DNA from: Pelomyxa schiedti
Lineage: Eukaryota; Protista; Evosea
Direction: 5' to 3'
Length of the DNA: 35,584 nt
Assembly (NCBI GenBank): GCA_020536535.1
Contig: JAHLWZ010000970.1
Location: 1-35,584 of the forward strand
Shown: positions 1-35,584 of the stretch, one piece after another
How the letters are laid out: every line of letters begins with the position of its first letter
Numbering within the stretch: the stretch's first letter is position 1
Position numbers and translations under genes: made by a program
The notes under the pieces: model-generated
Database searches by the model: none
The model's input: the letters and a program-made list of their open reading frames with translations, nothing else
Told to the model about the DNA's origin: nothing

Positions 1-1
1 A

Positions 2-56
2 GCCGAAAAAGACATCCATTAGGCGGAAAAAGGAATCCATTTGAGCGAAAAAAAAT
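2..56. repeat. Imperfect ~21-nt tandem repeat (2-3 units) at the window edge, downstream of the kinase stop
   Basis: gccgaaaaagacatccatt / ggcggaaaaaggaatccatt / gcgaaaaaaaa; may continue left of the window. Confidence 0.35.
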
Positions 57-138
57 GGTTGTGTTGATTTCATTTGGTTTTTCATTGGTTTGCCCGTTTT
101 TTGACTGAAACGTCCAATACATGACGTGAAGTGATCTA

Positions 139-2095
139 CTACGAGCCCATGGTGGCTCCTGGAGTATAGGAAAATCTATTGTATTGATTAGGCAAGAGGG
201 AATATGGTTGTATGCAGTTTTAGGGGATGAAAATACCCTGTGAACTTCTCCTGGTCAGATTGGAGGATGTTGGGTCGGTCATCTTGGGACTCAGTTGGCT
301 TTTTGGGAGTTAGTATTGTCGGTGACATTGTTATTTGAATTTATTAGTTCATTGGGCTAGTTTAGGAAGTAGAAGAATACAGGTTGAGCGGTGAAGTTCT
401 CGTCAATTTGGCTCATATCCGATGTTGTATCTTTCAGTGGGGGTATCCAGGGTGGAGTGACTCGTCTATTGTAAAGTGCTTCCCAGTCCATCGTTGCAAA
501 CCAGGGATGAGATTTCACTTCTTTGGCCGAAAAACGCCTCGCTGGGTCTTGTTGTAGAAGCTAGAGAAATAGAGGTAGTACAAAGCATTTTGGCTGAAGG
601 CATACCCCAGATATCAAAGAGCGAGCATCAGGGAGTACTTCTGCTGGGAATCGTATATCTCCAGTAAGAATTCTCTGGTACATTGTGGCATGATTGGGGT
701 TGTAGAATGGAGGCTGTGTGAAATTAAGTGCATACGCTAATGTACATGTACAAATACCAATCCTGTCAACATCTCATAGACGAGTGTGCCCAAACTCCAC
801 CAATCTACAGCTGTACCATGCTCTCTCCCTCTTAGCACCTCAGGGGCTAACAAGGTTTGAGTACTTTGGGTTAAAAAAAAAACAGTCCCTTACCTAGATA
901 CTCTGGAGTTCCACAAAATGTTGATGTTCCTCTATTAGGAGACAACTGCTTAGAGAGACCGAAATCAGTGATTCGAATGTGACCTGTACCACTGTGAAAA
1001 AAGGAAACTGGAACACAGATCACGTACCCTGGAAGTCGATCAGAATGTCTTGGAGGAAAAAAAGTGGGGGAAAATAATATTAGAGACCCAAATGTAGAAA
1101 GAAAAACGCTTACTTTCTGGTTTCAAATCTCTGGGAATAAGTAAGTTGAATTGAGACACAAAGAAAACAACAAAAAAAGTTACCTATAGACGATTCCAAG
1201 AGAATGTAAATGTTCAAGGGCAAGTGCAATCTCACCGGCATATAGCCGAGTCCTGGTCTCATCAAATTTATTTTCGTTCTTGAGATGCAAGAACAGTTCG
1301 CCTCCATTTACAAAGTCCATAACCATGTAAAGCTTTTCAGGGGTCTGTGATTCTATTCAGAATAGAATGGGAAGTAATTTTTTTTTTTTGACCTGGAAGG
1401 CATAATGGAGCTTCACAATGAAAGGGTGCTCCACTTGTTGCATAATGACTTTCTCAGATAGGGTATGTGCAACCTGAAAATTATATCTTGGTGAATAGGA
1501 AGAAACCAAAAAAAAAGAAAATAATAAATAAATCAAAATAGATGGTACCTGTTTGCGTGCAATTATTGCACTTTTCTTCAGGACTTTCATGGCATAGATG
1601 TGGTGGTCATCATTCTTCTCAACACGTAAAACCTACGGAGCCAATTAATAAAGAATTTCAGCTACAAAGGTACAATAAAAGTGACAGGAGTTTACCTTCC
1701 CAAAGCTTCCTCTTCCAACCACTGTAAGTGCCTAAGATTTATCTTGAGATATCGCAAAAACCGAAGAGGTGAGGGTGTATCATTACCGTGAAATCTGCCT
1801 TGGTCACCTTTTGTGCCGTTTTGCTGTATAACACGCCAGTGGGTTGCTCGTTCAAAATCTGATCCAGTGGCGCGTACTCGTCCTCATTGTAGCCGTGCAG
1901 ATCTTCACCAGGAGGATCGCCGGACGGCGTTGACGTAGTAGCTGTGCTAGATGTCGTAGATGAGGTTGTGGTCGGATCTGCGTGCGCGGGCGAGGACGTG
2001 GCGCCCTTGCTGCCTTTGGTTTTCTTGGGCTTTTTGGGTGTCTTTACTTTCTTTGGTGGCTTGTCCTTCTTGGTTTTGCCTGGTTGGTTGCCCAT
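139..2095 (-). CDS. AGC-family Ser/Thr protein kinase (PKB/SGK-like, PKBR1-type: N-myristoylated, no PH domain), multi-exon
   Basis: Manual splicing gives MGNQPGK...; [10 protein letters not shown] (Gly loop); YAMKVLKK; [12 protein letters not shown]; GGELF; YRDLKPENIL; DFGLSK; [12 protein letters not shown]; AVDWWSLG; C-terminal hydrophobic motif KFTGFSY; stop TAG at 139-141. First intron 1732-1786. Confidence 0.95.
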
Positions 2096-2564
2096 CTCCT
2101 TTGTTACTTGTGTTACTTTATACGTTACAACGACTCAATAAACCACCACCAACAAGTAGACGAAAAAACTTGTTTTTTTTTTTTTGGTTGTTTGTTTTCA
2201 GTGGGACACGAAATACTCCACTGTTCTTGGGTTCGGTGCTGCTTTTTGCCCAAAATCAACAACAAGATCCAAACTTACCAATCAGCAGCAAGCACAGCCT
2301 TCCTTAAAAGGATGGATCTCAACGGTGTCCCCGGCAGCGTAAGTCCTTCTCAGATCTGGGAGTTTGTTCTCTCTCCCCTTGGGAACTGTTTCCAGCCCCC
2401 CCGGCCATGGACCCGGAATCGGATCTGGGGCAGAGTGCACAGCACATCGACGTATTTACATTTCCTTCCAAATTTGGGAGCATTCTCCTTCCTGAAACCT
2501 GATATCACGGAACAAACCGAAAAAAAAAAAGGTTCCCGTCCAGCGACACACTTTGTTGGTGGTG

Positions 2565-5207
2565 ATGGGTGTTGTCAAGATTTTTACTGTGTGCTTCTTG
2601 TCCCTGCACCTTGCTGGTTAGCCCCCCATAAGTGAAATGTAAAAATTGTGTGTCCCGTCCCATCTCACTCACACTTTTTCTTTTTTCCGCCCCGTTCCGC
2701 AATCAGTGTTGGTTGCTGGGGCACCAACATGTGGCCCTGATGTTACTCTGTGGTTGGCCCAGCAGATGGACTCGGCCAGGACTCAGACCGACCAGGTTCT
2801 GGCCTCAGGCGGCGACTCCTTCGTCGCCCTGCTGTCGAACACCTCGGGCTCAATGGCCTACTCCCTCAGGCCCAGCCTGTCGTACGCGGCCGAAACTTCG
2901 TGTCCGGCGGGAGTCGAACCCGCGACCCAGTGCGTCGATTCCACCGGCGCCGGCACGGTCACGCTGTGCGGGGACTTTTGCGTGACCCCAGATATAGCTA
3001 TTTTGATTGCTTATGGGTATGCCTCGGCTCCGTTGTCTGGAACTGCTCTGTTTGGCGCTATCTCACAAAACGCACTTTCTCCTCCAACTGCGGCGGCCGT
3101 GGCCGTACTTATGGGTGTGTACTTGAGGTCGAGATATACTGACGCCCTGCTGGCTGAAAACACCCCACGCATGTGCACCTTGTTGAAGGGCGAGAGGTTC
3201 AACATAATGCCAAAACTTCTATTCACTGGGATGTGTGGAGACATATATGCTCAGGATGCTCTTTATTCAGCAGAGGGTCTGGGTGGAATGACAATTGCTG
3301 AGTGGGAGAGCCAGAACAGCGCCGTTCTGTGTGACTTGACTGAAAGTTTGTTGTATACAATGAGGCCTGAGAGTATGGGAACTTGGATGTCCCTGGTGGG
3401 TGTAAGTGGATGCGCTGCATGTGCTTCTGTTTTCAATGCTCCCAGTTTGGCTCCTATTTCTCATGTTCCGATGGTGTGTAACCGATTTTTCCCCTGCCAA
3501 CTTATAACTGAATTCAGCAATCTCTGCGAGGTTTCGAATCTGGGTTAAAAGCAAGGGTTATTACCATTATTAAAAATTGAACATCAAATGTACTCATAGA
3601 GTTTAGGATGTAACAACTACCTGTGATTCATTTCCACGAACTTCGTCTGATTGGGCTACATGCAACCGTTGGGGAGTTGTAGTCCACTCTACTACCTCTC
3701 CAGCCGTTGATAAACGTGCATATTCAGTTCGTGCTGATGGAAATTGGTATTCTCATACACATGCACATATTCTGATAACTCTTCACAAGCCTCCTCGAAC
3801 AACTGAATTTTAAGACCCTTTTGGAAGAAATGGCAGTAATGGATTCAATATGGTATCTACCTCAATTATTCCTCGTCAAGCCTAAATGTTGTTCGAGTGT
3901 ACCTTCTGTTCTTGCTGAGTTCACATCACAACTGGAAGTCATTCTTGAATTGTGTGCTTGCCCCAGTTTTATTGAAATTGCAAGGCCACTACTTTCTTTT
4001 GGGCAAGTGTTGTGCAACTCACAGCCAGTATATACAAACGTGACAGGTAACAACTGTACCCAATACTACAGCTATTTACATGAATTTTTCCACAGGAGAA
4101 CAATGCTTTAAACAACTGGTGCTTAAGATTGTTGACATTCCCCGACTGGATCTTGTCATCCTTCCTGTTTGTATTCCCTGTGCGAGTGAAATCCTTGGAA
4201 GAGAAAACATGGGACTGGCATATGACATGATGTGCCAGATTCAAATGGATTATTGGGGGCCAACTGATAGCAGGTGAGGTTTCTCTTGTTATCCGAAAAC
4301 TCAAAACCATAGTTGCATGGGTGTGTTCAATGAGACACTTGGAGATCCAAGTATCCCTGCTTTGCCTTCTGACTGTTTGGTTCCCTTGACATCTTCTGGG
4401 GACATCGTTGAGGGGTGGGATTCCACGGATATTCCATCCTACTGTGCTGACATTTACGTTAAAATCTCAAATAAACTGAGGTGCTGCTGCAACATATACA
4501 ATGATATGCTGGAAATCCGTGGTTATAGAGCCGGTCTCGACGGCCTTGTGTGCTCTCCTTGCTCTGAAATTGCCTTCAAGATGACAATCGGAGTGTCTGG
4601 CTTTGATTGGGATCAGGCAACAAGCAACATTGGGGTTTACGCCCTTCAGCAGATGGCACAGGATGAATTATCACATCGCCTGCCTGTAGTTTCTCGCCCA
4701 GATTTTATCCAAGGGGTTACTATTGCCAAAGCAGCAGGCGGCAAACGCGATAACATTGATGCGTCAATTGAAGTTACAGTATGATCTTCCCGATTAATCA
4801 TTCTACTCAATGAACTCTCAGTATCAAACGATATACGATGATGCCGCAATTGAGGTTTTCGATGAGGTCGTCGAAGGAGATACCCTAGTGTATGTAAAAA
4901 CACCCAAATAGAAATATACTGCCAATTCAAATTCTAGTCATAATAATAATATTAGTCCCCAAGTATCAGTCAGGCACTCACCCATAATAGAGAAATGACG
5001 GACTTCATTTCCAACGCCACCGAGGTCTTTGACACAGTTGTCATCACCTCTGTTGAAATATCCTGCGAGTCACCAGACGCCTGCCCCTCGATGTCCAACT
5101 CGCTGTCGTCCTCATCAGTCCCGCAGGAACCCTCATCAGGGTCCTCGTTGTACTGCTCACTGGGATTTGCGGTTCTCTCTGTGTTGGTGGCCTTCCTTGT
5201 ATTGTAA
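2565..5207 (+). CDS. Cys-rich secreted, probably GPI-anchored surface protein of unknown family, multi-exon
   Basis: ATG 2565 plus an intron gives signal peptide MGVVKIFTVCFLSLHLA|VLVAG-AP. Long Cys-containing exons (2711-3528, ~4310-4779). Last exon has a Ser-rich spacer then a terminal hydrophobic tail (SSGSSLYCSLGFAVLSVLVAFLVL*). Some internal junctions unresolved. Confidence 0.7.
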
Positions 5208-5329
5208 CAAAACAACAAAAATTTTCGCGTTTGGAATCAATCCTTTTCTTTTTTTTTAATTCGTTCCGTTTCGGTGTGTCTGTCACAAAGGTACAACGGG
5301 GAAGAAAATGTGCATGGAATATCAACAGG

Positions 5330-6888
5330 CTACGCCAAAATACAGTTGTTGCCTGGAGCAGGCAGTTCGGGCTTGGTGTACATTGTAAGCAGGTTCCAAA
5401 CAAATTCAGGTCTGCCGGGTGGGAAGTTGTGCTTTGCTTCTAGTTCGTGGAACGCCACGTGCCACCCGTGGGATTCAAATGCCTTTCGGGCATCATGGCA
5501 TGGTTTCCGATTATCCTCTGTGCATAGTGAGTCCGGAGACAGAAAAATGGGGTACAAACCGTATAAGCCAGTGACTATGATGAAAGGGGTCTTTCTAGTT
5601 GGAATGAGGAACTTCCGCTCCAACTCGTCTTCAAGCTCTTTGCGTATTTCTTCTTCTAACCAAGCGTTTCCTACCTGCCAAAACGTCAGAAATAAAGGTG
5701 AGAAAACACGTGGTACCTCAACTCCTCCCATATGATTGCAAATTGCGGCAAAGCGTTGGTCAATCAGGAGTGCCAAGTCCGACATGAAAATTCCGCCATT
5801 CGAATGTCCACAGGCGTAAATTCGAGTGCCGTCCACAGGAAAAGCTTCAAACATGAAATCTAACACAGTGTTCACATATGCAATATCTTCATCTCCTGGA
5901 AGCCACACATGCTCTCCCTCACTAATGAATTTCGATTCGGTATGTCGTGATTCTCCAAAGACAAGTAACACTCGATCCCTTTCAGCTATTCGTTGCCAAC
6001 CACTGTCAGTTTCTGGCAGTTCAACGGGTTTTCCATCAGTTGTGCCGCGGACCAGCCTCTCCCGGTGATATTGTTGTTGCCAGAGGGATGATCGAGTTGC
6101 ATCTCTTTATGGAATGAGTTGTTAACAAGACAAAAGAAAAGAAAATAAAAATACTGTCCAGTTCCATGGAATAAGAAAATAAGCGGGAAAGGTCCAGTTG
6201 CATCGCGTGCAGCGGAAGTGGCAGTGCTAGTATGTTTCTCAGCAGCATGCGTTTCTGCTTGCGCCGCAGCTGCAGAATCCGCAGTGGATGTAGCTGACTC
6301 AGCTACTACTGCCGGGTCTGCTTGCTCCTTAACAGAAGGCTCCTTGGGCGAGTCTCCCACCGCATTCTTGGTTGTTTCTTCAGAAGACACGACCCGGCCC
6401 CCGAGTGGTTTCACAGGTTCGGAACCTTCGCCGGAGTTCACGGGGGCCAGGACCGTGTGGTCTTCCTCCTGCGTCGACTGCGTCGAAGTAGTGGCAGCAG
6501 TAGTAGTGGACGTTGTGGTCTGGGAGACTGGGTCCGTGTCATGCGCATGCTCCTCAGCCGCCGACGCATACGGGATTTTGTCGGGATTGTGGTGGCGATC
6601 TCGGACAGGGGCGGCGGTTGGGGTGGCGACGTTGCTGCTGCTGTTGTCGTTGTGCTCATCCGTGGACGACGACGACGACGATGATGGGGGCGGAGTGGCA
6701 TAATACGGGGATGCGCCTCGGCACGCGGAGCAGGGCTCAGTGAGGCTGTTGGGAACGAATACGACGAAGCGGCGGCGCTGCGTGAATTGGCTCCCGGTGA
6801 GGTGGAACTCGTGAGCAAGGCCGTGCTCGTGCCCTATGGGCGCTGCTGAGCGTTCGATTCGGTTGCCTCCCGAAACCCACGCACCCAT
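5330..6888 (-). CDS. Alpha/beta-hydrolase, LpqC / PHB-depolymerase-like esterase with a long low-complexity insertion
   Basis: RRFVVFVP...PLIFLFHGTGQDA (spliced), WQRIAERDRVLLVF, nucleophile elbow IYACGHSNGG, RFAAI, candidate Asp (EDNR) and His (AKHNFP). N-terminus MGAWVS; C-terminus CILA*. Confidence 0.8.
6665..6685 (-). repeat. (GAC/GAT)7 trinucleotide run encoding poly-Ser in the esterase insertion
   Basis: gacgacgacgacgacgatgat on +, read as TCN codons on -. Confidence 0.8.
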
Positions 6889-7095
6889 TAAAACTGAAAA
6901 GTTGGTGCTTTCTCAGAAAGGGCGTTTCGGTCTGAGAGCCAGTAGGCTCCGAACCCCGAATGGACTGAAGGATATCACCTACCTCGGAAATTCCTGTTCG
7001 TTGGAGAGTCGAGCTTCAACAAGATGTCGAGGATGACCCAATGCCCTTGATTGGATGACCTAACTTTGTCTCCCCTTTTCCCCTGGGAGAAGAAA

Positions 7096-8379
7096 ATGCA
7101 ACAACCAAACCCGAGCGGCCACGCAACCACGTGGTCGCCGACAACAACAGACACCACCGACTCGTTTGTAGTGGCCCCGACCCACCCCCTAACCCATTTT
7201 TATCTATCTTCGCCGTATACTCCCCTTCCGCTGGGAGCAGAGTGCGGGGACCTGGCCGACCAATGGCCCCCCCTCACCCCCTTGCTCCCTCCCCCGATCA
7301 GCGCCACTGCCACTGCCACTGCCACTGCCACTGCCATTGCCTCTGCTACTACTGCTACCACTACTGGCACGCGGACCACCACCGCCGAGGACAGCAGCGG
7401 CACCACCAGCCCGGACACGCCCCTCCCTTCGTCGGGCTCTCCTCAACAAATAGGTGTGAACAGCAATGGGGGCTCCATCCCGCCTGAACCCAACCAGCTG
7501 GGGTACCAGCCAAACTTGGGATATGGCCAACCGGTCCTGCCGATCCGAAATGTATGTTACTTTTATTACGGGATTTTTGGCATAGTGTTAAGATTCCTAT
7601 AGATTGTAATCCCAGGTCAGCTGGTGACCAACTACACTGCTTCCAGTGCTTCTCCACCGGACTTTCAGAGCCCTTTGGTTTTGCCCCCACTTCCTGCTTT
7701 GTTTTTGCCCTGTGACATGATGCCTGAATTCACTTCATGTCTGGAATGGAAGGATTTCCAGTGCGAAAAATTCATCAAGTGCTCACTACTAACAACCTCT
7801 ATTTGTGAACTGGAGAAAACCTGCCAGTGTGGAATTATCAGCTCCCTTGCAGAATGTAGTTTTCTTCTTCTACATTTGACACTCGTTAACATTCTAATTT
7901 TTGGGTACAGTTAAAGAATTCCATAGACGGGTTATCTTTTTAAAGGATCCCTCTGTTGCCTGGCCATTCCAAGTGTTGCCAGATCTCGTCTGTCTGGCAT
8001 ATTTTTGCAAGGTTGATAATTCTGGTTGGAAGGGAGGTGCATCACACACAAAGGGGCAAACAGGCATTCTTATGAAGCGCTACAGAGTAAAGGAGGTACA
8101 CCTTACTCAACTCCCACCATTTCCAACAGTTCACAGGATTACCACAAAGACATCATCACAATGAAAGGCCAACCCATGTGTCAAAGCGTTTCGGCTGTCA
8201 TGATATTCACCAAGGTTCCGATTCTTACATCTGTCCCAGTTCAGCTGAATTATGCCGTTCGCAATCTTGAGGACGTTAGAGACTTGGTACTGAGCATTAT
8301 GAATGCAGAAAGCAAGAAACACCACCATAAGCAACACAACCGCACTCACAAACACCGTCACCACACTCAAAAGTCCTAA
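7096..8379 (+). CDS. Hypothetical protein: Pro/Thr-rich N-terminus, Cys-containing folded region, His/Lys-rich C-terminal tail
   Basis: ATG 7096; GT-AG splicing joins ORF fragments 7051-7602, 7624-7914, 7901-8164 and 8026-8379; ends ...KKHHHKQHNRTHKHRHHTQKS*. No family recognised. Confidence 0.6.
7303..7338 (+). repeat. (GCCACT)5 plus one imperfect copy, encoding an Ala-Thr dipeptide repeat
   Basis: gccact x5 followed by gccatt, in frame as ATATATATATAI. Confidence 0.9.
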
Positions 8380-8491
8380 TTTATGATTTGGCTTTAACAG
8401 TTGGGAAAAAAAAACACCAAAGTGGGTGAGAAAAGTTGACTTGTGAAGGGGCACTACTATGTTCTATTTTAGTGGGCTGCAATTAAGGGGC

Positions 8492-10531
<2,040 letters not shown>

Positions 10532-10765
10532 CTCTACTTGCTTGTTCCTTGGCTAATTTATTTTGTTGTTTTTTTGATTGTCACTTTTAAACGGGCACTT
10601 TTTTGTTATGATCTTTTTCTGGACCAGAAACGCCTTAGCGGAAGTACCAACTGTCCGGGAAGTTTCGTTTTTGTCTGACTTCATAGCCCAACATAAGGGG
10701 TCTGATGTCACTTCGACAAGCAATTCAAATCAATCATTTTACATGTCCACGGACAACACAAAGGG

Positions 10766-11262
10766 TTATGGTTCTGGTTTTGTTCGGAGGAGGGAGCACA
10801 CGCAAAACGGGGGTATGTATGCAATCACGGGCCCTGAATTGGTGGTTGTTTGGTGTTGGGCAAACCGGCACCTTTGTGGAGCTGTTCGGCTACAAAGAGC
10901 TCCATGTCATCAAACACTTCTTGGGTGAGGTTTCTGGATAGTTCTTCTAGGGCATGTGTGAGTCCCTCTATGGTTTTTTTTATTTCCGAGTGTTCCCTTT
11001 CTGGTGGTTAGTTGTTGGGTACTCAGATTGTTGTGTTTGGAGTGGGGAGTACAGACTTGGTTTGTTTTTCTAGTTCGGTGTCATTCTTTTCGCACATTTC
11101 CTTTAACATTGCAATCTCTTTGTCAAGTGAGGAAATTCTCGCTTCTGCACCACTGATTATCTGCTTGTTTTCTTCAATCCGGAGTTTCCTGTAGGTTTGC
11201 TTTCGAATCAATGCATTTCTTTTACTGTCTATCTCTTCAGCTTCCTCTCTTAATCTCTGCAT
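10766..11262 (-). CDS. Small coiled-coil hypothetical protein; 5' end and splicing uncertain
   Basis: MQRLREEAEEIDSKRNALIRKQTYRKLRIEENKQ...ISSLDKEIAMLKEMCEKNDTELEKQTK, probably spliced to EHSEIKKTIEGLTHALEELSRNL...; heptad-like charge pattern. Confidence 0.45.
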
Positions 11263-11736
11263 TAGTTCGTATGAATGGGGGGAAAAAAAACAGGTGAACA
11301 AGTTAGCAGTGACGGAAAAGAAGCAAATGAGCAACAAAACCTTGGAAGAGGATGCCCTCAGTTAGTTCCAACACCGCCGTGACGTTTGTAAAAAAAAAAA
11401 AAGTTAGATTGGGCCGCGTGTCACGATGCATCGTTGCATATTCGGGAACAAAACCATCCTTGTTGTCTTCAACGTCTCGACAAACCAGCAAACGCCCCTT
11501 TCTCGCTTGTCGGGTCTCCTCCGTCAGCGGCGTCCGTCTACCTATTTTTTTTTATGTTTTCGTGACACCTCATGGAGATTATCAAATCCTTGTGGTTGAA
11601 AGGCAGGGGAGTGCTGCCAACCAATACTCAAATTCAAGCTAACGAGGTGATTTGGATTTGCCCGTTGAGGCGTATGTTGCCACAAGTTGCCCGGACACGC
11701 GAAGAGGTGCCAAGAGACCAAGTTAGAACCCGAAAA

Positions 11737-14700
11737 ATGAGACAGATGGCGTGGTACACGCGTCCAGAGACGCCAACGACAGGGGGTGCGGAAAGTAGTG
11801 GTAGATCTGAGGGGGATGCGGTAGCGAAGGCAACGTCGCCTGTGGCGGGGTCTGGTGCATCGCCTCATCGGTCTTCTTGGGCGCACTCCCGCGGCAGATC
11901 TCGCGTGTGGAATCTCTTTCAAGTGGACGTGTACTTGATTTTGAAAGGGAAGCACGCTGCGGCACCGACGTCGGCCGTCGCGCCTCCTGCGAATTGCGAT
12001 AATTCGACTGCGGCCTCTAGCTCTGAATTTGGGCAACAACCGGGCACTTCGGGCTCCAAATTGCGCGAGGAGTTTGTTGCCAACGTTGCTGCTGACGAGT
12101 ATTCCTCTGTTGGTGACCTTTTGGCACTGTGCCATACTAAATTTGCGTTGCATTGTGCACTCCCAGACATGGAATCGTTTTCACTCTGTGAGTATTCAGA
12201 GTATGACACAGGTTTTGGCTACACTCAAATTGTTTGTTTCTGACTGGATATCTACAGATGTGTATCTCCATGTGTTGAACGTTGATGTTCCAGTAGTCTC
12301 TGTAGTACAAGCCAGGCAGAGTAAGATACATTGGCGCGCCACAAATTGTCGCTTTGTTCTTATGGAAAATGGTGCTGTCCTCAGTGAGGTACTTCAAACT
12401 TTGAAATAAATGAAGAAGTCATTTTGTCTAGGGCCACAATGGTTTCAGATCACCTACACTTACTTCGGCGCCGCCTTACCTCACACTTACTGATTCAACA
12501 GATATCGAGATTCCATCTCCTAATCTTTCCCATCCAGTACTTCAAGCTTCCTTCCCTACTGCTCCACTGTCTTCCCAATCAATTTCTCTTGAGCTTAATA
12601 GGAAATCTACCCCACCAGTAATAAGTAGCACAAAACCAACCGGAAAATCTCTCTTTCCAACACCCCGACCCACAGGACCTGTCCTGCCCCCCGCTCCCTC
12701 GCCACCACTACCCCCAACTGCCGTAATACCATCTCCTGCGCACTTGTCCACAGGCTACTGTATTATACAAACAACAACTATGCACTTCCTTTCTTGTGGT
12801 CTAGCATCCAAAGGAGAAGTTACACTTGCCAAGAGCCTGTGCAGTAGTGAATTGTGGTTTGTTGAGGCAACTTTCAAGAAAGGAAAATTTGGAGACATAG
12901 TACTCGTATCTCTTCAGGGGTACATAATGAAAAATACCTCCACAATGTGTTGACATTCTCCAGAAACCTGAAGCTATGGCTTAGGGCCCCAAAAAACCAG
13001 CACTTTCCTCTGTGTGATAGGAAGGTTCCTGGGAGTCTTGAAACATTCAAGGCAATAGCTGATCAGTCTGGAGGATATGAATTACAGTACCAAAAAACAA
13101 ATAATATAAAGCTATAAAAGCATATCAATGCGCGAAAAAATGCCAACAAAAAAAAAAGGACATCCTCTGGCTTGTTTCTTTCTGTGGACGATCTCCATCT
13201 AATTTGTGATGCACGGAAGCCCACATCTTTTAAATTTACCTACATGCCAGAACCTCCCCCTCCTCCAGACACCAACCCTTACAGCAGTATTCTTGTGGAT
13301 GCTGACTTTTTAGAGAAGGCTTTTCGACTTGAAGAAGCACTCTTATATTATGACTTGGCACTGACCAGGATTGACAAGGCTAGTACCCAGCTTAATGAAA
13401 TCAACATCCGGAAATCCAGACTCTTTCGCCTTCTGGGGAAGACTGCCAATGCCTTGCAATGTGCAGAGCTTTGTTCCAAGGATGGCATAAATTTTCATGT
13501 GTGCTATGCTTTAGCATTACGTGACTGCCGAAAACACGGTGCAGCAATTTCCGCATTTGAGGGTGCACTTAAAATGGCACCTAGTGACCAAGGACTTCAA
13601 ATATGCAAAACCGCGGAACTTGTTCAAATTGGGAGTGGTAATCCAACAACCTTATGGAGTAGTGTGCATTTGACAGTTCCATCCATAAAATCCCGTAAGA
13701 TGCTTATACCCCCCCAAGACTGTGGTGTTTCCCTCAGCTTGTGTGGAAGGCATGCTGACGCACTTGAGTGGTTTGATTACCAGCTATTGTTGACACCGGG
13801 CAATCCTTTTACTCTGTTGAAAAAAGCGTTGTCATTGCGTTTCCTGAGTAAAATCGAGGAGGCTTTCAAGTGCATAGAACAAGCGTTGGAGATTAGGCCA
13901 AGAGATCCTGATTTGTTGCATGAAAAAGGAGTTTTATTTTCATTTTCCAAGAGATATGAGGATGCCATTAAGTGCTTTGACCTCAGTCTACAGTTCAGAC
14001 CTAACCACCCTGACACAGTTGATGAGGTAATTAAGAACCCTTAAATAAAAATAGAACCGCATCATAGGAGAAAGTTTTTACTTTTCTTTCAGCGAAGGCT
14101 TGCCAAATCTGCACTTGAACAATCACAAACATCACTTCCTGAAAGTAGACCAGATGTTATACAACCAATGAGAACACATCACCCTGCTTGGGCACTTAGC
14201 ATTGTCCTAGAACAGGAAGCAATCTTCAAGTCCAGAATGTATTAATAAGCACAATTGACTTTTAGATTCCTTACTTCCACTTAGAAAATCACAGCAGTTC
14301 GCAGCAGTTATTGCTGTGGTTGGCTACTCTGGAACGGGAAAGAGCTCCCTCATCAATGCTGCTGCTCAACGAGAAGTCACACTGTTTGTTTCTTTTTTCT
14401 TTGAGTTGTCTCTTAGCTTCCTAGAGCCGGTGCTGGGAAACCAGTTACTGTAGAACCTTCTAGACATGTTATTGATCCCACATTGGTCCTTTATGAGACT
14501 CCTGGCACAGAACGAAATCCAGCAGAAGAGTTACCAGATATTCTGAGTGATTTATTTAAGCTTGCCGCAATACAAAATCCCCCAGAAGAAATTCATATGG
14601 TTTGGGATTACATCTTTCTTTCTTTTTGTTTGTGATATTATTAACTAGGTTTGGTGGGTGATATCAGCAGCTGATAATAGAATTGTACCCAAAACCGTAC

Positions 14701-17700
14701 TTCACATTTGCCAACAGTATTTATTAAGACCAAATGGCACCCGGATCCCTGTTCTTCTTGTTGTGAATAAATTTGTGCCCAATACTGAGGGGAATTCACT
14801 AAAAATGGCAATTGAGAGTGATGAATCTAGGGATTTCTTTTGGAGTGTTGTTTATACCAATGCTGTGCCTGATATAAATTTTGTTTCAACTGTTTACACA
14901 TGCCCCAAGTATAAACCCCTTGTCCTGATTTCCGTTGACATTTTTCCAGGTGTAATGGTACCCAGATGTGCCAGCAATCAAAAGAAAGCAAGTCAAAATG
15001 GAACTTCGCCTGTCAAGAGTGTAATATTATCTCTTCACAAGAAATAAAACCATACAATATTGGAGTTCTGAAAGAGGCCACCATTGGAATCCTTCCTGAT
15101 GTTGTCAAGTCTAGCATGAAGTTACAACGTATGGCAGATATAAAAGCAATTTATTCACAAACTGTGAAGCTTATTTCTAGCTGGATACCAACAGTAGTCC
15201 TCCAAATTCCTTTTGGCTGACTGCCAACATCACCTTTTTTACAGATTGGTGTTCTGAACGTTGCGCAATTTGAAGAAAAACTTACTCAGTATTTGGTTGA
15301 CATTGCTAAATTATTTGGGGTCAAACATTTTTCCTCAAAAGACGAACTTACAAACATGAACTTTGATATCCCAGTACTTGGTAACTTATCCTCTAACATT
15401 AATTTTAATCAATTGTTCAGAGTGTTTTTTCACAATACCTGGGACTATATGAGACATATTCTCCAGTAGTGTGCATCATAAGTTTATGCCTTTTGTGGGC
15501 TACACTGCTGAAACGTTGCCAAGAGTTGCTAATTGGAAGTGGTCCTACCTTCGGCTTCAGAATTGGAGATGTTGTTGAGAACCTTTCACTCTTCAATCAT
15601 TTGTTTATATCTGTGAAACCGAAAGTTGCCCTCTTCCTCCAGCACAAGGACTTGAATACCAACACTCCTATGGAGCAAACCCTAGAGCAGCTCTCTAATG
15701 AAGTATGCATTGAAGTCGAAAAGGCCTTAATTCCAGAGAAATTTCGTGACACTTCATTGAGTGGAGTTGGTGAAAAACCAGCAATTCAGAACCTTAATGT
15801 CAGTGATGAAGCATTCATAGAACAAACGTTGGACTCATGCTTTTCGAGGTTTTTCTTGAAACTTGTAATATAAGGGGGCAAAGAATTCACGTTTGTTCTT
15901 CATACAGTAACCTTGATATCTCCCCTGTGGATCTTGTTGGATTAGTGATAATGCAGCCAATAGAACAACCTACTGCTTCCCTATTAACCTTCCTCGACTT
16001 TTGTTTCAAAGTGGTTCAAACGGGAGAAATGCACCGCGTGGAGAGGCTTTTGTGTTTCTTGAAGGAGTGGGTTACCTTAATTCCAGGTCATTGAACCCCC
16101 CACTTTTTTTATCTGATAACTGGTTAGATGACTTCCAAGAACTCAAACTCAACCAACGACTTCTGGCCATACTCGCAATATCTGAAGAGCGCCATTTTAG
16201 AGTGCAGGCAATATATGATATATTAAAAGAGTCAGCTAGAAGTTGCACTACATCAGCCGCTATCACCTCAACGACTTCGGCGACATCCTCCGCCACTCCG
16301 GATTCGACGCGAGTCATATGGAAAAAGCTCCCAGCTGTATTAGCACCCCAGTACTATGTTGCCTCCCAATGGTGCTTGGTTGATTTTCATTTGTACACAC
16401 AAGTTGCCAAAAACCCACGGTCTTTTGTTTCAGTATGGTCAAATTATCTTGGTAATAACTTACAATTCAAGGAATACAGTAAAGAACGAGAAGCTCTAGA
16501 ATTAAGAATTGAACAAGAAGAGATGTGGACAATTACTCAAGTACTATCAGCCCCACTCGAACATAGAGTAGAAACAATCAAGGTACAACTGGCTCGATAC
16601 AATGCCATGTTTAATTTCTAGGTGTGTTTAGATCTCGGCATTACACTTTTGAGGCTCCAGAATTTTCAAGGTGCATGTGCAATTGCCTCAGCTTTTGCCT
16701 CGCCTATTTTACGGCCTATTGTACGTGCACGTGCTCCTGAGTTTATTGATGTAGGCTGGAAGATTATTTGTGAAGTAGGGTTTCTTTTCTTATTTCCTAT
16801 CCCTTTAACCTTCCCCAAGGAACTAGAGCAATTGTGGAGTCAATGTGATCCAGGAAAAAATAATGATTTCCCCAACTTGCCTCCACTATCAAATTGCTGT
16901 ATTCCACCAATAAAGAAGCTTTATACCAAATTCTTAGCATCCCGGTCCATGTCCCTTACGAAGTCTGTTAGATATGCGTTCTTCCGGAGCCTCATCTTGG
17001 AGATTTCCAAGTTATCATACTGTGGATGTGTATTCACCTAACTGTTACTCAGGTACCAATCGTTAAACATGACTGTCTATGAGTTTCCAGAAATGTCAGC
17101 TGGGTTATCGAGCCTCATTACCTTACCGCACTCGTCTTTCTCAGAGCTGGAGGCCCGAGCCTCTGAGTTTTACATTTCTGCTAGATTGGAATCTGGGTAC
17201 GTAGGAATTCCATTGGAAATTGTTGACCCCTTCTGAAGATTAGGGACCCACTACCTTTTTGGGACAAGACTGTCAGTTTGTATTCAGGACATATTCGAGT
17301 ATGTCAGACTATTAATTCGCAACTAATGGCAATATCAAAGAACCCCTCCCGCCATTGCCGTCACAAAGCAATTCGCTAATTCTATCTCACCTCTCTCTCT
17401 AAAAGCGATGAAAGATAAGTTGGCTTTTTCCACAGGTCAGTACTTGCATTGTTTTTATTGCATTTCCTTGTTTACTTTGATCAGCACGGATCACAGAGTT
17501 GTGTCTTAAAAGCTTGGATATTGGTGACATAGTGGCTGAGGATGGTGTGAAAAAGATCGTCAGGGCCGAGCTTATTGTCCGGTGTTATCTGGAAATATTC
17601 AGTTGGTGTCAGGTTTGTTCCCCTTTTCATTCATCTACTTACGTCAACAAGAATTTAGAGATCGAAGATAGTGTTCCTCCAAGGAAATGCACAGAAGCTG

Positions 17701-18242
17701 ACTCCATAGCACTTGAAAAACGCCAAAATTTACAGAATTCCAAACCTTCTGACTTTGAATTGGAACCAGAGTATTGGCTTGTTTGTTTCATCAGCGTTGC
17801 GTGAAACCTAATTCTCACACCAAATAGGGCCCCCTTTCTACAACCACAACTCTCAATCCGTTCCAGTCGGCCATAGAATCATTTTGCAGCATCAAAGGGA
17901 AGGCTTGCCCAACAGAAAAAGCCATGTGCATTACTCAAACAGCCCACGACATTGTTGCATACGTAGACCAGCTCTGGAGAAATGCTCCACCAGGTAGCAA
18001 AAAGATAACCATGACCGGTGATGCAATGGCCTCAGCTTTCACCTACGTACTGGCACGAGCCAACGTTCCACTTTTGTTCACAGAGCTGTTCCTTGCTCGA
18101 AGGTTTACCCACCCCTTTAACTCTCAGCACTCCTACTCACAAAATCATCCCTCCCTCCTCTAGTCTTGGCTGTAGTTCCGGCGAGCACGAGTACTACACC
18201 ACCACAGCCATGATGGCTGCCCTAACCTTGTTCCTAACCTAG
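11737..18242 (+). CDS. Large multidomain protein: RA/ubiquitin-like, Pro-rich linker, fascin-like beta-trefoil, TPR repeats, P-loop GTPase with Zn ribbon, RasGEF_N/RasGEF-like, VPS9
   Basis: RA-like: VAADEYSSVGDLLALCHTKFAL..ESFSLCEY..CRFVL. Beta-trefoil-like: PGSLETFKAI..GYELQ..SGLFLSV. TPR: EEAFKCIEQALEIRP; YEDAIKCFDLSLQFRP. G1: GYSGTGKSSLINA. REM-like: VERLLCFLKEWVTLIPDDF. CDC25-like: VASQWCLVDFHLY; LQNFQGACAIASAF. VPS9: PFQSAIESF..CPTEKAMCI..GDAMASAFTYVLARAN..GEHEYYTT. I could keep one reading frame across the domain junctions using GT-AG introns. Start could be 11572, 11737 or 11746. Confidence 0.8.
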
Positions 18243-18406
18243 GCACTGTACAACTAAAATTATCATTCCAGGCTTCTTTGGGGTTTGATTCCCATCAACC
18301 CTAACTCCCAACTCCTTTTCTTTGTTTTCATAATTTTCTTTTTCCGCACAATCACCAACCATCATCAAACAACACGACGGCCGACCCCAGAGCCCCACTG
18401 TCCTTC

Positions 18407-20586
18407 ATGCTTTCAGCCTCATCGCTGAATGAGGTGGAAGCCAACAGCATGGCACTGTTTCCCAACCAAACAGAACCACAACCACAAGACACTGCGCAAC
18501 AAATGCCAGTAACAACAGTAACAACAGGAACCACAAGTACGAATGAGGAGGCGTCGCGGGGTGAATTTGCACACTTCGCGTCGTGGAGTGAAATAAGGAA
18601 GGAGACTGAAATCCCCGTGAACGTTGGCGTAGACGGCGGTTGTGGTTGCGATTTTGGTGGTTACGACAACAGCAACAACCTCGGGGAAAGAGCTGTCAGC
18701 AGTGATTTTGTTGATCTAAGCTCGGAGGAAGTTGGCAGTGCCTATTTGTTGCACGAGGTACCTGGGAATGTGGCCTGCTGCAGAGCAAGTGACGCTGCAA
18801 GTCCCGGAATGGGAGCGGTGGCTCAGAATGCAATAGCTTCTGCTCCAGGCTCAAAAGCAAATGTAAATACAGGAGCTACTGCTGCAACTGCAACCGGGGA
18901 GAGCCCGAATATCCCCGTTTTGTATAAGAACTTTGCGGAATGCCTTCCGAATCCCCCCGTGGACACAGAAGAACCAGTCGATGACGTACATGCGAGGCTA
19001 ATGCACACATTTTCTCATTTCAGCCTCCATCGTTCACGTTCAAGTGCTGCCCAGCATCAGAGGAGGCTACAGGAAGAACAAGCCGTAAAATCTAAAACTA
19101 TTTCGAACGCTGAACAAACTACTTCGGCATCCCCTGGGGCCCAGATCGCTTTTGGTATGCCCTCTTCCACCAAAGGAATTTCGGGTTTATTGAACAGTTG
19201 GGTTATCAGACCCTGCTATGTATTCCACCCCAGTTGACCTATCTCAAAGCAATCTAGCCTGCTCAGCCCTGCACACCTTACAGTGCTTTGCAAGGCGGAT
19301 TGCAGAAAGTCAGGTGCAATCAGGTGGGCACTCATCTACTTGCAAATTCTACATTAACACACCGATCAAGGGTCTCTCTCAGGGAAGAATGCTGTTATAC
19401 CAAAGATCATAATTGATTTAGCCTCTGCTGCTATTGTACAGACGGATAACTGGCTTCCATCCGGGAGCAGTGACTCTCTCGACTCGACTGTTGCGCCTTT
19501 CTTAGACTTGTTTGATGCCTGTGATGCTCTATGGAACACTGAAATTGATTTAATGAGAGCTCCCCTCCCTTGGCCCGATCCTTCCAATGTCTTAGAGTGG
19601 TCTAAATGGAAACGGGCAGTGAGCTGGTTGTATGAATGGTGCTCGCAAATTGATGCTCTCCTGTCTCATGTGCGCACCTCGCTGGCAGAAGTTCCACCCC
19701 ATACACATTGTTGGAGATGGGGTAAGATTGAACTTCCGTGCGTACATGATGTAGAGCCTTATCCGCCTTTCTCCACAAATGTTGCTTCAACTGGGGTTCC
19801 CCTGCCCCAAGAAATTGCACCTCCACCCTGTGATGGGATCTTCTCTCAGGTTTTTGCACCAATTCCTTCTATTGTTATTTACTTTCAATAGGTTCCGGTG
19901 AAAATAGGTCCAAACAGTACAATACCAGACTTAATTGCCGCCTCAAATCGATACAGTTGCCGTATTTCCAACGTTTTAAATAAGTTATAAGAAATCCAGT
20001 ACTCCTGAAATTGGCCTAACTGTTCCGCAGGCTTCACAACCAAACATCAGCCGCTGTGGGAGTCAAGCTCATCAGTGATGAGTGTGCACATCTGAGGGAA
20101 ATGGTATCACAGTTAGAAGACACATTGGAGATACTTCCCGACCATGCGCATTTGTTGGTCCACAACGGTATGAATGTACAGAAAGTTGCCTTTACAATGA
20201 AGACACTCTTCATTGGTCATGGCTACATGTGTAAAAGTAGAGAACCATACCTAGGGAATACTTCCACCAGGTTACTTTCACAAAAAAACCCTACCTTGCA
20301 ACCTCACTATCTCGTTATCTCTTAATTTAACATAATAAGCAACAACTCACTCAGAATAAGGGCCCCCGTCGAAGTCGAGTACAAGGACATCAGACAGACC
20401 ATAATTCACATTCACCAGTTTCACCGGGACCACCCCTACCTCCCCGAGCACACACATTCTCTCGTACTTGTTCCCAAAGACCCAACACAGCAGCCTGAGC
20501 AATACACATCACTCCTGTTCCTGGGAGGGAGGCGCTCTGTTGGCCACTGTATCACCCAAACCCCATTGGAAAAACCCACATTTTGA
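18407..20586 (+). CDS. Hypothetical protein with a long disordered N-terminus and a Trp-rich folded C-terminal region, multi-exon
   Basis: ATG 18407 opens an ~800-nt first exon; later exons ...LPWPDPSNVLEWSKWKRAVSWLYEWC..., ...ECAHLREMVSQLEDTL...; stop TGA 20584-20586. No family recognised. Confidence 0.65.
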
Positions 20587-21011
20587 CACTTGGGGCGTAA
20601 AAAAACCACTGAGGCTTTCATTGATCACTTTGATATTAGTGTGTGAACATGTTGCCGTGTCAGCGAGCGTGCTCAGCAACGAAAACGAGATACACCTTTC
20701 CAAACTTTTTGTTTTTTCATTTTTTTAAATCGGACTGACAGGGCGTCGAATCGTTCTTCGGCAAAAAAACAAATTCACTAACCTAGAAGGAATTCCAAAG
20801 ATGTGCACAAAAAAAATCAAATTGAGGTATTCAATCTCGCCGAAGGATACTTTGCTCAACACCAACAACAGCACAATCAAGCCCCCGACGACCTTTATTT
20901 TTCGCACAACAACAAGAAAAACAAAAAAACAGGAAGACCAAAGCGAGATCTCTCAAACAACAAACCGCAGTACTTGGCCACTTGTATATACGCAATTGTA
21001 AAGTTGATACC

Positions 21012-24000
21012 ATGAGGAGCCGTGGAGATCTTCGCGACTCTGTTGTATCAGCTACAAACATACCTCAACATGTAACCGACAGTTCACTAAACAAATCGGG
21101 GCTGCACGTTTCGAATGAGGCCCCTCCAACCACAATCACCACAACCACCTCTACAAAACCGCACACTACTTCGTGGGACAGTCGCGTGGCAACAGAAATA
21201 TCTCCAAGAGGCGTTACAAACAGCGCGGTAGCGCCCAGGCATAATGGTGAACAAGACCATGACGAAACGGCGGATGATTATTATGAAGATGCTGATGAAA
21301 TGGCTAGCACGGCCCCGGTGCATTCTTCTGCTCCAGAGAGCGAATATGCGGAGGACGATCTTATGTCGCTCACCACTGCCAATTCTTTGAGTGCCAGCTT
21401 TTCTGGTTCCTTGGCTTCTTCTGGTTCCTCTGGGTCCACTTCCACTACATCATCAGGGTCATCTTCCTTTGGATTGAGTGAATTGATGGTCCGCAGACTT
21501 AAGACCGGCTTGAATCACTGGTGCCAGCTAGCATGCTCTAAGAGCAGTTCTCATATAGCTCTGCCTTTGTGTATTTTTCAGTTTATTCAGGTAACTAATA
21601 ACTCGGACCTTTATTAATTCACACTGTTCCAAGCTCTTGAGCTTTGCTCTGGACCCTACCCTTGGATGGGAGGAATTAAACTCGGGTTGGACTATCTTCC
21701 TGAAAGTTATCAGTTTCACTCGAACCCTGGGAGTGAATTATAACTACAGTAACTATTCGCGTTTTCTCTTTGGAACTAATCTCTGTAAGAATCAATTTTG
21801 GCACTGGAAATTGCTTTCTCTGTGTATATGGCATGCCTTTGTCTTGTTGGAGTACTGGTTATGTGGCAGTACAGTGCAAATCTCCAATATGAAGGGAAAC
21901 TTGCATCCCTCCTCCACCTCGAAGTATACTCCCCATTTCCTCTCTGCCCATCCCACATACAAATAATCTTTCCGTAGGTTGAATTTTTCTCTACTGTATT
22001 ATATGCACCACTAGCTCATACAACATTGGCCTTAATCGGTTGTGGTGCAATATCTCCACCAGGGATGGATGCTTCTTGTAGATCAGGCACTATGGTTTTA
22101 ATTTGATGAATCTAGAATTCCCTCATTAGAAACTAGATCTCTCAATCCATTTTAATGTGTGTCTTATTGATTCTTGGGACACTGATTGCGTTTATAAGCA
22201 CAGCTTCTCAATATGATTTTTGTATTTCATCGAAACACCCTTTGGCACGGTTTCTATCTAGAATTGAAATTTGTCAGTTCCTCACTGTAAGGTTTTCTCT
22301 TTTTTCCTCAATTTTAATTTTCGCCCAGGTTTTGCTAGCCTCTTGCTTTACTCGTTACCTAAGGTACCCAGCTATCAGTGTTGCTGTCTGCCAAGGAATG
22401 GTATGGTTCAATGGTACTCTCAAGAGGTGATTTTCTCACAGGTTGCATTGGTGGTGTGCTTTGGATGTGCGAGTTGTAATCTATACATATTGTGGTATGC
22501 CCCGTATTACAAGTGGTGGGCAAACTACATGAAGATAGCCGGTTTCACCACAGTATTAGTTGCCACACCAATAGCTTTTTTCCATACTGTAAGTGGTCTT
22601 TCATCTTCTATCCCTTTTTTTTAACACTCTTCACTTGCAATTTGTGTCAGATTTTCCCTGATAATTCAACCAATATTCTCATTGCTGTTGTTTGCACAGT
22701 TGGGGTGGTACCTGTAATATGCTACTTTGGCACAATGACGTTCTTTTATATCACCAACCTACGCCTGAAAAGGTTCCTTTTTATTCCTTAGGATCTGTTG
22801 TAAACTTCTTTTAAGGAATTTGGGCAAGATTTTATACTCTGAGGAATCTGCAGACCAACAAGTCATAATAAATAAACTATCTCAGTCCCTCCGCTCTACT
22901 CATTTAATCGTCTGCCATCTATACTGGGACTTGACTTCCAAGGTTCTTTCTTTTTTGTGTGTGCACCATGTAATACATTCTGACAGACTAGTGCAACAAA
23001 TAATACTAGAGATGCTCTTGATACCGTTTCCCGTCTGCTTATGGCTGTTATCGAGTCACATAGTGGTCCCTATCCAGAAATTGTACAGATTCTTTCATTT
23101 ATTGGTCCCTCAATAATTTCTTTGCAGTTGTATTCTCTGTTTACATTGCAGCAGTCAGATGAGTTACAAACTGTGGCTATCCACATTCAGCGTGCACAAA
23201 ACTCTCCCCACCAGTGGCCTGACACAAAACTGTTAGTTACTCGGCTGGAGGAATACCGCAGAGAAAAAACCAGGGCATTTGATGGAGGGAATGAAGAAAT
23301 TGACCTTGTATGCTCCCCACTTCTTGTGGGTGGAATCTTAAAAAAATAACAAGGGATTCAAAGAAGCAGAGAAGCACCACAAGAAAGCCCAAGAAGGCTT
23401 GGCTATGTTTTGGCAGGTTCCTTACCGTTCTATTGTATTATTTTTTAAGGCTTCAAAGCAACTGTACTTACGAAACCTTGGAAGCCTACCTGATATTGTT
23501 GCAATGCTTGACAGTGCTGAAAAGAATGCAACACAGATTTATGAAAAACTAAAAAAAAGATTTCCCAAGTCTTCGAAAGTACTGCGACAGTTTGCATCAT
23601 TTCTGGAGCAGGTTAGCATCACAGGAATAAAATTAAGCCATTTACTAACTGCATGTTACTTTGTTTTCCACAAGGTCAAAAACGATCCACAGCAGGCCCA
23701 AGTTATGTATACAACAGCAGATATGCTGGAAGAAAGCACGGTTAATCACACTGGATTCTTTCCTTTTCTCATTACCCGAAGACGAGGCATCACAAGAATC
23801 GTAAACATTTCCGACAAAACCAAGTCGCACCGTTAGAGGATGTTGAAAGTGATGGTGACGCAACGAAATTGAAGCACATAGATCGTATACTTCCTCATTC
23901 ATAGAAGGGTCTTACTAATTGTCGTTATGCAGAAAGTACCGAACACCTTGCCCACACCGAGGTGAAGAGCACACAGCATCACAAGGCAATTCAGGATTCA

Positions 24001-27000
24001 CAGAAACTTCAGTGGTACAAAGATCACGTTAGCACGATGGAGAGCTCAGTTGTCAGGTTTTCTTGGACACATCCCTCGATCGTGCTCATTTCCTACACAG
24101 ACAACTTTATCTATCCATCTTTATTGTTCTAGCAGGTAACAGAGTTATTTAATAATGGTTTTGTATGACCTTTTCCCAGTTGTTCTGGTAAATACTACAA
24201 TTACTTATGCCTTTTCCCGCTGGGCTTTGAGGTCACTCTTTAATTGTCTTTATTTTCACTGATCTTACATAAGTGGTTTTGTTTTCGCCTACAAAGAAAC
24301 CGCAGCCACTTCCAACCTTACATCGTATCACAAGCATCTTTCTTTTCCTTGTTTTTTACTCACTATAGGCTTGTACCTTACCTCAACTACCTCGTAGAAA
24401 AGCAAGCAATTGGACTGAAACATCCAGAGTACAACCATTCTACAGCCCTGGCTGAACTCAAATCCATCGGAATGGCTTTCCAAGACATTGACAAAGACCT
24501 ATGTTCCAAGCCTTCCTTTCAGTTCTTCGGTAACATACATAATTAGATATCGATTCTGCAATGGGTAATGCTGTTGATTTTGGATTATGGACTCAGAAAG
24601 TGCACAATATTTCTACCTGGGATGAAGCCACCAAGACCCGCAGTTCCCTGATAGTGAGTCTAGCCTATCTCCTTGAAGAATACAGCCGGAGAGCCGTAAA
24701 TCTGGCGGATTCCGCTGACAATCACACGGACTCAATAGTATTTGAGTCTGATCCCGATTCTCGGTTTATGCTTGTGTGTTTCCAATTGTGCTACAATGGT
24801 GTTTATTTTTATTTCAAGGATAACGGTTACTCGGTTATTAGGCCCGCTCTTGAGCAACTTACTCATGCTTACAGGGCAAGTCAACTCACCATTTTCAACA
24901 CAACTCATAGTGAACCCAGGAATCCGTACTATCTCAAGTGAAGTCTTCAAGGCTTCTACTGGCAGTGTTACTTCCAGTTACTGTAATCATTGTCTCGACT
25001 TGTGTTGGTGTTTTCTTTCTGCGCTCGATTTATTTGATTCGAAAAGTAGACAAAAAACAAACTTGCAACCACACTCATCTGATTGAAGGAACGGCTTGAA
25101 GTACTTCGACTTTTTTTGTATCTATCTAGAAGTACAGTTCAGCACATCTACGAGTCATGTACAAAAAAGAATCAAGGTTTCACCGTTTTAGAAACACTTG
25201 TCTTGGTAACGTTGCACAGGCCTAGCAACGAATGCTTCTTTTGCGTCAATTGATTCTCGGGAATCCATTACTTCAGCAGAATTATCCCAAACTCAAGTAA
25301 ATTCCATCAAGATGAAATTCGTTACGTCAGTCACTTTACGGTGGGTTTAAGACAACAATTGCAGGTTTTTTTTTTAACACTACCTTTTAGTTTCCTCATT
25401 GGTGTTGGTGTCCTCCTGATATTCATTGTGGCTATTTCCACTTTTGCTATAGCCTCTCTTCATCAATTTGAAGGACCATTAGACTTGACTAGTGCCAGGT
25501 TACAACCTCTATACCCTCTGAAAATGCTAACCACCGAAGGATTTCAGAACGCTCAACTCTCCAGAGGGTGCATACGGCTGCCGCCTCTCTTATTGGCAGA
25601 GACTTCATAACCTGGGGTGACATGGAAGGTCTTCATCATTACTTGGGTCTAGGACTGCAATCATACGACGATGCACAAAACAAGACAAGTGGTATCACAA
25701 GGACATGGCATGTAGAGCTGGCCAGTGAATCTCTTCGGAGCCTTTTATTGTACAGAAATTGCACAGATATTGCCCTATCACACTGTGAAGGTCTTGAGGT
25801 ATTTTTTCTGCAAAAACGTCTCACTTTCAAACTTTCCTTAAGGAAATTGACAATATTTTCATCTCTGCCGCTGTATCACTCAATGTACGTTGCTTTCTTT
25901 ATGTGTACATCCATTCTCATCTTTTCTCTACAGGATATTCCAGATGTTGATGCAACTGTTGGTTGTGAACAATGGCAGACCATGGACCGAGTAGATCAAC
26001 TTGGACTTTGGCCATGGCACCTTGAGCTTGAATCCTCGCTATTGGAATTGTTCCTTAACCAACTTGAGCAGTATCAAGCAATTCTAACAGCGTTGTTTGC
26101 TGCCTCTTGGCCCATAGCTGCAATTGTTTATGCTGTTCTTCACCTTCCTCTGAAGCACATACGGCAACAACATTTTCACACTCTGAGGATGTTTTTGCTC
26201 ATACCCGTCGAAGTCATAGAGAATACCCCACAAATCAAGCACTTCTTAGAGACAGGAGAGAAGATGGACGCGACGGTGCAAATGCGAAAAATGCTGAGGG
26301 ATACTCAAACCAAAACTGAAAGGCTTATTCAAGCTGCCGCTGATGCTGTCATCATTGTTGATTTCTCGAATCTCATCATTGAAACCTTTAATACTGCGGC
26401 GGAGACAATGTTCGGGTAACTCTTCGTGTGCTAGGTTTCCTGGCTAACTGTTAAAAGATGGTCATCAAGTGAAATTGTTGGTTCTCATTTGGCACGCCTG
26501 CTTTGCAAAGAATGGCTAGAATCACAGAAGGTGCCCGGTGTCTTACTTTTCCAAATATTAAGTCTATTTTACAAAAGGAACACGCCAGTGAAAAGAACAC
26601 AGAAGCTGTTGGATTCAACAAGGAGGGCATTCAATTCCCGGTTCTGATATCTAAGTCTACAGCAGCCCTTGAAAGTAAAACAGTGAGAAAAAAAATTGTA
26701 ACCCTCACAGCTACTAGGTGGTACAGTCGCAATTCTCATTGTCCGTGATGTTCGAGAAATACGGCACGTTATTTTTCCTCCCTTCTTAGAACTTATTGGG
26801 TACGGTGCTAGGGGTTACCAGGAACTCCTGGAGCAAAATGAAAACCTACTGCTGAAGATGCTACCAAAGACTATAGCACAACGGCTCAAGAATTCCATAG
26901 CTTCTGCGAAAGATAAAACTCAACCACTTCTTATTGCTGACAGCCACCCCCAAGTTTCTTTAAATTTAATTCCATGTTTGTTCAAATTCTTCCTACCCAA

Positions 27001-27773
27001 CTAGGTGTCTATCCTATTTGCCGATATTGTTAAGTTCAGTGAATGGAGTACCACAATAGATGCAGAAAAACTTGTCGAAATCTTGAATGGCATCGTGTCC
27101 GTTTGGGACCTGATAGCTCTGTCATTTAAAGTAGAAAAGATTAAAGTATGTGTGCTGACATTTTCTAGCATTATGTACGGAGTTATTCACTTAAAATCAC
27201 AGACAATTGGCGATTGTTATATGTGTGTTTGTGGGTGCCCCGAGTCAAATGACCGACACGCTCCCACACTTCTGCGTTTTGCTACTGAGATGTTGTATTC
27301 TCTGGAAGAATTCAACAAGACGAAGAAGACCGATCTACACGTAAGAATAGGCATAAACTCTGGCCCAGTTGTTGCAGGCGTGATTGGGCTATCAAAAGTT
27401 ATGTATGATATATGGGTACGCCTCCCTCTTTATCTCGCCCAATTTTAATTCCCGTCAGAGTCCTTCTGTAAATATGGCTTCGAGAATGGAAAGCAGTGGT
27501 GTTCCTGACGCCATCCAAATTACGGACAATACTGCCCGGCTACTTGGGCACGAGTTCCACTTAGAACCGCGCGGAGAGGTGGAAATCAAAGGGGGATACA
27601 AAGTGGCTGCATGGCTATACAGGCCTCCCCCCGCCAACAGCCAGAACAGACATCCCATAATAGCTGAAATAGCCCAAGCGCGCCCACACTCGGCCTCCTC
27701 TGTCTCCACACATTCCTCAGTGCACGCCTGGGGAAAGTTGCTTGGGTATGGGACTGCCAAGAAGAATAACTAG
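21012..27773 (+). CDS. Multipass membrane TmcB/TmcC-like protein with TPR-like repeats, PAS domain and class III adenylate cyclase domain
   Basis: FQFIQ|LLSFAL and many TM segments; AEKNATQIYEKLKKRFPKSSKVLRQFASFLEQ (Tmc TPR-like); PAS AADAVIIVD..FNTAAETMFG; helix NENLLLKMLPKTIAQRLK; cyclase SILFADIVKFS, VEKIK|TIGDCYM, VRIGINSGPVVAGVIG, YDIW, VNMASRMES, EVEIKG. Confidence 0.88.
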
Positions 27774-27939
27774 TTCTTGTCAGACCCACACTTTGGCGAC
27801 GGCTTTTTTGATGTGTAAACCGATGTTTTTCATCCCTTATTTAGGATGAAGAACTAAAACAAAAATGAGTGTTTTTATTTTTTGGAAAATACTTCTTTTC
27901 AAACAAAGTAGGAATATAGAAGGTGATGGCAATGCGCTC

Positions 27940-28773
27940 TCACTTTGAGAGCATCATTTTGACAAACTCCTCATAGTTGATCTGTCCATCACCGTCGACG
28001 TCAGCTTCCTTTATCATTTCGTCACATTCGGCCTCTGACAGTTTCTCACCCAGGTTGGTCATCACCTGTAAAAAGAGGGGGAAGAGTTGTTTGTTTCCTC
28101 CCTATCACAGGGAAAAAAAATTCCATACATGTCTGAGTTCTGCAGCACTAATAAAGCCGTTGTTGTCCTTGTCAAATACCTGCAGAAAAAATATGGGCAA
28201 ACGGGTATGTATTTTTGCGGCACTGACCTTAAAGGCCTCCCTTATTTCGTCTTCACTGTCTTCATCCTTCATTTTCTTTGACATCATTGAAAGGAATTCA
28301 GTAAAGTCGATTTGGTTATTGCCGTCTAATGGAAAGCGAGATTATTATTATTTCTATTATTTGAGAAACAAGGATATTACTTGCATCTACATCACGAATC
28401 ATCTGCTGCAGTTCAGCATCAGTGGGGTTTTGGCCTGTCAAGGTAGTGGTGAAAACTCACAAACAAGAAATGATGATGGGAGGGAAAAGTGAGGTTTTAG
28501 AAAAGAAATACCAAGTGATCGCATAACAGTTCCCAACTCGGCACTAGTTATGTTTCCATCACCGTCCCTATCAAACAAAGAAAATGCCTCCTTGAACTCT
28601 GCTACTTGGTCCTCAGTCAAATCCAGCTGATTCACAATTGTGGGTACCAAAACCGGGGCGGGCGAAAAAAACCGCGACGAGCAGGCAACACACTATAAAA
28701 CCGCAATACGCAACCGACAACAAAAATACGAGTTATGGGATGGAACCTTGGGTGTCTCGGCGGCGCTTGTCAT
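27940..28773 (-). CDS. CALM: Calmodulin (four EF-hands), 5 introns
   Basis: MTSAAETPK|[38 protein letters not shown]|[18 protein letters not shown]|[12 protein letters not shown]...EIREAFK|[17 protein letters not shown]|VMTNLGEKL...[21 protein letters not shown]. Confidence 0.96.
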
Positions 28774-28940
28774 CTCGGTCTTTGGTGTTTAGGTGAAAAA
28801 ATGTTTGGGAAGTTTTTTTTGGTAATGTAAAGGGTCTATTTTTTGTTTGTATAAAACAAAACTTGGTTTATTGATGGTGTGGTGTGTTTACTACAAAAGG
28901 CTTGGAGGAGTGCCCGGTACTGAAATAGGTCATAATGGAA

Positions 28941-30455
28941 TCAGGAGTTTGAGCCAGTCTTTGAAGAAGCCCCTGTGACTACAGACACATCCATCTCAGG
29001 TAAGTAGCTGTGGTCATCAGGCCCTGTTGAACCCGTGGATGCGTGACCAGTGCCTGTTGTGGATCCTGAGGCTACAGATACAGCCGGAACAACACCAGAG
29101 CCGGAGGATTCCATGCTGGAGGCAACTTCATCCAGGTATTTGTCGGCCTCGTCATCCTGGTGAACTTCTTCTTCTGATGTACCCACACATTTGGTGCACA
29201 TCCCGTGCTTGCGTAGAGTGTTGCGGTACCGCGTGCTCAGAGATGCATCAAATGTATAAAACATGCTATTGATAAACCCAAACAGAGGTGCGGTGAGTAC
29301 TTGCAGCAGAACAAGAACAAAAATCTGGAATTGACAGTTACTGCATGATTTCATTGGGGTGAGAAGCTATACTTGGTTGTCAGGATTGACCCAATTCTGG
29401 AAAGAGGAAATATTAGCAAAGGAGTTGAAAAGTGCGCAGTGTGCTACACAAATCTTAAACAAAAATAATACCTGAATACGATTTAGGATAGGGAAAATCC
29501 AAACAAGAACAAGAATAATTGGATAAGCCGCCAGACGCCGTAAAATAGGAATACCTGGCTTCTTTGATGTGGTAGACACCAAATCAGATAGTGTTGCATT
29601 GGAAAAAATACTCCGAGCTGAGTGAAACACCAGAGCATACAGAACAATTACTATCACGATGTCGAGGAAAAGTGGCACATAGAAGGCAATAAGGCGCCAA
29701 ATAAATCCAGTTGATGTTGATGTGATCCAACACCTGTTGGAAAATATTATTATCTCATAAAAACAAAGGGAACTAGAATCAAATTACCATACTCCAGAAG
29801 CGCCATAATCCCTTTGCGAGATTAGTGGGTGATAAGTAAAGGAAAGTGATACCCAGTTGTGGCTGGTAAAATTGTATAAATGGTAGCTAAGCTGAGCACA
29901 ATGCAAATAGTTATGATTTCATATTTTCGCTTGGGTCTTTTATGTAAAAAAAGACCTAAGAAGAGGTGCACAGCAATTGCTACAATCCAGCAGAATTCTG
30001 ACTACTTGTGCATTAATATTTTTATGGGGAAAAAGAAACATATATCAGCATTAAAAATAAGTAAGTAGTTTCACCTGTTGTGCAAACTGCATTATCACGC
30101 CCTGGGCTTTGCACAGAGGATCAGTAACAGGATAAATTCCAATTCCTCAAATTTAAGTGAACAAACCATCCAATTACATGTCGACGTAGTTTCGACAAAA
30201 AAAAAAGTTTGTTGCATTCCACCAACCTGTGCTGAACACATTCGCGAGAGACTCCAAAAAAGAACTTGCCATTAGGTATAGAACCAGTCTCGAAGACATT
30301 CCCCTGAAGAGCCTGAAGTAAAACGAACTGAACAGCACAAAAAGTGTCCCGAACATCGTGAAGAACGACAGGGTCACGCGTATCGTCAACAAAACTTTCC
30401 TCTCAGTCTCGCTCAGGTCATCGTCAGACGACGATGACGACGAAAAGCTCGACAT
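28941..30455 (-). CDS. 7TM G-protein-coupled receptor, cAMP-receptor-like (CAR/Crl/GCR1) family, multi-exon
   Basis: TM1 TLSFFTMFGTLFVLFSSF; SRLVLYL; CWI motif; FYVPLF (TM5); RRLAAYPIILVLVWIFPILNRI (TM6); LTAPLFGFINSMFY (TM7); Ser-rich C-tail. Confidence 0.9.
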
Positions 30456-30566
30456 GGCTCACCGCCTCCCGTCGTTTTTTTTTATTTTTTTTTGTTTTAT
30501 TTTTTTTACCAGAAGCAAAAAAAGACGACACGAAAGGTGCTGGCCTTACATGGAGGCATACACCCC

Positions 30567-30995
30567 TCAGTCGTCGTAGAGCGTGAGGAGCTTATGGGAC
30601 ACGGCGTGGGTGGGGCAGGCCTTCTCCACGTCGACGAGGGCGTCCCACGACGCGGAGCCCAGTGGGACGAGCACGCCGCGGATGGGGGCCACGACCGTCT
30701 CGGGGCCCTCCTCGCGCTGCTGGAACACATCCGGGGCCCACGCGGCGCACAGCCCGCAGGCGCTGCACGCCGCGGCATCCAGCAGCGCCTCGGCCGCTGC
30801 GCGGGGCCGCTTGCTCTCGCCTGGACCCGCTCCGGGGGAGGCGGCGGGGGCGCGTGGTGCCTGCTGGGAGGGCGACGGGGTAGACGAGGTGCTTGTGGCG
30901 GACGCTCGCCGGAGGCACAGTGGAAACGGATTGTGGGATGGCAGCGGGGACATAGTGCTGGTGCTCCAGAGGGCCGCAGACATTGACGTAGTCAT
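30567..30995 (-). CDS. fdx: Monocluster [3Fe-4S]/[4Fe-4S] ferredoxin (prokaryote-type) with an N-terminal extension, intronless
   Basis: LLDAAACSACGLCAAWAPDVF (CxxCxxC...AP.VF) and VEKACPTHAV (CP). The listed ORF start at 31049 is TTG; first ATGs are at 30995 and 30983. Confidence 0.85.
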   Translation of the reverse strand: MTTSMSAALWSTSTMSPLPSHNPFPLCLRRASATSTSSTPSPSQQAPRAPAASPGAGPGESKRPRAAAEALLDAAACSACGLCAAWAPDVFQQREEGPETVVAPIRGVLVPLGSASWDALVDVEKACPTHAVSHKLLTLYDD

Positions 30996-31147
30996 TTCGC
31001 CAGTGGTGCCCAATTGGGTCTGTCGCGCCGAGCCAATTGGAATATTCAAAAACGCTGAACCCAGACGATATCAAATATCAAATTATTATAAACCAGAAAG
31101 AAACAAGCCAAGGCAAGCTACACTAACCGCGTAATTTGTGACTAGTG

Positions 31148-31908
31148 ATGAAGTCGGAATCGGTGGACAACCTCGTCGACCGTAGCAATGTGGAATGCTA
31201 CAACGGTTAGCGACGCTCTTTCTTTGTTGGTTTTTCTTTTAAAAGAGAAGTCAGTGCCTCACACCACTGTTCTTTTTTTTTTTTTTTCCCAGAGGACGGT
31301 ACCTTCCGCGTTGGTAACGTTCTGGATAAATCGGACACATATTTGCAATCTGATGTGGGTCACGAACTGTTGATTCATATTCCTTTCTCTGTGCATGTGA
31401 GATTGAACTCGGTAACACTCACTTGCTTCCCTGATGGTATGAACACACGTGATATGCTTATGGGAGAAATCTCACATTCTTCAAGAGACTTGCCCCAACG
31501 AAATCAAAATATTCACCGAGCGTCCAATGATGACAATTGACGAAGCACAGGTGGCCAAGCCTGTACAAGCCGTCTCTATCGACGGTGCCCAGTATGCATC
31601 ATTATCCCTCAATTAGTTCTTACCAACACAATCAAGAGCTGGAAGTGGGTTCGTATTACCTCTGAAGCCAGTCTTGTTCCAGAATGTTTCAACTTTTAGT
31701 GTAGGCTGCTTAAATATTCTCAAATTTTTCTGATTTGAAAATCAAGGTTTACATTGCTTCGAACCATGGAGGGGACAAAACCAGAATCAAGTCAATCTCG
31801 TTTTGCGGTGCTGCTAGAGGGGCACTCAACATGGCTGACTTCAAGAGGACTGGGTAAGTTCACCATTCCTTATCTTTCGTGTTCCTTACCATTCATTCAT
31901 ACAGATGA
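31148..31908 (+). CDS. PITH-domain protein (proteasome-interacting thioredoxin domain), stand-alone, 5 introns
   Basis: Spliced product MKSESVDNLVDRSNVECYN|EDGTFRVGNVLDKSDTYLQSDVGHELLIHIPFSVHVRLNSVTL...|ETCPNEIKIF...PVQ...|LKPVLFQNVSTFS|VYIASNHGGDKTRIKSISFCG...NMADFKRTG*. Not recovered in this frame by the ORF track. Confidence 0.88.
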
Positions 31909-31933
31909 GGCAGTTGCAACTAGAGCCTCACCC

Positions 31934-32156
31934 GCTGTTTGCATGCCGTCCCTTTTGGGTTTGCTCTTTTCTCTCTGACGGCTTACGCTTCCGTGAGTTG
32001 TAATTGAAAAACCGGCCGTGGAAAGTTACTGCTCTGTGCAATGATGTGTACTTGCGAAAACACTCCGTGGTTGCATCTACACTGACGTAATCACAAGCAG
32101 GCGTCCTCAGAATTCTGAGGCTTCCACAATACCCAAACGCCCGAATGCAAACAGCC
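31934..32156 (+). ncRNA. Candidate structured RNA or 3'UTR element of unknown class
   Basis: 11-bp perfect closing stem (31934-31944 / 32145-32155), nested 7-bp stem (31954-31960 / 32131-32137), and internal hairpins including a G.U-rich stem capped by GCGA. No Rfam-type signature recognised with confidence. Confidence 0.3.
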
Positions 32157-32291
32157 CCTTTGTTGGTCAACATCCCCCTCTCCTCATCAAGCTTTCAGCA
32201 CCAACACAAACAAAGTTCAAAAAAAATTTCGCCGTAGTTGCTCTCTTCTTTCTTTTTTTTTTCCCTTTTGTAATTGGCAGGGGAAATCTGA

Positions 32292-32296
32292 CCAAT
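32292..32296 (+). promoter_or_regulatory. CCAAT box upstream of histone H4
   Basis: gaCCAATag ~120 nt upstream of the H4 ATG; short motif, could be chance. Confidence 0.3.
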
Positions 32297-32412
32297 AGGA
32301 GAGCAGTTACTGATTATTTTAAAGAAGCAACGGAGAATTATTTCATTTATACAAAAAAAACAAAGCCACAAACAATCCACATCAAACAAGCGAGCGACAC
32401 TACGTAAAAAAA

Positions 32413-32842
32413 ATGTCTGCAGGCAGAGGCAAAGGAGGAAAGGGACTGCCAATGGGAGGCAAGGGTGGCAAGGGAGCCAAGAGACACCGCAAGATCTTGA
32501 GGGACAACATCCTTGGCATCACAAAACCCGCTATAAGGAGGCTGGCGCGCAGAGGCGGCGTGAAGCGTATTTCCGGCCTGATCTACGAGGAGACAAGAGG
32601 CGTGCTCAAGATCTTCCTCGACAACGTCATAAGAGACGCCGTAACGTAAGTTCTTGTTTTCGTGTTTATTTCTTTTTTTCTTCCGTTCCCTCTTCTGGCG
32701 TTTATTTGTTGTGCTTCGCGTCTACACCACTAACCTATTTTGCAGCTATACAGAACACGCCAAAAGAAAAACAGTCACTGCGATGGACGTGGTCTACGCC
32801 CTCAAGAGGCAAGGAAGAACCCTCTACGGCTTTGGTGCCTAA
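32413..32842 (+). CDS. H4: Histone H4 with a divergent N-terminal tail and one 100-nt intron (32646-32745)
   Basis: [56 protein letters not shown]|[31 protein letters not shown]. Intron GTAAGT...CACTAAC...GCAG. Confidence 0.97.
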
Positions 32843-33061
32843 GTTTTGACCCACTTGTCCCACCATACAAGCAAACGACATTTTCCCCCAGTGTGTAATT
32901 TTGATTTGTGGAAGAACAAAAAATAAACAGTGTTTTCAACACCATTTTTCTTTCCTTTATTTCATTCATTTCCTCTTCTTCCTCATGCTGTGACACAAAG
33001 AGGTAGAGCTTTTACTTTGTGGTTTTTTTTTTTTTTTTTTTTAAGAAGGCCTAGGAGGTGA

Positions 33062-34870
33062 CTAGGAACGAATTTGATAGTGGCCTCCTTTGGTGAACAC
33101 CCTCACACCTTTGTAGGGCTTGTATTTTTCGTGCACAGACAGGGACGATACTGCAGCCCCGCTGGCAGCGTATCCTGGAAGCGTGAACTGAACAGAGATT
33201 ATGGGATTGCCGTCTGCCCTCATTCCTGTTTGCATTGTTACGGTGCCGCTAAGGTTTGGAATTCTATCGCGTTGCATTCTCCCAATTGTCCAAACGCAAA
33301 CCTAAGTTTGGGGTGAAAATCAGTTGTACACAAAGAGAACCGGAAGGAATACCTTGGATTTTTCGTCATATGTGAAACTTCCAAAGGAAACGGCCAGTTT
33401 GGCACTGAGAACACATTTGGGAAGAGGAATTGTCACAACAACCTAACAGTTGGTGTGGGTTTACTGGAAAAGAGAAAAAGGAAAAAGGAAAAACTCACTC
33501 CTTCGGGTGGGGCTTTAGCACTGGCGATTATTGGTTTCACTCCAATCGTTATATCTATCTTTCCGCCGGTCTCTGTAAATCGGATGATTGGCCTCACCGT
33601 TATTGGTGGTTGGACTCCTCCTTTTACCCTGATGTGCATTGGGTTTAGCTTATTTCTCACGAGAAAAAAAGGTACCGGTAGGACATTAATTGGAAAGCGC
33701 CATCAGGAGGAATAAAGGAAATTTGTCTGTGCTGTTCCCAATAATTGTAGCGCACACACTGGTGCAAGCTTACATCATCCAGGAGTGCTGGGTTCTGTTG
33801 AATGTTATTAACGAACTAAACTGAAAAACTTCCAGAACCTCGAAAGTTAAAGTCAGGTCAGGCATCCCACTAAGCTTACAGTTCACATCCACACAGCCAT
33901 ACACTTCACTGGAAATAGTAGCCCCGTTTCTAAGGGAAAATGATGGTTTGATGAAAAGGACAGAAGGCCTATGCGTACACATCTATGATTGCATCCAATT
34001 CCTCAATAATATCCATGTAAATCTCGTTGTTTGCGTAATGTACACCATCCCGTCTCCATGGCATATTAGAAAGAGTTCCACCAGGAAGAACATCACTAAC
34101 AGAGGACGACCCAGCAACTGCACCTGTTACCTTAGAGGAGTATTAAGGGTTACTATATTTATTTTTTCTTTCTTAAAGAAACCTTGTCAACAATATTTGG
34201 AGGCTTCACCATTTCCTTCAGTATATTTGGCTCAGTCATGAATGGGAAACCATTATCCATCATTTCTTCCAAAACCTAGGCAATCAACAAAAAGAAGGAA
34301 AAACTAGTACATACTTGATAAACTTTCAAGAAACCATCTTTCAGTGCCATTTGGTTGAACCCGACACCAAAGTAGTCAGAAAAAATGTCAATCACCCGAT
34401 GGAGAAATTCAGTGACCAGAAGTGGAGTCACATCAGCTGTTGTGGTAGCCAGGAAAGAGATAAATCCTCCCCACTTTGGCTACAAAGACCAACTTAATAC
34501 TTTGTTTCAAGAAAAGTGGGCACCAATACCGTGTGCAGAACATTGAAAAGATAAAACCGGGGAGTAACAATTACTGGAGATACTTCCTCAGGGGAGGCAG
34601 CCTTGGAAACTAAACATAGTTACACTCGGGGGCATAAAAAAAAAAAAAAAGGAGAAAACCTTCTTCCCAGTAGTAATCACACACATTCCTATTCACCGTA
34701 CCACGATAATGTTTTTCAAACAGAACCTCCCTGGAAAGAAATCAGCGGCTGAACGCACACCAACAACCGCAGAAGAGAATAGAAGGAATGAATAAAACAA
34801 TAAAAAAAAATTGAAAAAAAAACAAAACAAAATACCCGGTGTCGTTTAGAATGAACAGGCTGTGTATCAT
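33062..34870 (-). CDS. AP3M1: AP-3 adaptor complex medium (mu3) subunit, multi-exon
   Basis: MIHSLFILNDT|GEVLFEKHYRGTVNRNVCDYYWEE; LDEMMDNGFP; PWRRDG..TNEIYMDIIEELDAII; CKLSGMPDLTLTF; SFIPPDGAFQLMSY; KYKPYKGVRVFTKGGHYQIRS*. Confidence 0.95.
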
Positions 34871-35116
34871 CTTTTCGAATTTTTTACCTCTACAGAGGCT
34901 TAGATTGATGGAGAATTCGACTGTCCCTTCACTCCTGGTTGAACATGTTTGTTGTACCGTGGTCGACAATGTGCGGGATTTTGTGTGGTGTTGTGGTCCC
35001 GTTGGGATTGGGAATCACAAAGCCAGTTGCCAAGTTGATCCGGTTCTGGCAAGTTGGCCCAACGCTTCGTTTTTTTGCAGACATCACAGGTTGGTCTCAG
35101 AACAATTCAATAAACT

Positions 35117-35584
35117 ATGGCCGCTACCAGTGCTGCTGCCGTAACTGCGACAGTTACTACTACGTCAACGAGATGGGCACATCTCACGTCCGCAAGTGAT
35201 GTCACGCCTTTCAGCGACGTAGAGTGTGGTCTATTGACCGCCGCTTTTGACGCCCTTAGGTTCAACAGTGGACCTTCTACGTGTGTGGTTTTTTTTTTTC
35301 GTTTCTTTTAACCCATGTAACAAATAAGAGTCACATTGGCATCTGGGATTGTGGTGAACTTTGAAAAACAACAATGTGTCTTGACTGATGGAAAGGTGGA
35401 ACGTTTTACCGTTGGTTTGTCTCTAGTTTTCAAGGCCCTGTTTGACAGTCACATGATTTTTTTTTTATTATTTTCCAGCGGCAGGTGTTGGCCTGCCCTA
35501 CAAGCAGGAAGCAGACAACATCAGAATTTGCCCTGTCCCTCCCGACTTACACAACATTCTTGGCACTGTCACCCACACTCCAGC
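35117..35584 (+). CDS. 5' part of a gene with a WWE-like N-terminal domain; runs off the window
   Basis: Spliced RWAHLTSASDVTPFSDVECGLLTAAFDALRFNSGPST|VTLASGIVVNFEKQQCVL, matching the W..PY/F..C..L..AF..TV..V.F..M/QQ pattern of WWE domains by eye. Confidence 0.5.

Follow-up and report, generated by a model that had tools for sequence, protein, structure and literature searches.

A continuous spliced reading frame of 24 exons lies on the + strand of contig JAHLWZ010000970.1 from Pelomyxa schiedti, between positions 11737 and 18242 of the window (the whole stretch of 35,584 nucleotides that was analysed). Pelomyxa is a giant, phagotrophic, anaerobic amoeba. The frame comprises a 5,415-nt coding sequence with a single terminal stop and specifies 1,804 aa; it bears out the continuous spliced frame of a first-pass annotation made from the sequence, whose domain positions were all correct to within ~50 nt. 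The introns starting at 14909, 15849, 16087, 16433, 16775 and 18103 were placed from RNA contigs together with the annotated product. The elements of the gene model are as follows.

11737-18242, + strand: merged gene model, with 23 introns of 39-72 nt (P0001, the annotated C-terminal product, mapped exactly; N-terminal exons paralog-guided)
11737-12211, 12258-12388, 12432-12919, 12964-13086, 13159-14026, 14093-14238, 14285-14383, 14425-14599, + strand: exons 1-8
14649-14908, 14950-15193, 15245-15373, 15421-15848, 15908-16086, 16128-16432, 16472-16582, 16622-16774, + strand: exons 9-16
16820-17010, 17053-17196, 17239-17298, 17341-17435, 17485-17612, 17652-17780, 17828-18102, 18164-18242, + strand: exons 17-24
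13087-13158, + strand: intron of 72 nt missed by GenBank (aca/GTACC...AAG/gac), conserved in the paralog products P0003 and P0004

Gene model and current annotation

GenBank presently divides this locus into two genes, a 415-aa product (11737-13117) and Pelo_14915 (1260 aa, 13574-18242); the C-terminal 1,260 aa are thus already on record as a hypothetical protein. Reading through the intron at 13087-13158 leads to a stop at 13115-13117, which is the end of the 415-aa model and truncates the third blade of a trefoil domain, while the annotated ATG at 13574 falls within a TPR repeat. Two paralogs, Pelo_15447 (1805 aa) and Pelo_12652 (1892 aa), are each annotated as a single gene, and the same domain order is found at all three loci. 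P0003 is collinear with the window over 11896-18239, and every intron position and phase (23/23) is common to the merged model, P0003 and P0004. The counterparts of the missed intron, at 5409-5458 of locus L002 (P0003) and 4491-4530 of locus L003 (P0004), have near-identical boundaries. The segment 13159-13573, annotated as non-coding, is 62% identical to P0003 with pN of 0.22 vs a saturated pS of 0.78. It is because of paralog collinearity, intron conservation and purifying selection that continuity is proposed across 13087-13158, and the locus most likely encodes one 1,804-residue protein that was wrongly split. Because each of the two paralogs is annotated as a single gene, one polypeptide is strongly favoured.

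Expression data bear mainly on the downstream portion. Of the 19 model introns in this portion, at least 15 are confirmed by X4 RNA contigs (runs X1-X3 are genomic DNA and uninformative on splicing), and one spliced contig connects the TPR array with the helical region that precedes the VPS9 domain. The first-pass claim of a single chain is supported across ~13090-13160 by the conserved intron, but no read or contig crosses 13087-13158, and no X4 contig lies on 13100-13299.

This pattern of RNA coverage is the principal reason to weigh the two genes as annotated, one for a 415-aa ubiquitin-like plus trefoil protein and one for a 1,260-aa TPR-GTPase-RasGEF-VPS9 protein, which would have arisen when an ancestral long gene split; alternatively, an internal promoter would drive expression of the downstream part. 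The annotators called two models, the long X4 contig begins at 13353 (221 nt ahead of the annotated ATG), and X4 depth is ~2 on 12700-13099 vs ~20 downstream, a roughly 10-fold difference that fits an independent downstream transcript. No in-frame ATG occurs between 13353 and 13574. Low 5' coverage, however, would also be expected if the single-cell cDNA were 3'-biased on a 5.4-kb mRNA, and a long and a short isoform could exist side by side. The division would moreover cut through a trefoil blade as well as a TPR repeat, leave the open and selectively constrained segment 13159-13573 outside either gene, and ignore an intron whose position, phase and boundary sequence are kept in both paralogs. 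Two separate genes are accordingly considered quite unlikely.

An artefact of assembly or annotation, in which unrelated genes were joined, has also to be weighed. Amplified single-cell DNA is prone to chimeras. The title of PMC8887013 describes the genome as a product of single-cell genomics. Against misassembly, DNA contigs from three runs cover the whole 6-kb stretch unbroken with no or few differences, the domain order is repeated at three loci, and one spliced RNA contig joins the TPR array and the helical region before VPS9. In addition, an unrelated metagenomic eukaryote contig (L004) carries the core in the same order: GTPase, zinc ribbon, helical region, REM/CDC25, VPS9. A chimera is thus extremely improbable and effectively refuted. 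The long model, if right, calls for a merger of the GenBank entries at this locus and for a small correction of an acceptor site in the paralog Pelo_15447.

Ubiquitin-like, trefoil and TPR modules

The single long protein would have the following modules.

11899-12388, + strand: conserved N-terminal domain, possibly a ubiquitin-like/RA-like beta-grasp (aa 55-202), kept in three paralogs
12432-12740, + strand: Pro/Ser-rich, low-complexity linker, probably disordered (aa 203-305)
12741-13249, + strand: one beta-trefoil of fascin-like type (aa 306-436), interrupted by introns 12920-12963 and 13087-13158
13289-14026, + strand: TPR array (aa 450-695), with the annotated ATG 13574 inside one repeat
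14210-14959, + strand: Era/HflX-type (MMR_HSR1) P-loop GTPase domain, from Pfam and motifs
14901-15022, + strand: zinc ribbon CxxC...CxxC (CPKC...CQEC; aa 920-946), with weak zinc-ribbon family matches
15023-15848, + strand: alpha-helical region of ~240 aa, predicted helical at low confidence
15908-17269, + strand: REM-like segment (15908 to ~16250) and CDC25-homology RasGEF (~16346-17269)
17429-18239, + strand: helical region and C-terminal VPS9 (Pfam part 17864-18221)

The N-terminal domain contains a variable, low-complexity insert between its first two predicted strands, and its pN is 0.34 vs a saturated pS of 0.77. It had been called a Ras-association (RA) domain, a call that drew no profile match: four cuts of the paralog domains matched no Pfam family at E <= 10, whether RA, RBD, another ubiquitin-like Ras-binding model or any other, and a profile search of PDB returned only chance-level matches to monellin (E ~2). 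Its language-model neighbours, at similarities of 0.85-0.87 that serve as a lead only, are Kindlin_2_N, FERM_f0, PI3K_p85B, RA and Plexin RBD, all of the ubiquitin-like class. An AlphaFold2 model of a paralog N-terminus (450 aa, 7-row alignment) was unusable, with a mean pLDDT of 36.5. The linker that follows is the least conserved segment of the protein (41% identity, pN 0.42).

A trefoil fold of fascin-like type is supported, at the level of fold or superfamily, by the region between the linker and the TPR array. Actin bundling by fascin uses four tandem trefoils; here there is one only, at aa 306-436. Searched against PDB, the paralog profile matches the "bacterial fascin-like domain" CBM92 (7zoh, E 1.2e-5; 7zoi, 1e-4) over two internal repeats of those domains, followed by IL-33 (0.01). 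Language-model neighbours at 0.90-0.93 are fascin, FRG1, ricin-B and I66, with the Fascin, FRG1 and DUF7910 clusters at 0.90-0.92, whereas a Pfam search to E <= 10 gave no match to Fascin or any other family. The fold proposed in the first-pass annotation therefore stands, but not the actin-crosslinking role attached to it, as nothing ties the protein to actin; an actin cross-linker was rejected as a candidate given the single trefoil. CBM92, described as a fascin-like beta-trefoil with three repeats (PMC11039641), is the nearest profile relative and has this three-repeat design in common with the Pelomyxa domain. By inspection, the Trp-Glu "WExF" motif with which CBM92 binds sugar is absent, the corresponding places reading ELWF, LETF and SFKF, and a CBM92-type sugar binder was rejected for this reason.

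The TPR repeats were recognized from the start and are secure, several models exceeding their Pfam cut-offs. On the exon piece 13118-14041 the scores are 54.3 bits for TPR_1 (8.2e-15), 53.3 for TPR_2 (1.5e-14), 48.5 for TPR_8 and 36.3 for TPR_14, the last aligned to residues 127-161 of the piece. TPR_1 also matches P0001 above the gathering score (36.5 bits), and phmmer of P0001 against PDB retrieves TPR proteins only, including TTC7B and NAA15.

GTPase and exchange-factor domains

The P-loop GTPase is likewise confirmed: MMR_HSR1 (PF01926) scores 32.0 bits on P0001 vs a cut-off of 21.9, over the full model (positions 2-113), with a Walker A/G1 motif, GYSGTGKS, at 14322-14345. NCBIfam matches are to HflX, Era and YlqF (~5e-6), and those in PDB to HflX and RbgA (0.02). 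The remaining motifs depart from the canonical. In place of G3 DxxG and G4 [NT]KxD, the window has YETPG (14492-14506) and NKFV (14766-14777), with YETPG/YESPG and NKFV/NKFI across the three paralogs; the L004 homolog shares the ExxG and xKF motifs, its G4 being SKFC. Since the G4 motif is without the guanine-specifying Asp, guanine specificity of this domain is uncertain. The zinc ribbon arises from the RNA-confirmed intron 14909-14949, and its Cys residues are invariant (4/4) in the three paralogs. The helical region at 15023-15848 is 80% identical to P0003 with a pN of 0.10 and belongs to no recognised family, nothing meaningful being found in Pfam to E <= 10.

The RasGEF model (PF00617, cut-off 23.1) gives 32.6 bits with P0001 and 28.2 with P0003, and 17.9, below the cut-off, with P0004. 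The domain was missed by Pfam on single exons and is seen only with the spliced product. The alignment covers model positions 2-104 (P0001) or 2-137 (P0003) of 181, and the C-terminal part, including the helical hairpin half, lies outside it though conserved among the paralogs. Profile matches in PDB are to RalGPS1 (E 3.2e-6) and to SOS2, Cdc25 and RasGRP2 (0.03-0.1), and RasGEF is a language-model neighbour at 0.95 with 205 shared features. For the REM segment that was proposed alongside it there is no RasGEF_N (PF00618) match at E <= 1; a weak SOS2 alignment (E 0.03) reaches the segment upstream of the CDC25 domain. The RasGEF half of that earlier proposal thus holds at the level of the family match, and the REM half may be described as "REM-like".

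VPS9 (PF02204) scores 29.0 bits in P0001, 28.0 in P0003 and 29.1 in P0004, 1-2 bits over the cut-off of 27, and the direct PDB match is to Rabex-5, weakly (E 0.6). A putative Asp finger lies in TGDAMA (18014-18031), and a Tyr/Thr pair in EHEYYTT (18183-18203). In HMMER alignments to Rabex-5 (1txu, 2ot3) the TGDAMA Asp is aligned with the first Asp of ADDFLP, and EYY-T with GYYFT (YYFT); the Pro of DDFLP is replaced by Ala. The Asp and Tyr/Thr would correspond to the catalytic aspartate finger of Rabex-5, D313, and its Rab-binding surface residues Y354 and T357. The Asp and Tyr/Thr residues are invariant in the three paralogs, and with the score they support the original assignment of a VPS9 Rab5-family GEF domain. 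An AlphaFold2 model of P0001 residues 150-1260 (4 rows) was unusable (mean pLDDT 37.2).

These departures from the family models raise the question of whether the single polypeptide might be a non-catalytic scaffold whose degenerate GEF and GTPase domains bind small GTPases or other partners without exchange. The non-canonical G3 and G4, the unaligned hairpin half of the RasGEF domain and the narrow margin of the VPS9 score would all be in keeping with this, as would an Asn at the Asp-finger position of the L004 homolog and the outcome of phmmer with the REM/CDC25 exon, whose only matches among 1.84 billion representatives were P0001 and a metagenomic fragment of 214 aa, with no canonical RasGEF. 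Yet all domains are under strong purifying selection (pN 0.10-0.18), the key VPS9 residues are kept in three Pelomyxa paralogs, and the P-loop and odd G3/G4 are invariant across the paralogs and similar in L004, which suggests a retained, nucleotide-dependent function and not decay. Loss of catalysis is for these reasons judged unlikely.

Proposed function and related proteins

The preferred reading, which as a whole we consider probable, is of one protein, present as three paralogs, that would act as a scaffolded dual exchange factor. In order from the N terminus, its modules would be a ubiquitin-like (possibly RA-like) domain, a disordered linker, one trefoil of fascin-like type, TPR repeats, a G domain of Era/HflX type whose G3 (ExxG) and G4 (NKF[V/I]) are non-canonical, a zinc ribbon, a helical region, a CDC25 RasGEF preceded by a REM-like segment, and VPS9 at the C terminus. 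The analysis shows the gene structure, the identity of the domains that exceed curated cut-offs (four of the six first proposed) and the retention of the key VPS9 residues; from these we infer the biochemical activities and any coupling between domains. The VPS9 end would activate a GTPase of the Rab5/21/22 class by means of the conserved aspartate finger, and the CDC25 module would act on one of the Ras/Rap class. The N-terminal modules and TPRs may serve recruitment or autoinhibition, and the internal G domain may be a regulatory or structural nucleotide-binding module. The Ras/actin/Rab5 relay first suggested for the locus is speculation. A more far-reaching reading, an Archamoeba-specific, self-contained small-GTPase relay, is very doubtful: here the protein would be recruited through a ubiquitin-fold input that binds Ras and through a trefoil that binds membrane or cortex, and an atypical, possibly not guanine-specific nucleotide switch would gate the Ras/Rap GEF and the Rab5-class GEF, coupling signalling to maturation of early endosomes or phagosomes.

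Several known proteins join some of these modules. RIN1-3 (SH2-RH-VPS9-RA) have VPS9 and a ubiquitin-fold Ras-binding module on one chain, the logic invoked by the first-pass annotation; their RA is C-terminal to VPS9 and a recognisable Pfam RA, unlike the candidate ubiquitin-like domain of the Pelomyxa protein, which is N-terminal and lacks an RA profile match, and they are not known to carry RasGEF, GTPase, TPR or trefoil domains. Among amoebozoan proteins, the Roco protein GbpC of Dictyostelium (Roc GTPase, COR, kinase, RasGEF with REM and CDC25, and cNB; not known to carry VPS9) has, as here, its own G domain together with REM/CDC25. Intramolecular signalling has been proposed for GbpC, whose Ras-like (Roc) G domain is a plausible CDC25 substrate. 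Such action of the GEF on its own G domain is unlikely in the Pelomyxa protein, because this G domain is Era/HflX-like and not Ras-like.

ALS2/alsin, with RCC1-like, DH-PH RhoGEF and MORN regions and a C-terminal VPS9 (PMC6032885), offers a precedent for a single chain that bears GEF domains for two GTPase families and ends in VPS9, but its second GEF is a Dbl-type RhoGEF, not CDC25, and it is without internal GTPase, TPR or trefoil. GAPVD1/RME-6, which is present in Amoebozoa (PMC6032885), combines RasGAP with VPS9 and so fuses a Ras-family regulator to VPS9 as the Pelomyxa protein does, though as a GAP it regulates Ras with opposite sign, and the other modules are absent.

Herman et al. 2018 list in Table S1 the pairs RasGEF+Vps9, TPR+Vps9, P-loop NTPase+Vps9 and ubiquitin-like+Vps9 (PMC6032885). 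Among stramenopiles these include A. limacinum 136168 ("RasGEF, Vps9") and P. sojae 128587 ("PH, Vps9, Ank, RasGEF"), supplementary-table entries without functional study (PMC6032885). Compared by listed domains, they have the same GEF pair on one chain, but belong to a different supergroup and carry other accessory domains, with GTPase, zinc ribbon, TPR and trefoil unlisted. Amoebozoan entries in the same table are D. discoideum DDB0233291 ("PX, P-loop NTPase, Vps9"), Mayorella Mayo8, and Vannella Van7 ("TPR, Vps9") (PMC6032885). Also likened by listed domains, these are of the same supergroup and have pairwise combinations in common with the Pelomyxa protein, but RasGEF is unlisted; length-limited, word-indexed searches did not retrieve them. 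Literature searches turned up no RasGEF-VPS9 fusion protein in main texts, such pairs appearing only in a supplementary table, and sequence searches, limited by length and shared words, found no protein beyond the three paralogs with the full domain set. The claim that the six-domain set is new is thus weakened for its pairs, which were already catalogued, while the combination as a whole seems not to have been described.

On the long model, GEFs for the Ras and Rab5 families would share a chain with a nucleotide-binding module whose motifs are unusual, and the dual-GEF design known from alsin would be extended to Ras and Rab5 in this giant, phagotrophic and anaerobic amoeba. Significance is limited by the apparently narrow spread of the family, to one poorly tractable organism and one metagenomic relative, by the catalogued domain pairs, and by the frequency with which GTPase regulators of Amoebozoa undergo lineage-specific domain shuffling. 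The conserved ExxG/NKF variant of the Era/HflX G domain presents a testable nucleotide specificity.

As to distribution, word-indexed searches with the C-terminal 1,101 aa, the P0003 N-terminal 450 aa and the paralog profile (limited by shared words and length) matched only the Pelomyxa paralogs, and with L004 the family seems confined to one organism and one metagenomic relative. The position of the stop is conserved in the paralogs.

Probably one gene across two annotated models

In a protein search the window came out as the entire contig JAHLWZ010000970.1 (assembly GCA_020536535.1) of the anaerobic, free-living archamoeba Pelomyxa schiedti. The region of interest is divided in GenBank between two models:

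11737-13117, + strand: 415-aa product without a Pfam family (GenBank)
13574-18242, + strand: hypothetical protein Pelo_14915 (P0001), 1,260 aa (GenBank)

Their outer limits, 11737 and 18242, are exactly those of the interval in which a first-pass annotation had read one continuous spliced frame, and that reading holds up. A merged model was built from the exons of P0001, the three introns of the 415-aa model (46, 43 and 44 nt, by which its length is exactly accounted for) and one more intron at 13087-13158. Its coding sequence comprises 24 exons and 5,415 nt, and encodes 1,804 aa with no stop except the terminal one. The locus is very probably one gene rather than two. The genome contains two paralogs, and GenBank annotates each as one gene: Pelo_15447 (P0003), with 1,805 aa and 74% identity to P0001, and Pelo_12652 (P0004), with 1,892 aa and 49% identity. 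Tblastn matches of P0003 to the window are collinear from 11896 to 18239 and unbroken across the annotated gap, and 23 of the 23 introns match both paralogs in position and phase. The disputed intron has the boundaries aca/GTACC...AAG/gac in the window and acg/GTACC...AAG/gac in P0003 (slashes mark the junctions). If this intron, 13087-13158, is read through, the 415-aa model stops at 13115-13117 and the β-trefoil loses its third blade. The annotated ATG at 13574 falls within a TPR repeat, since TPR_14 of Pfam spans residues 127-161 in the piece 13118-14041. The reading frame stays open through the "intergenic" 13159-13573, which shares 62% identity with P0003 and has a pN of 0.22 versus a saturated pS of 0.78, similar to the flanking trefoil and TPR exons. 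The architecture is real and largely as first described, and if the long model is right the annotation of the locus needs correcting.

Four public sequencing runs were found, three of genomic DNA (X1-X3) and one transcriptome (X4). Each of the DNA runs covers the whole 6-kb stretch with no, or nearly no, differences. A 3,664-nt contig from X4 starts at 13353, 221 nt ahead of the annotated ATG, and contains at least 15 GT..AG joints, all of those listed matching introns of the P0001 model; among them is intron 15374-15420, where the first-pass annotation had allowed for a break (near 15370-15420). Splicing at 18103-18163 is shown by a second X4 contig. No X4 contig lies on 13100-13299, so the other break considered, near 13090-13160, is not directly bridged by RNA, and X4 depth is about 2 on 12700-13099 versus about 20 downstream. 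There may be a separate or additional shorter transcript at the locus; weak 5' coverage is also what would be expected of the 5.4-kb mRNA of a single gene, the reading preferred here, if the cDNA is 3'-biased.

Single-base differences separate the window from X3 and X4 contigs of the same sample (12746 G>A, 13981 C>T, 15127 A>G and 15265 G>A); because some recur in both the DNA and the RNA run, the differences suggest variation between alleles or cells, not editing. In this gene and its paralogs the introns vary little and are very short, mostly 41-51 nt within a range of 39-72, and their splice sites show weak conservation past the GT, with AAG acceptors frequent beside YAG.

Domains of the merged protein

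Pfam matches in P0001 (residues numbered on its own 1,260-aa scale) bear out the TPR, P-loop GTPase and VPS9 calls of the first-pass annotation: TPR_1 at 36.5 bits, MMR_HSR1 at 32.0 bits against a cut-off of 21.9 (aa 209-332), and VPS9 at 29.0 bits against a cut-off of 27 (aa 1156-1254). RasGEF also exceeds its cut-off (32.6 bits against 23.1, aa 782-876). The paralogs carry the same Pfam set, the exception being RasGEF in P0004, at 17.9 bits.

The G domain is atypical. A paralog profile matched solved structures of HflX, RbgA, GIMAP4, EngA and IIGP1 at 0.02-0.2, in agreement with NCBIfam matches to HflX, Era and YlqF at about 5e-6. Its P-loop (GYSGTGKS) is normal, G3 reads YETPG and G4 reads NKFV, and a zinc ribbon (CPKC...CQEC) follows; none of these four motifs varies among the paralogs. 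With the G4 Asp missing, specificity for guanine is uncertain. The zinc ribbon is separated from the REM-like segment by about 240 conserved, predicted-helical residues to which no Pfam family was matched.

For the RasGEF region, the paralog profile found RalGPS1 at E 3.2e-6 and SOS2, Cdc25 and RasGRP2 at 0.03-0.1, and in a language-model search the neighbours of exon 16622-17008 were RasGEF clusters (0.95). The RasGEF alignment is limited to the first 104-137 of 181 model positions, and the hairpin half does not lie within it. The CDC25 part of the originally proposed REM plus CDC25 RasGEF stands. For the REM segment no RasGEF_N match was found; a REM is weakly suggested by its position and by an SOS2 alignment that reaches upstream of the CDC25 domain. 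The VPS9 region matched the Rabex-5 structure at E 0.6 with the paralog profile. In that alignment the first Asp of ADDFLP pairs with the Asp of TGDAMA, and GYYFT with EYY-T, the Rabex-5 residues being the aspartate finger D313 and Y354/T357. All three aligned residues (Asp, Tyr, Thr) are invariant in the paralogs, and the Pro of the Rabex-5 motif is replaced by Ala in the window.

The N-terminal modules are numbered on the 1,804-aa merged protein. The trefoil, aa 306-436, has no Pfam match. Its paralog profile matched two internal repeats of the CBM92 structures 7zoh (E 1.2e-5) and 7zoi (1e-4), as well as IL-33 (about 0.01); its language-model neighbours are fascin, FRG1, ricin-B and I66 trefoil clusters (0.90-0.93). 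CBM92 modules were earlier named bacterial fascin-like domains, and human fascin was the search model for solving one CBM92 structure (PMC11039641). On the strength of the CBM92 profile matches and the trefoil-cluster neighbours, "fascin-like β-trefoil" is a fair fold label. The actin-crosslinking role first attached to it does not carry over: the merged protein has one trefoil and does not retain the CBM92 WExF motif, so the label implies no actin bundling and no sugar binding. The segment at aa 55-202, originally called Ras-association, is a conserved domain that all three paralogs share and that contains a variable insert. Neither Pfam nor the paralog profile against the PDB supported it, and the RA-like call is a lead from its ubiquitin-like neighbours at 0.85-0.87 in the language-model search.

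Distribution and precedent

Word-indexed and exhaustive phmmer searches recovered nothing beyond the three Pelomyxa proteins and P0002, a 214-aa fragment on a 69-kb eukaryote metagenome contig (L004; 40% GC). Tblastn located there:

about 6435-10283 of L004 (ENA ERZ21831265, contig ctg79110l): distant core homolog, collinear, with G domain, zinc ribbon, helical region, REM/CDC25 and VPS9

This homolog has the motifs YESPG and SKF, the same ExxG and xKF pattern, with VPS9 and RasGEF matches below threshold and Asn at the Asp-finger position of VPS9. A minus-strand Tau95_N gene lies directly upstream and leaves no room for N-terminal modules, which thus appear absent.

The main text of a eukaryote-wide Vps9 survey makes no mention of RasGEF or TPR (PMC6032885). 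Its Table S1 lists "RasGEF, Vps9" in Aurantiochytrium (136168), "PH, Vps9, Ank, RasGEF" in Phytophthora sojae (128587), "TPR, Vps9" in Vannella, "PX, P-loop NTPase, Vps9" in Dictyostelium (DDB0233291), "P-loop NTPase, Vps9" in Mayorella and "Vps9, ubiquitin-like" in Sexangularia (PMC6032885). Pairwise fusions are therefore already known, as catalogue entries; the claim of an undescribed domain set survives for the full set, found nowhere in the searches, but not for its pairs.

Proposed activities and neighbouring genes

The whole protein would be a scaffolded dual GEF; we infer each activity and any coupling between domains. The C-terminal VPS9 domain is a putative, and somewhat likely, activator of a Rab5-class GTPase, and a putative action of the CDC25 domain on a Ras/Rap-class GTPase is proposed more tentatively. 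Recruitment or autoinhibition could be the task of the TPR and N-terminal modules, and a regulatory nucleotide-binding role that of the atypical G domain. The relay first envisaged, from Ras through actin cups to Rab5, drew no support from anything tested.

Between the stop of the gene and the next annotated gene downstream (19218-20586, 380 aa) is an unannotated open stretch of 310 codons (18305-19237, + strand), which may extend that gene at its 5' end. It includes an ATG ORF (18407-19237) of 276 aa that is low-complexity and Ser/Thr/Ala-rich. Another large signalling fusion, the annotated downstream neighbour, occupies 21012-24242 and beyond (+ strand); its 1,718 aa include the Pfam families TPR_TmcB, PAS and guanylate cyclase. 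At the P0004 locus (L003, contig JAHLWZ010000852.1), a 226-aa small GTPase gene (1686-2836; Pfam Ras and Roc) precedes Pelo_12652 by 165 nt in the same orientation; no such neighbour occurs at the window or the P0003 locus, and it could be a candidate partner or a coincidence. At the P0003 locus (L002), the annotated first intron of Pelo_15447 (4416-4504) is 89 nt, long for this genome, and the frame in its 3' part reads DVFVYVLEGG, resembling DVYLHVLNVD in the window and DVYFHKLDGD in P0004. Its acceptor is probably over-called, leaving the GenBank protein short by about 7 residues.
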